From: Escherichia phage FEC14
Length of the DNA stretch: 64,000 bases
Strand: one strand, 5' to 3'
Sequence record: MG383452
Shown: positions 1 through 64,000 of the stretch, piece after piece
Position numbering within the stretch: the first letter of the stretch is position 1
How the letters are laid out: every line of letters starts with the position of its first letter
Position numbers and translations under genes: made by a program
The notes under the pieces: model-generated
Seen by the model: the letters and a program-made list of their open reading frames with translations, nothing else
Database searches by the model: none
What the model was told of the DNA's origin: nothing

Positions 1-615
1 TATAATATTGATTAAACGCTCTATCTTGACATTAAACATTTGTTGAAACATGACTGAGTATAGACACAATTGAATACTATAATCTTCTATCATGCTTCGA
101 GTTTTTAGGGTGTTGGATGTTTTGAAATCGATTATGCTTGGAATTCCTTCGTAAACCCCGATGAGGTCAACACGACCAGCAAGACCCAGGACTTCGCTAT
201 ATAATGGAATCTCTTGTGCATATATCTTGCTCATTTTGTTAAGGTAGGGGAAAACCTGTTTGAACATAAACACGTATTCCCCTGCAGCTTCCAGAACTTC
301 CTTCATTGGTCTGTTTTTGAGATACAACTCACAAGCCAAATGAAGTTTTTCCCCACGGTCTGCGCAACGATGTGTTTCTATATCAGCAGCTTCATGTCCC
401 AACTTGTCCCGCCAGGCTTCTAACCATGTGTGGTCACCAGTACGCCCTAACATGGTCGTCACTGAAGTTAGTTTGACTCCAGTGGGGGAAACATAGTGAC
501 GACCATTTTCGGTAGTTACGCAAGTCAGTTCCTTAAACGGCAAGGAATATTGCTGAAATGTGTGATGACGATTTTCAAAGTCATTAAGTTTGCGCAAAGC
601 CTGTAGAGAAACCAT
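1..615 (-). CDS. PD-(D/E)XK-type nuclease-like protein, partial (C-terminus beyond window start)
   Basis: Minus-strand frame open from ATG at 615 to the window edge. My translation contains GRVDLIG...IIDFKTS, a D...(D/E)xK nuclease-like motif. Start overlaps the stop of the upstream gene (TAATG). Confidence 0.45.
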   Translation of the reverse strand, partial: MVSLQALRKLNDFENRHHTFQQYSLPFKELTCVTTENGRHYVSPTGVKLTSVTTMLGRTGDHTWLEAWRDKLGHEAADIETHRCADRGEKLHLACELYLKNRPMKEVLEAAGEYVFMFKQVFPYLNKMSKIYAQEIPLYSEVLGLAGRVDLIGVYEGIPSIIDFKTSNTLKTRSMIEDYSIQLCLYSVMFQQMFNVKIERLINII

Positions 616-1070
616 TACATCCCATCCAAATATTTTCGCCAATCAATAGCATTCTTCACTTCATATCCGAGTTTGTTCAAACGATCTAAGCAACTTTCGA
701 TGAACTTGACTTTGGCTTTCTGCTCTTGAAGCATGCTAGACAATTCGATATAATCATCATCTGCTTTTACCCATACGTCTATATCAGATTTCAGGGGGCG
801 AACTTTTAATGGACGTTCAACATAAACGTTGGGTGGCAATTCCCCTGCATAAAATCGGCGTAAATAGAGATCTATTTGGCGGAATTTGCCAGTTAGATAC
901 TCCAGATATCTTCCTTCACGAATATAATGGCGTTGCACAGTCATCCACGAACGACCAATTTTCAATGACATTTGGTCTAAGTTCATGTCTTCAGGATTTA
1001 CCGAAATAAGAGGCTCCAATTCTGCCATTATATCTTCGGTTTTCATCGTTTCAAGTTTTGTTTCGCTCAT
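615..1070 (-). CDS. hypothetical protein
   Basis: 151-aa ORF with ATG start and upstream AGGGAA; 1-nt stop/start overlap with the downstream gene. Confidence 0.5.
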   Translation of the reverse strand: MSETKLETMKTEDIMAELEPLISVNPEDMNLDQMSLKIGRSWMTVQRHYIREGRYLEYLTGKFRQIDLYLRRFYAGELPPNVYVERPLKVRPLKSDIDVWVKADDDYIELSSMLQEQKAKVKFIESCLDRLNKLGYEVKNAIDWRKYLDGM

Positions 1071-1123
1071 GATTTATTCCCTGCTGTTTCAACTCTCTGT
1101 ATTATAACTCTCTGTATTATAAC

Positions 1124-1621
1124 TTATTGTTTATCAATTTCGCGGGTGACGCGAGTCGGAGTCAGTTTCAAATATTTGAACGTGACAGTCGTGACCAGTT
1201 GGGGAACCGCAGCATCCACATCCACCAATACGTTGTCCAAAGCTGTGGGACGGGCTTCTTCCAACAACAATTGTAGACCAACAGGGCGATTCATGTTATT
1301 AAGAAGGTCGATGGTGATGTCACGGCTAACAGCTAAATCAGATCCAGCATTGGACGCAATCCAATTGTAAATCTGTTCCCAGTTGTACCAACTCTCATCG
1401 ATAACGAACGTAAATACGATGGGGTCATACGTGAGACGTTCTGAAGGTATGGAGTTGAGCACATCGCCAGGGGATGGACCCTCGATACCTTCAGAATACA
1501 CTCCAGGAATACTGAAGTCATGTATTGAACGAGTAAGCAATATCAGGTCTCCGATAGTTAAGCGCCATTTATCGGAAGCCGCGAAATTAGGATTTTCGTT
1601 TTTGAATTGTACACCTGTCAT
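1124..1621 (-). CDS. hypothetical protein
   Basis: 165-aa ORF, ATG with AAAGGTG RBS. Confidence 0.5.
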   Translation of the reverse strand: MTGVQFKNENPNFAASDKWRLTIGDLILLTRSIHDFSIPGVYSEGIEGPSPGDVLNSIPSERLTYDPIVFTFVIDESWYNWEQIYNWIASNAGSDLAVSRDITIDLLNNMNRPVGLQLLLEEARPTALDNVLVDVDAAVPQLVTTVTFKYLKLTPTRVTREIDKQ

Positions 1622-1684
1622 GTTAGCACCTTTGCTGTGGAGAACGTTTTAGTGTTCCTGACACGCGGATTCAGAAAATGGATC

Positions 1685-2305
1685 ATGACGATGATAATGG
1701 TGCTTGCACTCACAAGTTGCCGTATCTTTGTCACGTCCGTCATTTCTGTAACCGACCTCTGGGATCCTGAAATCAGAACCATACCTGTTAACATCTCAGC
1801 CGACATTGATAAATGCAATAAAAATATTCTGAATCAAGTAGTATCTGATTTTCAGAACTTTCAGACTCTTCAAGCTGTTGGTTGTTTTGATGATAACAAC
1901 CAGTCACTGAGACCATACTGGAAAACCACGATTCCCCTATTGAGGAAAGGTGACGAAGGAAAGATCCCATATCTATCCGCAAGTATTTATTACTCTCAGA
2001 ATAATAGCATCATAGCGACTTTCAACCCTTCTTTCTTTGACAAACTCAGAAGGAATACTCAAGCAAGGGACGTAGAAATCACCAGAGACGTTGCAATATC
2101 ATTTCAGATAGTTAATAACACCAAATCTCCGATCCGAATTGCCACTCAGGGTGTTTTCGTTAATGGATCTGCTGTAGGTAATGAAATGAACATCTATGAA
2201 ATAAGACCAGGCGGTAAAGTATGGATTCGAATGAGTGATGTTGGGGTGAACTCCCTGGTGATGGAAGGTATCGAACCAGTGGGAGTTCTCCCCGCTAGAC
2301 ATTGA
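1685..2305 (+). CDS. putative lipoprotein, encoded antisense to the surrounding late genes
   Basis: Only long ORF in 1622-2305. Internal ATG at 1685 gives MTMIMVLALTSC, a signal peptide ending in a lipobox-like LTSC. Track ORF starts earlier at 1607. Confidence 0.4.
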   Translation: MTMIMVLALTSCRIFVTSVISVTDLWDPEIRTIPVNISADIDKCNKNILNQVVSDFQNFQTLQAVGCFDDNNQSLRPYWKTTIPLLRKGDEGKIPYLSASIYYSQNNSIIATFNPSFFDKLRRNTQARDVEITRDVAISFQIVNNTKSPIRIATQGVFVNGSAVGNEMNIYEIRPGGKVWIRMSDVGVNSLVMEGIEPVGVLPARH

Positions 2306-3034
2306 TTATTTCAGGGACTCTTTTAATTCTGGAGTCCCTATTTTATCAATAACGCCTCCAGCACAGAGATCTTTGGCCCATTCTTCAAGAACATTCGCAA
2401 AAGAGAAGTTTAGACATTCTTTGATCATACTTTCAATATGAGCAAGTTCTGCAGCTATCCCATCGGTGATATCGTTTATAACTCCATTGACGGCGGTTAT
2501 TGCCTCATTGATATGTCCTGTTACTTCAGCAGCCAATTGCTGTAGTTTTGCCATCTCTTCTGAGGCACCTTCCATAATCATGTCATACAATTCCGATATC
2601 TTGTTTGTTACGGTCTGTAGAGCACCTTCCATAGCATTCAGCCATTGGCGTCCTAAATCCTGAACAACACCAAAAGCCTTGTTGATCAAATCACAATTGT
2701 TTGGCTCTCGTGATATACCCTTCAGACCTGATTTGTATGACACGGAAGTACCGATGCGAGAATACGCGTCATTGATACTTTGGTCGCCATATGTGTTCAG
2801 TGTCGTTATCCCCGTGTTGGCGGTGCTATACATGGTGGTGGCTGCTGTGAGTTTTTCTGGTGTTAGTCCACCAGCCGCCATAGCCGCCTGCATCTCCGGA
2901 GTCGCGTTGGCAGTTATCAATGGTATATTGGTACTACCACTGGTGATTAAATCCTGTGAGGGTCCGGAGAGGGACGGAAGCGGGTTGCTAAATGCATTAC
3001 CAGAGGAAAGGACATCGTAGATTTGTGCGTTCAT
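2306..3034 (-). CDS. hypothetical virion-associated protein
   Basis: 242-aa ORF with ATG start, preceded by a late-promoter-like box and hairpin. Confidence 0.5.
   Translation of the reverse strand: MNAQIYDVLSSGNAFSNPLPSLSGPSQDLITSGSTNIPLITANATPEMQAAMAAGGLTPEKLTAATTMYSTANTGITTLNTYGDQSINDAYSRIGTSVSYKSGLKGISREPNNCDLINKAFGVVQDLGRQWLNAMEGALQTVTNKISELYDMIMEGASEEMAKLQQLAAEVTGHINEAITAVNGVINDITDGIAAELAHIESMIKECLNFSFANVLEEWAKDLCAGGVIDKIGTPELKESLK
2313..2339. terminator. bidirectional hairpin between convergent genes
   Basis: Inverted repeat agggactc / gagtccct flanked by T-rich tracts, between the 1685..2305 (+) and 2306..3034 (-) gene ends. Confidence 0.4.
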
Positions 3035-3062
3035 AAAATACCCCCAATTTTGGGGGTATTTA
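3033..3062 (-). promoter_or_regulatory. late-promoter-like box (TATAAATAcccc) plus 5' hairpin ending in GGGGGTATTTT before ATG
   Basis: Minus strand reads ccgtgatTATAAATAcccccaaaattgggggtatttt-ATG; inverted repeat aaataccccc / gggggtattt. Confidence 0.45.
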
Positions 3063-3270
3063 TAATCACGGAAGATGATAGATAAAATTCTCGCAGAACT
3101 TTTTGGTGTATTTCTTTAGAAATATAAATTTAGGTTCGCGTGGTGTATCTTTCAGATCATTTAGTGTGATATAACTGATTCGCGCCAGAAAGTACATGGT
3201 AAAAGCGACACAAAGAATCAAAATTAATTGCAGCATAGCTAACTCCATATGGGTGTGAAGGCAAACATAT

Positions 3271-3693
3271 TTATAACAATCGTTTGGTTTTGGGTTTGCC
3301 CATGAGAGTGATATTGACATTGACACCTGCTTTTTTCATGCGGGTAATCATGTCTTGCGTCCCAGTAGACGAACCATCCCATAATGCAATTCCAAAGACC
3401 TCAAGACCTTTTTGTTTGGCCAGGGTTGTAGCTTTGTCTAACATATCTTTGTTACGTTGGTTTCCTGCGCCTTTCCCATATATCGTGTGATAATTCTTAG
3501 GGATCTCCATTGGTGTAACATGAACATAATTGATTTCACACCAATCACGAGATATCAAGTCCACACCAACCGCTTCACCTTCTATAAAAGTTTCGATCTC
3601 GTGGGGATCTAACAGTTCATCCAGTTTGGCGAAGATTTTATCCCGCTCGGTTATTGAGCGGGAACCTGTAATGAGCACGACATATTTCTTCAT
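3271..3693 (-). CDS. hypothetical protein, possibly SLOG/DUF2493-like nucleotide-binding fold
   Basis: 141 aa from the internal ATG (track ORF starts at 3738). Pattern VVLITGSRS...GIALWDGSSTGT recalls Rossmann-like SLOG proteins. Weak call. Confidence 0.3.
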   Translation of the reverse strand: MKKYVVLITGSRSITERDKIFAKLDELLDPHEIETFIEGEAVGVDLISRDWCEINYVHVTPMEIPKNYHTIYGKGAGNQRNKDMLDKATTLAKQKGLEVFGIALWDGSSTGTQDMITRMKKAGVNVNITLMGKPKTKRLL

Positions 3694-3698
3694 AGAAC

Positions 3699-4016
3699 TC
3701 ACAGCGCCCCAAGATTGCTGATGACGTACAGGCTGCACAAGGGAGTCCCTGATGAACGAGGTTCTATGCTCATTCCCGAGAGGCGGATCAGTTCCAGCAA
3801 ACCGTCGGTGGTCTGATACGCACGAGTCGAACCGTTTGGACGATATAGCTCCAACTCGGTTCGCCCTTCCTTTAATGCGTTACGGATGCGAGTGAACACA
3901 CTGTGGGCTTGATATTTTTGACGTAGAATATCTAAACGGGTGATGAGATTTCGACTGCGGCTGCGACGTCCCGTTGACGAAACAACTAATTTCATTTCTG
4001 GTGTTTTACAAGCCAT
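3699..4016 (-). CDS. hypothetical protein (Arg-rich)
   Basis: 105-aa ORF, ATG with GAGGA RBS. Confidence 0.5.
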   Translation of the reverse strand: MACKTPEMKLVVSSTGRRSRSRNLITRLDILRQKYQAHSVFTRIRNALKEGRTELELYRPNGSTRAYQTTDGLLELIRLSGMSIEPRSSGTPLCSLYVISNLGAL

Positions 4017-4084
4017 GTTATAGTCCTCTATTTGTAGGGGTCGGGTATGATTTTAACATACCCGTTCAAATGGTTTAGAACAAA

Positions 4085-4549
4085 TTACAGATCTTGGCAC
4101 TGATCGCAATATTCGTCGTATGTGAATGTCTCATCACACAGACCGTCACGCATCATATTGGCCTTGGCTTCGCCAAATATTTTCAGGGTGATAACGTTGC
4201 CGCCTAAATCTTTACGAAGTTCGTTCGGCTTGGTTTCTATGAAGTCGAACACCACAAAGAACCCTTCGGTGACATATTTGATGGTTTTGTTGCTCAGCTT
4301 ACGAATGCCACCGTTCTTTTTGAAGATAGAGGTGCGGAGGTTTTCGAATTCAGCCAGGTTGTCATCGTGATTCTTGATAGCGTTCAGCATTGCGTCAAGG
4401 TCGATTTCAGGACGAAGCATTTTGACCTGATCTTCGCGGTCATAAGAAGTGAAAGATTCTATGTTGGTGATGCCCAGAGCGTTCTTAACAAACGCGTCAA
4501 ATTTGGTGAAATTGTTGAATGCCCAGACGGAGATTTTTACGGTTGTCAT
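4085..4549 (-). CDS. hypothetical protein
   Basis: 154-aa ORF, ATG with GAAGGAA RBS. Confidence 0.5.
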   Translation of the reverse strand: MTTVKISVWAFNNFTKFDAFVKNALGITNIESFTSYDREDQVKMLRPEIDLDAMLNAIKNHDDNLAEFENLRTSIFKKNGGIRKLSNKTIKYVTEGFFVVFDFIETKPNELRKDLGGNVITLKIFGEAKANMMRDGLCDETFTYDEYCDQCQDL

Positions 4550-4652
4550 GGTGTAGTTCCTTCATTTCAGAGTCAGTGTTGTGCTGCTTATGGAATGAAG
4601 TATACGGGGTTTATTGAAGAAGTAAACCCCGTTTATTGAATAAATTTTAAAT

Positions 4653-4889
4653 TTATTTGAAGCGATCAGGAAGAGTGTCGTGAACCTCAGCGCTCAGCAC
4701 CAGGAACTTGCCGTCTTTAGTAGGGAAGCAGTAGTCTTTCTTGATGTGGCGCATGTGTTCAGCCGTAGCCGCTACACAGTCGTTAGTCACGTCGGTCTTC
4801 TCACCTACCCACATACTGGTTTTGGTATTCAATGTACCTTGGAAGATAGTGCCCGTCAACGGGCTTGCTCCAATCTTTTTGATTCTCAT
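4653..4889 (-). CDS. hypothetical protein
   Basis: Start moved to the internal ATG with GGGAGA RBS; ATGA overlap with the stop of the upstream gene. Confidence 0.45.
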   Translation of the reverse strand: MRIKKIGASPLTGTIFQGTLNTKTSMWVGEKTDVTNDCVAATAEHMRHIKKDYCFPTKDGKFLVLSAEVHDTLPDRFK

Positions 4890-5260
4890 AATTTCTCCCA
4901 AGTCCATGTTTGCGCCTTGGCTTTTCCGACTACTGGAACGTTACGGTGCATGTTTCTGAAGCTGCCTGTCTGATAAAAACAGATCCTGATGCGTTCATTT
5001 TCGGTATGCTGTGCCCAAACATGATGACCGTCTGGGTATGGGTCGTGACCAGCGCTACCTCCTTGTAGAGCTGTTTTGGTAACGACATAATGCCCTTGCA
5101 TGTAACCGAAGAATCCCTCAGGGGTGATATAACCAGAGTCCGTTTGCCAATCTCCCTTGCAATTAGAATACAAGAAATGCTTAGGCACCTGAGTTTCAAT
5201 GGTCATTTCTTCTGTGAGAACGAACACATCGCCGACTTGAAGCAGTGGTAAATTGCTCAT
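4886..5260 (-). CDS. hypothetical protein
   Basis: 124-aa ORF, ATG start. Confidence 0.5.
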   Translation of the reverse strand: MSNLPLLQVGDVFVLTEEMTIETQVPKHFLYSNCKGDWQTDSGYITPEGFFGYMQGHYVVTKTALQGGSAGHDPYPDGHHVWAQHTENERIRICFYQTGSFRNMHRNVPVVGKAKAQTWTWEKL

Positions 5261-5271
5261 ATATTAATCTC

Positions 5272-5718
5272 TCACATGTTGCTGATTTTAAATAAAGTCG
5301 GAACATAGCACGGGTGTTGTTCACAGGACATGAAGGTATCAAAACGGGAACCTTTAACCAAGCCAGGCAGTTCGCCTTTCTTCAGGAGATCACGCACTAA
5401 CTCTTGCGTGTCATACCAACTTTTTGCTGGATTGGATTGGGCTTCTGAAACTCGGATTTTCAACTCCCCAGTCGAATAATATTTACCGCTTTCCTTCATA
5501 TAATAAAGGTTGACGGTCAGATATTGAGGAGAATCTATTTCTTCCCAACCGTTATCAACCAAGTCTTGGCGGTCATTGTCGTGACTTTGATAATCAATGT
5601 CACCGCTGGCCAATTTATAGCATTTGAAAATGCGAAAACCTTCGATAGGTGTATCGATGTCGCTACGAAAAAACTGGGAACGTCCTGGACTAATAAAGAT
5701 ATAATTTTGTTTAGACAT
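5272..5718 (-). CDS. hypothetical protein
   Basis: 148-aa ORF, ATG start. Confidence 0.5.
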   Translation of the reverse strand: MSKQNYIFISPGRSQFFRSDIDTPIEGFRIFKCYKLASGDIDYQSHDNDRQDLVDNGWEEIDSPQYLTVNLYYMKESGKYYSTGELKIRVSEAQSNPAKSWYDTQELVRDLLKKGELPGLVKGSRFDTFMSCEQHPCYVPTLFKISNM

Positions 5719-5793
5719 GATGTAGTTCTCTCTTCAAAGTGTTATGTTGTGACAGTTGGGTAATGATGGTTCATTACCCATTTATTGAAAACA

Positions 5794-6108
5794 TTAACAA
5801 TTATCTTTAGACTCGTCTTCACAATTTGGGTGATAAAACGTTCCCAGTTTAGTATGGATGACGTCCATGTGAGCATTGATTCTATCGATGAAATCGTCCT
5901 GCTCTCCTTGTATGTTAAGGATAGCACCAACAAGACCTGGATTGTGTGTTGATTTTTCTTCAGAATCAGATTCGGGAAATTCACCATCTAATTGTCGACG
6001 AATATTGATCACATTAGTGAGGATGTCAAAAAGACGTTCTTTTTGGGTGCGGGAATTAATGAGGATTTGTGACACGGATTGTTCAGAGGTAATATTTCGG
6101 GTTGTCAT
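5794..6108 (-). CDS. hypothetical protein
   Basis: 104-aa ORF, ATG with AGGAG RBS. Confidence 0.5.
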   Translation of the reverse strand: MTTRNITSEQSVSQILINSRTQKERLFDILTNVINIRRQLDGEFPESDSEEKSTHNPGLVGAILNIQGEQDDFIDRINAHMDVIHTKLGTFYHPNCEDESKDNC

Positions 6109-6195
6109 GACTGATACTCCTGTTGTAAGAAAGTTATATCGTACAACAGGAATTGTTATTGAACTATTCGCGTATTAAATCGTTACGATAAACAA

Positions 6196-6432
6196 TCACG
6201 TATTTTGAGAAACATATTTCAGATATGCGTATTTGTAACCTTCCTCGGTGAGTACACACAGATGTGTATCTCGACCTTTTGGTACGTTTTTAACATCAAC
6301 TCGTTTACAAAACCCCAGGGAGGCCAATTCGGCTTCTCCAGATTTAGCAGGTATTTCCCCAGCTTCACGAGGTCCAAACCAGAAAAGAACGAATAGAGTA
6401 TCGACTGCACCGCCAGATAATTGATGAGACAT
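6196..6432 (-). CDS. hypothetical protein
   Basis: Track ORF 6196..6516 trimmed to the internal ATG preceded by AAGGAGGT; the longer version would run through the terminator hairpin. Confidence 0.45.
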   Translation of the reverse strand: MSHQLSGGAVDTLFVLFWFGPREAGEIPAKSGEAELASLGFCKRVDVKNVPKGRDTHLCVLTEEGYKYAYLKYVSQNT

Positions 6433-6480
6433 TTTAACCTCCTTTGATAAATGAGGCTTTATTATCTTACATATCCCTAT

Positions 6481-6508
6481 AAAGAAAAACCCCGCCGAAG
6501 CGGGGTTT
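6481..6508 (-). terminator. rho-independent terminator downstream of the capsid gene
   Basis: GC hairpin accccgc-cgaa-gcggggt followed by a T-tract on the minus strand. The same hairpin sequence recurs near 12845 and 33080. Confidence 0.6.
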
Positions 6509-6526
6509 GTTATCAAAACCTGTCGC

Positions 6527-7849
6527 TTAGAACAGAGATTTGATCAGACCTTTGCGGAAATACGGGTTGCTGTCTTGAGCAATACCGTCAGCAGTCACGT
6601 AAACCTGCGGGTCTTGGTTAGCCGGAATCTGTACGAACGGGTTAGCACAGATGCCGTAACGGGTTTTGAACGCCATACGCGGAGCGAAGGTGGTTTCACC
6701 CTGGGTGCGGTACATTTCCAGCGGCACATACGGTGCGAAGAAGATACCGGCATCCAGCGCAGTTGCGCCTTTGTATGCCAGGGTGATATATTCTGCTACA
6801 GCATACGGGTCAACATAGACGCGCATGCCGTTGGACAGAACACCAGCGAAGGTCTGGCCAGTCGGGTCAACAGCCAGTTTAGTGTTTTCCTGCAGAACCG
6901 GAGCATAGTCCAGCATGCCAGACATCGCCAGAGCGGATGCCACGTTCGGAGAACACAGAACACGGTTGCCTTTACCACGACGGGTGTCAACACCGATACC
7001 GTTCGCTTCAACTTCCAGCATGAAAGTCAGGAACTTCCATTTTTCCAGCGCCCAACGACCGGAGATGTCCTGCGCGATATCAACAACACCGTTGGTGCCG
7101 AATTTTTTGAAGCGAACAGCACTGAAGTTCATGGTACGGATGAATTCACGGTTCATTTCCGCCTGAATTTCAGTTACCATCACGTCAGACAGGATATTAT
7201 CCACGTCTTCGCCGTGAATTGCCATCATGTCCTGACGCAGTTCATGGCTGTAATCAGCGTACAGGCCGCGAGACTTGGCAGTAACAGTCGCTTTCTGAAC
7301 AGTGATACCAACACGCGCCCAAGGGTTGGTGGTAGTACCCAGCAGTTCAGCATCACTTGACGGCATACCTTTACCGATAGTGGTCACGCCAGAGCCGGAA
7401 CCTTCGATCTCAGCCTGACTAAAGCCAGACGGGTCGCCAGCCTGTACAGTACCATCACCGGAATAGCCGGAATCGGCTTCCTGCATGAACAGTTCTTTAC
7501 GAGACTGTGCGGTGTTGGAACTGTCACCAACGCCCTGGCGAGCGCGCAGTGCAAAGATCTGACCGTCAGGACCAGACAGCGGCTGAACACCGAAGAAGTC
7601 CATCGCGATGTTGATCGGCGCCAGACGTTTTGCCATGTCGATCAGAACTGGCTGCCATTTACCGACAGTGCTGTTCACAGAACCAGGTGCGTCAGATTCG
7701 CCCAGGTTTTTTGCGTTCCATTCAGCCTGGTTCTGCATCAGACGGATGGTTACGTTTTCGGCAGACAGAGGTTGAATAGCTTCAGATTCTTTTTGGAGAA
7801 CTGGCAGCCACTGTTTGCGCATTTCTTCGGTTACAAGTTTCTTAGTCAT
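6527..7849 (-). CDS. major capsid protein (T4 gp23-like)
   Basis: 440-aa ORF immediately downstream of the scaffold/protease/portal block, in T4 gene order; GGAACGAG RBS; followed by a strong terminator. Confidence 0.7.
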   Translation of the reverse strand: MTKKLVTEEMRKQWLPVLQKESEAIQPLSAENVTIRLMQNQAEWNAKNLGESDAPGSVNSTVGKWQPVLIDMAKRLAPINIAMDFFGVQPLSGPDGQIFALRARQGVGDSSNTAQSRKELFMQEADSGYSGDGTVQAGDPSGFSQAEIEGSGSGVTTIGKGMPSSDAELLGTTTNPWARVGITVQKATVTAKSRGLYADYSHELRQDMMAIHGEDVDNILSDVMVTEIQAEMNREFIRTMNFSAVRFKKFGTNGVVDIAQDISGRWALEKWKFLTFMLEVEANGIGVDTRRGKGNRVLCSPNVASALAMSGMLDYAPVLQENTKLAVDPTGQTFAGVLSNGMRVYVDPYAVAEYITLAYKGATALDAGIFFAPYVPLEMYRTQGETTFAPRMAFKTRYGICANPFVQIPANQDPQVYVTADGIAQDSNPYFRKGLIKSLF

Positions 7850-7940
7850 GATGCTCGTTCCTTACATTGATATTCAGTTAAGTTGAAATTACTTAGTAGT
7901 TCAAAATCAAGCCCCCTTTCGAGGGCTGTGGCTGCTAAAA

Positions 7941-8780
7941 TTAGCCGTTCAGCAAAGCACTGATCTGGCGACGGACGGCTTCGTTGACTTCTTTGCCAAC
8001 TTCGTCTTTGTCGTCATCGTCATCGTCATCATCGTCGGCTTCACCTTCTTTCTTCGGTTTTTTACCTTCTTTGATGTCTTTTTCAGACTTGTCGCCATCC
8101 GGCTTGCCTTTTTCATTGTCTTTGCCGACTTTATCAGAGAAGTCATCTTTGCCTTCTACCAGGTTACGGAAGGTGCGCACACGGGATTCAAATTCAGACT
8201 CGGTCTGGAATTCAATACCTTCCAGCAGGTTGACAACAGTGTCTTTCTTGGTGTCAACCATGCCTTCACAAATGCGATCAATTACGTCGGTGCGCTGGCG
8301 TTTAGTCTCGCTTTCTTTGAGCTGAGCCAACTCTGTATTAGCCATATTGGCGCGTTGTTCTGCTTCAGCAAGGCGACTGGTGAGGGCGGCAATCTGACCG
8401 TCTGGGTCAGTAGCGAAACTCACACCTGCTTCTTTCAGCACGTTGGAGAAACCAGTGAGGAAGCGTTCAGCAGCTTCAGTTTTGATCTGAGCGTCAATAG
8501 CTGGGGCATTTTTGTTAGCCCATTCTTCAACCACCGCGTTGAGGAATGAGTCAACTTTCCCAGCCAATTGCAGAATGAAATTTTCTTTCAGGTCGGCGAT
8601 TTCTTTCTGGTGAGATTCTACCAAATTCAGGCGCTCGACGTTGCCAGCTGCTTCGGTTTCTTGGATAGCTTTCAGACGAGCCGCTTCAACTTTCGATTCC
8701 AGCAAATTGGATACTTTATCCAGGAAATCTGGGCTGATGCCGTTAACGCCTTCAAACAGATTTTGCAATTCAGGTTTCAT
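7941..8780 (-). CDS. prohead scaffold/core protein (T4 gp22-like)
   Basis: 279 aa, highly charged, with a poly-Asp tract (ADDDDDDDDKDE), located between protease and capsid genes. Confidence 0.6.
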   Translation of the reverse strand: MKPELQNLFEGVNGISPDFLDKVSNLLESKVEAARLKAIQETEAAGNVERLNLVESHQKEIADLKENFILQLAGKVDSFLNAVVEEWANKNAPAIDAQIKTEAAERFLTGFSNVLKEAGVSFATDPDGQIAALTSRLAEAEQRANMANTELAQLKESETKRQRTDVIDRICEGMVDTKKDTVVNLLEGIEFQTESEFESRVRTFRNLVEGKDDFSDKVGKDNEKGKPDGDKSEKDIKEGKKPKKEGEADDDDDDDDDKDEVGKEVNEAVRRQISALLNG

Positions 8781-8808
8781 GATAGTTTCCTTCTGAACGA
8801 TTTTTCAG

Positions 8809-8815
8809 TATTTAG
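8809..8815 (-). promoter_or_regulatory. late-promoter-like CTAAATA box
   Basis: Minus strand reads ctcaCTAAATActg about 30 nt upstream of the scaffold ATG. Confidence 0.4.
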
Positions 8816-8826
8816 TGAGCTGAAAT

Positions 8827-9495
8827 TCAGCCCAGATGATTCAATGCTGCATCAAGGCGGCGCAGGAAATCGTCTTCAACCTGGATATTGGTTTTCACCA
8901 ACTGGTCTACAACTTTCCCTTTAACATCACGAGGCATCCAAATACCCGAAGCCTCATCAAGCTGCCATTCAACAGATTCACTCACAGCCTTAACATAACA
9001 AACTTGTCCAGAAGGACGGTCGACTGCATCAACAGCGGTGAGCATAAAGCCAGGCTGAACGTCATCATAACCGTTTACTGACTTGGTCTCACCCAGGCCA
9101 CGTGTAGACACGGCCAGATTGAAGTCTGCTTCGGCCAATGCACGTATGATTTGGCCTTTTGGTGTATTTAAAATTCGCGCCCGACCGATGGCATTAGTGC
9201 CTTCCCAGCGAAGGGATTCGGTTTTGAGCGCTGCTTCCACCAGATTAGGGAAAGGATAGTCAGGATGTGTGACTTCACCGATTGCGCGACGATCTTGGAT
9301 ATACTCTTTGTCGTATGCTTCGACAGCAGGAATACCCACTTTCTGCAGATCATAGTTACGCCCGTTACGGTTGACTTGGTTACACATCACAAACGGACCT
9401 TCGATGAACATGGCCTTCCCACCAGTTGAGGTTGTGGCCTCACCGATTTGAAGATCCTTCCCTATCGCTGTGATCTCACGCAACAGTTTCATCAT
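8827..9495 (-). CDS. prohead protease (T4 gp21-like)
   Basis: 222 aa, position between portal/core and scaffold genes as in T4; AAGGAG RBS. Confidence 0.6.
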   Translation of the reverse strand: MMKLLREITAIGKDLQIGEATTSTGGKAMFIEGPFVMCNQVNRNGRNYDLQKVGIPAVEAYDKEYIQDRRAIGEVTHPDYPFPNLVEAALKTESLRWEGTNAIGRARILNTPKGQIIRALAEADFNLAVSTRGLGETKSVNGYDDVQPGFMLTAVDAVDRPSGQVCYVKAVSESVEWQLDEASGIWMPRDVKGKVVDQLVKTNIQVEDDFLRRLDAALNHLG

Positions 9496-9502
9496 AAACT
9501 CC

Positions 9503-9820
9503 TTACTTGTTCTTACTCAGTCCCATCATTTTGCGGAACTTCATAGCCTTTTTCTTGCGGCGCTCGATTTTACGTTGATAGCCCATTCCCATACGCTTTT
9601 TAGAGCGGAGAGCTTTGCGGTTGCCGATCTTGCGAACACGACGTTCGCTGGCGTCCATAACTTCACAACGTGAACCATCAGCCGACAATTTGAACCCAGG
9701 GGCACATTTCAAGCGGCGGCGGCGTTTACCACGAGCGTTCACTTTATCGATGACTCGCTGCTCGTCCATACGAGAGGCCAGGAAATCAGCGAACGTGGCG
9801 ATCTCTGTGATTTCCATCAT
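9503..9820 (-). CDS. small basic prohead core/internal protein (gp67/68-like position)
   Basis: 105 aa, Lys/Arg-rich, between portal and protease; AAGGAGA RBS. Confidence 0.4.
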   Translation of the reverse strand: MMEITEIATFADFLASRMDEQRVIDKVNARGKRRRRLKCAPGFKLSADGSRCEVMDASERRVRKIGNRKALRSKKRMGMGYQRKIERRKKKAMKFRKMMGLSKNK

Positions 9821-9828
9821 GCATCTCC

Positions 9829-9999
9829 TTACTGGCCGTTGTTGTTTGAATTCATATCAGCTGCGATAGAATCCAGAACATATGCTGTGCCTTGGTTTAA
9901 TAGTTCTTGACTACGTGCATCAAGTTCCATGTTGCATTCTGCAACAGCAGTTTCAGTGTCACCGTCAATTACTGCACGAACGATATCAATTGCGCTCAT
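9829..9999 (-). CDS. small hypothetical protein (about 56 aa, below ORF-track cutoff)
   Basis: My own translation of the minus strand gives an ATG ORF preceded by GGAGA; coordinates approximate. Confidence 0.3.
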   Translation of the reverse strand: MSAIDIVRAVIDGDTETAVAECNMELDARSQELLNQGTAYVLDSIAADMNSNNNGQ

Positions 10000-10040
10000 G
10001 ATTTTGATCTCCGAATTAATTTTCTATATTTAGTTGAACT

Positions 10041-11723
10041 TTAAATACTATCGTCTGTTGAACCGGAGAATGGGATAGTCTCAGGTTTAAACTTCAACGG
10101 ACTAACATCTGAACCGCTATAATTGCCAGTTTCATCTGCTTGAACCTTCGGATAGAGACCTTTCTTCTTCTCTTCCGCGATCTTCGTTTGTTGTTCTTTA
10201 ACTTCTTCATCAGACATACGCAATACATTTCTCATGACGTAGTCTATGGAGAAAATGGAACCAACAAATGGCTCAACAGTGTTCAATGAAGCCAGACGAT
10301 CATTCAAGATAGCGTTTTCTTGTTGTTCACGAATGTAACTATCGGATGTGAATTCAAACTTTATAAACGGTTTGATCTTCTCATTCCAATCCTTTTCATC
10401 CGTAACGCCTTTCAAAATTAACTGGCGGCGCAAGAATTCCATGAAGAAATGGGAGTAACGGCGTCGTAACCCAGCACAGAACTTGCTGAAGCGCAGCTCT
10501 TCCTGTGTAATCTCCGCAAGGTTAGAACCCCCAATGTTAATAGATCCTTCCTCTTGGAGGCGGCTCTTAGGGATCATTAGAGCATCATAGAGTTTTTCAC
10601 GGAAATAGTTCACGTGATCCATTTCGCCCAATTGATTCCCACCCCCAACAGTCGCAATCTCTGTAGCATTCTGACCTTCGCGGCGCGGCAACCAATAATC
10701 CTCTGCAATACCCATAAGATGGGCATTACCTGTTATCTTACCAGTGGTGCGGTCATATGCGTTGCGGTTTTTGAATTTACCCATCATCATGGTCATGTAT
10801 TCTTCAGCAGATTTCTTACCGAGAGTACCGACGTCAAGATAGAATGCGCGTTTCTCAGGGGCGCGAGTGATGGCATAAATTACAGTCGCATCTTCAGTCG
10901 TAACCAGGTTGTTCAACGGACGGATAGCAGGATTTAAAAGGCCTGGGACAATACCATTGGCCAATGGCTCTTCACCACTATCGATGTAAACAATGCTTTC
11001 GTCATCGAATACGAGTTCTTGCTGTGAAGGCTGGAAGTTCTGGGAAGTACCAGATTGGCCAGTGAATTGGTTTCGATTATAATTCGGGTTGTAATAATAC
11101 TTCAATGTTACAGATTCTATTGCTTCAATACCGCCTTCACGCATCGCCTTCTCAACGATATAGACAGGACGAATGCAACGAGAATCAAGCATAACCAATT
11201 TCTTGATCCCGCCTTTTTTATTCGTGGGATCAACGATGACATGATATGCTTGTCGACCGTCAACATACCATTTCCGGATCTTCTGATATGCTGTATTGTC
11301 AAAGTCCATCAAGTGCATAACTTCTTTGAAGCATTCGGTGATAGATTCTTTAACAGTATCAGATATCCCTTCAACTTTGTCAAGGTTTACTGTCACTGGA
11401 GTTTCATCTTCCTCACAGGTGACAACGTCATTAACAATGATGTCCACAGCTTTGCGGATTTCTGGCTGCTGGGCCATGGACTGATATTCTTCCACAACTG
11501 TTTTAACGCTGAGAAGTTCACTCTCAACGCCAACATAGTTGTAGGTGTTTGCACCGCCCTGAAGGATTATAGAACCGTCTTGAGCATCGTCCAGAGCAAC
11601 AACTGTCGCCTTGGTGAGCAACAATTCATCTTGTTTTTGGGCTAACTTATCGGTGTCGACTTTGGCATTGACTAAACCGCCGCCGCCAAACAAACCGAAG
11701 AACCCTGTGCCGTATCCAGCCAT
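10041..11723 (-). CDS. portal protein (T4 gp20-like)
   Basis: 560-aa ORF between tail tube and prohead genes in T4 order; GAGGA RBS. Confidence 0.7.
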   Translation of the reverse strand: MAGYGTGFFGLFGGGGLVNAKVDTDKLAQKQDELLLTKATVVALDDAQDGSIILQGGANTYNYVGVESELLSVKTVVEEYQSMAQQPEIRKAVDIIVNDVVTCEEDETPVTVNLDKVEGISDTVKESITECFKEVMHLMDFDNTAYQKIRKWYVDGRQAYHVIVDPTNKKGGIKKLVMLDSRCIRPVYIVEKAMREGGIEAIESVTLKYYYNPNYNRNQFTGQSGTSQNFQPSQQELVFDDESIVYIDSGEEPLANGIVPGLLNPAIRPLNNLVTTEDATVIYAITRAPEKRAFYLDVGTLGKKSAEEYMTMMMGKFKNRNAYDRTTGKITGNAHLMGIAEDYWLPRREGQNATEIATVGGGNQLGEMDHVNYFREKLYDALMIPKSRLQEEGSINIGGSNLAEITQEELRFSKFCAGLRRRYSHFFMEFLRRQLILKGVTDEKDWNEKIKPFIKFEFTSDSYIREQQENAILNDRLASLNTVEPFVGSIFSIDYVMRNVLRMSDEEVKEQQTKIAEEKKKGLYPKVQADETGNYSGSDVSPLKFKPETIPFSGSTDDSI

Positions 11724-11745
11724 GATCTAAGTCCTCAACATTTTC

Positions 11746-11770
11746 TTGTAATTAGTGAGGGGGAATAACA
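11746..11770 (-). other. intergenic GC hairpin between tail tube and portal genes
   Basis: Inverted repeat gggggaat-gtta-ttccccc; possible attenuator or RNA-stability element. Confidence 0.35.
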
Positions 11771-11790
11771 TTCCCCCAGCACCGAGGACA

Positions 11791-12324
11791 TTACAATGAC
11801 TTGTCAGAAACGGCTTGGAAATAACGCAAGTCGACAGTGAACTGTGTGTAAGAGTCCATTGCCGACATATCGAGTTCCAATTGGCCGAGGTTTTGAGGCC
11901 AGCCACCCTGCAAAGTCCATGTCTTAGTCACGTTGTCATTCGCGTCCAGAAGTTCCATGATGATATCACGGAAATAATCATCTGGATTCGCGCTGGCGCG
12001 GTTGTTTTCACTACCGTTGATGAATTGCTGCCACACTTCAAAAGCATTGTATGGAGCGTTGTTCACCACGTTAATGAACGTCACAGGAAGCGCTTCGAAA
12101 CGACGATCCCCTGGGAACGGAAGTTCACGACCACCCCAGGGCACCAGAATTTCGCCCAGCTGACCTGTTGGGGTGTTGGTGGTTACAGCCAGCAAGGACA
12201 CGTCACGAATTGTGTCGGAACCAGCAACAAAAGAAGGAAAGTTTACAGTCACACGCCAGCGGTGTTGGCGTTGTACGCCGCCCCCTCGTGACATGGCTGC
12301 GCGAAACTCATTGACTGTCGCCAT
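11791..12324 (-). CDS. tail tube protein (T4 gp19-like)
   Basis: 177 aa, adjacent to the sheath gene (separated only by the endonuclease insertion). Confidence 0.6.
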   Translation of the reverse strand: MATVNEFRAAMSRGGGVQRQHRWRVTVNFPSFVAGSDTIRDVSLLAVTTNTPTGQLGEILVPWGGRELPFPGDRRFEALPVTFINVVNNAPYNAFEVWQQFINGSENNRASANPDDYFRDIIMELLDANDNVTKTWTLQGGWPQNLGQLELDMSAMDSYTQFTVDLRYFQAVSDKSL

Positions 12325-12354
12325 TTTTATATCTCCAAATAAGAGTACACAATT

Positions 12355-12813
12355 CTAATTAGTCGTCAATCTTTTAATCTTCATGGAAGAAAGATCGAAA
12401 CCATGATGAACATTACTTGAAACAGGTTCGATTTCACACAATTCCCAACGGGGATCTATGAGAGAAACAAGACCAATGTGTTCACCTGTGGATGTCAATT
12501 TTGCTGCAGTTTTACCCAGCATATGACTTCCATCATTACCGCCTTTATTCATGTTGTAACCCATCTCATAAGAATTATATTGAGCGATGAGTTGCTTCTC
12601 TAATTCCCATTTATGGACTTCATCGGTCTGAGCAATTACAACGAAAGTAAATCCAGATGTTCCATACTTACGCATAGCATCATACAATTCACTTTGGACT
12701 CCATGATGAAAAGCATTCGCAAAATGCTGATCATATCTTCGTTGTGGGTCATTGGTCACACCGATGTAGACCTTTCCATTAGTTATCGTTTCAATTTTGT
12801 ATGCGTATATCAT
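12355..12813 (-). CDS. GIY-YIG homing endonuclease (free-standing)
   Basis: N-terminal YAYKIETITNGKVYIGVT...RRYDQH matches the GIY-YIG motif with conserved Arg and His; inserted between tail tube and sheath genes. Confidence 0.7.
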   Translation of the reverse strand: MIYAYKIETITNGKVYIGVTNDPQRRYDQHFANAFHHGVQSELYDAMRKYGTSGFTFVVIAQTDEVHKWELEKQLIAQYNSYEMGYNMNKGGNDGSHMLGKTAAKLTSTGEHIGLVSLIDPRWELCEIEPVSSNVHHGFDLSSMKIKRLTTN

Positions 12814-12837
12814 TCAATAACTCAAATCAATAAGACA

Positions 12838-12866
12838 AAGGAAAACCCCGCCGAAGCGGGGTTGGT
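12838..12866 (-). terminator. rho-independent terminator downstream of the sheath gene
   Basis: aaccccgccgaagcggggtt hairpin followed by a T-tract on the minus strand. Confidence 0.55.
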
Positions 12867-12871
12867 CATTT

Positions 12872-14767
12872 TTATGAAGCAGCAACGATGCCGCCACCGG
12901 ATTCGATTTCGCTGAACTCCATATCTGGTCGAACTGCAGCAAAATCCAAATAAATCCAGTTAATGCTGTACTCAGGCTTCAACCAAATACCAGCAACCAT
13001 TTGGTTTGCCGCAATGATATCAGCAGTGTTGTTGTCTTCATCACATTTGACTTTACCATCGTAAATCGCGCCCATATTTGCCAGCTGGCGAATATATGGA
13101 CGAACCGCATTGCTGAACAGACCACGTGTAAACGCGTCATTGTTCTCACCAAGATAGTATTTGGCGATTGCGGCGATGTTCTGCTCAGCCATGATGAACA
13201 GGCCACGAACGTTGATACGGTCAAACGCCGACGGGCGGGTCAGGCCAGTTTTGTCACCATACAGGACGATGCCTTCATTGGAGAAGGTTACGATGCTGTT
13301 GATCTGGTTGCGGTACAACACAGCACGTTCATCAGAAGATGCAGACCACGCCATTCGATTATAGTTGTTGTATTTACCACGGTTGTGGAACGCCGGAGAT
13401 TTGTAGATACCCGCGATTTCAATGCTTCGCGCCCAAACACCTGCGGTGCCACCACAAGCCGGAATCCAACGCATTTTGTCGTTGTACTTGTCGTACACAT
13501 ATGCCCAGTTATCATCCATGAAGAAATAAGAAGAGTCGCGAACAAGGCTTTCACGCCAAGCAACGACATCATCCATTTCACGACCACGGTTGCCAACAAC
13601 CGTATCACGGAGCGGGGATACGAAAGATACCGTATCTTTTCGCTCAGTAGATAAGTCGATCAATGCTTGTTGCTCAATCAGTTCTTCACAGTACGCAAAT
13701 ACTGGCTTCGCATCATATGCTTCAGCATTGTTCAAGACTTGGATAGCTGCCACGCGGTTGATGTTATAATCGTCTACGCCGCCTTCTAATTCAACAACAC
13801 CTGCGGCCAGAGCGGTAGCGAAGGTGTACACCCAATTTGATGTATCATTGATGACATCTTTGAAGTACGCATTCGCGCCATCGGACTTTTTGGAACCCTG
13901 TGTGTTCTGCATGAGTTCGTATTTTTCGATAATAGAACCAGATGCGCCAACAGTGGTAATCACGGCGGTTGCAGTCAGCCCCTTATCATCTGGAACAATA
14001 GCAGTAACTGTCTGGGGACCAATAGCTTTATGGGTCACGATGACAGTGTTGGACTTCACGACAACAGAAGAATAAACACTTGTCAGGGAAGTTAGTGCTG
14101 TACCGATTTTGGTTGCCAAATCGGCTGGAGTATCAGTATCCAGATATGCGATATCTTCACCTGCCACACTGATGGTGCCAGCAGCAGTAGCCGTACCAGA
14201 AACGGAGATACGGTCAACCTGACCGACCGCGCCAGCAGAGTCGGTAATGCGACCAACTTTGTCTACGACAACTACATGGAATTCACCAGACTGAGGTGCG
14301 TATGCAAAGTTATTACGGAATTCCCAAGTTGAGAATCCAGCAGCATCACAAACATTGATAGCAATATCATTACCCAGGGAACCTGGATAACGACCAGTCC
14401 AAGTGATGGACGCCGAAGGACTTGCTGTTTCAAAATCCAGTTTGTTTTTGATCGCAATCGCTGTCTGACCTTTGGTAACAGAGTTCTTGGCCAGAGGACC
14501 AACAACACGGGTCACCCATGCCATAGAGCTGTAAGACAAAAAGTCCGCGATTACGAGAAAATCGGTCGCAGTACTGTCGTTGGGTTTGAAGAATTTCTTC
14601 ACCAAACCTGTCTCACCACCAGTCACCAGCACTGGAAGTTCAACTTCACCCCATTGAAATTTTCCGACGGTCGCGCCCTGAACAACAACGGACGGGGACG
14701 TCTGAAGCGTGGCATCACGCTCAGTCCACTGAACGGACGGCGCAACGCTGAAGCTTTGAGTTGCCAT
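12872..14767 (-). CDS. tail sheath protein (T4 gp18-like)
   Basis: 631 aa from the ATG with GAAGGA RBS (track ORF starts at 14800); directly downstream of the terminase genes as in T4. Confidence 0.7.
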   Translation of the reverse strand: MATQSFSVAPSVQWTERDATLQTSPSVVVQGATVGKFQWGEVELPVLVTGGETGLVKKFFKPNDSTATDFLVIADFLSYSSMAWVTRVVGPLAKNSVTKGQTAIAIKNKLDFETASPSASITWTGRYPGSLGNDIAINVCDAAGFSTWEFRNNFAYAPQSGEFHVVVVDKVGRITDSAGAVGQVDRISVSGTATAAGTISVAGEDIAYLDTDTPADLATKIGTALTSLTSVYSSVVVKSNTVIVTHKAIGPQTVTAIVPDDKGLTATAVITTVGASGSIIEKYELMQNTQGSKKSDGANAYFKDVINDTSNWVYTFATALAAGVVELEGGVDDYNINRVAAIQVLNNAEAYDAKPVFAYCEELIEQQALIDLSTERKDTVSFVSPLRDTVVGNRGREMDDVVAWRESLVRDSSYFFMDDNWAYVYDKYNDKMRWIPACGGTAGVWARSIEIAGIYKSPAFHNRGKYNNYNRMAWSASSDERAVLYRNQINSIVTFSNEGIVLYGDKTGLTRPSAFDRINVRGLFIMAEQNIAAIAKYYLGENNDAFTRGLFSNAVRPYIRQLANMGAIYDGKVKCDEDNNTADIIAANQMVAGIWLKPEYSINWIYLDFAAVRPDMEFSEIESGGGIVAAS

Positions 14768-14810
14768 AATATCATTCCTTCTCGGTAGAGTTTCGCTCAA
14801 TTTGAAAGAT

Positions 14811-14817
14811 ATTTAGT
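14811..14817 (-). promoter_or_regulatory. late-promoter-like CTAAATA box
   Basis: Minus strand reads atcaCTAAATAtct about 45 nt upstream of the sheath ATG, between terminase stop and sheath start. Confidence 0.4.
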
Positions 14818-14819
14818 GA

Positions 14820-17030
14820 TCAATTCTTAAACCACTCATCCATGGTCATCCCTGACATTTCGTTGAAAACTTGAATACCCCCGAAACCAGGCAAATGCTC
14901 AGTTTCGGATGGGGTGTCTCCAACGACTAAACCACCAAATGGGAATACCTGCTGAGATTCAGTTGAAGACATTCGGTTTCTCATGTCCTGAGAAATACTT
15001 GTAGATGTCAAATCACTGAACCATTCTTGTTTAACTGCCCAAGAATATAAGACCAACGGCATGACACAGTCATCGTGACAACCGTCATCGGCTTCATACC
15101 GAGCGCCTTTGAACACAAATGTACTGAGTTCATCTATCGTGTCCTGGTCTTCTATCACCAACATTTCTTTCTCAATGAGCGCTTTCAGGTTAGCACAACC
15201 GATAGATCGGACTTTTCTGTTGGTATTGATACCAGGTTCCGGTTTACGTCCACCAATCCGTTTCCCCGTCCCTTTGTTATCTGTTGATGTGAATATGATT
15301 TCTGGATATTCTATCTCTTGATAAAGAATTGTAATAACCTGACCGCCGACGTCGTTGTTTGTTTCAACAAGGACAGGGCATTCCCCGTATTCGGTGCACA
15401 TATCAGCTATCGTGTATGCATACATCATAGGAGGTATCGTGTTATTCCTGTACTTGGCTGCTATAACATGCGGATATTCAGTTATATCCAGAATTGTTAA
15501 GACGGAATAATCTCCTTCCACCCCCTTCCCAGTGTCCGCAATCCCAAAGTAGAGACGTTGTGGGTCGTATTCCTTATAAATCTTGGTGAATTCATTAGGT
15601 TCCCGATACAACTTGGACGTCATTTTATCTAAGCATTTGGCCGGAATCAATGAACCCACGGAACCACGGAACTTAATGCCAAATTCTTGATCGAAACGAG
15701 CATCCCCCAGACGGGCACGTTGTTTGGTTTCCCAATCTGGATCTTTGGTATATGCCGGAACCTTATACCATGGGACTTCAGTTAGGTGGAAGTCGTTGTA
15801 TTGTGGATGGCGCGGATCTGCTTTGGTGACAATATCATAGAACAACCCTCGCTGGCCTTTCGGAGTACTTGTCAAAATACAGCGTGATGTATCGGCAGAT
15901 GCAATGGCTGGGAAAGTTGATTCCCAAAATTCAAAGTCGTTTTCGATAAACGCGACTTCGTCAACGTACAAGAGCGATACAGAACGACCACGGATGGAGT
16001 CCGAAGACGTGGCATAAGCGTATATCTTAGAACCATTCTCAAACTCTATCAGGGTAGAACCAAACTTCTCACAACCCTGCTGAAGGAAGAATGGGAGGTC
16101 CTGATACGCCTTCCTGATACGGTCAAGAATTTCAATCGCTTGTTTCTCTTTGTTTGCCAGTACCGCGATTTCTTTGTCTGAGTGGAACATCGCATACCAA
16201 AGAAGAAACGCAGCCACGACCGTGGTATTATGGCTGAGGAACCCATTCGTGTAATAACGTTGATCGCTGGACTTGACTTGCAAGTCATACATGTGGTGGT
16301 ACTCACCAGTCTCCCAGATCTCAGAGATGAATTCTATTCCCTCCTGGGTCATTATGGCATCTCCGGCCTCCATGTCTTTAGCAAATACTTCGCGCCCATA
16401 TTCATTGAAGAACATGTGCTCATCTGCGACATGAATTGTGCGTCCGGTTTCAGTCCTGACAACGTATTCAGCGTATTCTTTCGTTTTATGAGCGGCAATA
16501 ACCGGAACCCAGCCAGTGTCGGACTCAACAAAATATCGTTTCCCGAAACGGCTGTCTACAAACTTATTGTGGTTGCCAATGGTATTCAGTGGCACAGCAT
16601 GGTTCGGTCCTTCGAAGCGCTTGTGAAGCTCTTCTATGGTGAGATGCAACTCTTGTTGACTGATTGTATCATAGACATAAACAAGAGTATCACCACGGAC
16701 GCATTTACCGGACTGACGAGCCTGGACGACCGCATTGAATCGATAGTCCTGAAAGTCGTGGAACAACTGCTTCTGATAATCATGCATATCGAAAAGGATA
16801 AAGCCCTTATCGATCGTGGTTATCTTGTAATAGTTGGCGGCGAAGTAGTGTGCATCCATAGAACATTCAACGAATTCGTCTTCTTGTTCATCTGTCAGCA
16901 TTAACTCGACTCGAGGAGCACGCACAGAAGGTTTGCGCATGAACGTTTGGTCCATACGCAATTTCACATCGTCTATTTTGAACCCCGTTTTAATTGGGGC
17001 ATATTCTATATCACGCTTCTGATACGCCAT
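14820..17030 (-). CDS. terminase large subunit (T4 gp17-like) containing a mini-intein
   Basis: Walker A is split: ...VVQARQSGK | C...intein...HN | TTVVAAFLLW. After excision it reads QSGKTTVVA, which from memory matches T4 gp17. Walker B LLYVDE is present downstream. Confidence 0.85.
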   Translation of the reverse strand: MAYQKRDIEYAPIKTGFKIDDVKLRMDQTFMRKPSVRAPRVELMLTDEQEDEFVECSMDAHYFAANYYKITTIDKGFILFDMHDYQKQLFHDFQDYRFNAVVQARQSGKCVRGDTLVYVYDTISQQELHLTIEELHKRFEGPNHAVPLNTIGNHNKFVDSRFGKRYFVESDTGWVPVIAAHKTKEYAEYVVRTETGRTIHVADEHMFFNEYGREVFAKDMEAGDAIMTQEGIEFISEIWETGEYHHMYDLQVKSSDQRYYTNGFLSHNTTVVAAFLLWYAMFHSDKEIAVLANKEKQAIEILDRIRKAYQDLPFFLQQGCEKFGSTLIEFENGSKIYAYATSSDSIRGRSVSLLYVDEVAFIENDFEFWESTFPAIASADTSRCILTSTPKGQRGLFYDIVTKADPRHPQYNDFHLTEVPWYKVPAYTKDPDWETKQRARLGDARFDQEFGIKFRGSVGSLIPAKCLDKMTSKLYREPNEFTKIYKEYDPQRLYFGIADTGKGVEGDYSVLTILDITEYPHVIAAKYRNNTIPPMMYAYTIADMCTEYGECPVLVETNNDVGGQVITILYQEIEYPEIIFTSTDNKGTGKRIGGRKPEPGINTNRKVRSIGCANLKALIEKEMLVIEDQDTIDELSTFVFKGARYEADDGCHDDCVMPLVLYSWAVKQEWFSDLTSTSISQDMRNRMSSTESQQVFPFGGLVVGDTPSETEHLPGFGGIQVFNEMSGMTMDEWFKN
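16227..16703 (-). mobile_element. mini-intein (159 aa) inserted in the terminase P-loop
   Basis: Residues 110-268: starts with Cys (CVRGDTLV), has a T..H block (TGRTIHVADEH), ends in SHN followed by +1 Thr. Too short to carry a homing endonuclease domain. Confidence 0.8.
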
Positions 17031-17691
17031 CGTCTTCTTCCTTCACATCAACTGTTTCACCATCAATGATTTCATCTTCTGGTTGTTGTGCGGCCTTTGC
17101 TTGTGCTCTTTCTTCAGCGCGGCGGCGTGCATCTTCGATCGTCTTCAATAAATCGCGAGAAGATCGCGCCTTTTTCCCAACCGATACTGTTGTTGTTCCG
17201 TCTGGTGAAGTTGTAACATCCACTGTCGTGTCATCAACAGGTGGTTCTTTATCACCTGTTACTGCCTTGATGGTTTTCTGGTTTTCCATCAAGTCTTTAT
17301 TCAGACCTCGCATGAGTTCACCCAATTCACGGAAAACAGAAAATGCTCGCGGAGCTTCTGTGGATGCAGCCAATTTAGCGGCTTGTCCCATCATGAACAT
17401 TGTGGCTTCTTGCATGGCATATGTTGTGTCGCGTATCCGTTTGTAATCCGTTGTAGCATCAGTGTCCGCAAACTCAGGTACTTTGGATTCCTTGGAAGCA
17501 ATATCCTCCAATGAAGGCGGTTCAGGAATCGGCTGATACCCTTCCGGACGTTCACCAAACCATTCACCTGTATTTTCATCGAAGTCAATACCTGGACGAG
17601 GGGCGACAGCCTCCATTGCCTCCTTCCCAACTTCGTCTCGGGCAGTCACCGCATCAAGTGTGGCGAGTAACCTTTCTGACATATTGCTCAT
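17011..17691 (-). CDS. terminase small subunit (gp16 position)
   Basis: 226 aa from the ATG with GGAGGA RBS; overlaps the large terminase start; sits between gp15-like and gp17-like genes. Confidence 0.5.
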   Translation of the reverse strand: MSNMSERLLATLDAVTARDEVGKEAMEAVAPRPGIDFDENTGEWFGERPEGYQPIPEPPSLEDIASKESKVPEFADTDATTDYKRIRDTTYAMQEATMFMMGQAAKLAASTEAPRAFSVFRELGELMRGLNKDLMENQKTIKAVTGDKEPPVDDTTVDVTTSPDGTTTVSVGKKARSSRDLLKTIEDARRRAEERAQAKAAQQPEDEIIDGETVDVKEEDDGVSEA

Positions 17692-17693
17692 GA

Positions 17694-18392
17694 TCAATCC
17701 TCCGGATGATGTATGCCGTCTTTATCAACTCGGAACCATTCAGGAAGTTCCGACCATGGCATGTTCAAATCATTAGACATTTCAATAATTATCTCTTTGA
17801 TGACGTTTGGATCCCCACCGCCCGAACCATCATCAACCCAATAATCTTCTCCATAGATGTGACCATGTAATTGAAAATTGAATGAACAATCTATGTGTGG
17901 TGATTCTGTTGCGTCTCCTTCCCAGTTGTCAGAAATCGTGTGATTTACCAACATTATCTTCACGTTCTGATCTTGAGATAAAGTGTCGTTGTCCTTTATC
18001 TGACAGTCAACAGAAGGAGTGAACACAGAATAAATTTGTTCCAACACCTGTAGCATTTCGACCAGTTTCTTCGTTCTGATGTTATATTCAAAATCTATAA
18101 TGATCGGAATTCGTTGTTTGGACCGCGCAGTTGCAGTCGATATCTGATTATGATACGACTTGGTCACCTGTTTATTGATTTCGAACTGACCAAAGGACAT
18201 TGTTGCAAATGGCAGCATATTGGCTGGCACGTTCCTGTTGAGGTCATTACGGCGGCCAATGGCCATATGCAGCGGGATTTCCATCAAGCCACGTTCGGTT
18301 TTGACTTTTAAATCCGACATGATAGCGTTGAAAACATGGATATATTTCAACAACGATTCATGGTAGAAATATTTTTCAAATGGTCTGGCCAT
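17694..18392 (-). CDS. tail/neck completion protein (gp15 position)
   Basis: 232 aa; called from T4 synteny only. Confidence 0.45.
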   Translation of the reverse strand: MARPFEKYFYHESLLKYIHVFNAIMSDLKVKTERGLMEIPLHMAIGRRNDLNRNVPANMLPFATMSFGQFEINKQVTKSYHNQISTATARSKQRIPIIIDFEYNIRTKKLVEMLQVLEQIYSVFTPSVDCQIKDNDTLSQDQNVKIMLVNHTISDNWEGDATESPHIDCSFNFQLHGHIYGEDYWVDDGSGGGDPNVIKEIIIEMSNDLNMPWSELPEWFRVDKDGIHHPED

Positions 18393-18394
18393 GA

Positions 18395-19036
18395 TTATTC
18401 CCCGAAGTCTATCTTCATTTTATTGGGCGAAAGATCTTTCTCTATTTCGTCCGCAAATTGGTTATCCGTTTGCAGGCTGGCGTCTTTGTACACACCGTCT
18501 CCTTCCAGATCCTGCAATCGTTTATCGATATCGTCTATTTCAGATACACCTGTATCGAAATCTTCGTTACCGTATTGGAACAACGTACATGGTAGGGAAT
18601 ATGTGTACCATTTCCCAAATTGCATGAATTCTTCATCGTTGTTCGGGTTATTCACTTTAAATATTTTGTTAGCCATAGGCAGATATATCAAATCACCTTC
18701 TTGAGGCATTTGTTCAAGGCCTGGACCATTACCAATAACTTCTGAAAAACGACGACGAGCAATAGTGAAGGTCACTTCATCTTGTAATTGGATACCGCCG
18801 AACTTTTCCCACATCTGTGTGTTGAAGCCTTGATAATCCTGCATATACACTTCGATGTCAAACGCTTGGTCGAATTTGTGTTCGGCCTCGTTTAAAATTG
18901 GGTATTTTTCAACAATAGAACGTGGGATATACTTGACGTCAATCCCACGCAATTGTATCATCTCGACCACCAAGTCATCAATTAATTTTTGAGTACCTTG
19001 ATGTGCTGTATAGTTGAAATATTTTGAAGTAGCCAT
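18395..19036 (-). CDS. neck protein (gp14 position)
   Basis: 213 aa; called from T4 synteny only. Confidence 0.45.
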   Translation of the reverse strand: MATSKYFNYTAHQGTQKLIDDLVVEMIQLRGIDVKYIPRSIVEKYPILNEAEHKFDQAFDIEVYMQDYQGFNTQMWEKFGGIQLQDEVTFTIARRRFSEVIGNGPGLEQMPQEGDLIYLPMANKIFKVNNPNNDEEFMQFGKWYTYSLPCTLFQYGNEDFDTGVSEIDDIDKRLQDLEGDGVYKDASLQTDNQFADEIEKDLSPNKMKIDFGE

Positions 19037-19059
19037 GACTTTACCCTCAATTTTGAAGG

Positions 19060-19066
19060 TATTTAG
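19060..19066 (-). promoter_or_regulatory. late-promoter-like CTAAATA box
   Basis: Minus strand reads tgaCTAAATAcct about 25 nt upstream of the gp14-like ATG. Confidence 0.4.
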
Positions 19067-19097
19067 TCAATCATTAATTCTTTTGAGGAATTGATAA

Positions 19098-19310
19098 ATG
19101 AAGGTTGAAGATATTAAAGAAACTCGTGACGGAAGGCGTGTGAGAATTATCTGTGTAGATGCTAAAATCGCCGATGGTTCATATAACATTGTGGGTCTTA
19201 TCAAAGGCGAAAAGGATAATGATTTTATTGAATGGTGGGACGAAAAGAACGTGGTTGATGGTTATATTCTAGCAAATTCAGATCCTTCCGGACGCGACAT
19301 CAAGTTATAA
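19098..19310 (+). CDS. small hypothetical protein on the opposite strand
   Basis: 70-aa ORF with GAGGAA RBS and ATG, followed by a hairpin; embedded between minus-strand neck genes. Confidence 0.45.
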   Translation: MKVEDIKETRDGRRVRIICVDAKIADGSYNIVGLIKGEKDNDFIEWWDEKNVVDGYILANSDPSGRDIKL

Positions 19311-19314
19311 AAAG

Positions 19315-19336
19315 AAAGGCGGGATAACCCGCCTTC
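19315..19336. terminator. bidirectional terminator hairpin
   Basis: aaggcggg-ataa-cccgcctt between convergent gene ends. Confidence 0.5.
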
Positions 19337-19338
19337 TC

Positions 19339-20091
19339 TTATCCCATCATAAAATCGATAGGGTATTGCTGACCAGTACGCAATTCTTCCTCCAGCCGCT
19401 CTATCTCGGTCTCGGCCTCACTGAACATACTATCACCATCCAGTTCGATACCACCAGGGAGACGGATGCCTCTTGCCTTCTTAAGCACCTCTGCCCAACG
19501 GCGCTTGACCAATGCAGTCGCATACGCTTTCAACCACATATCATTCCATGCTTCAGCGTTTTCTTCCGATTCGGGGTCGATATTTTGATAACAACGAAAA
19601 GCCAGAGTTTCATCAACAATGGCAGCAAACTGCGGGTAAAGGCGTCGCTGGAACTTCTTGTACACAAAATTACGGCGAACATTTAAGACGCTTGTGATAT
19701 CCGACAGGCGTTGTTGCATGGAAACATAATCAATGAGACGAATAGAAACCAGCGCTGCTTTGGGGACAAGCATTGCTTGAGCCATTTGCCATTGAGGAGT
19801 TGCCCAGTTTCCGATTGACTCAATAGGAGGTCCAGGGATAACTTCAATCACATCGTCAATATCATCGGGAAATTCTATATATCCCTTGTCGATATCTTCT
19901 TGTTTAACTTGGTACAGGAAGAACGCATCTTGGCTACCATCACGATGATATTCCCAAAATTTCTGCAGAGCATCATCGACTGCATCTTCGACTTGTGAAC
20001 TGTCAAGGTTAATTTGGATCACAGGAGCGCCCAATTTACGCAAGACATAATTCATAAAAGATTTTTTGTCTCGAATCTTATTGACGGCCAT
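19339..20091 (-). CDS. neck protein (gp13 position)
   Basis: 250 aa from the internal ATG with AAGGGGAA RBS (track ORF starts at 20148). Confidence 0.45.
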   Translation of the reverse strand: MAVNKIRDKKSFMNYVLRKLGAPVIQINLDSSQVEDAVDDALQKFWEYHRDGSQDAFFLYQVKQEDIDKGYIEFPDDIDDVIEVIPGPPIESIGNWATPQWQMAQAMLVPKAALVSIRLIDYVSMQQRLSDITSVLNVRRNFVYKKFQRRLYPQFAAIVDETLAFRCYQNIDPESEENAEAWNDMWLKAYATALVKRRWAEVLKKARGIRLPGGIELDGDSMFSEAETEIERLEEELRTGQQYPIDFMMG

Positions 20092-20419
20092 TGTTATTCC
20101 CCTTTTGCTGCAAATCAGATACAGTAATCCGCAGTGTGCGAACATCATCTGAAAGACTGCTGCTATTGAGTTTTAACTCAGCCATGTTTTGTTTGACATA
20201 TGCGAGGTCAGTATTCATGATCGCCATACGTTCACTCATGTCATTCACTTTCTGAAGAACTTGATCCATCTTGTTGGAATCTCGTTCCAATACATTCACG
20301 CGCGTTTCCATCCCGCCCATGAACCAAAGGAACGATGCTGCCGAGACCAATGCAGAAGCCACGACGGCAGTTAAGATACCACGGATGTCAAGCCCCGTTC
20401 TTTCAGCTTGCGTCGCCAT
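20078..20419 (-). CDS. hypothetical membrane-anchored coiled-coil protein
   Basis: 113 aa with a hydrophobic N-terminal segment (ILTAVVASALVSAASFLWF); strong AAGGAGGT RBS. Confidence 0.45.
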   Translation of the reverse strand: MATQAERTGLDIRGILTAVVASALVSAASFLWFMGGMETRVNVLERDSNKMDQVLQKVNDMSERMAIMNTDLAYVKQNMAELKLNSSSLSDDVRTLRITVSDLQQKGNNNGRQ

Positions 20420-20651
20420 TCTGACCTCCTTCGGGGATTTCGATCCCCAACTTTTCGGCCATCATTTTGATTGTCGCCTCCAGATTAGATATCTGGTTTG
20501 ATTGTTCAACAATGGTGGCTTCACGAGTTTCATTGCGTTGACGGGCTTGCAATGCAGCCATGCCAGCGGCGTGATCGGTGCAAATAATCGCGCCAGGGCA
20601 AGAACTGCTTCTCAACATGGATGCGTGCCCCTGTACTTTCACTCCACGCAT
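20403..20651 (-). CDS. hypothetical protein
   Basis: Internal ATG with GAGGA RBS; the track ORF starts at 20690. Confidence 0.4.
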   Translation of the reverse strand: MRGVKVQGHASMLRSSSCPGAIICTDHAAGMAALQARQRNETREATIVEQSNQISNLEATIKMMAEKLGIEIPEGGQNGDAS

Positions 20652-20703
20652 ATCTTTATCCTCTATTGGTTTGGTGGGCTTTACGCCCACCTTTCAACAT
20701 TAT

Positions 20704-23700
20704 TTATGCCAGAGCAATAAGACGGAAGTCTTTAAATGAAGGAGGAGCAACGCGGTTCCCCCGTACAAGCGCTCGGACTTTCAGGCCAACAAACGGGTTA
20801 TTGCTCGCCACAGTCTTGTCATACTCATATTCAAAGAATGTGGAACCGTCGTTAACCAGAGGCGAAGTTGGGGTGACGTCTTCCCAAGCCACACTATCCA
20901 TCTCTTGCCCTGCTCGTAGAAGTTTCACCTGCACCTTCATCGAAGACTGAGATGGGAGCATTGCACCAAAGAACAACTTCACAGTAGAACACGGATTATC
21001 AAATCCGATGTCCTTTGTCACGTATTTGAAGACATCTTCAAATGGATCCACACCGTATGAGTTGAAGATTACGCTCAGGTCATCGCCATCAATCATTGGA
21101 GCAGTGTACACGTTGTTTTCACTACGCGTCATGGTGGCTCGGATTTGGAAATCCCCGACCTGACGATAGATACCTTCAGTCGGCAATGCCACGTCAGTGT
21201 CAGTTTCAAACTCAGCCCAATCAGACATAGAATTTGAAGTGGCATCGCGATAACGGTATTCCAATTTCAGAATTGAACCTTCCAGAGCCGAATTGGTAAC
21301 GCTGGCATAGAACATATCAACCAGATAATTGCCCAAGAAAGAAGCATTATCTCCACCGATTTGTCCATTGCTGTCTGCTGCCGTACCGACGTCAATCTTG
21401 AATGAAGTATAGCTCGCATCTGTCACAGTAAACGTTTTGTTAAGTTGTTCAGGAGTAAAGCCACAACCGCCTGTCAATTCAGAAAGAGTGACATTGTTCC
21501 CAGCAACCAAACCATGACCAGGTGCAAACACAGTCACAACAGAAGACCCGCTTACGCAGTTCAGAGTGTTCAATCCCAACGGACGTTGTTTTGGCCCGAG
21601 CTTCGGATCAAATGTTACAACGTTCTGTCCAGCCGCAAAGTTGCAACGATATATGCGGAATTTCATATCGGCCATTTGGTTCGGAGACCATGTAGAACCG
21701 TTTGAAGAAGTGAAGAACACCCCTGTATACGGTTGTTTGGCGATATATTCGTTGGACAGAAGGTTTTTCTTGCCCATTTCCGCGATATACGCGTTGTAAT
21801 CCTGAGTATTCGCCAACAAAACGATAGCAAACTCAGTCGATGCTTGCAGATACACCGGATAATCAAAGGTGAACTTCGTACCGCCGGAAGAGTCTGTAGA
21901 GATCGTCACTTCAGACGGGTTCAAAGTTTTACGAGTAATGACTGTATGAGAAGGTAAGCCATTCTCCATCTCGCGAATTTCCAGAGTGATCGGAACATCA
22001 CGTGACTTGGTAGAGAAGAATACTTCCACGCCTTCGATATACTCGCCGCCATTCTTAGTCGCCACCATAAACGATTGGGCAATCGGATCACGCCATTGAT
22101 CAACAACCACTTCAGAAGTAGAAGTTTCGGTGCGAGTACTAGCAGTGTAACCCAGGACACGAGTGTTGACAAAGGTCTTTTGAATACCTTGTTTCTTACC
22201 GAAAGATTTATGAACAATTTCTGCATTGGTCAGTGTATCATCCGCAGATTTACTGTCAACAGGGCTATCCGTTAAGCGGAACACGTTGTCACCTGTGTTG
22301 AACTTGATTGTATCGTTCTGTGGAACGCGGAATACACCTTTAACAGCACCATTGGCATCAGTGGTGATTGGGTCACCGAAATTACCACCATTCGGTTTGC
22401 AATACAGATTGACGTCACGACCAGAGAAGAACGCATACATACGAGTGAAAGGTCGCAGTCCAGATGCGTCGAAAGAAATATCGATCTCGCGCATGTATGG
22501 GATAACTTGCGTCTCCACAATCTGTTCGCCAGTCATGGTCGTGGTTGTTTTGTCCGTGTATGTATATGTGGTGACATCACGGGCAGAAACAGTCGTGCGG
22601 TAACGATATCCCCACCACACACCACCAGCACCATGCGGCTCCCAAACACGATCAGAAACAGAAACAGTCCGCCATGTTCCGTACACTGAACCTTCTTGTA
22701 CAGTACCACGGGTGTTGATCGTTTCATTGATAATACGCGGTGCAACATAATAGTTTTCGAACCAGTAGTCTGTGGTCGGGTTAATCTTCAAGAAACCTTC
22801 CCAATTGAATACTGCATACGGGTTAACGTTGATCGTCGTCGTCGCATATTCTTGGTTCACTGAGATTTCAGGCGTGTAATTGCAAACCACCATCCCATCC
22901 ATCACTTTGTTCCAGCCAACAGGAGTCATGTCAACAACGTTCTGTTGTACAAACGGGCGTAGACGTCCGTTTTCGGTATCGATAGAACCCATCCAATCTT
23001 CAGACAAGTCATCAATCAACCGGAAGTCTTTGAACGGATCAGCTGCAATACCATTTTTGAAACGAGGATTACCCGTGATGGGGTCAAACACTTGCTGTGT
23101 CATCGCTGAAGATTCCAGCTGTGACAGAGAGGTATAGTATTCAACATTGGAAATACGGGTTTCCAGTTTACCGATATCGCGCATTGTATAACGACGATTA
23201 TCAATAGTTCGAATTTGGATATCATCAATATTCGGTGTATACGGCGGGATCAACAATTCATACAAACGCATGGCGTTCGCTGGGATTGCTGGAGAAGCCA
23301 GATTATTAGAACTGATGCCTCGAGCCACACCAAACACGCCGTTGTCTGCCAGATAAATCGCGTCGATACGCGGCAGATAATATTCTGTGTCCAGAATAAC
23401 TGCAGTGTTTGGACGTACCATATCTGTGTCAGAAGTTCCGTTGGTGATTTTCGGACGGAAATCTAAACTATCTGCCAGGCCGTACACCGCGCCTGATGTA
23501 GAAGATGTATAATTCGGGATATCTTTATAATCCATCGAAGTATACGAATCAGCAGAGAAGAAATCACCGGAACTGTGGGCGAAGTATTGATACACCACTG
23601 TATACGTCCCTGAGATTGCTCCAGCGCTGGATAACAAGTTAGACTTGTAATACCCTGCATCACGCTGTCCGCCATCTAGGACGAAGCTGGAGGTCACGTC

Positions 23701-25542
23701 TGCGCCAGTATCGTTTTTGACCGATACCAATTTCCAACCATCGTGATTCGCCAAAGGACGGCTGGTCTGCGATGTGAACGTCACTGTTTCAGTTGTTTCA
23801 GTGATGGTCTTCGTTTTAATTGTGGCCGTGGTACGAATCATCAGCGCCAGCAAATTGATTGACTGGTTAGCATTACCACTACCCAGAGAAATCTGCAGCG
23901 CCGAACCGACCGGAGAACCAGTCAAAGACAAAGAGCCAGAGATATCGAACTGCGCTTCCGAACCATCTGATTTCGCTGCAGAGTACAACGAAAATTCTGG
24001 GGAAAAACTATATCCCAGCGGGGCTGAAATAGAACCAGAACCGCTGCTGTCTAGCGTCACCTTATAAGTTCTGAGGACTGTGTAGTTGATATCCACGGAA
24101 CCTGTTGGCGCTAATGTTTTAACACCGAAGACCGGAAGAGAGAAGATCAGGTCTACCATAGAACTCTGGTTAAACTGGTTGGATTCCAGTTCAGCAGAAA
24201 ACATGGTGATCCCACTTTCTTCATAAGACACTTTGGTGATAGTGGACGCGTCCCCAGTCACAACTAAATCACGCATATACAGGCGGAATTCAGTTGAATT
24301 GCGTTCAGCGGATATACACAACGCCGTGGCTTGAGTAGCGCCGGATGCGTTCAATAACTTGTATCGCACAGTGCGAGATATTACTGGAACACCTTTGGAG
24401 TTCTTGGTGACCAGATAATTCCCTGTAGCAACTGCGACAGGCGTGTTATTCAGGACATCGGTATCCCGTGCCTTGTCAACGATCACCAACTCTTCCCCGA
24501 CGTTTTCGATACGACGACCGCGAACATAGGAAATACCTGGTTTCATTACAGACACGAATTTACTTTCGTCGCCGCCATCAGCAGCATTGAATACACCACC
24601 GTTGTTATTGACTTTCAGGTGTTCGCGGATGTCGATCTGATGCGTTGAAACGTTGTAATCGCCGTTGGTTTCATACGTCCGTTGAGCCAACGTGTCTTCC
24701 AGAATATTATAGGTGGACTGAGTCACCATAGACTGGATTTTACCATCACGAACTTTGGCCAGTTCAACAAAGTCTTCAACCACAGCATCATAATCAAATC
24801 GAGATAAGACCAGATCTATTCGAAGACGATGAGCGCCTGGGGCTTTGGAGTTAATCGTTCCCTGAGCATTTGAATAAAGGGATTCGTCTTCAGATTCAGT
24901 CACGATGGTTTCAGTGACTTTAAATCCGACGCGGTGGGAAGACGTGTTCGAAGTTTTATCAACGATAAGAGTCGCGTCATCAACGTCTAGGAACATCCCA
25001 CGAATGAAGTAAACGCCTTTCGTCATACGAGCAACGATAGAACCAGTTACAGCAGCCGCGATCCCATAACCAATACGAATGAAATTATCATTCACGTCGT
25101 AAGTCTGGAAATACAGATTATCGTTAACATGGAATCCGTCAGCATTACCCGCTTCAGTCATCTCAAGGATGGCCAACATCGTATCAGGAGCAGACAGATC
25201 ACGTTCAAGAGACAACACACGCGCTTTGGCGTTATTGTCTTTCCCCAAAACGTAGAGTTCAGAAATACCTTCCAGATCGGTGAATTCAGTACCACCCGCC
25301 AAAGTGAATTTCAAAGAGACTGCGGCATTGGTGATCGTCAGACCGCCAGGGATAACCATAGAACCATCTTTGAACAGATGGTTGCCCAGTTTTTCAATTT
25401 GATCCTGAAGAATAGTCTGCATCTGGTTCAGTTCGCGAGTCTGAACCTTGATAGGCATCGGACGAAAAAGAATCCGTGAAAAACGTTTCCCAGGATTCCA
25501 GTCATCCCAATACGGGCGACGGTTTAAATTTGTAGATTGCAT
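20704..25542 (-). CDS. large virion structural protein (1612 aa), putative baseplate/tail-fibre-associated
   Basis: Single uninterrupted 4.8-kb ORF with GGAG RBS and a late-promoter box, immediately downstream of four tailspike genes. Confidence 0.55.
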   Translation of the reverse strand: MQSTNLNRRPYWDDWNPGKRFSRILFRPMPIKVQTRELNQMQTILQDQIEKLGNHLFKDGSMVIPGGLTITNAAVSLKFTLAGGTEFTDLEGISELYVLGKDNNAKARVLSLERDLSAPDTMLAILEMTEAGNADGFHVNDNLYFQTYDVNDNFIRIGYGIAAAVTGSIVARMTKGVYFIRGMFLDVDDATLIVDKTSNTSSHRVGFKVTETIVTESEDESLYSNAQGTINSKAPGAHRLRIDLVLSRFDYDAVVEDFVELAKVRDGKIQSMVTQSTYNILEDTLAQRTYETNGDYNVSTHQIDIREHLKVNNNGGVFNAADGGDESKFVSVMKPGISYVRGRRIENVGEELVIVDKARDTDVLNNTPVAVATGNYLVTKNSKGVPVISRTVRYKLLNASGATQATALCISAERNSTEFRLYMRDLVVTGDASTITKVSYEESGITMFSAELESNQFNQSSMVDLIFSLPVFGVKTLAPTGSVDINYTVLRTYKVTLDSSGSGSISAPLGYSFSPEFSLYSAAKSDGSEAQFDISGSLSLTGSPVGSALQISLGSGNANQSINLLALMIRTTATIKTKTITETTETVTFTSQTSRPLANHDGWKLVSVKNDTGADVTSSFVLDGGQRDAGYYKSNLLSSAGAISGTYTVVYQYFAHSSGDFFSADSYTSMDYKDIPNYTSSTSGAVYGLADSLDFRPKITNGTSDTDMVRPNTAVILDTEYYLPRIDAIYLADNGVFGVARGISSNNLASPAIPANAMRLYELLIPPYTPNIDDIQIRTIDNRRYTMRDIGKLETRISNVEYYTSLSQLESSAMTQQVFDPITGNPRFKNGIAADPFKDFRLIDDLSEDWMGSIDTENGRLRPFVQQNVVDMTPVGWNKVMDGMVVCNYTPEISVNQEYATTTINVNPYAVFNWEGFLKINPTTDYWFENYYVAPRIINETINTRGTVQEGSVYGTWRTVSVSDRVWEPHGAGGVWWGYRYRTTVSARDVTTYTYTDKTTTTMTGEQIVETQVIPYMREIDISFDASGLRPFTRMYAFFSGRDVNLYCKPNGGNFGDPITTDANGAVKGVFRVPQNDTIKFNTGDNVFRLTDSPVDSKSADDTLTNAEIVHKSFGKKQGIQKTFVNTRVLGYTASTRTETSTSEVVVDQWRDPIAQSFMVATKNGGEYIEGVEVFFSTKSRDVPITLEIREMENGLPSHTVITRKTLNPSEVTISTDSSGGTKFTFDYPVYLQASTEFAIVLLANTQDYNAYIAEMGKKNLLSNEYIAKQPYTGVFFTSSNGSTWSPNQMADMKFRIYRCNFAAGQNVVTFDPKLGPKQRPLGLNTLNCVSGSSVVTVFAPGHGLVAGNNVTLSELTGGCGFTPEQLNKTFTVTDASYTSFKIDVGTAADSNGQIGGDNASFLGNYLVDMFYASVTNSALEGSILKLEYRYRDATSNSMSDWAEFETDTDVALPTEGIYRQVGDFQIRATMTRSENNVYTAPMIDGDDLSVIFNSYGVDPFEDVFKYVTKDIGFDNPCSTVKLFFGAMLPSQSSMKVQVKLLRAGQEMDSVAWEDVTPTSPLVNDGSTFFEYEYDKTVASNNPFVGLKVRALVRGNRVAPPSFKDFRLIALA

Positions 25543-25575
25543 TTTGATGCTCCATCTAGTGCCATTTTATAGAGA

Positions 25576-25582
25576 TATTTAG
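25576..25582 (-). promoter_or_regulatory. late-promoter-like CTAAATA box
   Basis: Minus strand reads gtataCTAAATAtctc about 35 nt upstream of the 1612-aa gene ATG. Confidence 0.4.
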
Positions 25583-25681
25583 TATACAGCCAACAAACAG
25601 ATAGAAATAAAAACCCAGTTCCTCCACCTGATAGTTTTGAACTTCCAGTTCCTGTCAGGTTAACGAGACATAGCAAAAGAA

Positions 25682-25700
25682 AGCCCCCTTATTGGGGGCT
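25682..25700 (-). terminator. terminator hairpin downstream of tailspike 1
   Basis: agccccc-ttatt-gggggct with flanking T-tracts. Confidence 0.5.
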
Positions 25701-25706
25701 TGTATT

Positions 25707-27941
25707 TTAGATTGTTACGTTAGCAATACTTTCCGTGAACCAACCAGATGGAGTCTTAACTAAAGTAACCATCATCTTAGTTGCATAGTCTACCCTCAAA
25801 GCAGTAAAGGCTCCTGCCACATTAAAGTGGAATCTGTCCGTTACAGTAGGCAATGTTGTATCAGCACGTTTAAGCACTACCCCACCACCAGATGAATCAG
25901 AGATAACTGTCACACGCTGGCCCATATATCCACCGCTAAACCCACTAAGGGTAAGAGTAATACCGGAACCAGTGACTAATACAATATCAACACCATCTAC
26001 AGGAATAGATGCTAGGGTCTGAGTTGTAGTGTACTTATCAACAGCATTCTGACTAACCCCCAATTGCTGAATCTTAACTGGAGTACCGTTGCGGTTGAAG
26101 TTAATTAGGTTGGAGTCTTTGTTTACGTAAAAAGAGTAGTTAGGAATAGCGCCGGATGCGAGCATTGCTGTTTCATCTACTGACTCTAATTCTCGCAACT
26201 CTTTGTGATAGCGGTTGTAGTTTCTGTTCTGGATATACTTAGCATTCCATTGAGTAAACCAAATACCACCAAAACCACCTGATTCAGATGTAGAGATTAC
26301 ATAACCATCATCACCACCAGGCATTGATGCGATGTACCCAACAGAATCACTTGTGTTGATATCCCCAGTAGGAGCTAACCCCCAAGTAACTAGGTCACGA
26401 CTAATCCATACTCGGTAGTTAGTACGACCAATAGAATTATCACCTACACCATTAGCACAAGTAAACGCCCAAGTAAGAACACCATTAACCCCATCAAAAA
26501 TAGGAACCAGGTCACCCTTACTATCCGATGTAACTAAATCAGATAAGTGCTGCCAGTTCTTAAACTGATGATCACTGATATAGAATTTCTGAAGCCCTTT
26601 AAGGTCTGTGGTGTGGTAAGCACGAGAGTTCATCACCATACGACCATCCGGCAAAAGGTTCAGTCCGACTTCCCCACCAGATTCTTCGGAACTAAGTACG
26701 TAGTCCATGCTGTACTTAATGTCATACTTCATGATGGTAAGGAAAGAATCAACCCGTGAACCAGTGACGGTAGACACAATCATTGCCATCTTACCATCCG
26801 GTAAAACAACTGGTTTAGTTGGTGAAGTCCAGATAAAATCTGCCGTTGCTGGCTTAAGGGTAGCAGTAATGTTAGCTGGTGTACGCCATATAGTAGGAGC
26901 TTCCGCATCACAGTAGGTAACATATATCTGGGATGATGTATTAGGGTCATTGCCTGGCTGTGAGTATCCCCAACCCAACTGGCCTTTGCAGGAAGTAAAG
27001 TAACAGTATACCCGACCATCTACTGGGTTATACACAGCAGCAATCTCACCGTTCTGATACGTAGCCCCAAAGTTAGCTACCACTACCTTAGCCGACCAAG
27101 ACCACCCATTATCAATGGAGTATTTCATAACGATATTACATTGCTGATCTGGAGTAGCACCAATATCTGTATTGTTACCATGCAACTCATTACAGAAAAT
27201 CATCAGAGTACCATCACCAGTTTTAACAATCTGGGGCATACGGTAGAAGACGGTATCCGTAGGGTTAAGTTTATCAATAGCAACGTCTGGAGCAGACCAT
27301 GCTAAGTTTTTACCAGAGTGACGCTGAACGCCACGGATATGGTGATAAACATTAGGAATAACGGTTCTCACCATATTCTCTTGGTTCTGCCATGCAGCTT
27401 CTTCGGCAAATTCTTCTTCAATGGTTTTGCCATTAGCCAGTACTACCATGGATGCACCACTGGTACTGTTAAGCTGTTCCTTCAGATAAGAAGCACCCAA
27501 GCCAATCCAATTATCATCACTGGATGGTAAAGAGTTCTGAGGTACAACTTTAGGTAATGAACCATTCCAACGATACTGGATACCATTGTGGGTAAGTACA
27601 TCATTCTTTGTGGATACTATTGCACCAGTAGTAAAAGAACCAGGTAATACATTATATTCATTGCGTTGGGAAGCTAGTTCGCCCAGGTCTACAGAACCCC
27701 CAGAGTGTACAAGCAGAGCACTGGCGCTAAGGCTAATAGCCGTGGTTCCTGCTGGAATATCTACAGGCAAGGAATACGCTCTCTGTGTTTCCTTGTCATA
27801 AATAACCTTATATCCAGACAAGGACTGTCCTGATTTCGCATAAACGACTTCCGACTTTTTACACCCAAATTTACGAGCAATACTGTCTTTGTTCGATTCT
27901 TTTGAAGTAGAACCTTTTGGTTGAGCAAATTGCGGATTCAT
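25707..27941 (-). CDS. tailspike protein 1, with sialidase-like (BNR/Asp-box) domain
   Basis: N-terminus MNPQFAQPKGSTSKESNKDSIARKFG... is a module shared with the other tailspikes. Asp-box-like motifs YSIDNGWSW and SRDLVTW are present. Confidence 0.7.
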   Translation of the reverse strand: MNPQFAQPKGSTSKESNKDSIARKFGCKKSEVVYAKSGQSLSGYKVIYDKETQRAYSLPVDIPAGTTAISLSASALLVHSGGSVDLGELASQRNEYNVLPGSFTTGAIVSTKNDVLTHNGIQYRWNGSLPKVVPQNSLPSSDDNWIGLGASYLKEQLNSTSGASMVVLANGKTIEEEFAEEAAWQNQENMVRTVIPNVYHHIRGVQRHSGKNLAWSAPDVAIDKLNPTDTVFYRMPQIVKTGDGTLMIFCNELHGNNTDIGATPDQQCNIVMKYSIDNGWSWSAKVVVANFGATYQNGEIAAVYNPVDGRVYCYFTSCKGQLGWGYSQPGNDPNTSSQIYVTYCDAEAPTIWRTPANITATLKPATADFIWTSPTKPVVLPDGKMAMIVSTVTGSRVDSFLTIMKYDIKYSMDYVLSSEESGGEVGLNLLPDGRMVMNSRAYHTTDLKGLQKFYISDHQFKNWQHLSDLVTSDSKGDLVPIFDGVNGVLTWAFTCANGVGDNSIGRTNYRVWISRDLVTWGLAPTGDINTSDSVGYIASMPGGDDGYVISTSESGGFGGIWFTQWNAKYIQNRNYNRYHKELRELESVDETAMLASGAIPNYSFYVNKDSNLINFNRNGTPVKIQQLGVSQNAVDKYTTTQTLASIPVDGVDIVLVTGSGITLTLSGFSGGYMGQRVTVISDSSGGGVVLKRADTTLPTVTDRFHFNVAGAFTALRVDYATKMMVTLVKTPSGWFTESIANVTI

Positions 27942-27960
27942 AATAAGAATCTCCTGTTTT

Positions 27961-28000
27961 TCTCTAGTAAATACCCTCCGAAGAGGGGTATATTTTTAAA
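27961..28000 (-). promoter_or_regulatory. intergenic hairpin upstream of tailspike 1 (variant of the tailspike promoter-hairpin element)
   Basis: taccctc-cgaa-gaggggta hairpin, then AGGAG RBS and ATG on the minus strand. Confidence 0.35.
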
Positions 28001-30761
28001 TAGAAGAATCCAATATACGGTAACTAATTAACTTAGTAGGGTCTACAGGATTAATCAGGTTGTAGTACCGTGAAGCTACATAATCATTCTCAGAAGAGAA
28101 CATACCAACATACACTTTAGCACCTACACCAGAACAGGCATCCCCACCAGCATTGCTATCCGAGAAGAATGTTAATGAAGAAGTTAATCCGAATATAGAA
28201 TTAAATGGTACAGCTAAATAAGCGCCTCGGAATGACCGTCTGATTCTCTTACCCGTCTGAATATTAAGAATACTCCACCAGAAATATCCAGGTTTAGCAC
28301 CAATAGCTATATGATATGGCACACCACTTTGTAGTTTAAGGTCGTTAGGTAAATCCCCAGATAAAATTTGGGTTGTACCATCGCCCCCCAATAGCAAAGC
28401 AATTGTTTGTTTTCCAGAAGCGTCTATAACTAATTGAAGATGAAGACTGTTGGATGTATCACTAAACCCTGAACCAATGGCCATGAAGTTAAATACTTCA
28501 GCTCCAGATATGGTGGGTACTACAACAGCAGCCATGGTAATACCTTCTGGACCTGCTGTTCTTGAATACAGTAATTTATCTTTGTTGGCTTGTGATAGTC
28601 TCAGACCATTTACTTGCCCTACAGAAGATGGGACACTTACATAAACAGGTGTAGTGCTAACACCATCAAATGTAGGGGTCTCGTTCATGGTTTGCAAACC
28701 AGTCTTGGAATAATTAACCAATCCGTTAATGCTCAGGTCGGAATTGGTGGGGTTGATAATATTGTTATCACCAATAAAGTTAATGCCCATATAACCAGTC
28801 TCAACCACACCATTAATGGTGACACTACAATCATTAGACAGGAACTGAAAATTGCCTGCACTAGAGTTAGCACCTGAACCACTATTCGCGGCATAATTGA
28901 GTCCTACGAATCCGTTGATAACTGCATCACTTTTGTTAAATACGATGTTGTAGAAAGTGTTGTTAGCATTGATGCCGTTACGATTGGTGTTCAATCCGTT
29001 CATGGAAATTGAATATGACTCGCTAATCTCAATACCATTCCCGCCACAATCTTGTACCTCAATACCATTAATAACCATATTCTGGCTGTTATTAATAGTA
29101 ATGCCTGGAAACTGTCCTACTGTACCATAAGGTTGCCAGTTAGCCCAAATGAATTTACCGCCAATAATACGACCATTACCACAACCATCAAGAACTAGAC
29201 ATTGTTTACCGCAGGTATTAACCTGGATATTTGTCCAAGTCCAATCAGTAGTAGCACAACGGACACCCACCTGATTGATGTGGTTGACTAAAAGAGAATC
29301 TGTAGTAACACTAAAGTTACCACTATCAATATTTAACCCATATTCATCAAAACCTGCTATATGGACCTTAGAAATACACAAGTCCCGTCTTGGGTCTGCG
29401 GTAGTGTGGAACGGATAATCGGCTGAGAGACCTGAAGGAGTTTCTACATAGATACCTGTTGTGCCCGCAGTAAATGACGTGCCTTGTTGTGCACCTGTGC
29501 CATATACCCCAAAGGCGTCTAATACAATAAGGGAGCATGTATCTTTTATGGTAATACAATTCCCAGTAGCAGAAGGCAACTGATGCAACCTTGAGTAATG
29601 TAATCCAGACCCATAAATAGACGACGTATTATATTTTAACTGGATATTGCTAACGTAATGTACACCAGTTAATTGTGTGGCCTTACCACTATCCACACAA
29701 GATTGTACTGGAATAGTATCATCATTAGAACCACCCAAAGCACCAAACATGAATGGGTTAACTCTATCAGCATTAACACGTAACCATGCTGCGCCGCCAA
29801 CAGTTTTGATCACAGTACCGTTATTATCAGTCTTTCCTGTACCATCAATTAACGCACGGAATACCCCTCCACCAAGAAGAGTACCCGCAGTGTGTTGCTT
29901 AAGAATAATGCGTTGTCCATCCATAGTGGGTTCAGTATTCCTGAGATCAGCAACAGAATGGCATTCTCCAATATACTTGGCACCATCATTGCGCCCCAGA
30001 GTGTTTATCACATTAATAAATGAATCTTCTAAAGGCAACAAATCAACCTGCACATCACCTGGGTTGTAATTCAATTTCCCAGCAGATACAGAAGAAATGA
30101 CAGAACCATCAGGAATGGTTGGTAAACCATAACTGGTTTGCGTCGCTATATCATAAACAACTTTCTTCCCATCCAACAAAGATATGGTGTCCGTACTAAC
30201 GATGACTTCAGAGTCTTTTACATTAGCAGAACGGGCGATTTCTTGAATACTTCGGTCAAACGCCGGACTGATATTCGGTTGTTTAACAGACATTTCAGCG
30301 ACTACCCAAACGCCTGCAGTCAGTGCAGTTTGCAAAGACACTTTCCCTGTCGTGCTGTTATAGGAATATTCAATTTCGGGTGTTTTGTACTCGCCACCGA
30401 TATAAAGAGATTGGACACCATAGGATGTGAAATCAGGAGTGAACTCGGTTTCACCCCCTACGGCTTGAAATTTGTATATGCGGATACCTTTGGCTGTATC
30501 TTCTGGCGAAAGAATTTTATCGAATAAGCAATACACAACATCGCCTTTGGACAATGCGCGCCCGAGATTCAACGTATTTCCTTCGATTTCAAAGTTGTCT
30601 AACGGAACTTGCATACCACCGTTGATTGTGACTACGCCAGTGACAGGATAGAACGGCAAGGAAAGGAAAGTTTCTCCACCAACATTTGATTTATACGTGA
30701 AAGGAATCTGGTGGGGAGCTGTGATTACGCCGCCGAATAATTCTTCTACATTTCTGGTCAT
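27996..30761 (-). CDS. tailspike protein 2 (right-handed beta-helix-like)
   Basis: 921 aa from the ATG preceded by GGGGTATTTTCAA, matching the start context of the other tailspikes. Gly/Asn-rich repeats (GGKFIWANW...NGIEVQDCGGNGIEI) typical of beta-helix fibres. Confidence 0.7.
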   Translation of the reverse strand: MTRNVEELFGGVITAPHQIPFTYKSNVGGETFLSLPFYPVTGVVTINGGMQVPLDNFEIEGNTLNLGRALSKGDVVYCLFDKILSPEDTAKGIRIYKFQAVGGETEFTPDFTSYGVQSLYIGGEYKTPEIEYSYNSTTGKVSLQTALTAGVWVVAEMSVKQPNISPAFDRSIQEIARSANVKDSEVIVSTDTISLLDGKKVVYDIATQTSYGLPTIPDGSVISSVSAGKLNYNPGDVQVDLLPLEDSFINVINTLGRNDGAKYIGECHSVADLRNTEPTMDGQRIILKQHTAGTLLGGGVFRALIDGTGKTDNNGTVIKTVGGAAWLRVNADRVNPFMFGALGGSNDDTIPVQSCVDSGKATQLTGVHYVSNIQLKYNTSSIYGSGLHYSRLHQLPSATGNCITIKDTCSLIVLDAFGVYGTGAQQGTSFTAGTTGIYVETPSGLSADYPFHTTADPRRDLCISKVHIAGFDEYGLNIDSGNFSVTTDSLLVNHINQVGVRCATTDWTWTNIQVNTCGKQCLVLDGCGNGRIIGGKFIWANWQPYGTVGQFPGITINNSQNMVINGIEVQDCGGNGIEISESYSISMNGLNTNRNGINANNTFYNIVFNKSDAVINGFVGLNYAANSGSGANSSAGNFQFLSNDCSVTINGVVETGYMGINFIGDNNIINPTNSDLSINGLVNYSKTGLQTMNETPTFDGVSTTPVYVSVPSSVGQVNGLRLSQANKDKLLYSRTAGPEGITMAAVVVPTISGAEVFNFMAIGSGFSDTSNSLHLQLVIDASGKQTIALLLGGDGTTQILSGDLPNDLKLQSGVPYHIAIGAKPGYFWWSILNIQTGKRIRRSFRGAYLAVPFNSIFGLTSSLTFFSDSNAGGDACSGVGAKVYVGMFSSENDYVASRYYNLINPVDPTKLISYRILDSSI

Positions 30762-30770
30762 TTGAAAATA

Positions 30771-30810
30771 CCCCATAAAGGATTTGCCAATATGGGGTAT
30801 TTAGGCTGAA
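30771..30810 (-). promoter_or_regulatory. late promoter CTAAATAcccc fused to a 5' hairpin whose 3' arm GGGGTATTT precedes the ATG
   Basis: Minus strand reads cagcCTAAATAccccatattggcaaatcctttatggggtattttcaaATG; inverted repeat taccccata / tatggggta. Confidence 0.5.
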
Positions 30811-30866
30811 CTAATAAAATTTATAATAAGATCCCCCCGCTTTTGGCGAGGAGGGATGGTTGTTAA

Positions 30867-32999
30867 TCATATCAATCCGTAAATGACATTGTGTATTGCG
30901 ATACCACCAACAATAGAGGAAACATTGAAATTAATTTCAGCTTTGTAAGCTCCTGGCGGAACGCAATCCACCAAAGCATAAAAGTTGAACGTGTTTCCTA
31001 CTGGGATGTTATATCCTATGGAATCCGCGACAGCATTTCCTTGCTGGTCCAGGAATCTAATTGATGCCAGGGTGGTGGTTGTATTTTTAGCCCAAAAACC
31101 AAGTTGAAAATAACGCCCAGGCTCACAGTCAATGATTGTCTGGGTGAAATTAGCCGCTGCACCCACTGATGGTACGGATAAGACAAAAGAAGTTGAAAAC
31201 ATTAAATCATTAGGGACATCATTTCCTACAGTAGCGGTGACAACGCCGGATCCAGTTTGTGACAGCGCCCAGTTAGATATATTATTAAACTGTCCTGAAC
31301 CGTTACTAATACTGTTTATATGAGGGCTTACAATGCATCCTAAATCCCAGTTACTTGTGATAAATCCTGCGCGTGGATAGCAACCTCTAGACATTACTTT
31401 TTTACTTAATCCGCCTATCAACTGCCTTGTGGCAAATCCAGTAGCAATCGTTGTATTCCCATAGAGTGGTAGCGAACAATTATTTAGAATAACAACCCCA
31501 TCCCCGTTGTTTACAATAGGTACTGTAGAATAATCATTTGGCAACAGTATCGTCGAATCACTGATGCTTAATCGTGAACTACCATCCACAGTAAACCCAA
31601 CGAAACTCTGACCTGGTTGATACTCAATGTTACCGTTTGTGAAAACCATAGTTGCGTTATCAGATAACGCGACAACAGGGTCAAAATATCCTGATTTTTT
31701 ACCTGCTGGCAGAGAGCAGCTATCGAATATAAATTGACCATTAACAAACGTGAAAGGTCCACCGTTGTCAACCATCCAACAATGATTAAATTTTATAACC
31801 TCACCGGAATTCGCTGGTGAATTGAAAATAACAGAATTTGTAAAACTTCTGGACAACGTACATTTATCAAAAAGAATACGATATGCATTATCAAGAAACT
31901 CAATTCCGGCAGTTGAGATAAACCCGCAATTAGATATTCTTAACTCTGAGACTTCTCCACTGGTAGAACCACCGATCGCCAATTTCCTGGTCCCTTTTCC
32001 AACAAATGACACTCCAGTCATTAACGCAGTTGCGTTAATTACATCTCTATTGGTGTAATCCGTGTCTGTATTAACAATGGTTAGATAGTAGCCGCCCGTT
32101 GCAGATGCAGATTCTATTAGAGTACATTTATTTTTTCCAATAAGTGCACCTTTTGCTATATCAAAAATAATCGGTGTTGTTATCTCACCAGAAACAGGGA
32201 CTACACAGTCAAATCCGACGGCATTTATTTTATTGATGAATATAGCCAAATCTCCGGTTCCTGTATAACCAGCTTCGTACACATCCACCACACCGTTGAA
32301 TAATTTCCTTTTCCAAACGACACCATTGCCTTGGAAAGTAACGATATTATCTACCACAGTATCTGAGTTAACAGCCACCATAACACCGCCACCAAGATTA
32401 AACCCGTCAACATACGAATCAAGAATTATAGAATCACCAATTAATCCTGCTATTGATGATAATTCAGAAACTGATGATACGGTTCCTATATAAGATAAGC
32501 CATTCGGTTTATTTAAATTACTTTTCAGAGATGCAACACCAACACTCAACCATGCACCTAAACCAACGCCACCAGATGTTTCAGGTGTTGAGCCAGCATC
32601 GACAGTTTTAGGAAGTGAACCATCCCATCGATATTTTTTATCATCGTGAACAAGAAGTTCATTTTTCACATTAATGATATGGCCGAAATTAAAAGAACCA
32701 GGTAAAGTCACATATTCTTCGCGGCTTACTGCTAATTCCCCAAGGTCAACAGAGCCAGCGGAATGAGTGAGGATGGCTTGTTCGTTCAGGCTTATCGCAG
32801 TCGTTCCTGAAACAATACCCGAAGGAAGAGAATAAGCCCGTTGGGTAGACTCATCATAAATTACTTTAAATCCACCGAGATCAATACCGACAGTGAAATA
32901 AATGACTTCGTCTTCTTTGACACCGAAATTTCGAGCGATAGATTGTTTGTTAACTTCTATGGAAGTGGAGCCGCGTGGTTGATTGAATTGAGAAATCAT
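30867..32999 (-). CDS. tailspike protein 3
   Basis: N-terminus MISQFNQPRGSTSIEVNKQSIARNFG... is paralogous to the tailspike 1 N-terminal module; beta-helix-like body. Confidence 0.7.
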   Translation of the reverse strand: MISQFNQPRGSTSIEVNKQSIARNFGVKEDEVIYFTVGIDLGGFKVIYDESTQRAYSLPSGIVSGTTAISLNEQAILTHSAGSVDLGELAVSREEYVTLPGSFNFGHIINVKNELLVHDDKKYRWDGSLPKTVDAGSTPETSGGVGLGAWLSVGVASLKSNLNKPNGLSYIGTVSSVSELSSIAGLIGDSIILDSYVDGFNLGGGVMVAVNSDTVVDNIVTFQGNGVVWKRKLFNGVVDVYEAGYTGTGDLAIFINKINAVGFDCVVPVSGEITTPIIFDIAKGALIGKNKCTLIESASATGGYYLTIVNTDTDYTNRDVINATALMTGVSFVGKGTRKLAIGGSTSGEVSELRISNCGFISTAGIEFLDNAYRILFDKCTLSRSFTNSVIFNSPANSGEVIKFNHCWMVDNGGPFTFVNGQFIFDSCSLPAGKKSGYFDPVVALSDNATMVFTNGNIEYQPGQSFVGFTVDGSSRLSISDSTILLPNDYSTVPIVNNGDGVVILNNCSLPLYGNTTIATGFATRQLIGGLSKKVMSRGCYPRAGFITSNWDLGCIVSPHINSISNGSGQFNNISNWALSQTGSGVVTATVGNDVPNDLMFSTSFVLSVPSVGAAANFTQTIIDCEPGRYFQLGFWAKNTTTTLASIRFLDQQGNAVADSIGYNIPVGNTFNFYALVDCVPPGAYKAEINFNVSSIVGGIAIHNVIYGLI

Positions 33000-33005
33000 G
33001 ATAAT

Positions 33006-33045
33006 ACCCCATAAAGGATGACCAATATGGGGTATTTAGTCTGAA
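33006..33045 (-). promoter_or_regulatory. late promoter CTAAATAcccc plus hairpin plus GGGGTATTATC-ATG
   Basis: Minus strand reads cagaCTAAATAccccatattggtcatcctttatggggtattatcATG. Confidence 0.5.
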
Positions 33046-33069
33046 CTAATCAAATTTATGAACAAAGGT

Positions 33070-33100
33070 ATAATAAGAACCCCGCCGAAGCGGGGTTCTT
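33070..33100 (-). terminator. terminator hairpin downstream of tailspike 4
   Basis: gaaccccgccgaagcggggttc followed by a T-rich tract. Confidence 0.55.
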
Positions 33101-33101
33101 A

Positions 33102-36100
33102 TTATGATTCTATAATTTTATAGGATAGAGAAACATTACCATCAACTGGAGCAGCATCGATTCCTGTCGGTCTTGTTGCGGTCTTAACCATGACACCAGC
33201 GATAGTTTGTCCAGCAGTTGCACCAATATACTTAGAGCAATTTACTGAATAAAATAATTGCCTGTATTCAATATTACCTTGAACCTCACTTAGAACAACA
33301 TAGGCCGCACCAGCATTAACTGAACAGTTTGTGTGTATGTTTACCTTCTCCCCTGTGGACACTCTGAACATATGACCACCATCTGTAGATATTCCAGAAA
33401 GGCCGATTAGTGATAATGTGCCACCTGCTTTAATAAGGAAACTACTACCAGAATTTGCTTTTAAGCTCCCAGGACCTTCAAACACCACCATCGGCAGTTC
33501 TGTGTTAGATGTAATAACTGATTCTCCAGCATTAAGGTAAACACTTTTACACCTAAAAAGCTGGCATATTTTCGCAATATTAGTTAATTCACGTATAGGT
33601 TTAGTTCCATTGGTCCCCCAGTTATAATTATTACCATTCACTGGGTCTATATAAAGAGTATCTGCTTTTACACCAACAACATCTTTGATATAGAAAATGT
33701 CACCAACTTCCCCAAATTGGAATTGACTTCCCATGTTTGTACAGTCCAGTACCAATGTGGGGTAATTACCAGTACCCCTAACGAGTTTTACGCCACTTAC
33801 TGGCATTTGTCCTCTAACAACATTTCTGGCAGTTTCTGGGCAGTTTTTAAGGAAGTACATACTATCTAGATCAGGGTCTTGTCCTGAAAGACCCACTCCT
33901 GACAACGTAACATCCGAACTGGTATTGATAAGATAGAAACTATGTTTTTTCTTCCCGCCAGATGACTCAATATGGGGTTTATCAACCATAAATAAACCAT
34001 AGGAATCAGTATCTCGACCAGCGTGAACAAAGTCGAAGGATGCTTGTTCGATGATTGGGCTATTAAACTTAACCTCTGAACCTGCAAACTGAGTGACGGC
34101 AACATCACCTACCTCAGTAAATCCTGCTGGTTTATACACCGCTTGTTCCAACTCACCATTAGTATTACCAAGGCGAGAAATGTAAGCATTGTTTACAGCA
34201 GCACCGCCATTAGAGTCAATGAACACTGCGCCCTGAGTTTTATACAGGATACGTAGATTTTCATGAACAGAACCCCATGATGCTGACTGCAACAATCCTA
34301 CTCTTGGCAGTCTTGCTGTTGTAATATCGCTCCCTGTATTCTCCCCAATGGATAACCCTTTTGTAGTGCAACCTGCCCCACCTATCCATTTAACACCAAC
34401 CTTTACACCTGGTGCTGTAATCAGGTTAAGGTTACTAATATCAATTTTTCTGGCACATGTTACAGCGTCCCCATTATCAATATCTAACCCAGTAGGATAA
34501 TAATCTACATCTTTATTGAGTTTGTATGAACCATCAGGCTGTTTACGGTACACCATTAAGCTGATTGCTGCTGTATTCTTATCTACTGGGTCATAAAACA
34601 ATCCTTGCTTACACTCACGAGTAAAAAAGTTTGGTGCAGGCATTTCAATTGAAACACCTGGAGGTATGTATAGCGTCTCTGTGAAACGGTATAACTTGGT
34701 CAGGTTAATTTTTACTGCTACTTTCTCCATGTACGAGTTTACAGCCGCAGCATCAGGAAGTGTTTCAGGAACGTTGTTTATGTCTGAAAGCATTTCTTTT
34801 AATTTTGAAGTATCGTCAGCTATTCCGTCGCCTACCGCATTGTACTGTTCAGGTGTGCGTACAGTTAATACATTATTTAGCGTCCCGTGCGGATGAACTC
34901 CAATCAACGATCCATTACCGTTTGCCAGTTGTGTTCTCAATGAGGCATCACCAACACTAATCCATGCGCCAACACCAACGCCGCCTGTTGTCGCAGGAGT
35001 TGAGCCAGGAGCAACGGTTTTAGGAAGTGTACCATCCCAACGATACTTTCCATCCGTGTGAGTGAGTAATTCATTTTTAACATTGATGACAGCACCAGAA
35101 TCAAATGTCCCAGACAATGTTACGTATTCTTCACGAGATACAGCTAATGCGCCCAGATCAACACTACCAGCAGAATGCACAAGTACAGCCGAAGAACTAA
35201 GGCTGACTGCCGTGGTTCCAGTCGGTAGCTCTGGAATAAAATATGATCTCTGTGTTACTTTATCATAGATAACTTTATATCCACTTAACACAGCACCAAC
35301 ACTAAAATAAATGACCTCTGTATCTTTAACATTGGTTACACGAGCCACTTCCCGCAAAGTATAATCAATTTGATTATAGATGTTTGGCGTTCCATTGATA
35401 ATTACAACAACTTCATCCTCCGCATCCAGTTCTTGCGCAAGAGTGATTTTACTGGTTAATGGATCGAATGTGAACCCCAGATTTTTATACTGGCGACTTC
35501 CGTTTATATCAATGGCCGGAACATCATCAACAACGATGTCTAGCGTTATTTCGGTTTCGCCACCGATAGCGGATCCGCCATTGTAAATCCAGGTGATTGC
35601 AGAAGCGCCCGAACCCCCGCCGCCAGTGCCCAATTGAATAGGAGTATATTCAATCACCTGAAGTTCTGTGTTGGCTGGCAAAGAAGGACTGAAAGTGATT
35701 ACATTCCCATCTAGTGAATATTTGGATTCCGCAAGACGTTTTCCGTCAGTATACACGTCCACGATTGTTGGTGGAGTATTGAGAGTGACAGCACTTGTTT
35801 CAGACGCCAAAATTTGTGTAAAGATTTCACGACTGTAGACACGGCCTTGGCCAAGACCGACGCCGGATGTGATAACCCAACCTTGTTCAGGTCCAGACCA
35901 AGTGAACGTTGCTGATACGTTATCAGTTGTTATAGCCATGTCTTCAGTGGAGCCATACAAATTATTTCCAGAAGGAGACACGGTCAATGGGTAAGTGGCA
36001 AATTTCCCATAAGCATCACAAATAGTAACGGAATCCCCAATACGCGTAGGGGAAGGGAGAACCACTGTAGATGTCCCTGTGGTATTATTAATGAGATATC

Positions 36101-36392
36101 CACGACCTTCTAACAAATTGCTAGAGGGAGCGTGAGGGAGCGTTTCCCAGCGTATTCCACCACCCCCCAAAGACAACCAACCACCGTTTTCGTAATAACC
36201 TTCAAATTCATCACTATCAGGATTGTAACGCACAGAAGATGGAAGACCTGTAACTTCAGTATCTTCAGGAAATGTCATTACGGCACCAGGGGAATGCTCA
36301 ATAGTGCCGGAGTTGTTGAAGCCTTTTATGTTCGAAGACTCAGAAGTTTCTAAACCCAAAGGGAAAAGAGGCTGTGTTGGTTTGTTGGCCAT
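33102..36392 (-). CDS. tailspike protein 4 (1096 aa) carrying an internal copy of the shared tailspike module
   Basis: Residues about 335-480 (VKDTEVIYFSVGAVLSGYKVIYDKVTQRSYFIP...) repeat the N-terminal module of tailspikes 1 and 3. Confidence 0.7.
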   Translation of the reverse strand: MANKPTQPLFPLGLETSESSNIKGFNNSGTIEHSPGAVMTFPEDTEVTGLPSSVRYNPDSDEFEGYYENGGWLSLGGGGIRWETLPHAPSSNLLEGRGYLINNTTGTSTVVLPSPTRIGDSVTICDAYGKFATYPLTVSPSGNNLYGSTEDMAITTDNVSATFTWSGPEQGWVITSGVGLGQGRVYSREIFTQILASETSAVTLNTPPTIVDVYTDGKRLAESKYSLDGNVITFSPSLPANTELQVIEYTPIQLGTGGGGSGASAITWIYNGGSAIGGETEITLDIVVDDVPAIDINGSRQYKNLGFTFDPLTSKITLAQELDAEDEVVVIINGTPNIYNQIDYTLREVARVTNVKDTEVIYFSVGAVLSGYKVIYDKVTQRSYFIPELPTGTTAVSLSSSAVLVHSAGSVDLGALAVSREEYVTLSGTFDSGAVINVKNELLTHTDGKYRWDGTLPKTVAPGSTPATTGGVGVGAWISVGDASLRTQLANGNGSLIGVHPHGTLNNVLTVRTPEQYNAVGDGIADDTSKLKEMLSDINNVPETLPDAAAVNSYMEKVAVKINLTKLYRFTETLYIPPGVSIEMPAPNFFTRECKQGLFYDPVDKNTAAISLMVYRKQPDGSYKLNKDVDYYPTGLDIDNGDAVTCARKIDISNLNLITAPGVKVGVKWIGGAGCTTKGLSIGENTGSDITTARLPRVGLLQSASWGSVHENLRILYKTQGAVFIDSNGGAAVNNAYISRLGNTNGELEQAVYKPAGFTEVGDVAVTQFAGSEVKFNSPIIEQASFDFVHAGRDTDSYGLFMVDKPHIESSGGKKKHSFYLINTSSDVTLSGVGLSGQDPDLDSMYFLKNCPETARNVVRGQMPVSGVKLVRGTGNYPTLVLDCTNMGSQFQFGEVGDIFYIKDVVGVKADTLYIDPVNGNNYNWGTNGTKPIRELTNIAKICQLFRCKSVYLNAGESVITSNTELPMVVFEGPGSLKANSGSSFLIKAGGTLSLIGLSGISTDGGHMFRVSTGEKVNIHTNCSVNAGAAYVVLSEVQGNIEYRQLFYSVNCSKYIGATAGQTIAGVMVKTATRPTGIDAAPVDGNVSLSYKIIES

Positions 36393-36397
36393 TTGTA

Positions 36398-36436
36398 ATA
36401 CCCCTAAATGTATTCATGTCATCTAGGGGTATTTAG
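36398..36436 (-). promoter_or_regulatory. late promoter CTAAATAcccc plus hairpin plus GGGGTATTACAA-ATG
   Basis: Minus strand reads aaaaCTAAATAcccctagatgacatgaatacatttaggggtattacaaATG. Confidence 0.5.
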
Positions 36437-36438
36437 TT

Positions 36439-37629
36439 TTAGAAAGAAGCTGCAATAGAATAGTCGACAGAACAAGCAGTTGTCGTGTTTGCATTAACAA
36501 CGGAAATTCTCAATTTACCACCCACCACAGCCCCTGTGAACGTCACTGTACCGCTCGTACTTTTCTGAACCAACAACTCTGTTTTGATCGTTCCGTCACG
36601 AGTTATGGTTACTCGATATGTGTCAACAACGTTACCTGTCCCCCATTGCGCAGTTACCAGTATTTGACAAAGGTTCACCAAATCAAAATCTGGAAGAGCC
36701 GTCGTTCCAGAAGCCGAAACCGTGTATGACGACAAATTCGTTTTGGTACGATAAACGGCGTTCCCCAAACTATTGTCGATAGAGGTCATCTTGGCATTAT
36801 ACGTTGATACACTAACTTTATCACTGGAAAGAGAACTGATGCTGTTATCCAGAGATGTCATCTTCGTGTTGTACGTGCTAACCTCGACTTTATTACCCAG
36901 AGACGTATTGATATTGGAGATACTCAAATCCAATGACGCCATCTTAGTGTTGTAAGTCGAGGTGTTGACTTTCCCGTTCAACGACGTGTTGATGTTATTA
37001 ATCTGGGACTCTAAACTCAGCATATCTGCATCATACGCTGTCGTTGTCACATATCCATTAAATCGGTTATCTGCAAACAACGCATCAAAAAATGCAGTCA
37101 TTGTCCAATAACGCGCTCCAGAATCTGTTTGCACTGGAACTGAAGTCGGCAACGTTGGTCCGGTATACGCAGACAATCTGGTGAAATCCAAATTGAATTT
37201 GTAATATCCGGATGTCAACAACTCCCCAGCCAAACCAGAACCAGGCGGGGTAGTGTCTTCACTGACGCCATGCTTTCTCAACATGCTCAGGTTAACACCA
37301 TCTGTCGAGTTCGTTGGTTCATCTGTGATTGAAACGGATTTTCCAGCAGGGACTTGTATACCCCCATTGGTCACCAACAAAGCATTGAAAGTCTTTTTGC
37401 CATTGATTGTTTGTTCACCACTATCTGTCCGAATAACTTTGTTGGCCAAAGTATCATTGATTGTGTCAACAGATCTTTTCAACTCGTATGTCAGGCGAGC
37501 AGACGGTGGAAACAATGGGTCGCTGACTTCAAAATCATCAATGACGTCGTTTTTACTTACTTTGTCGTCAACAGAACCCAATATCTGATCTATCTGCTGA
37601 CCTGTATATTGACTCAGGAAATCGGCCAT
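36439..37629 (-). CDS. tail fibre-like protein with internal tandem repeats
   Basis: 396 aa with repeated ...STYNTKM(A/T)SLD.SISN... units and an AAGGAG RBS. Confidence 0.55.
   Translation of the reverse strand: MADFLSQYTGQQIDQILGSVDDKVSKNDVIDDFEVSDPLFPPSARLTYELKRSVDTINDTLANKVIRTDSGEQTINGKKTFNALLVTNGGIQVPAGKSVSITDEPTNSTDGVNLSMLRKHGVSEDTTPPGSGLAGELLTSGYYKFNLDFTRLSAYTGPTLPTSVPVQTDSGARYWTMTAFFDALFADNRFNGYVTTTAYDADMLSLESQINNINTSLNGKVNTSTYNTKMASLDLSISNINTSLGNKVEVSTYNTKMTSLDNSISSLSSDKVSVSTYNAKMTSIDNSLGNAVYRTKTNLSSYTVSASGTTALPDFDLVNLCQILVTAQWGTGNVVDTYRVTITRDGTIKTELLVQKSTSGTVTFTGAVVGGKLRISVVNANTTTACSVDYSIAASF
36785..37010 (-). repeat. about 57-bp tandem repeats (3-4 copies) inside the tail-fibre gene
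   Basis: Repeated DNA units ...catcttggcattatacgttgatac... / ...catcttcgtgttgtacgtgctaac... / ...catcttagtgttgtaagtcgaggt... corresponding to 19-aa protein repeats. Confidence 0.5.
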
Positions 37630-37631
37630 TT

Positions 37632-38486
37632 TTAGCTCCTTGTGCTTTCTAGGAATACAGTAAATCCAGCAGGATGAAAATGCTGACGGAAGACGCGCTC
37701 AAACACACCTTCAAAATCAGATACGTCGCCTGGGACTCCTATAACATAAGTGTATTCATCATAATAGTAATCATCACGCATCCCTGTCGTGCCGTCACAT
37801 TCAAAATTTCCGTCCAGACCGCCTATGTCTTCTTTCGTAAAATAGACGCTGACTGGACAACCGAAATATATCCAAAAGAACAATTCAATCGCTTTCTTTG
37901 TTCCACGTATTTTATAGATGTGTTTCAACAATTTCAGCCAACGCGGATGATCCAGAGTTCTCCGTTTCGTTCCTTCGATATAAACAGAGAACGTATCGCC
38001 CGTGGCCGTCAATAAAGAATCCGAACCGACTGGGATAAAATGTCCAAATTCTTGAAATGATTTATCAACAGTTCGTTGGAAACCAAAATCATTATACCAG
38101 TCATCTATCTGTTTGTTCTTATCTTCTATTGACAATAGCGGCCTTCCGTCGGCATCTAAAAGTTCTTCGGCATCCAGAGCCATCATGTTCTCAAAGGTAC
38201 GAACCAAGAATTTATCAGACAAATAATCCTTGGCCTCTGAGCCTGGAGTCTTGTCAGCCTTTAAATCAATCAGCTGTTTAACCGGAGAATCTTCACTCTC
38301 GGGATTCATCCAACTAGACGTATCTGCCAGATATGCCAAGATCTCTTCTTGAGTGAACCCCTGCTGTCTATACAGCCAATTGAAGAACGTGTCCATAAAT
38401 TCTATGAACAGAGGGAAATCATTCTGGTAGAACAACGGGGTTTCATACTTAACCCCGTTGTGTCCATTATTAAGATCTTTGGACAT
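37632..38486 (-). CDS. putative baseplate component
   Basis: Internal ATG (MSKDLNNG...) chosen; sits between the baseplate wedge-like and tail-fibre genes. Confidence 0.4.
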   Translation of the reverse strand: MSKDLNNGHNGVKYETPLFYQNDFPLFIEFMDTFFNWLYRQQGFTQEEILAYLADTSSWMNPESEDSPVKQLIDLKADKTPGSEAKDYLSDKFLVRTFENMMALDAEELLDADGRPLLSIEDKNKQIDDWYNDFGFQRTVDKSFQEFGHFIPVGSDSLLTATGDTFSVYIEGTKRRTLDHPRWLKLLKHIYKIRGTKKAIELFFWIYFGCPVSVYFTKEDIGGLDGNFECDGTTGMRDDYYYDEYTYVIGVPGDVSDFEGVFERVFRQHFHPAGFTVFLESTRS

Positions 38487-40251
38487 AGCGCACCTCTGGC
38501 GTAACAACCACATCACCAATCTTGAATACTTGGTTTTGTGTAGCCTGTATGTTCTGGTTCAGTCCATCCGGTAACACGACTATGGTCACCCCTTCAGGGT
38601 TATAGTTAGAGACCGTGATCTGCTGAAGGTCTACAACCCCATTTGCATAATCCACAACCCCTGTTTTTTGAACTAAAAACTCTTTTGTCGTGTCATTGTT
38701 ATTCACTTTATACATGTTCAAATCGCCATTATTGTCGCGCATGTAGTAAGTGAAATCCACCTCGGCAGGAAGCGGTTTGAACCCCGTTATTTTCACAGAA
38801 CCAGGTTTGATACTTCGTCCATAACTGAATGTGAAACTGTCTAAGACTCCATAATCAGGTTTGAAATGGCGTTTATAACCAACCGAAGTAATATTCGAGT
38901 TAATAGAACGCTCCATTTTTGTAATTGCTTCCTGCAATATTTCTTTGTCAAACAATTGATCAAATCCGCCGAGATTATTTTCACCCCATTTAACGATACT
39001 GTTTCCAACAACAACTTTCATCTGTTCTTCAACGTAGACTGTAGAAGTAGGATCCCAAAATATAGTCGTTGAGACTTGGATATATGTGATCTCGGAGTCT
39101 ACTACTTTGGGGGTAATAGATCCCACATTATACTTGTCCAGAGCAGCAACGATATCGGCCTTCTCAGCGTCCGAAAGTGTCTCACCAACAGAAGGTATAA
39201 CAGCGATGTAAACATAGCCAGAATCAGGAGGAGACAGCGTGTCACCACCATATGATTTAGCTCGGGAGACGTTGGAGAATAACCTTTCAGTCAATACACC
39301 ATAATCTGTTTCTGTAACCGCCGCACCATCAGCCTGATAAGCTAAAGGAGCCAACCGTTTAGTGTCCTCAATAGATTCTGGATCGTCTCCACCTGCGCTA
39401 CGTTCGGAAACCAATTCTACGTCGACCTGGTTAAACCCGCCTATGGATGACGCTGATGACAGGCTTGTAATATCATTCCCATCAGCACCAGAAGTTTCTA
39501 AGTATTGAAGGAATATGACGTTCCCATCTTCTACTCGACGCGAAAGATAACCATCTCCGAATTCAAACACATACAGACCATCAATACCCAATTCTACGAA
39601 ATACAGGTAGGCATATTGGCTCAGATCAAATGGACTGTTGTAACGTTGATATGTCGTCGAAACGTCGGAAGACTCTGATTCTTGTACTTGCACGACCATA
39701 TGATTGATATCGACATTCCCAGAAGGAATCGTATATGTTGAAATCGCGCTTCCTTCAACATCATATGTCTTGTACAACCAATTCCCCTGTACCAACTTTA
39801 CATTGTTGAACATGTAATAACCGTCTGCAGTCAACGTTGCCGACACTGGTTTCTCAACAGTAAAGTTGTAGGAACTGCCGTCTTTTGCCCCAACGAACAT
39901 TACGCGCCGATCCATGATGATCTCATTGGGGGCTGTGCTGGCGTCATAAGGCGTAACTTTGATGTTGACATACATGTATGCTGCCCGATAGTTGTCAGGC
40001 GTGTAGGAAAGAAATGCAGCAGATAAACCGACGTTTGAACGTTGATTTGCTGTCTTCAAATGGCCTTCACCATTAAGCATGTTTTGCATAAAGGCTATGG
40101 CGTTCGCGTCAGATGCCAACAAACGAATAATCGCACTAAGACCAGAACCTTCAAAGTCATAATCTTTAAAGGTGGGATCAGCTTTCATTCGCTGTTTAAT
40201 AATGTATTCAAATGCTCTGACGTCGAGTGAAGGAACTGTTTGCGTGGCCAT
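38470..40251 (-). CDS. baseplate wedge-like protein (gp6 position)
   Basis: 593 aa from the ATG with GGAGA RBS; the track ORF start at 40302 is a non-ATG codon that overlaps the promoter box. Confidence 0.45.
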   Translation of the reverse strand: MATQTVPSLDVRAFEYIIKQRMKADPTFKDYDFEGSGLSAIIRLLASDANAIAFMQNMLNGEGHLKTANQRSNVGLSAAFLSYTPDNYRAAYMYVNIKVTPYDASTAPNEIIMDRRVMFVGAKDGSSYNFTVEKPVSATLTADGYYMFNNVKLVQGNWLYKTYDVEGSAISTYTIPSGNVDINHMVVQVQESESSDVSTTYQRYNSPFDLSQYAYLYFVELGIDGLYVFEFGDGYLSRRVEDGNVIFLQYLETSGADGNDITSLSSASSIGGFNQVDVELVSERSAGGDDPESIEDTKRLAPLAYQADGAAVTETDYGVLTERLFSNVSRAKSYGGDTLSPPDSGYVYIAVIPSVGETLSDAEKADIVAALDKYNVGSITPKVVDSEITYIQVSTTIFWDPTSTVYVEEQMKVVVGNSIVKWGENNLGGFDQLFDKEILQEAITKMERSINSNITSVGYKRHFKPDYGVLDSFTFSYGRSIKPGSVKITGFKPLPAEVDFTYYMRDNNGDLNMYKVNNNDTTKEFLVQKTGVVDYANGVVDLQQITVSNYNPEGVTIVVLPDGLNQNIQATQNQVFKIGDVVVTPEVRYVQRS

Positions 40252-40291
40252 GATAATCTCCATCACCTGAGTTTGAATATGGTGTTGAAGA

Positions 40292-40298
40292 TATTTAG
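40292..40298 (-). promoter_or_regulatory. late-promoter-like CTAAATA box
   Basis: Minus strand reads ttggCTAAATAtcttc about 45 nt upstream of the ATG at 40251. Confidence 0.4.
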
Positions 40299-40368
40299 CC
40301 AACGGGAATCAAAACGCTCGCGCGCGTTTAATTTATTCGAATATACTCGCGAGGGGGCTGACGCCCTC

Positions 40369-40618
40369 GCTCGTAACACCGCCTTGACAGGCAGTCCCAT
40401 TCCACAGCCATGGAGGCTGCTTCTCGTTGTTCGTTAACACTCACAACTCGAAGGGCACCGCGTTAAGATACAGTTTCTTGATGTTGTAGAAAAGCTCGTA
40501 ACACCGCCTTGACAGGCAGTCCCATTCCACAGCCATGGAGGCTGCTTCTCGTTGTTCGTTAACACTCACAACTCGAAGGGCACCGCGTTAAGATACAGTT
40601 TCTTGATGTTGTAGAAAA
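40369..40618. repeat. 125-bp direct tandem repeat, two near-identical copies
   Basis: gctcgtaacaccgccttgacaggcag...gatgttgtagaaaag occurs twice head-to-tail, preceded by hairpin gcgaggg-ggctgacg-ccctcgc; lies in the divergent intergenic region 40303-40728. Confidence 0.8.
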
Positions 40619-40728
40619 GTAGTTTTTACCTATTAATAAATCACGCTCCTATTTTGTTGGCCTTTAATTCAATAACACTTGTACGAATATAATAGTTTGG
40701 ACAAACAACCGTTATCAAGGAACCTCTC

Positions 40729-41301
40729 ATGCATATCAACACTGCTGTATTAAAACATATCATCCCTTTGTTAGAAAAATATGAAGGGAAAGTAATGTCT
40801 GAAGTGCCATTTGAGAAAATTCGCACCGAAATAAAGCGTCTGACAAATAAAGATGTCAATTACCGTCGTGTCCTTTCTTCTGGGGTAGAACTTGCAAAGT
40901 CTGACTTCAAAACATCTTCGACATTCTCTTTTAATATCGATGCCACTGCGACACTAATGGGTGAATTAATGCAGTCAACACAATCTCGCCGTGACCGCTT
41001 TCGTCATTTATGTGTTGCTAATGATTTACCGATCACCCGCGTTGGAATCAAATTGGAGGCAATCCGTTCTGACACTTGCTTCACGATAAATTATATTGTC
41101 GAGCCAGGCTCTCAACACATTTATTTTGCCGCCGTGATCGGTTTCTACGGCACCTCCATCAATGGGTGGGCTGAGCGCGTTGAATTAAAAGAGACACTGA
41201 ATAAACACAGCACTCCTTCCACTCATTATATGTCACAGGCCGCCGCCCGTGAATATGTGTATCTGATTGAGCGCGATGTGAAGTTAAAAGTGGTAAAATA
41301 A
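40729..41301 (+). CDS. hypothetical protein
   Basis: 190-aa ORF, AAGGAA RBS and ATG; first gene of the rightward cluster. Confidence 0.5.
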   Translation: MHINTAVLKHIIPLLEKYEGKVMSEVPFEKIRTEIKRLTNKDVNYRRVLSSGVELAKSDFKTSSTFSFNIDATATLMGELMQSTQSRRDRFRHLCVANDLPITRVGIKLEAIRSDTCFTINYIVEPGSQHIYFAAVIGFYGTSINGWAERVELKETLNKHSTPSTHYMSQAAAREYVYLIERDVKLKVVK

Positions 41302-41358
41302 CGCTTTATTCAATAAATAATTGTAGTAAAGTTAGTTGCATGGAAGGGAGGGAACACT

Positions 41359-41505
41359 ATGTTTTACATGATGTTACTCCTCATCCTCCTGATCGGGATT
41401 ACCTGCTCTCTCCTGGGTCTACCTGATCAGTCCGGTAAACAGTTGCCCACTTCGGCGCATCCGGTTTTGAGTGAAGGTTCGTCCGCACTGCTGTGGGCAG
41501 TGTAG
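41359..41505 (+). CDS. small hydrophobic peptide (about 48 aa)
   Basis: Strong GGAAGGGAGGG RBS then ATG; my translation gives MFYMMLLLILLIGITCSLLG... Below ORF-track cutoff. Confidence 0.3.
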   Translation: MFYMMLLLILLIGITCSLLGLPDQSGKQLPTSAHPVLSEGSSALLWAV

Positions 41506-43775
41506 CTCAAAGGGGAGAGGACTTTTCAAATTAGCTGGGCTGCGGTAAAGTATTAAACATGAGGGAAATAACACAGTGGGAGTCGGGTTTGCAGCCCAAA
41601 ACCAGTTAACCCCTAGTCTCAGGGGCTTGTGTGAATAGAGGCGTAATAGCCACCTCGCTGGTGTCAGTGGACGCACTTGACCGTCGGAGAACGAAACTCC
41701 CTGTTGTAGCGTGATTAGCTCAGAAAAACGAGAGCACCCCGTTGGCAAGTCGACACCAACATATAAGGGGAGGTCGGGGGCGCTAATCTCCATCACGCCG
41801 ACAACATTATGAATCTTCATAGAGGGTTCATAATGTTGCGTCAAAGGGCAACAAGAGGATTCCTGTTGGTTGAATTAACTTGATTCATAGTTCCTGCTGA
41901 TCTTCCCGGATTCAGAAGAACACCGACAGGACGAGGCCGGATGCGTAAGTTCCGGCAAATCGATGGTGAGGTGGTGAGGTGGTGCATTGGTGACACGGGG
42001 TAGCGCTCAGAAGTTTGGTTCGATTCCGCACCCTCTCCAACAAAAATAAAAGGTTTTATCAATAACGGGTTACAAAGTATAGTTAACTCACTGAACGGCA
42101 AGCTGTTTGAGTCCTGGCCACTCATAGCGATGTGAGACCAAGACAGGTAGGTTTAGGACTCAAACAGGTTTTCGTTCTCGTTGCTTGCGACTTTGCGGGT
42201 TTTTAGAAACTGACCACAAAGATAAATGCAAACGATAACACGTTCCTGGCAGTAGCTTAACAGCCATACACCAGTGAGGTCTTCCGATTCCTCATCACCA
42301 AATTCGGCGCACTAAAATAGACGGGAGGGTGTGATTAATAATCTCCCGTCGACAATGAGCGGAGCGTGTACTTAATAGGTCGATGGGAGCAGACTACTTC
42401 TGAGAAATCAGGAGCGTACATGAGAAGGTTCGAGTCCTTCCTCCAATCCCAACGCCGTTATATCTGACTGTCCAAAGGGGATAAGCTCCTGAGTAGGCAG
42501 AGGTGGGTTGCCTAAGTCAGATGGGATGTAAGGTCAGCGCTGGCCAAGCATTTGGGTTCGACTCCCTAAAACGGCTCCATATCTTTGAGGGCATTCCGCG
42601 TCAGACGCGAGACTGTATGGAGTTTCAGGAGAAAGGCAACTTAAATCCGAGGCAGTAATGCCCTATGAAATATCGGAGCCTGTTGTACACTGAGTGCCCT
42701 CAAAGATGTGTCTCACAGCGCATCAGTTTGCAGTTATGCAAGCTTCAATAAGTTAAAACGCGCCTCGGGCGTTATGGGATAAAGCCTTAAACAGTGGAAT
42801 CCCCAGGGCTAGCAATCCCTGTCAAAGAAGTAGCCGTGTGGGGGGGTTTGCCCCCACAACGCAAATCGAAGTTCTCTGGGTATATCTTTTAACCCTCAAG
42901 GTCTGTACACAGAAGTGGCCGTCCCATGAGTAAGTTAGGCGATATACAACATGTTGGGTCGAACCTGTTAAGCCCAGAGAACTTCGATTTGCGTACTTGA
43001 GAGAGCGTTGTATGAAATAGGGCAATGCCTTGCAGACCTCGACGCCTACACATTCTAGACACTGGTGGGCGCTGGCGAAGATCTCAATATAAGCTGGTCA
43101 TCAAGGGTAGCTCCCTGACTAGACGAACAATGAGAGGCCGAACTAAGGGGAAACCCGAGACAGGCGCAGTATTCTCGAGTTCGCAAAACAGTGATCATCT
43201 GACAAGTGTGATCACTCTTCGATAGAGACATTACATCGTGGCCATCAACCACATCCTCGCTCTAGTGATGAGTGGTGTTATGTTTCTGTCGGCCAGCCTC
43301 GTTTGGTCCGAGCGATAGAGGACAAGTATTCGGTGTGACGAAGACATTGAATGCGAGTTGTGACATTTGGTTGCAACTTTGATGGCTCTGGATTTCATAA
43401 ACCATGTCTATGGGTGACGCGGGATCTTTAGTACCAGAGCCATCAAAGTTGTGTCCAACCCGATCTTGCAAGCCCGTATCCCTGTATGGTCAAGACTTGC
43501 AAGTGGAAAGCCCTGGAAAAATAAACGCCTGTGGTGAGGCTACGGTGCAAGCCAAAGACCCACAGAAGCGCGTTGCCGTGAGGCGCACAAACAGGCATGC
43601 ATGAACTGATCATGTACAAACGGGATAAAGGGTTGAGAGACCTTGGTTGGTCACACAATAAATTATGGGGCGATAGTTTAAGGGACAGCTGTCCGGACAG
43701 CGAGTCCCCAGAGAGAACAGGCTGGCGGCCAAACCAGCAAGGAGAGGTGAAAATCCTCAGACCCCGCCAAATTTT

Positions 43776-43851
43776 GGCCCCGTAGCTCAGTGGTTAGAGC
43801 AGTCGACTCATAATCGATTGGTCGCTGGTTCAAGTCCAGCCAGGGTCACCA
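43776..43851 (+). tRNA. tRNA-Met (anticodon CAT)
   Basis: Folds by hand into a cloverleaf: acceptor ggccccg/cagggtc, D-arm gctc-agtggtt-agagc, anticodon loop ctCATaa, T-arm gctgg-ttcaagt-ccagc, 3' CCA encoded. Confidence 0.8.
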
Positions 43852-43858
43852 CTAAATA
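43852..43858 (+). promoter_or_regulatory. CTAAATA late-promoter-like box on the plus strand
   Basis: ctaaataaacc immediately 3' of the tRNA-Met CCA end, about 35 nt upstream of the small ORF ATG at 43889. Confidence 0.35.
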
Positions 43859-43888
43859 AACCAGTTGTTCAATAAACAATTGGTGAGT

Positions 43889-44089
43889 ATGATGAAAACG
43901 TTCGGTGATTTTCTTACTGAGTGGGATGGTCTCGCTACCGACAACAAAGAGATTGTTGAGTTTGTTGAAAAGCGAGGCGATAAGTGGGTTGTCCTTGACC
44001 ACACCAAGACTAAAGTTCTTGGGACACATGACACCAAAGCTGACGCGGACGCCCAATTAAGGGCGATCGAAGCGAATAAACATAGTTGA
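43889..44089 (+). CDS. small hypothetical protein
   Basis: ATGATG start with GGTGAG upstream; lies between two tRNA genes. Confidence 0.4.
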   Translation: MMKTFGDFLTEWDGLATDNKEIVEFVEKRGDKWVVLDHTKTKVLGTHDTKADADAQLRAIEANKHS

Positions 44090-44102
44090 AGGGTTCTATA
44101 TT

Positions 44103-44237
44103 ATGAAGAATATTTGGGTGGTAATTTCCAACAGAATTCGCGCTAGTTGGGAAGGTCGGATGGTGAGCATCAAGAACGGGTCTCATCCAAAAACTTACGA
44201 TCGTTATGATCCTGCCCTGGGTCTTCATGCAGAATAA
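44103..44237 (+). CDS. small hypothetical protein (about 44 aa)
   Basis: Short ATG ORF from my own reading of the plus strand; below ORF-track cutoff. Confidence 0.2.
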   Translation: MKNIWVVISNRIRASWEGRMVSIKNGSHPKTYDRYDPALGLHAE

Positions 44238-44263
44238 AGAGTGTTTACGAAAGTAAGAATAGA

Positions 44264-44339
44264 GACGATGTAGTTCAGTCGGTAGAACGGCGGTCTGTTA
44301 AATCGTATGTCGCAGGTTCAAGTCCTGCCATCGTCGCCA
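44264..44339 (+). tRNA. tRNA-Asn (anticodon GTT)
   Basis: Acceptor gacgatg/catcgtc pairs perfectly; D-arm gttc-agtcggta-gaac; anticodon loop ctGTTaa; T-arm gcagg-ttcaagt-cctgc; CCA encoded. Confidence 0.8.
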
Positions 44340-45006
44340 GGATTATGTCGGGCCTTGCAGGATGGAATAGAGATCCTGTTTTGATGTCCAGGGGAGTCTA
44401 GTATTCAAAGTGAACATATGATAGCTTTGAAGAAACACAAACTAAAGATTGGGGTTTGAATCCCCCGCCCGACGACAAACAATGGGTGTGAAACGAAAGC
44501 AAGTAAGCACGAAGTACGCGAACGACAAGTTCTCTCGAGCGACGTCTAATAGCCGAACGGAATCTGAACCCGACGAAAGTAACGCCCACCAAATTCAGAG
44601 TGTAGAGGCTACAGTAGTGCGCACCTCACGGAAAGCTACACCGGACACTCTGATACAAATCTATCACTGCGTGGATTAGCTGAGGAAGGATGGCCGATGT
44701 CCTCAAGCGTGGCCCAGCACGTGGTGGTAGACCAAACACAGTAAGCGTTGCAGCCAGCTGTGTATAAAATGGGGTGACTCCACATCGAAAACGATGCCCC
44801 AACTTCCAGAAATGGTCGGGCGCGAAGCCTGTAAAGTTCCAGGAGATCGAACCAGAAGGCACTGGTGCCAGTTAACCAATCGGCGCTGATAAGCGCGGGG
44901 AGTTGGGCTACGGCAGATCAAATGCACAATCGGGTGTGAAGCCCGTCCTAATTTCGCGGGAGCCATAGGGGTTGGCCAGTAGCTGACTGCTCTCCCGCTC
45001 CAAATT

Positions 45007-45095
45007 GGAAGGTTGCCCGAGAGGTTTAAGGGACTCGACTGCTAATCGAGTGGGGCTTTTAGCCCCCGAAGGTTCGAATCCTTCACCTTCCGCCA
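45007..45095 (+). tRNA. tRNA-Ser (anticodon GCT), long variable arm
   Basis: Acceptor ggaaggt/accttcc; anticodon stem ctcga/tcgag with loop ctGCTaa; 17-nt variable arm tggggcttttagccccc; T-arm gaagg-ttcgaat-ccttc; CCA encoded. Confidence 0.8.
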
Positions 45096-45098
45096 AAT

Positions 45099-45184
45099 TG
45101 CTTCATAGCTCGAGTGGTAGAGCGCAGGAAAGTTTCGAGAGAACAAGGTGCCTGAGGTCACTGGTTCGAATCCAGTTGAAGCAA
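45099..45184 (+). ncRNA. tRNA-like element with non-canonical anticodon region
   Basis: Acceptor tgcttca/tgaagca (7/7 pairs), canonical D-arm and T-arm actgg-ttcgaat-ccagt, but the 35 nt between them do not fold into a standard anticodon arm by hand. Confidence 0.3.
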
Positions 45185-45479
45185 TCAGAATAATGAGTGT
45201 GACTTCCTGAAGATGAAGAAGGTGTGCATGCCGACTTCATAACAATCTGGGGTTAAGGAAGTTAAGAAAGTCGCAGGATATGCAAGTGAAATGCAAATAG
45301 CTTTCAACGTCCTGACGATTTCGGGTTCGATTCCCGACGCACTCTCCCAAACGCCTAATACTAGAAATTGCTGTGAGTAGTCTTTCCATCCCCACGATGG
45401 TTTAACCATAGCCCGATCAGGAAGATCGGGCTTCTTTTTGTCTATAATAAATAGATCTGGCTTGTAAAGGAGGTCTATT

Positions 45480-45713
45480 ATGGCAACTGCTAAGATCACA
45501 CCAAACGCAAGTACATGGACGCAAGTCTCAGACGGCACATCTTTGAAAACTCTTCAAGTGACTCACGGTTCTGTGTATCTGTGTGATAGCCCCAGCGCTC
45601 CAACGGGTAATAACGCGCATATCATATATCAAGGAAATATGGTCGTTTTAACCCCGCCGACGGTGGGATGGGTTAAGGCAATTAATTCTGATGCGACAGT
45701 TATCGTTTCTTAA
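45480..45713 (+). CDS. hypothetical protein
   Basis: 77-aa ORF, AAGGAGG RBS. Confidence 0.5.
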   Translation: MATAKITPNASTWTQVSDGTSLKTLQVTHGSVYLCDSPSAPTGNNAHIIYQGNMVVLTPPTVGWVKAINSDATVIVS

Positions 45714-45722
45714 GGAGGGAGT

Positions 45723-46241
45723 ATGGCTATTTTGACATCTCCCTATTTGGGGAATATGCTTCAGACCCACCGCATTAAAACAGAAGTCAGATTTTCTGGA
45801 TTGTCACAACTGCTAACTTCTGGGGCAACTGGAATAGATTTGTTAACTGTGTTGGATGGAAAGACACCAAACCTTTCTTCTCCTACTGGTTTGGCTCCGT
45901 TCTTTAAATTATCAGATCACAAATTTCATGCGTTTCCCTATGATTCTATTCTTCCTGTGAAGGTTAATATTGTCGGATCATGGTCTGGGTCTACTTCTAA
46001 TAGAACCATGATATTAGATTTTGTGGGTTCTGTGGGGAACCAGTTATCAAGAAGTCGTGATGCTAGCGTACCGCCGCCGGACACTTTGTCTTTCATTACG
46101 TTCTTCAGTGTTGACAAGGATGGGAACCTGGCGACCAACGGGGCGCAAATGAAACTGTACTCTTATGGTGGTGACTTTACCATTACCGAGGTCGTGTTGA
46201 TCGCTGAGCAGGTTGTCCCACTCTATATGACTAGTATTTGA
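45723..46241 (+). CDS. hypothetical protein
   Basis: 172-aa ORF, AAGGAGGGAG RBS. Confidence 0.5.
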   Translation: MAILTSPYLGNMLQTHRIKTEVRFSGLSQLLTSGATGIDLLTVLDGKTPNLSSPTGLAPFFKLSDHKFHAFPYDSILPVKVNIVGSWSGSTSNRTMILDFVGSVGNQLSRSRDASVPPPDTLSFITFFSVDKDGNLATNGAQMKLYSYGGDFTITEVVLIAEQVVPLYMTSI

Positions 46242-46312
46242 TTTGTTCAATGAGGAAGAGGGGTTTAAAATTTAACCGTTTATAAACCCCTTCATTGATT
46301 TGAGGAAACAAC

Positions 46313-47014
46313 ATGCGTAATGTTACGATTTGGGATTACAACGATGTCGTTTGTGACCTGCCTCCATTTGCTCGCCTGTACACATACAAAGGGAACAAAC
46401 GTACTCTGAATGAGTTCTTGTATCCGGCATATATCTATCGGGACGGGCATCTTGCTCCGCGATCACTTGAAGAAACTGGTGTGTGCACTCCTTTTGATAT
46501 CAACAAGAAAGGGCAAGCGGTATTCATTGGTTATTCCAGCGAAGACGACATGGTAAATGGTCGACGCGGTCTGTATATGGTGTTCAATACATTTGAGCAA
46601 GCCGTGAATTGGTTATTCAAAAATGGTTATGATTTCTATGGTGAAGAGAGTTCTACTGCTCGCCGCCGTAAAGTAAAGAATGTTGATTTCTACGCAGAGC
46701 GCAAGAAATATCTGGATATCGCTCATCAATATGAGCAATCTAAGAAATCCGTTCTAATCAAACCATGCGTTACGGTCGGTGAAGAAGTGAGTGTCGTGGA
46801 CAATTCCTATTTGGATCAGGCAATTAAATCTTTGAAGCCAACTCCTCTGGCCAGTGGTGCTCCGGTTGTTAAACATGACAGTTCAATCCCGACACCGCCT
46901 ACTCCTCCGGCCAGTCGTGTTCTGAATGATCAGGGCGCTCCGGTAAAACAAAAGGTCGAGAAGCCGACTTTCATGGATAACATGATGAAGTTCCTTCGTC
47001 TGTTCAAGAAGTAA
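46313..47014 (+). CDS. hypothetical protein
   Basis: 233-aa ORF, GAGGAAA RBS. Confidence 0.5.
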   Translation: MRNVTIWDYNDVVCDLPPFARLYTYKGNKRTLNEFLYPAYIYRDGHLAPRSLEETGVCTPFDINKKGQAVFIGYSSEDDMVNGRRGLYMVFNTFEQAVNWLFKNGYDFYGEESSTARRRKVKNVDFYAERKKYLDIAHQYEQSKKSVLIKPCVTVGEEVSVVDNSYLDQAIKSLKPTPLASGAPVVKHDSSIPTPPTPPASRVLNDQGAPVKQKVEKPTFMDNMMKFLRLFKK

Positions 47015-47083
47015 TCCGAGATTCTCCTTTTCTATACTCCTGTAGATACGCTATGATAAGCCAATGCCTACAGGAGAAATAGA

Positions 47084-48277
47084 ATGAACAAAACCATCTT
47101 CGATACCCTTTCCCTCGACCGTAATCTGGTTCACTGGGAAGATTATCTCTACAAACACACCCCTTGCGAACTCATTGCCAATCCAGAAACCAATCAGCAG
47201 GTTTGGTTCAAACGTGAAGATTACTTCGCGCCTTTGTCATGCTATATGAATGGCAAGCAGGGGATCAATGGCAGCAAACTCCGTCAGGCCATCTGGCTCA
47301 TGATGGAGCATCTGAAAGCGGGAGGATCCCCAGATCTTATCCATGGTACTGTCGTTGGTAGTCCGCAGTCCCCTATGGCGACGGCAGTCTCACGGCATTT
47401 CGGCGGCAAGACAACCACTGTGCTGGGTGCCACTAAACCAACCACATGCATGAATCATGATATGGTTTCAATGTCAGCATGGTTTGGTAGTGAGTTCAAC
47501 TTTGTTGGATCTGGTTACAATAGCACCATTCAGCCGCGCTGTAAGAAACTCATTGAACAATTAAATCCAAAGGCGTATTATCTGGAATATGGCATTACAT
47601 TGGATCATACCGTTCATTCACCAGAACGCATTGCTGGATTCCATATGCTGGGCGGGGAGCAGGTTGCCAACATCCCTGACCATATTACCGATCTAATTAT
47701 CCCTGCTGGTTCTTGTAACTCATGTACAAGCATCCTGACCGGACTGGCAATGCATCCGAAACCAAATCTGAAGAATGTCTATCTGATCGGGATTGGACCA
47801 AACCGATTAGATTTCATTGAAAGTCGTTTGCGCATTATCGGTAAGCAAGCAAACCTCCCTCACATAACTGATTTCACTCGTCGCTATCACGACAACCCAG
47901 ACTATGTGTATGGTAAGAAGGATCTCCAGCATGCCTCTAAGAGCGTTTCGCTGGCTGGCCTCCTAAGTGGTATCAGGCCAAAGAACGAGCCGGATATCGT
48001 GCTTCCTCGTTTTGAGGTACACCATTGGGATCTTCATACCACTAATTGGGTTCGTTACAACGACCTCATGGATTACCAGTGGGGAGATATTGAGTTGCAT
48101 CCTCGTTATGAAGGGAAGGTGATGACATGGATACAGGAACACAAACCAGAATTGCTTAATGAGAACTCATTGTTTTGGATCGTGGGTAGCAAGCCATATC
48201 TGGAAGCGATGAAAGCTGCTTGTCCTGAATTATCAATACCTGAACATGTCCCTGTGAATGAGTTTGTCCCCAGCTAA
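47084..48277 (+). CDS. putative PLP-dependent enzyme (ACC-deaminase / D-cysteine-desulfhydrase-like fold)
   Basis: N-terminal WFKREDYFAPLSCYMNGKQGINGSKLRQ resembles, from memory, the conserved region of that family that carries the PLP-binding Lys. AGGAGA RBS. Confidence 0.45.
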   Translation: MNKTIFDTLSLDRNLVHWEDYLYKHTPCELIANPETNQQVWFKREDYFAPLSCYMNGKQGINGSKLRQAIWLMMEHLKAGGSPDLIHGTVVGSPQSPMATAVSRHFGGKTTTVLGATKPTTCMNHDMVSMSAWFGSEFNFVGSGYNSTIQPRCKKLIEQLNPKAYYLEYGITLDHTVHSPERIAGFHMLGGEQVANIPDHITDLIIPAGSCNSCTSILTGLAMHPKPNLKNVYLIGIGPNRLDFIESRLRIIGKQANLPHITDFTRRYHDNPDYVYGKKDLQHASKSVSLAGLLSGIRPKNEPDIVLPRFEVHHWDLHTTNWVRYNDLMDYQWGDIELHPRYEGKVMTWIQEHKPELLNENSLFWIVGSKPYLEAMKAACPELSIPEHVPVNEFVPS

Positions 48278-48283
48278 TCCATC

Positions 48284-48316
48284 CTAAATACCCCATACGA
48301 CCAGTGTGGGGTATCT
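48284..48316 (+). promoter_or_regulatory. late promoter CTAAATAcccc plus hairpin plus GGGGTATCT-ATG (plus-strand copy of the tailspike element)
   Basis: atcCTAAATAccccatacgaccagtgtggggtatctATG. Confidence 0.45.
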
Positions 48317-48766
48317 ATGAAAACCTTTCTAGAATTTTATCGCGAATCAACGTTACCTGATTTTACGAATATCGTTTTGTATCATGGGTCTAATGTTGAA
48401 TTCGATATCTTTGATTTTGAAAAATTTGGCCAGACTGACTCTGGTACGATGGGTGCTGGGTTTTACCTGACGGGGGATCCAGAAAAGGCACAGATCTACG
48501 CAGAAAATGCCGTGCGCTATCGTCAATCTGGTGAACCTATTGTCATGGCATTTCGTGTCAAGGCCAAGAAGACTCTTGTAATAGATTCCAACAATGTTTC
48601 GGTGTGGGAAAATAAAATGCGTGAGTTGGGGATAAAGCCTGGTAAGATACATGATAATGTGAAAGAACTTATCAACAAAGGGTTCGATTCCATAGCCTCT
48701 ATGAGTGCCAATAACGTTGAGGAAATGGTGGTGTTTAAGCCAGGGCTGGCGACCAGAGAAGCCTAA
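48317..48766 (+). CDS. hypothetical protein
   Basis: 149-aa ORF directly after the promoter-hairpin element. Confidence 0.5.
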   Translation: MKTFLEFYRESTLPDFTNIVLYHGSNVEFDIFDFEKFGQTDSGTMGAGFYLTGDPEKAQIYAENAVRYRQSGEPIVMAFRVKAKKTLVIDSNNVSVWENKMRELGIKPGKIHDNVKELINKGFDSIASMSANNVEEMVVFKPGLATREA

Positions 48767-48801
48767 ATAGTCCAAAGCAGTTTATTCAAGAGGACATTAC
48801 C

Positions 48802-49260
48802 ATGCCAATTTCGAAATTATTTGAAGCGGATTCCCCAGCAGACATGCCTATTTGGACTGGTGTTCAAGACGGGACTACGATTGAATTCTTTGAGCGCGGG
48901 GAAACAGGTGCTGAAGAGATTTATGCTTCCGTGCAAGGGACAGACGTCGTCCGCGCCGCCGTAGCTCTTGCTACATTTTTAGAGGACGCCCCGATTGACG
49001 GTATCCCGTTTGAAGCCCATGTGGACCCAGAAGACCCGACGTCTATCATCATTACAGTCCAGGGTGCTGAATATACATCTTACAGTATTGAGCACGATGA
49101 AGAAACAGGAGCGCTGTTTATAGCCACGGATCTTCAATTGGAAGATGACGAAATTGAATATCTGAAACAGAATGGTCGTCTCCCTGAATATTCTGATGAA
49201 GAATTGGATTCAGCGTTTGACAACGTAGACGATGATGACGATTTCTGGGACGGGAAATAA
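48802..49260 (+). CDS. highly acidic hypothetical protein
   Basis: 152 aa, very rich in Asp/Glu with a C-terminal DNVDDDDDFWDGK; AAGAGGA RBS. Confidence 0.5.
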   Translation: MPISKLFEADSPADMPIWTGVQDGTTIEFFERGETGAEEIYASVQGTDVVRAAVALATFLEDAPIDGIPFEAHVDPEDPTSIIITVQGAEYTSYSIEHDEETGALFIATDLQLEDDEIEYLKQNGRLPEYSDEELDSAFDNVDDDDDFWDGK

Positions 49261-49287
49261 ACAAGGGGGGCTATTGCCCCCTTGTTT
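49261..49287. terminator. bidirectional terminator (perfect palindromic hairpin)
   Basis: caagggggg-ctatt-gcccccttg between convergent genes. Confidence 0.6.
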
Positions 49288-49831
49288 ATGCTTTGACCTT
49301 TCTTGTTGGATATTGGTTAAAAATTTTGCCGAGTTTCGACACGTTGATGATCGTGTGTGTCTTCCAATATTCAATTCCCTCTGGTGTAGTCACTTCCAGA
49401 ATCGAATAATCCCAGATATGGGAACCCTTTAAGATTGCATCACTGTGCCCACCGATTTTATTTTCTAGTTTAATGATGAATGCTTCATATTGAAATGCAG
49501 CGTTACGACGAGCTTCATCAATAAATCGTTTTTGACGGTCTGGGTCGCGCTTAACAATTTCTGGTTTACCAGGCTGATATGTTGAAGAAACGAGTTGAAC
49601 CAATGAATGATACAATGTGTGTTTAGATTTCATGCTCACGTAATCTGGATGACCAAGTCTTATCCCTACGCTGGACGGCCATGGAGCACAAGCATTAATA
49701 TCCCAGCCGTGAGATTCTAAATCTTCCATGACTTTGTTAATAATATTCGTTGCCGACATGACTGCGGCGTCTTCAGCCTGGGACAACAGAGGCTCAACTG
49801 CGATACGGACAGGAGTTTTTGGCATATTCAT
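49286..49831 (-). CDS. hypothetical protein
   Basis: 181-aa ORF, ATG start. Confidence 0.5.
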   Translation of the reverse strand: MNMPKTPVRIAVEPLLSQAEDAAVMSATNIINKVMEDLESHGWDINACAPWPSSVGIRLGHPDYVSMKSKHTLYHSLVQLVSSTYQPGKPEIVKRDPDRQKRFIDEARRNAAFQYEAFIIKLENKIGGHSDAILKGSHIWDYSILEVTTPEGIEYWKTHTIINVSKLGKIFNQYPTRKVKA

Positions 49832-49881
49832 GATATAGTCCTTCAGTTTTCAAGGTAAGCCCCCGAAGGGGCTTTGTCATA

Positions 49882-50439
49882 TTAGAGGCGGGAATCCAAC
49901 CATGCGTTCTTTTCATTCTGCCATTCCCAAGCGGCCTGACCACCTGCCATGATAACTTCCAGAGAAGGAGTATTGTCATCCTCGCCGCCGTGAAGATCTG
50001 GATCAAATCCATCATCTTCCGGATCATCTTCACATTCGTTCTGATATGCGGAATATTCAATATAATGCGCTTCGGCTTCGCAATCCATGTCTCCCAGAGC
50101 AGTCTCAAGAGTCATTTTACCTTCGGCAATCAGCTCAGCCGTTGCGTCGTCCAGACCTGCGTCTTTCGCTTCAACAAAGAGTTCATGACGTTTCTGGAAG
50201 AGAAAGAATTGCATGGCGGCAGAACGTGAATCAAAGAATTCTTGACGAGGAGCGGTGATATCACGCCCATCAATTTTACTTACCATCACGACACGAGAAC
50301 CGTACTCAACCAGGAAGCGACCGCCTTTTACGGGGTTGCTGCCGTCAACTGTGCCCAAAGTGGTGATTACACGGCCTTCTTCGGTGCCGAACAATACAGT
50401 TTTGCCGGATTTGGATTGAGCGATAATTTCGATTGCCAT
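49882..50439 (-). CDS. hypothetical protein with acidic C-terminus
   Basis: 185 aa from the internal ATG with AAGGA RBS; the track ORF extends upstream to 50619. Confidence 0.45.
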   Translation of the reverse strand: MAIEIIAQSKSGKTVLFGTEEGRVITTLGTVDGSNPVKGGRFLVEYGSRVVMVSKIDGRDITAPRQEFFDSRSAAMQFFLFQKRHELFVEAKDAGLDDATAELIAEGKMTLETALGDMDCEAEAHYIEYSAYQNECEDDPEDDGFDPDLHGGEDDNTPSLEVIMAGGQAAWEWQNEKNAWLDSRL

Positions 50440-50534
50440 GATGTATTTCCTTCTCTTCAGATTGTTGTTTGTTCGTACTACAATTAGAAGTATACGCCAG
50501 TTATTGAAGAAGTAAACTTTATTCAATAAATATT

Positions 50535-50747
50535 TTAATAAATTTTGAATTCTGCTCCTTTGTACACTGCTTTCCCTCGTTCTATGAGGCCGTCGGGGAC
50601 AACCACCTTTGTGGGCCATCCGCCGTCCGGTGCTTTGACAGTCAGGCGTGTCTTATGATCACCCAGCTGAATCTGTTCGTAAATCCTTCCTCTCACTATC
50701 GTCGCCCCGCCTTGGGTAACGAGCAATCTCTTGTTTACCACTTTCAT
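50535..50747 (-). CDS. hypothetical protein
   Basis: 70-aa ORF. Confidence 0.4.
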   Translation of the reverse strand: MKVVNKRLLVTQGGATIVRGRIYEQIQLGDHKTRLTVKAPDGGWPTKVVVPDGLIERGKAVYKGAEFKIY

Positions 50748-50788
50748 TCCTTAACACCAAAAGAAAGGGGAGTTTCCTCCCCTCTAAC

Positions 50789-51361
50789 TTATTTCTTCAG
50801 ATCAGGCCACGCACCAGAGGTCGCAGTAGACCCAGCTGGGGGAGCAGACTCAAGATCGGGAGAACCCGACTGAGTAACAACAGTGGGATCTTTGTTAACC
50901 ACTTTGACCCCAAACTGCTTGAGAGCATCCACAGCTTGCGCCTTCCGGCTGTTGCTTTTGTAATGGTTATACCCCTTGATACCGAATGATGCACTAATTG
51001 CTGTCAATAACGAATAGGTATACCATTCAGGTGCGGTATCGAGCGCCTGGAGGCCGCCGATTACTGCTTTGATGAAATCCCCTTTATGATACTCATCAGG
51101 GAACAGAATTAGTTCCACAACCGGAGCAGTCATGACGAGGATAGCGGGTACGGCCAACACGATAGTCCAGAATTCGTCTTTCCAAGACCCGCCGACTTCG
51201 GTGATCTTAGACAGCTCCCAATCTGAGGAGGACTTGATAGCCTCTAGCTTGACATCGTGTTTTGCCTGAACAACTTCCCGCTTGTATTGGATCAAATCAG
51301 TCCCGAGGTTCCAGAGTTGCTTTAGCGCCCCTGGGATAATACTCACAAAGGGGATTGCCAT
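50789..51361 (-). CDS. hypothetical membrane protein
   Basis: 190 aa from the ATG with perfect AAGGAG RBS; hydrophobic segment FWTIVLAVPAILVMTAPVV; divergent from the DNA polymerase gene. Confidence 0.45.
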   Translation of the reverse strand: MAIPFVSIIPGALKQLWNLGTDLIQYKREVVQAKHDVKLEAIKSSSDWELSKITEVGGSWKDEFWTIVLAVPAILVMTAPVVELILFPDEYHKGDFIKAVIGGLQALDTAPEWYTYSLLTAISASFGIKGYNHYKSNSRKAQAVDALKQFGVKVVNKDPTVVTQSGSPDLESAPPAGSTATSGAWPDLKK

Positions 51362-51440
51362 AATAAACTCCTTGGTCATTGAACGTTCCTCGGCTAAATT
51401 ACGGGGACGTGCTAACGGCACGGTTAACCGGAGACAAACA

Positions 51441-54437
51441 ATGACTGTTTTCTATACGAACGTTGCCCGACAGGGTAACGACCTTCTGATTCGTATTGCA
51501 GACGACAACGGCAATCGCCGTATGTTGCGTAAGAAATTCGAACCCACCTTGTATTTACCCACAGCCGATTATTCCAAAGTTGAAAAGATTGGCCTCCTCA
51601 ATGAACCGTTGGTGTCTAAAAAATTTGCGTCAATGCGTGACGCCGACAACTATCTGGAGGAATATAAGGAGGTCGAAGGCGCTGCCGTTTACGGACAAAC
51701 GGATTATGCATATCAATTCATAGCGCATAGTTTTCCTGGGATGATTACCCCCGATTACTCAAATATTCACATCGCCAACGTGGATATCGAAGTTTTCTCG
51801 GCTGGGTGGCGCGATGGAGAAATGACTAAAGGCCCATTTCCTCACGCGACGATTGAATCCCACACGTTTAAGGGGAGCGAGGCGCGTGTTCGCCGATTCC
51901 ATAAGCAAGTGTTGGCCAACCATGATTTCGTTCGAGAGCATTTCCCAGGTTCCTTTATTTCCAACAACGTGACTGACCAGTTCCCTATCATTGATAGTAA
52001 TGGTAAGATCACACAGAACATGAATGCAGCCTTCCCTATTACGCTCATCCAGCTTCAAGACATGAACACCAACAAGTTCTATGTCTGGGGTATGCCGTGC
52101 TCTAAGGATCGCCATAAATTCAAATATGATCCAAATGATGAAGAGATAGGTGGTCTTGAGGTTGAATACAAAGAATACACTACTGAACAAGAACTTCTTC
52201 GCGCTTTCTTAGATTATTGGTCTGAACGTCAATTTGATGGTTGGACTGGCTGGAACATCGAAACGTTTGATAGCCCGTACTTGGTTGAACGTATTACGCA
52301 GGTTCTCGGCGAAACCCAGGCAGAGCGCCTCAGTCCTTGGGGCAAACTCAAGAAACGTTTCATCAAAGACCGTAAAGGCGACGTGACTTCTTATCAATTC
52401 GTGGGTTGTCCTATGATGGACTACATGCAAGTTTACAAGAAACACACGTACACAACCCGCGAAAAATACTCACTGGATTGGATCGCTTATTGTGAACTCG
52501 GTGAGAAGAAGTTGGATTATAGTGAAAGCAAGTCATTGTATGATCTATATTTTAATGATTATTGCAAACACACCCGATATGGTATCAAAGACGTCAAACT
52601 CGTGTGGCGTTTAGAACAAAAGCTGCGTTTGATACAGCTGATGTTCGTATTGGCGTATCGCACCAAATCTAACTATGAAGACGGTCTTGGGACTGTAGCA
52701 CCATGGCTGGCGATGTGTTACTATCGTCTTTATGAAAAGGGGATTGTCCCTAAAATACAGCGTGTGTATGATGGTCCAACGGACTTTGAAGGCGCATATG
52801 TCATGGAGGTTGCACCAGGGATATATTTCTGGGTATTCTCTGAGGACTTAAACTCCCTGTATCCCCACATCATACAGCAATACAACCTTGGTCCTGAGAC
52901 TATCGTATCTGACAAGCACACACGTCGCGATATCATTGAGTCCATGTGTGAGGAATTAACCAAAGCGATGAATGATATGACAACGCCTATGAACAAGCGC
53001 CGTCATCTCAAAAATCTTCACGACAAGCTGCAGCGTGCTATTGATGAACGCATACAAGTTGTTGATGAATTGGTCGCGCTGGGTGAATTCCATTTTGAAA
53101 CATTACGTCGATATAACGTTTCGTTTACCCCGAACGTTCAGTTCTTCAGTAATGAGAAGATGTCCTTCCTTTCCGAAATTATGCGAGGCATATACGCTGA
53201 CCGTAAAGGAGAGAAAGCAACTGGCCTGAAGTATGAGCAATGGGCTGGTTGGTGTAAGGAAATGTCTAAAGGTGATTTCCACCTTGAATCCGCCATGAAG
53301 TCTCGTTTCTACGATCCTGAATGGTATGAAGAACACAAGCATATCGACCTTGATCACCTGACTGAAGTCATGCACAAGTGGGAAGATTTGGGAGTTGCCC
53401 AAGATACGTTACAACAAGGTCTGAAGATCTTGATGAACGCAGGATATGGTGCAATTTCTAACGTCTGGTTTAAAGAATACTTCAACATCAACATCGCTGA
53501 AGCAATTACCACTTCCGGCCAGCTGATCAACAAATGGAATAAACGACACACCGACGATTACCTCAACAAACTCTGTGGCACCACTGGTCAGGATTTTGTT
53601 ATCGCGGGTGATACTGACTCCAACTACATTTGCATTGAACGCCTGGTCAAGCAATTGTGGCCTGAAGAAAAGGACCATCACAAACTCGTTGATAACATTG
53701 ACCAATGGATCAAAGAGAATTACCAGCCAAAAACCAGTGAATGGGCGCAGTTGTTGTGTAATACCATGAACGGGTTTGAGCAGCGCATGGTCTGGGAACG
53801 TGAGGTCATCGCATCGTCTGCTGTATGGCGAGCCAAGAAGATGTATTGTATGGCAGTATACGATAGCGAAGGCATCAAGTATGAGAAACCAAAGATCAAA
53901 TTCAAAGGTCTGGAAGCGCGTAAATCAACCACTCCTGAGTGGTGTCGTGAGCGTCTGGTTAAATGTTATGAGAAAGTCCTGCTCGGTACTGAGGCAGAGG
54001 TTCAGGAATTAATCGCTGGATACAAAAAGGAATATATGGAACTCACCGTGGATGATATCGCTCAGGCATCTGGTGTGAGCGATATTGAGAAGTGGTTAGA
54101 CGCGAACGGGAATTACATCAGCGGTACGCACTTTGCTGCCAAGGCTTGTATTATGTACAACAAGTTGATCGATAAGCACGAAGATCTCGGTCTTCCCCCT
54201 ATCGAATCCGGTGATAAGGTTAAAATCATCAACCTGAAACCTGGCAATCCTGTGGGGAATGATCGCATAGCCTTCCCTGACTTCCTTCCTCCAGAATTGG
54301 GATTGGATAAATGGGTGGATTACCACACCACGTTTGAAAAGACCTTTATAGAGCCAATTCAGTCTATCTTGGATGTGGTTGGTTGGTCTCATAAACGTCG
54401 AGTTAACCTGTTGTCCATGATGGGCAAGAAAGGTTGA
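51441..54437 (+). CDS. DNA polymerase, family B (T4 gp43-like)
   Basis: Exo I DIEV, motif A DLNSLYPHII, motif B KILMNAGYG, motif C IAGDTDS. Start set at the ATG with GGAG RBS (track ORF begins upstream at 51282). Confidence 0.85.
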   Translation: MTVFYTNVARQGNDLLIRIADDNGNRRMLRKKFEPTLYLPTADYSKVEKIGLLNEPLVSKKFASMRDADNYLEEYKEVEGAAVYGQTDYAYQFIAHSFPGMITPDYSNIHIANVDIEVFSAGWRDGEMTKGPFPHATIESHTFKGSEARVRRFHKQVLANHDFVREHFPGSFISNNVTDQFPIIDSNGKITQNMNAAFPITLIQLQDMNTNKFYVWGMPCSKDRHKFKYDPNDEEIGGLEVEYKEYTTEQELLRAFLDYWSERQFDGWTGWNIETFDSPYLVERITQVLGETQAERLSPWGKLKKRFIKDRKGDVTSYQFVGCPMMDYMQVYKKHTYTTREKYSLDWIAYCELGEKKLDYSESKSLYDLYFNDYCKHTRYGIKDVKLVWRLEQKLRLIQLMFVLAYRTKSNYEDGLGTVAPWLAMCYYRLYEKGIVPKIQRVYDGPTDFEGAYVMEVAPGIYFWVFSEDLNSLYPHIIQQYNLGPETIVSDKHTRRDIIESMCEELTKAMNDMTTPMNKRRHLKNLHDKLQRAIDERIQVVDELVALGEFHFETLRRYNVSFTPNVQFFSNEKMSFLSEIMRGIYADRKGEKATGLKYEQWAGWCKEMSKGDFHLESAMKSRFYDPEWYEEHKHIDLDHLTEVMHKWEDLGVAQDTLQQGLKILMNAGYGAISNVWFKEYFNINIAEAITTSGQLINKWNKRHTDDYLNKLCGTTGQDFVIAGDTDSNYICIERLVKQLWPEEKDHHKLVDNIDQWIKENYQPKTSEWAQLLCNTMNGFEQRMVWEREVIASSAVWRAKKMYCMAVYDSEGIKYEKPKIKFKGLEARKSTTPEWCRERLVKCYEKVLLGTEAEVQELIAGYKKEYMELTVDDIAQASGVSDIEKWLDANGNYISGTHFAAKACIMYNKLIDKHEDLGLPPIESGDKVKIINLKPGNPVGNDRIAFPDFLPPELGLDKWVDYHTTFEKTFIEPIQSILDVVGWSHKRRVNLLSMMGKKG

Positions 54438-54469
54438 TTCAATAAACCAAAGGGGGATATAATTCCCCC
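54434..54469 (+). promoter_or_regulatory. sigma70-like promoter overlapping a hairpin (-35 TTGATT, 17-nt spacer, -10 TATAAT)
   Basis: ggTTGATTcaataaaccaaagggggaTATAATtccccc; the -10 sits in the loop of the gggggatataattccccc hairpin, directly after the polymerase stop. Confidence 0.4.
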
Positions 54470-54497
54470 TGTTATCCCTTTGACAACAGGTATTGTT

Positions 54498-54842
54498 ATG
54501 AAACTCAATAAGATTCTTCTGGTGTGTGCTCTGGCTTTCTCTACCACTGCATGCTCTACCCTTCTGGACGTTGCGTCTACTGTTGACCTCGATGCGCCGA
54601 CGTTCACCAATCAGCAAGCGGTGAATAAGATGGAAGACACCATCAAGGCACATGCGGCTTTGGACAACACCGCTCCTGGTCCGTTGCAAACTGTTTGCAA
54701 TTATGATGATTCCATCCAGGAAGATGAAACCTATCACTGCACCACTTACGTGAAGGAATCTTCTGTGGTTCTGTATGCAGATTGCACAGAAGAGCAATGC
54801 ACCGCAACTGGTTATGATCAAGTGGAGAAGTCTGATGAATAA
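54498..54842 (+). CDS. putative lipoprotein
   Basis: MKLNKILLVCALAFSTTAC: signal peptide ending in Cys with a lipobox-like context. Confidence 0.45.
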   Translation: MKLNKILLVCALAFSTTACSTLLDVASTVDLDAPTFTNQQAVNKMEDTIKAHAALDNTAPGPLQTVCNYDDSIQEDETYHCTTYVKESSVVLYADCTEEQCTATGYDQVEKSDE

Positions 54843-55617
54843 TCATGTTGGTCTGTATGATGCCAATTCTAAAATCGGTGGAATGTATCGTATCCTGGTA
54901 GACGTAGACTTGACTTTGGTTGATAGCCTCTCCCCTTGGGTGGATTGGTTTAATATTTCCAATTCAAAAGCTGCTGCGGAAAACATGGGTTGCCATGATT
55001 ATCCCAATGATTTCCAGCGTATCACCAAAGAGTGCTATATGGCTCATGCTGGTGATTTGGCGATCCTCATGCGGGAACGCGCTCACCCAGCATGGTTGAC
55101 ACGCCGTGTGTTTGTTGCTGGTCAATGGATGGATTCACCTACAGGACGTGATCCTATGGATTGGTGGCGCATGCCGGACCTGTATGCCAAGATGAACCCG
55201 CTTCCAGGCGCTTACGAGTTCCTGGTGAATCTGAAGAAGATCCTTCTCGAAGACTTTGAAAATGTTGAATTGATCGCAGTATCTAAGTGTGAGCCAGAAC
55301 ACGAGCGCAGCAAGCGCCAGTTTGTCTATGACAAGTTCCCTGGCATCTTCAACGGGTTCGTCAGCACCGACGAAAAGCATCTTTTGGCAGGTGATGTTTT
55401 AATTGATGATAACCCGAAATACGTTGAACCCTGTGCGATGAACAATATTTTTGTCATCTTTGTTCCCCAGGGAAATTATGAAAAACTGGATCTTTCGAAC
55501 TCGGAAGATATGCTTTATATTAAACCAGTCGAAGGCCAGAACCACTTCGACTTCCTGAACCGCAATATTGTCGAAGTGGTGAACCGCCTGATTGGCCATT
55601 ATCAATACGTCCATTGA
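54835..55617 (+). CDS. HAD-superfamily hydrolase-like protein (possible nucleotidase)
   Basis: ILVDVDLTLVD matches HAD motif I (DxDxT). ATG overlaps the upstream stop (ATGAATAA). Confidence 0.4.
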   Translation: MNNHVGLYDANSKIGGMYRILVDVDLTLVDSLSPWVDWFNISNSKAAAENMGCHDYPNDFQRITKECYMAHAGDLAILMRERAHPAWLTRRVFVAGQWMDSPTGRDPMDWWRMPDLYAKMNPLPGAYEFLVNLKKILLEDFENVELIAVSKCEPEHERSKRQFVYDKFPGIFNGFVSTDEKHLLAGDVLIDDNPKYVEPCAMNNIFVIFVPQGNYEKLDLSNSEDMLYIKPVEGQNHFDFLNRNIVEVVNRLIGHYQYVH

Positions 55618-55627
55618 GGAGGACATC

Positions 55628-55933
55628 GTGCAAGAACAATCCAAGTTTGGGGAAACCCCAGACAAGCGTTCCGGTGATAGCGATATGGATGGCGTTATTA
55701 TCCATGTGAACAACTTCATTCGTAAACAAACCACACCCACTTCCGTTGGTGCGGCGCTGGAGTTAAAGCGTGTTCTGATAGAAAACGGTATGGCACCAGA
55801 TGACGATGAAATTTTCTATAACTTCGACGACCAGTATAAAGTGAAGTTTGTAGAAAACGATCGCCCACAGGTTGCTGTTTTCTGGTCTCCCTGGTTGGGC
55901 GGTGTGAGCTGGCGTATTGAGGAAGATGCATAA
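55628..55933 (+). CDS. hypothetical protein (GTG start)
   Basis: GAGGAGGA RBS 6 nt upstream of GTG; the track ORF begins at a non-ATG codon at 55592. Confidence 0.4.
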   Translation: MQEQSKFGETPDKRSGDSDMDGVIIHVNNFIRKQTTPTSVGAALELKRVLIENGMAPDDDEIFYNFDDQYKVKFVENDRPQVAVFWSPWLGGVSWRIEEDA

Positions 55934-56838
55934 TGGCTAAAATAATTGTAGTGAAAGGAACAAGTGGCGTGGGCAAGGGTACGAGAGTAGTCCAGTTCAT
56001 CGAATGGCTCCGCACTAAGCTGGAGCCTACTGAACTCACCTACACCATTGGTGACAAGACGCGCCCATTCGGCCTGAAATTCGAAGAGCTGAAGTTAATC
56101 TTCGTCGGCCAGTATACTGTGTCCAACAAATCCGGTCTGGCTTCCTGGACTTCCATGGATGCTATTCATGCTGCCACAGGCTCGGGTGATATCGCCCGTG
56201 ATCTGGTCAAAGGCTGGCTGGCTCAGGGTTACACTTTGGTGTGCGAGGGTGAACCCCTCATGCTATCGGATAAATGGCGTCCTGAATGGATGTTCAAGAA
56301 CTATCCGATTGAATCTCTGGCGTTGCTTTATTTTGCATACCCAGACCGCTATCAGTATGATGCGCGCATCCGTGGTCGCTCTGGTAAGGAAGCGGGGGAC
56401 TCCGGCTGGTCACGCAACGAATCTTACTCCAAGGAGTTTGAGAAGTCGAAGACTGAAATGCTGGCGCTGGGTTGGGAAGTGGTGGTCAATGATTACAGCG
56501 GTCAAGACGTGTTGTATCGCCAATCGTCTACAAACACTCAAGAATTCAAAACAGGAAATGATAGCGAATTAGCCATGATGCCGTTTGATGCACCTTTGTG
56601 GGTGATTGGCAACGCTATTCATCATCAAATGCGTGGTGAGTTTCACGCCATGGGTCTGGACATCAAAGATTTCTACGGATTCTGTGAAACTGACCCAATG
56701 ACGCGTGAAGTCGGTGGGGATGATCCTCTAGCGCATCGAGTCCCTGAGAAGGCGACCAAATCTAAAACCAAGGCGAGCGCCAAGGGAGAGGTAACAAAGT
56801 CCTCTGTATCCCTTCTCGGCCTGTTGAGTAAGGGTTAG
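55933..56838 (+). CDS. P-loop kinase-like protein (candidate DNA/nucleotide kinase)
   Basis: Walker A VKGTSGVGKGT near the N-terminus; 301 aa; GAGGAAGA RBS. Confidence 0.55.
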   Translation: MAKIIVVKGTSGVGKGTRVVQFIEWLRTKLEPTELTYTIGDKTRPFGLKFEELKLIFVGQYTVSNKSGLASWTSMDAIHAATGSGDIARDLVKGWLAQGYTLVCEGEPLMLSDKWRPEWMFKNYPIESLALLYFAYPDRYQYDARIRGRSGKEAGDSGWSRNESYSKEFEKSKTEMLALGWEVVVNDYSGQDVLYRQSSTNTQEFKTGNDSELAMMPFDAPLWVIGNAIHHQMRGEFHAMGLDIKDFYGFCETDPMTREVGGDDPLAHRVPEKATKSKTKASAKGEVTKSSVSLLGLLSKG

Positions 56839-56840
56839 AA

Positions 56841-57044
56841 ATGAAACAGATGTCTAAATATTTTGTGTTCGTCGGATTGGTGATGTGTATCACAGCTGTG
56901 CTTGTCGGTGTCATGAAATATTTGGGCATCGTTGAGTTGGATTCAACCGAAATATTGAACGTTTACGCGTTATATTATTTGGGGGGTGCTATCTTATTAA
57001 CGCCTTTCGTCTATAACATAATTCAGAGTTTCAAAAGGAATTAA
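56841..57044 (+). CDS. small membrane protein
   Basis: 67 aa, mostly hydrophobic (two predicted helices). Confidence 0.45.
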   Translation: MKQMSKYFVFVGLVMCITAVLVGVMKYLGIVELDSTEILNVYALYYLGGAILLTPFVYNIIQSFKRN

Positions 57045-57045
57045 A

Positions 57046-57432
57046 ATGAAAATCCTCATTCCACGCAACGTTGTCGCTGTTGCTATTGATTACCGTGGTG
57101 ATGCGAAGATGATTAACGCTGTCCGTTATTATCCGGAACAGAATAAAATCGTCCCACAATTTCAACTGAATACCAATCCTTCTTCTAAGGATTTCGGTTC
57201 TTGGCGTCAGGTGGGTTTGGCTCGTACCCAAGTCAATGCCCAGCATTTTATTTCCGAAAAGACGAAAACCGCCAAGCAAATTTGGTTGGTGACGAATGAT
57301 CGTCGTTTCCTGCCTATCTGGTCTCTGGGACAGCCCGTAGTAAGCCCCGAAGAAATTCAGCTGGCTCCCGAAGCTGAGCCTGAAGTTGTTTCTCCTGTAG
57401 AGGAAGCGAAAGATGAAAATCAAGCAGGTTGA
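57046..57432 (+). CDS. hypothetical protein
   Basis: 128-aa ORF, AAAGGAA RBS. Confidence 0.5.
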   Translation: MKILIPRNVVAVAIDYRGDAKMINAVRYYPEQNKIVPQFQLNTNPSSKDFGSWRQVGLARTQVNAQHFISEKTKTAKQIWLVTNDRRFLPIWSLGQPVVSPEEIQLAPEAEPEVVSPVEEAKDENQAG

Positions 57433-57598
57433 TTTTATCTTCATGATGTTGATGTTCGTTATCTTTACGGTTTCGCTGGTCGGCGTCATGGTCACAGAAG
57501 GGGTGCAACAGCGCCCATTCTTGGTGATATGTCCTGTATCGATCGCCACTTTCTTCTATCTGGCGTTCCGTGTTGAACTCGGGAGTAAAATCGGATGA
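57413..57598 (+). CDS. small membrane protein
   Basis: 61 aa, hydrophobic; GAGGAAG RBS. Confidence 0.45.
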   Translation: MKIKQVDFIFMMLMFVIFTVSLVGVMVTEGVQQRPFLVICPVSIATFFYLAFRVELGSKIG

Positions 57599-58830
57599 TA
57601 CACATTTCTAAAATGCCGCAGGGATATAAAGCCCCTGAAAAATGGAAATACCCGATTGATCTGGCAGTAGATTATCGTAAGCCAGAAAATCGCATGTACC
57701 TGCTCAAGGCATGGGTGGAGGCGCTATCCTACACTGAAGAGCATAACCAGCAAGTCCGTCTGATGGATTATGCCATAGAGGTTACAGAAGGCATCACACA
57801 GCTCGAGAAGATCGAGCGCAAGATTTGGATGGCCTTTTTGTGGGGTTGTTGCTATAATGGGATTGGACCATGGACAATTTACAGTGAATTTCCTGTACCC
57901 CCACAATCTCCGAAAGAGTTTCAGCGATTTTCTGATTGGTATAACCTGAACTTTGATCGTATGCGCTTCGATACAGATTGTCGTTATCGTAAGTCGAAGA
58001 TGATTCCGTGCGTTCAGTCCTATATCGATTGGTTGGGTGGTAAAACCCAAATGGATTCTTTTCGTTGGATGTTGGAATGCACTACCAAGGAAGACCAGTT
58101 CACTGAACTGTGGAATACGGCGATGTCATGGAAATACTTCGGTCGCCTGAGCGCATGGAACTTCCTGGAAGCCCTGAACATGGTCTTCGGTAACATATGG
58201 GATATAGACGTCCCTGGTTTCATGTTGCGTGACCGTGATGGTAGCGAATCCAATCGTAACGGCGCGGCATTCTTATCCAACCGTGATGATTGGGTGACCA
58301 AGCACGGGAAGAAAAAGATCAACGGTTGTCCTATTACAGACGAAGAATGTGATATACTCGAAACCGACCTTGAGAAAGCGTTTCAGGAATGCGTTGAAGA
58401 GTTTGGCCACATCACGTTTATCAATCGTCTGAACTTTGAGACCTCCGGTGCTTGTTGGCTGAAGAAATTCTTCCGACTGAAGAATACCCGTTACATCGGG
58501 TGGGACGCCGAGCGTACATGGGACGAGATCGATTATATGGAACGTATTTGGCCTGAATACTCCTGTAAGGCATTATGGGAAGCCCGTTCACTCTGGCTAC
58601 CAGATACCCTGTTGTGCGAAAAAGCTCCTGCAGGGCACGTTCCTGGCGTCCAGAAGTGGAAGATGCCTGTGTTCTTTGAGACGGGTGTTCCTCTACATAT
58701 ATGGCATTTACAGCAGGGTACGCGTTGGGAACCATCTGAGGTTTACACTAATCTGAAAATGCCCGTCCGAAAGATAGAGGACAATCCGAAGTCGACCAGT
58801 GTAAACCTCATGTCTTTGTTGAAGCGCTGA
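57595..58830 (+). CDS. hypothetical protein (411 aa), candidate DNA-modification enzyme
   Basis: Large Trp/Cys-rich ORF two genes downstream of the P-loop kinase. I see no motif; the function is a guess from context only. Confidence 0.45.
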   Translation: MIHISKMPQGYKAPEKWKYPIDLAVDYRKPENRMYLLKAWVEALSYTEEHNQQVRLMDYAIEVTEGITQLEKIERKIWMAFLWGCCYNGIGPWTIYSEFPVPPQSPKEFQRFSDWYNLNFDRMRFDTDCRYRKSKMIPCVQSYIDWLGGKTQMDSFRWMLECTTKEDQFTELWNTAMSWKYFGRLSAWNFLEALNMVFGNIWDIDVPGFMLRDRDGSESNRNGAAFLSNRDDWVTKHGKKKINGCPITDEECDILETDLEKAFQECVEEFGHITFINRLNFETSGACWLKKFFRLKNTRYIGWDAERTWDEIDYMERIWPEYSCKALWEARSLWLPDTLLCEKAPAGHVPGVQKWKMPVFFETGVPLHIWHLQQGTRWEPSEVYTNLKMPVRKIEDNPKSTSVNLMSLLKR

Positions 58831-58866
58831 TATAAATATCCTCACCTATAAAGTGAGGATATTATC

Positions 58867-59034
58867 ATGTTACAAGATCTGTTGGTGTACGCGCTTCCTG
58901 GCGTTGTTGTCGGCTTCGTAGCTGGCGCTCTGGTCTTCCGTAAACACGCGCAAGACGGTGAAGTGATTGTTCAGAAGGGTAAAGACATCCTGGAACAAAT
59001 CGAAGCCAAACTGGACGAGCTGAAGAAAAAGTAA
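58867..59034 (+). CDS. small membrane protein (about 55 aa)
   Basis: My translation gives MLQDLLVYALPGVVVGFVAGALVF... followed by a charged tail; below ORF-track cutoff. Confidence 0.35.
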   Translation: MLQDLLVYALPGVVVGFVAGALVFRKHAQDGEVIVQKGKDILEQIEAKLDELKKK

Positions 59035-59050
59035 TCTGATTGCGATTGCG

Positions 59051-59100
59051 TTCTTCAATAAAGGGGAATGGGTTATTATTAGCCCGTTCCCCTTTCTTTT
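59051..59100 (+). promoter_or_regulatory. composite terminator-promoter (TTCTTCAATAAA box, hairpin with -10 TATTAT in the loop, T-tract)
   Basis: cgTTCTTCaataaaggggaatgggtTATTATtagcccgttcccctttcttttt; 17-nt spacing between TTCTTC and TATTAT. Confidence 0.4.
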
Positions 59101-59115
59101 TGCAAGGATTGATTT

Positions 59116-59307
59116 ATGACACCTCAATACAAAATATTGGTCACCAGCCGTTGTTATGCTTATGGACAGGGTGAAGCAATATCAGTACACACAGTTGTAG
59201 TTGATTTTGAAAACAAAGAACAAGCAGATTTGGCATTCTATAATATGCAGCAGAGCACGGCTCCTGCCGATATTGGCGTTAAACAAGTTTATACGAAATT
59301 ATACTGA
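59116..59307 (+). CDS. hypothetical protein
   Basis: 63-aa ORF, AAGGA RBS. Confidence 0.45.
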   Translation: MTPQYKILVTSRCYAYGQGEAISVHTVVVDFENKEQADLAFYNMQQSTAPADIGVKQVYTKLY

Positions 59308-59318
59308 GGTCCTATATC

Positions 59319-59540
59319 ATGGCAATGCAACGAATTGAAGACATGTCTGTGCTCGATATGGAAGCGACATTTGGCGACTATTTTGAATCTACCCCGAAAC
59401 AAGAAAAGGGTCATCTGGTAGTGTCGGAAGAGTTCGCACAAAAAGTTCAAGATACGCTTCCGACTAAATTGAACGGTGGGCAAGGCGGTTTCCGTCGCGG
59501 TGAACTGAATATCATCTGTGCCGGAGGGATTACGAGATGA
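59319..59540 (+). CDS. hypothetical protein
   Basis: 73-aa ORF. Confidence 0.45.
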   Translation: MAMQRIEDMSVLDMEATFGDYFESTPKQEKGHLVVSEEFAQKVQDTLPTKLNGGQGGFRRGELNIICAGGITR

Positions 59541-59923
59541 AGCGCCCCGAATACAAACAATATTTGTACGATCTGTTCATGAAAGAAACAGACGGCGTGT
59601 TACATCCTAAGAAAGCGACTATTGTTAAATTGCATTCTGAAGGTGATTTGTCTATAGCATATATCCGAAAAGAACTCGATTTGATGGGAATCGAATACGA
59701 AGACCACATCACGGATACACGTGCTTTAAAAAGAGAAACAGCAATCGTTCTTCATACCGTTGCAACAATTATGCATCGCCACCATGTTTCTTTTGACGAT
59801 GCAATAACTCCACAGTACCACGAAGAGCGCTGGGGACTGTTGTTGCAAAACGGTGCCAATCCCGAGCACAAAGATCAACTCCTTGGAATGACCAAGGCTC
59901 AACTTGTGGATGGTGTGTTATGA
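59537..59923 (+). CDS. hypothetical protein
   Basis: 128-aa ORF, GGAGGG RBS; ATGA overlap with the upstream stop. Confidence 0.5.
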   Translation: MKRPEYKQYLYDLFMKETDGVLHPKKATIVKLHSEGDLSIAYIRKELDLMGIEYEDHITDTRALKRETAIVLHTVATIMHRHHVSFDDAITPQYHEERWGLLLQNGANPEHKDQLLGMTKAQLVDGVL

Positions 59924-61029
59924 TCTACCTCCTGTTTGGTGTGCCACTGATACTAGCCATCCTGTTTGTGGTCTACCACCGCAAGACCCATGAGCCGAAA
60001 GAGACTCTGATGGCGACCGCGATTGTAGTGGTGCTGTCCTGTCTTATCCAGGCGGGAGCATACGCTGCATTTTCCCTGGGTAGTTCGGGAGATGTTGAAA
60101 TTTTGAATGGGTACGTTACTGACAAGCAACGAAATAAGGTGGGTTGTAGCCATTCTTATGAATGTATGTGCTATTACACAACTTCTTGCTCTGGTTCAGG
60201 AAATAACCGATCTTGTACACAAACGCGTCATTGCAGCACATGCTATGAGCACTCTTATGACGTTGATTGGGACGTATTAACAACCGTCGGTGATCTGAGC
60301 ATTGACCGTATTGATCGTCAGGGTACTACAGAGCCTCCGCGTTGGGCACAAGTTAAAATCGGGGAACCTGCGGCACGTGAACATTCATATATGAATTATG
60401 TGCTGGGCAACAAAGATTCATTATTCTCTAAATCTGACCAGCAATTCGCCGAGAAGTTCAAAGAGCATATCCCTTCATATCCGAGGGTGTATGATTATTA
60501 CCGAGTAACTCGTGTTCTGAATATGTCAGGGATGGACATTCCTGTTGATTACTGGAATGATTATCTGAACAATACTCTGAAAACATTAGGTGCTTCACGT
60601 CAAGTTAATATCGTTTGGGTTGTGACTTCTGGCCAGCCTGTTGAATATTTTCAGGGACTTCTATATGCATGGTCTGGCGGTAAAAAGAACGATGTTATTG
60701 TAGTCACCGATATTTCAAAGGATATGAAAATTAATTGGGGTAAGTCTACGTCATTTGCCGACGGCATGAACAACATGGAACTCCATTCTCGTAACGGACT
60801 TTCATTGACTGGGAAACCAATGGGCATATCAGTATTCCAAGAAGTTGCAGTCAATATAAGCAAAGGCTATAACCGCGTTGAAATGAAGGAAATGGATTAT
60901 CTGAAATGGCGTGACCTCAAGACATGGGAAGTGATTATCGTCGTTTTATTAGGTTGTGTTCCGTTTACCGCAATTTTCATATTAGGCCATATGCAGTACA
61001 ATGGTCGCACTTACAAACGTTTGTTTTAA
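59920..61029 (+). CDS. membrane protein with Cys-rich extracytoplasmic domain
   Basis: Hydrophobic segments at both ends (LLFGVPLILAILFVV... and ...VIIVVLLGCVPFTAIFILG) and a Cys-rich stretch CSHSYECMCYYTTSCSGSGNNRSCTQTRHCSTCYEH. Confidence 0.5.
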   Translation: MIYLLFGVPLILAILFVVYHRKTHEPKETLMATAIVVVLSCLIQAGAYAAFSLGSSGDVEILNGYVTDKQRNKVGCSHSYECMCYYTTSCSGSGNNRSCTQTRHCSTCYEHSYDVDWDVLTTVGDLSIDRIDRQGTTEPPRWAQVKIGEPAAREHSYMNYVLGNKDSLFSKSDQQFAEKFKEHIPSYPRVYDYYRVTRVLNMSGMDIPVDYWNDYLNNTLKTLGASRQVNIVWVVTSGQPVEYFQGLLYAWSGGKKNDVIVVTDISKDMKINWGKSTSFADGMNNMELHSRNGLSLTGKPMGISVFQEVAVNISKGYNRVEMKEMDYLKWRDLKTWEVIIVVLLGCVPFTAIFILGHMQYNGRTYKRLF

Positions 61030-61044
61030 CAAGAGGAAGTAAAG

Positions 61045-61614
61045 ATGTCGCAGCGTAAAGGTATTTCAATTGGTTGGATCATCGGTTTGGCGATTCTGGC
61101 TTTTGTTGTAATCTGTGTTGGTAGTTCCGTCAGTTATTTCAACGACTTCAACCGCACTGAGCAGCAGGTCAAGAAGTTCAACAAAGACTCCGAGAACTAC
61201 CTGAGCAACTACACGCTCAAAGTTCAGGAAACGGCGCAGATTCCTGACATGTACAAAGACGGCCTGAAGGAAGTGATCAAAGGTACATTCGAAGGGCGTT
61301 ATGGCGCTGATGGTTCCAAGGCTGTGATGCAGTGGATCCAGGAACAGAACATTCAGTTCGATTCCAGCCTGTACAAAGAGATCCAGGTTGTCATCAGCTC
61401 AGGCCGCGATGAGTTCCGTATCAGCCAGACCAAGAAGCTGGATATCTGTGCGATGTACGAGACCAAGCTGGCTCAGTTCCCTGGTTCGTTGATTGCTGGC
61501 GTGTTTGGATACCCGCGCATCGATCTTGACAAGACCTGCCAGGTGGTGAGCGATACCCGTACCCAGGCTGCGTTCGACGCCGGAATTCAGAAACCGATCA
61601 GCTTTAAAGGCTAA
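61045..61614 (+). CDS. LemA-like membrane protein
   Basis: N-terminal TM helix; C-terminal YETKLAQFPGSLIAGVFGYP resembles, from memory, the conserved C-terminal motif of the LemA family. Confidence 0.45.
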   Translation: MSQRKGISIGWIIGLAILAFVVICVGSSVSYFNDFNRTEQQVKKFNKDSENYLSNYTLKVQETAQIPDMYKDGLKEVIKGTFEGRYGADGSKAVMQWIQEQNIQFDSSLYKEIQVVISSGRDEFRISQTKKLDICAMYETKLAQFPGSLIAGVFGYPRIDLDKTCQVVSDTRTQAAFDAGIQKPISFKG

Positions 61615-61663
61615 TTCACAGTTAGCTCCAGGTGGAGCTAACCAAACCGAGTAAGGTGCTGTT

Positions 61664-61861
61664 ATGCCCACTGATAAATTTAGCTCTGTGTACACGACGC
61701 CTGCCAAGGAAACTTTGGTGAGCTTAGACCCCAGGGGAGTGGTGATAAAGCAGGTTGGGAGTGACGACAACGGGCGTCTTTATGACACCATTCTGTTGGA
61801 CATTGAATCTGCAAAGCATTTGCATGCTGTCCTTGGTGAAATTCTTAACTTAAAAGGCTGA
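61664..61861 (+). CDS. hypothetical protein
   Basis: 65-aa ORF. Confidence 0.45.
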   Translation: MPTDKFSSVYTTPAKETLVSLDPRGVVIKQVGSDDNGRLYDTILLDIESAKHLHAVLGEILNLKG

Positions 61862-61865
61862 TATC

Positions 61866-62294
61866 ATGAGCGTGAAACTGACTGAAGAAACTGCGTTGAC
61901 TTTGGTCCAACAGCAGATGTTCCTCGACGAAGTGGTTATCTCTGCGATCAAGCAGGGGATCATCCGTGACGACACACTGATCAACCGCCCGGAGATGATC
62001 CATCACCTGGTGGTGTGCCTGGGTGAAGCCAATCACCCTCGCAAGAAGATCGTGTTGTTCACTGATGGTGTGATTCATCCGAGCGGGAACTGCGCGTTCT
62101 TGGATGTGGTTGAACATCCGAACACGAAGGGTAAAGAGATCAAGACCTCTGTTCCGGTGACCCCATACACTGAGGGTGTTGACCAGCTGTCTTGGTTTGA
62201 GACGATCAACACCATCTATGTGATGGCGGTGGGTGGTCGACCTGTCCAAGACCTGCGCGGCGCTATTAAACCAGAGCCGAAAACTGAAGTCTAA
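61866..62294 (+). CDS. hypothetical protein
   Basis: 142-aa ORF. Confidence 0.5.
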   Translation: MSVKLTEETALTLVQQQMFLDEVVISAIKQGIIRDDTLINRPEMIHHLVVCLGEANHPRKKIVLFTDGVIHPSGNCAFLDVVEHPNTKGKEIKTSVPVTPYTEGVDQLSWFETINTIYVMAVGGRPVQDLRGAIKPEPKTEV

Positions 62295-62297
62295 TCG

Positions 62298-62343
62298 TTC
62301 TTCAATAAAAGGGGATAGGGTATTATTGCTCTATCCCCTTTTT
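62298..62343 (+). promoter_or_regulatory. composite terminator-promoter (TTCTTCAATAAA box, hairpin with -10 TATTAT, T-tract)
   Basis: cgTTCTTCaataaaaggggatagggTATTATtgctctatcccctttttc; same architecture as at 59051. Confidence 0.4.
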
Positions 62344-62344
62344 C

Positions 62345-62728
62345 ATGGACAGGAACATGACAGACAAGCCAAGAAAGATTGCGATTGTTGGAGCCGGACT
62401 GGGCTCTCGTACTATGGCCATTATCCTTCAAGAAAAGTTGAAAGGTGTTGAAGTAGAATGTATCAGTGTAGACGATATTCCTAAACGTCGTTGTGAACCA
62501 GGTGAACGCATGATAATTTGTGATGATCTGGTAGAAAGTGAACGCAAAACATTGGTATCTCAAGCGGTGGCTCAGTTACGGAAGGCAGATATTTCGTATT
62601 GTGAAGCAGAAGCCGATTACAGGGACATAATTGCGTCACAACGTTATCAAAAGCCGCCGCGCCTATATGGAGCCGCCCAACATAAACGTCAGGCTAAGAA
62701 ATATAAAAATCGGAGTAAACGAAAATGA
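62345..62728 (+). CDS. hypothetical protein with N-terminal GxGxxG-like motif
   Basis: KIAIVGAGLGS near the N-terminus, but the protein is too short for a full Rossmann domain. Start could be the second ATG at 62357. Confidence 0.4.
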   Translation: MDRNMTDKPRKIAIVGAGLGSRTMAIILQEKLKGVEVECISVDDIPKRRCEPGERMIICDDLVESERKTLVSQAVAQLRKADISYCEAEADYRDIIASQRYQKPPRLYGAAQHKRQAKKYKNRSKRK

Positions 62729-63171
62729 CTACTCAAAAACCAACTTATGAGGAATTGGCCACTGCGTTGATCCACATGGATGATGCCTTCCAAGATCTCT
62801 TTGGCCAAGTATGCTCTAATCCAGTGATGAATGCTTGGGGCAAGCCCGTTAACTTTGCTGTTATGAACAAACACCGCGAACAGGCAAGTTCAACTATTAG
62901 CAATTTGCGTCAAACGATGGATGTAAAACAACCAAGCATCCAACGGTATCTTGAAAACTTCGATGAGTATTCTTTCAAAGACCTTCTGTTCAAAGATCTA
63001 GTCGAGCAAGAGCAACGCAGACAGAGTAAGAACTGCTCTGAAGTACAATCTTCTGATGAAATTCGCCAGAACATAGAACAAGAATTCGACAATGCATACG
63101 ATCCTATCGGTTTGGCTGTTATGATCGTAAAAGCTCTGTCGTATGCATCAAAAGGAGAAACAAATGTCTAA
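62725..63171 (+). CDS. hypothetical protein
   Basis: 148-aa ORF, GGAG RBS; ATGA overlap. Confidence 0.5.
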   Translation: MTTQKPTYEELATALIHMDDAFQDLFGQVCSNPVMNAWGKPVNFAVMNKHREQASSTISNLRQTMDVKQPSIQRYLENFDEYSFKDLLFKDLVEQEQRRQSKNCSEVQSSDEIRQNIEQEFDNAYDPIGLAVMIVKALSYASKGETNV

Positions 63172-63370
63172 ACCATTATCTGCTGCGGCTGTAGCAACCC
63201 TTGCTTTGTCCGCCATGGCTGAAGATATGACGCATAATGGTCGTCTCTGGGATGATCATCGTTATGCACAAGGGTGTACCCCTGGGGAACCTGGGCATGC
63301 TCGTCCTTCCGTCAGTCGTCCTAAAAAGGCCAAGACCCATGGAAAGAACAAAAAGAAACGCCGTAAATGA
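63164..63370 (+). CDS. small hypothetical protein with basic C-terminus
   Basis: AAGGAGA RBS before the internal ATG; ends KKAKTHGKNKKKRRK. Confidence 0.4.
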   Translation: MSKPLSAAAVATLALSAMAEDMTHNGRLWDDHRYAQGCTPGEPGHARPSVSRPKKAKTHGKNKKKRRK

Positions 63371-63539
63371 TGTCATCCCCGAATATCGCCTTCACGCATT
63401 ATCGGAAGGTGAACCCAGATCATCACGATGTCATGTTATGTTTCAAGAAGGTAAAATGATGGCCGATGAAATCCTCTTCCTTCGAGCAGAGGTGATCCGT
63501 TTAAGTAACAATAAACCCCCAAAGAAATGAGGATATGTC

Positions 63540-63893
63540 ATGAGTTCTATTGAACAGCTGATCACACCACAATATGTTTACAGCAATATTGTAGAGCACC
63601 TCCGCTCTCAATTGAATGTGAAGCAGTTGAACAGCTCTGAATTGAGTGGTTTAGAAATAACAGAAGTTGAAGTTGCGGCCTTCGGTAGTCGTTATCATTT
63701 TGTTGTCAATCACACTCAGGTTGAACAAGTCACTTCGAGCATTATTGACCTCGGCGCAACGAAGCCTTCCCGCGCAGAGCCGAAATCTGTGACACGCAAT
63801 ATTGTGGGTTATCTGGAAGAGACGTTAGAGCCAGGTGCCACCCACCCGATATTCAATTTCAACGCCACCGTTGTAAACGTTCAGGGAAGTTAA
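63540..63893 (+). CDS. hypothetical protein
   Basis: 117-aa ORF, GAGGA RBS. Confidence 0.5.
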   Translation: MSSIEQLITPQYVYSNIVEHLRSQLNVKQLNSSELSGLEITEVEVAAFGSRYHFVVNHTQVEQVTSSIIDLGATKPSRAEPKSVTRNIVGYLEETLEPGATHPIFNFNATVVNVQGS

Positions 63894-63902
63894 TCCTGAT
63901 TA

Positions 63903-63930
63903 AAGCCTCCGATTGGAGGCTTTTCTATTG
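63903..63930 (+). terminator. rho-independent terminator
   Basis: aagcctcc-gatt-ggaggctt hairpin followed by ttctatt. Confidence 0.45.
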
Positions 63931-64000
63931 AACCACCCGCCAGTATCATAACCTTACCCAATAATGTGTTCTTCTTTGATCTGAACAGGAATTCTATACT

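Follow-up and report, generated by a model that had tools for sequence, protein, structure and literature searches.

A probable phage counterpart of the bacterial LemA/TPM membrane-protein pair in Escherichia phage FEC14

Layout of the locus

The window considered here is a stretch of 64,000 nucleotides of Escherichia phage FEC14 (sequence record MG383452). It contains two neighbouring genes, called A and B below, which are separated by a spacer of 15 nt bearing a Shine-Dalgarno-like sequence (Table 1). Both open reading frames lie exactly where a first-pass annotation, made from the sequence alone, had placed a LemA-like gene and its upstream neighbour. The ATG of A shares bases with the stop codon of an upstream gene of 128 amino acids, forming an ATGA overlap.

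Table 1. Positions of the features of the A/B locus in the window.
Feature	Position	Strand	Basis or remark
Terminator-like hairpin, 16-bp stem and T-run	59060..59095	+	
Partner gene A	59920..61029	+	ORF, 369 aa; phrog_2087
N-terminal TM hairpin of A	59920..60078	+	hydropathy aa 1-19 and 35-53; model helices 7-20 and 26-54
Beta-rich domain of A, aa 57-158	60088..60393	+	strands in predicted model
TPM-fold alpha/beta domain of A, ~aa 199-330	60514..60909	+	boundaries inferred from model secondary structure
C-terminal TM anchor of A, aa ~335-357	60922..60990	+	hydropathy 338-356; model helix 335-357
Shine-Dalgarno-like AAGAGGAAG	61031..61039	+	A/B spacer; direct sequence reading
LemA-like gene B	61045..61614	+	ORF, 189 aa; phrog_1383, E=5.8e-86
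LemA-homologous helical region of B, aa ~28-161	61126..61527	+	profile-alignment range

The upstream transcription unit probably ends at the terminator-like hairpin, which is a strong one, and A and B probably belong to a unit that starts near position 59116. In the annotation of LIMEstone1, terminators are placed at the equivalent site and 3' of the gene downstream of B. An operon prediction (PMC10892097, Table S2) puts the pair and its neighbours in one group that ends before rIIA; rIIA and rIIB lie about 2.4 kb downstream of the pair. A scan for sigma-70 promoters found 19, against 16.3 expected from shuffled sequences. Since this is no better than the shuffles, no promoter is claimed.

The first-pass annotation had also pointed to small membrane proteins encoded at 56841, 57413 and 58867. 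These open reading frames exist, and each has one or two predicted TM segments. Their proposed link to A and B is rejected because the terminator separates them from the pair and they are not conserved together with it; genes for an hmdU kinase and an amino-acid:DNA transferase also lie in between. Another candidate for a third module gene was the upstream neighbour of the pair, which is labelled 'putative metallopeptidase' in CBB and is of similar size in ICP1, Ea35-70 and an Acinetobacter phage. A three-gene module was rejected because the CBB gene is a Rv2179c-like exoribonuclease and the genes flanking the pair show no homology between the phages compared.

The LemA-like protein

Protein B has one hydrophobic segment, at residues 7-25 (nt 61063-61119), where the first-pass annotation had expected an N-terminal TM helix. 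Together with the basic N-terminal tail (family mean net charge +1.4), this suggests a single TM segment with its N-terminus inside, followed by a helical domain in the periplasm. In its size, its N-terminal TM segment and its predicted extracytoplasmic C-terminal domain, B has the layout of LemA proteins of about 190 residues, and the predicted model shows helices in the pattern long-short-short-long. Residues C135 and C165 are both present in 35 sequences of the B family, both absent in 25 and split in one; they probably form a disulfide.

Evidence for homology with LemA (PF04011) is provided by family profiles. Compared by hhalign, the B family matches bona fide LemA proteins with a probability of 96.4% (E=1.4e-9), and of 87.7% when the TM segment is left out. 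The resemblance goes beyond chance, because reversed and column-shuffled LemA profiles score only 0.1-0.3% in the same comparison. When the B family profile was compared with the PDB by hmmsearch, the top match was the LemA structure 2ETD (E=0.0017). PF04011 is also the commonest Pfam family across the 61 B members, seven of which match it, all below threshold (best E=0.0016), and an HHpred value of 0.999 against LemA has been reported for a B orthologue. The profile alignments map YETKLAQFPGSLIAGVFGYP, at residues 138-157 (nt 61456-61515) and closing the LemA-homologous region, onto the C-terminal LemA motif YNTAIKKFPGVIFAKMFGFE, so the LemA-like stretch that had been noted by eye is borne out.

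The divergence is nevertheless large. The B protein of the window has no LemA match at E<=1 in scans of Pfam, NCBIfam and PADLOC, and fold searches with B did not recover LemA. The LemA invariants QLQRRxDLIPNL, ENYPxLK and GTENRI are absent from B; only the C-terminal YN..FP..A..fGF motif is recognisable, and the consensus of the B family keeps just Y138, G155 and P157 of it. An HMM of the B family found 1,439 matches among 1.84 billion representatives, with no spill into canonical LemA. A marginal PADLOC match to LeoBC (E=0.0013) and matches to DUF948 in three of the 61 members were judged compositional, because they span the TM segment and the first helix.

The TPM-fold partner

Hydropathy confirms the TM segments that the first-pass annotation had seen at both ends of protein A, and finds three hydrophobic segments rather than two, the first two forming a hairpin. 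From charge counts across the family, the hairpin loop is predicted to be short, basic and cytoplasmic. The C-terminal tail is likewise short, basic and predicted to be cytoplasmic, with a family mean net charge of +1.8. This basic tail, the positive-inside pattern and the co-variation of cysteines suggest that A has an extracytoplasmic domain with a TM anchor directly after it.

The Cys-rich domain already noticed in A corresponds to seven cysteines within residues 76-108 (C76, C82, C84, C90, C99, C105 and C108), which are accompanied by H78 and H111 (nt 60145-60252). In the 61 members of the A family, C76 and C82 are invariant, and the remaining cysteines of the cluster are each kept in 52-58. 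Because C84 and C105 are lost jointly, as are C90 and C99, the cluster may be held together by disulfides. The beta domain has no consistent match in Pfam or among PDB sequences and falls into no known family, and the profile of the A family gave nothing significant against PDB sequences.

The alpha/beta domain that follows contains a conserved W-x-G-G-K-K-N-D-V motif and, in the predicted structure, has the fold of the TPM domain (PF04536). TPM is the family that had been named for checking, and the proposed pairing of a LemA-like protein with a membrane partner holds. Of the 61 members of the A family, 13 match PF04536 below the Pfam threshold (best E=1.8e-4), and HHpred values of 0.92-0.97 against TPM have been reported by others for A-type proteins. 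An hhalign comparison of A with a five-sequence alignment of bacterial TPM domains placed it on the correct beta-alpha-beta core, at a level that is not significant (3.4%, E=0.013). The A protein of the window has no TPM match at E<=1 in scans of Pfam, NCBIfam and PADLOC. The family consensus is without the E-V-G-Y-G-L-E-G..P-D loop and the Gly-rich C-terminal tail of LemA-linked bacterial TPM proteins.

The relationship of the pair to LemA and TPM is visible only via family profiles or predicted structure. The HMM check proposed in the first-pass annotation gave no match at Pfam's own threshold for either family; the LemA part found its support in profile-profile comparison.

Distribution of the pair

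The B gene adjoins a TPM-fold A gene in every case. The module is found in about 485-500 of 50,697 phage records and in about 1,400 protein clusters, and its carriers range from T5-like phages to megaphages. They include ICP1, the Vi01/CBA120-like therapeutic candidates, RaK2-like jumbo phages and Bacillus phage G. Identities of 35-45%, with invariant residues, are seen between phages of Enterobacteria, Vibrio, Acinetobacter, Sinorhizobium, Aeromonas and Bacillus.

Related systems

A similar arrangement can be found in the bacterial LemA/TPM operon, for instance Thermotoga TM0961 (PDB 2ETD) and its downstream neighbour, where two genes are likewise adjacent, co-oriented and tightly spaced. A bona fide LemA gene is followed by a PF04536 gene in all three bacterial genomes examined, in line with the earlier statement that bacterial LemA genes are paired with a membrane partner. 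Bacterial LemA, like B, has about 190 residues, a single TM segment with the N-terminus inside and a helical ectodomain with a terminal Y-x6-FP-x9-G-[FY]. The bacterial TPM protein, like A, has a TPM-fold ectodomain and then a TM anchor, and the ectodomains of both pairs are predicted to be extracytoplasmic. The gene order is reversed, however: in phages the TPM-like gene precedes the LemA-like gene, whereas in bacteria LemA comes first. Where bacterial TPM proteins have a cleavable signal peptide, phage A has a TM hairpin; its tail is short and basic, not Gly-rich, and it carries about 100 additional residues that form the beta domain with seven cysteines. The signature motifs of LemA and TPM are mostly lost in the phage pair, and both of its proteins fall below Pfam thresholds.

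MamQ, a member of the LemA family from magnetotactic bacteria, shares with B an N-terminal TM segment and a LemA-type helical domain on the non-cytoplasmic side of the membrane. It is described as the sole LemA member tied to a process, that of membrane biogenesis or remodelling. Unlike B, MamQ is a recognisable LemA member and acts within the magnetosome island; the literature consulted reports no TPM partner for it, and Kuttervirus infection involves no known membrane organelle.

The PspA-associated proteins YdjG and YdjH of Bacillus subtilis, a zinc-ribbon membrane protein and a TPM-domain membrane protein, resemble A by description in bringing a Cys cluster and a TPM domain together at the membrane. 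They belong to an envelope-stress context, in which a chaperone-like role in assembly has been proposed for the TPM domain; a phosphatase or nucleotidase activity of the domain is disputed in the literature. In A, unlike YdjG/YdjH, the Cys-rich and TPM parts are on one polypeptide and predicted to be periplasmic, and the cysteines show disulfide-like co-variation with no clear zinc-ribbon signature. No PspA or band-7 gene lies beside the pair in the window.

Finally, Imm, Sp and RIIA/RIIB of phage T4 are, as A and B are predicted to be, phage proteins of the inner membrane or facing the periplasm that are made before the late genes. They shield the envelope of the infected cell or exclude other phages. 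In Kuttervirus, A and B lie just upstream of rIIA and rIIB. There is no kinship of sequence or fold with the T4 proteins, and the analogy is one of function.

A proposed membrane pair

The homologies, the obligate linkage of the two genes and their wide distribution are established by these comparisons, and A and B are very probably a form of the bacterial LemA/TPM inner-membrane pair that is specific to phages and has diverged strongly. B would be a LemA-like helical protein with a type-II anchor. A, anchored by its TM hairpin and its C-terminal TM segment, would display a TPM-fold domain as well as a Cys-rich beta domain held together by disulfides. Both ectodomains would point toward the periplasm. 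At the outer surface of the host's cytoplasmic membrane, A and B most likely assemble into a complex. Probably expressed with early or middle genes rather than with virion genes, the pair would maintain or remodel the inner membrane of the host, or a complex within it, keeping the infected cell energised and intact until programmed lysis.

This membrane role is proposed because MamQ acts in membrane remodelling and TPM domains are thought to be chaperone-like assembly factors. As an argument from analogy it is tentative and somewhat less likely than not to be right, and the actual activity of A and B is a matter of speculation. For the explanation as a whole, with identity, topology, complex and membrane role taken together, the chances of being right or wrong appear about equal. 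Among the roles that can be proposed, one in the envelope or inner membrane is mildly favoured, because the module derives from a housekeeping pair of cellular origin and is kept in phages whose hosts and entry machineries are unrelated.

A bolder and rather unlikely possibility is that A and B are a viral membrane machine that works autonomously: once the cell is infected, their complex on the periplasmic side would reseal, remodel or re-organise the inner membrane of the host or a complex within it. If this were true, the Cys-rich beta domain would be a phage-specific part for target recognition, and ICP1 and Kuttervirus would make LemA/TPM accessible to genetics and biochemistry for the first time in any organism.

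Alternative explanations

Phage membrane proteins without known function are often exclusion factors. As an analogue of T4 Imm/Sp, the pair might change the inner membrane at its outer face and so block the DNA of later phages, and the predicted periplasmic location of both large domains and the position among early/middle genes beside rIIA/rIIB agree with such a role. Exclusion genes are usually narrow in distribution and fast-evolving, however, whereas A/B is conserved over phages of hosts with unrelated entry machineries; the occurrence of the A family alone in chromosomal-looking contexts and the separate 'superinfection exclusion protein' annotated elsewhere in a Vi01-like genome also make exclusion quite unlikely. 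It is improbable, too, that the pair controls lysis, with B as an i-spanin-like, holin-like or pore-forming protein and A as its regulator, setting the timing of lysis or its inhibition together with rIIA/rIIB. The predicted topology of B (N-in TM segment and periplasmic helical domain) does recall i-spanins and holin T, Phyre2 gave the GBS CAMP factor, which forms pores, as a match for the ChubbyThor orthologue, the Vi01 record gives the A orthologue the gene name 'host lysis protein', and the rII genes are close by. That name has no traceable source in the literature, however, and the Vi01-like genome has its i-spanin and endolysin annotated elsewhere. The ORF list holds no lipobox-bearing o-spanin in or beside B, whose neighbour is a TPM protein with three TM segments rather than the second part of a two-component spanin. 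Pfam matches to holins or spanins are sporadic, single-member noise, the module lies away from the lysis genes in ICP1, PX29, CBB and the Acinetobacter phage, and the homology points to the cellular LemA/TPM pair.

In RefSeq and PHROGs (phrog_1383, category 'head and packaging'), B is instead a virion structural protein. This label, carried by Vi01_204, Klebsiella phage 0507-KN2-1 and many RefSeq orthologues, may go back to an early proteome of ViI virions; the paper on the phiD3 proteome does not help to trace its origin or that of 'host lysis protein'. The orthologues of A and B are absent both from the virion proteome of LIMEstone1 (ORF194/195; 39 proteins) and from that of CsCl-purified Sajous1 virions (gp96/97). 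With its membrane anchor, its LemA homology and a gene that lies outside the structural block and is always paired with that of a 3-TM protein, B is scarcely credible as a virion component, and the labels 'major capsid protein' and 'lipoprotein' within its family are plainly propagated errors. The likenesses to LemA and TPM could, lastly, have arisen by chance or convergence in an unrelated, phage-specific pair, B being simply helical and membrane-bound and the domain of A a generic alpha/beta fold. Both proteins do fail curated Pfam thresholds, fold searches with B miss LemA, its family HMM stops short of the canonical family, and the hhalign score of A is not significant. Even so, this explanation is very improbable.

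Significance

Few bacterial membrane-protein families without known function are as widespread as LemA and TPM, and in the literature consulted one LemA gene is among seven required for normal division of the minimal cell. In a sizeable share of large lytic phages, a divergent LemA/TPM pair forms a module whose two genes are obligately linked, which implies that A and B act jointly at the periplasmic face of the membrane. Its recognition corrects the misleading labels 'virion structural protein', 'major capsid protein', 'lipoprotein' and 'host lysis protein'. Phages are easily manipulated systems, and a loss-of-function phenotype could show what LemA and TPM do. If the function were exclusion or lysis control, it would be relevant for phage-therapy cocktails of Kuttervirus phages.

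Other occurrences

Members of the A family are also found without B, in Myxococcota-like and Rickettsiales-like genomes. A natural fusion of A and B, P0386, offers weak support because it occurs once, on a metagenomic contig of 9.5 kb. Around the copies in Achromobacter and Variovorax, most neighbouring genes are without a Pfam match, the exceptions being RecA and an MscS-like gene.

The LemA-like protein

Protein B, the LemA-like product, is encoded where the first-pass annotation placed it (see table). As that annotation had described, it begins with a transmembrane (TM) helix, seen as one hydrophobic segment at aa 7-25, and carries a LemA-like stretch towards its C-terminus (YETKLAQFPGSLIAGVFGYP, aa 138-157). 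A proposed HMM check against LemA (Pfam PF04011) and TPM (PF04536) gave a divided answer: direct scans of B and its partner protein, A, against Pfam, NCBIfam and PADLOC returned no LemA or TPM match even at E<=1, but the family profile of B does match LemA. By Pfam's own criterion, B lies outside PF04011.

Of 94 homologues of B gathered, 61 were aligned. The top match of this profile among all PDB sequences is Thermotoga LemA (2ETD, E=0.0017), collinear across 130 positions that take in the C-terminal motif. Against 31 aligned bona fide PF04011 proteins, hhalign gave a probability of 96.4% (E=1.4e-9, 143 columns), or 87.7% (E=3.4e-6, 130 columns) without the TM helix; one reversed and eight column-shuffled LemA profiles, serving as controls, gave 0.1-0.3%. 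PF04011 was also the commonest Pfam family when members were scanned singly (7/61, best E=0.0016), and the orthologue in phage ChubbyThor, gp34, is 'lemA protein' by HHpred at 0.999 (PMC10892097, Supplementary Table S2). The invariant motifs of LemA are lost in the B family, the C-terminal one excepted, and the B profile, run by HMMER in full over 1.84 billion representatives, matched 1,439 proteins, canonical LemA not among them. Judged by these profile comparisons, the B clade is a discrete, divergent and remote homologue of LemA.

Taipeivirus orthologues bear the UniRef name 'LemA family protein'. For the ChubbyThor orthologue, Phyre2 and HHpred differ: Phyre2 matches the pore-forming CAMP factor of GBS (5H6I) with 100% confidence (same supplementary table). 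The residues IGWII in the TM helix of B (aa 9-13, 61069-61083) also occur in f-MIGWII, the N-terminal Listeria LemA peptide presented by H2-M3; the match is probably coincidental between hydrophobic TM sequences, though curious in a remote homologue of LemA.

The partner protein

The reading frame of A and its Cys-rich domain, with seven Cys within aa 76-108, were likewise as described. Its hydrophobic segments do lie at both ends, but there are three of them (aa 1-19, 35-53 and 338-356), not two. In PHROGs, A belongs to phrog_2087 ('unknown function'). Its homologues outnumber those of B, with 493 at E <= 0.001. In the family alignment, C76 and C82 are invariant, the remaining five cluster Cys are present in 52-58 of 61 sequences, and H78, H111 and a W-x-G-G-K-K-N-D-V motif are conserved.

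In a confident AF2 model (pLDDT 89), a TM hairpin is followed by a beta-rich domain (aa 57-158), then by an alpha/beta domain (about aa 199-330) and finally by the C-terminal TM segment. PF04536 is the commonest Pfam family among singly scanned members (13/61, best E=1.8e-4), and the orthologues FrontPhageNews gp36 and ChubbyThor gp33 match BA41/TPM_phosphatase at 0.92-0.97 (2024 supplement, PMC10892097). When A was compared by hhalign with five bacterial TPM partners, a shallow alignment, the match fell short of significance (3.4%, E=0.013), although the expected beta-alpha-beta core was aligned. The beta-rich Cys domain had no consistent match when the A profile was compared with PDB sequences or single members were scanned against Pfam.

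Across the families, a net basic charge is seen in the loop between helices 1 and 2 of A and in both the C- and N-terminal tails, which would place the large domains of A and B in the periplasm. The C-terminal domain of LemA is extracytoplasmic according to the literature. Of the B sequences, 35 have both C135 and C165, 25 have neither and one has a single member of the pair. In the A family, C84 is lost with C105 in six sequences and C90 with C99 in four, while C108, H78 and H111 are lost jointly in a GAP32-like branch (three sequences). This co-variation of Cys resembles the pattern expected of disulfide pairs, related sequences not being independent observations.

Linkage and distribution

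The two proteins are encoded together in every place examined. Gene A lies directly 5' of B in ICP1, Aeromonas PX29 (T4-like), Erwinia Ea35-70, Acinetobacter Saclayvirus, Pectobacterium CBB, Sinorhizobium phiM7, Pseudomonas HRDY3, Se-G and a Yersinia phage; Bacillus phage G instead has B first, then one small gene, then A. The B profile retrieved 80 loci from IMG/VR; every one has A upstream on the same strand, in 72 of them within 150 nt. Counts of A and B per host genus are nearly equal in the phage collection. Since the flanking genes showed no homology between the phages compared, the unit consists of exactly two genes.

Searching 185,579 species genomes for A gave only 26 loci, with B adjacent in 20, a contig end intervening in two and A alone in four (L108, L116, L119, L120). 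These four have chromosomal-looking contexts with no adjacent LemA-like gene: one has nuoJ/K/L-like genes beside it, two have Ser/Thr kinases nearby in high-GC Myxococcota-like DNA, and the fourth is in a low-GC Rickettsiales-labelled MAG. The A family is therefore not exclusive to phages.

One metagenomic protein (P0386, 553 aa; L124:1012-2673 on a 9.5-kb contig) joins a complete A to a complete B in frame through a short linker, preserving topology. Because it is a singleton, it may be either a Rosetta-stone fusion or the product of a lost stop codon.

Relation to the bacterial operon

Bacterial LemA had been said to be paired with a membrane partner, and in Thermotoga, Neobacillus and Carboxydocella a PF04011 gene is indeed followed by a PF04536 gene, the stop of the first abutting the start of the second. 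The bacterial partners have a signal peptide, TPM domain, TM segment and Gly-rich tail. The phage pair accordingly represents another version of this operon, one that differs in its inverted gene order, in a TM hairpin and Cys-rich domain replacing the signal peptide, and in a short, basic tail in place of the Gly-rich one.

The individual LemA and TPM matches were already known from UniRef names and the HHpred entries in the 2024 supplementary table of PMC10892097, whose main text is silent on them. In the literature searched, the pair is nowhere described as a LemA/TPM module, nor is there mention of its obligate linkage, its range from T5-like to jumbo phages and phage G, its extra Cys-rich domain or its inverted order.

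Possible function

The pair shows two remote homologies, is strictly linked as two genes and is widely distributed; A and B probably form a complex. In the literature, LemA-like domains are membrane-proximal four-helix bundles with a scaffold role, and JCVI-syn3A requires seven genes to divide normally, one of them a LemA gene. The favoured role, by analogy, is that the pair would maintain or remodel the inner membrane of the host, or a complex therein, during infection.

Several labels point elsewhere. B is called a 'virion structural protein' in RefSeq, in PHROGs (phrog_1383) and in Vi01_204 and 0507-KN2-1, but its orthologue and that of A (ORF194/195) are not among the 39 virion proteins that MS confirmed in LIMEstone1, and the CsCl-purified proteome of Sajous1 lacks the pair's orthologues gp96/97. 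'Major capsid protein' and 'lipoprotein', attached to other B-family members, are evident mis-propagations. Control of lysis is suggested by the Vi01 label 'host lysis protein' on A, whose source a literature search did not trace; however, an i-spanin and endolysin are annotated elsewhere, the window's ORF list holds no o-spanin candidate near B, and the genomic positions of the module fit membrane maintenance or remodelling better. Superinfection exclusion likewise fits less well than a membrane role, because the module is kept in phages whose hosts and entry devices are unrelated.

Genomic neighbourhood and timing

The phage is a Kuttervirus-like member of the Ackermannviridae; 59500-62300 shows 88-94% DNA identity to Salmonella phages Se-G, SilasIsHot, EP75 and others. 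Upstream of the pair, the genes by which ViI-type phages hypermodify thymidine encode a 5-hmdU DNA kinase (PF18747, E=2.5e-150) and an amino-acid:DNA transferase (PF18724, E=1.8e-57). Relatives' annotations call them 'guanylate kinase' and 'hypothetical protein'.

Features in and around the gene pair
Feature	Position	Length	Remarks
Thymidine-hypermodification cluster	55933-56838, 57595-58830; also 54775-55617		kinase and transferase; NT5C-like nucleotidase ahead
Small predicted membrane proteins	56841-57044, 57413-57598, 58867-59034	67, 61, 55 aa	interleaved with DNA-modification genes
Terminator-like hairpin	59060-59095		16-bp stem
A	59920-61029 (+)	369 aa	partner protein
B	61045-61614 (+)	189 aa	LemA-like protein
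ORF after B	61664-61861	65 aa	'adenylyl-sulfate kinase' in RefSeq relatives
ORF	61866-62294	142 aa	'rIIB lysis inhibitor' in Yersinia phage CAU_YEP3
DUF7231	62345-62728	127 aa	weak N-terminal Rossmann/GxGxxG-like match to Pyr_redox_2
DUF7181	62725-63171	148 aa

The small membrane proteins each have one or two predicted TM segments and are kept in Ackermannviridae; the second ORF overlaps its neighbour on either side. No link between the three and the pair was found. Non-homologous small two-TM proteins adjoin the pair upstream in Aeromonas PX29 and downstream in the Acinetobacter phage.

LIMEstone1 is annotated with terminators at the site equivalent to the hairpin and after the gene 3' of B, and an operon predicted in a Vi01-like phage contains the pair and its small neighbours and ends before rIIA; in relatives, rIIA/rIIB lie about 2.4 kb downstream. 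In all phages examined, the pair is surrounded by genes of replication or nucleotide metabolism or by small early-type genes, and lies outside structural blocks. Expression of the pair is presumably pre-late.

The names of the two ORFs after B look mis-propagated, since no Pfam match backs either and 65 aa is far too short for an adenylyl-sulfate kinase. DUF7231 and DUF7181, just 3' of the pair region, are phage-specific families, the former 'NADH dehydrogenase-like' by HHpred (PMC10892097).

DNA matches to 59500-62300 also include 'Enterococcus' and 'Pseudomonas' entries. A record named Enterococcus phage Efm 3-10 (OR844942.1, 111 kb) encodes an A-family protein 99.2% identical to A of the present phage, which points to mislabelling, contamination or a chimera. 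In CBB/GAP32-type jumbo phages (CBB: L007 614-1756), TelA (PF05816), a toxic-anion-resistance homologue associated with membrane stress, is encoded two genes 5' of the pair; the intervening 'putative metallopeptidase' is rather an Rv2179c-like 3'-5' exoribonuclease.
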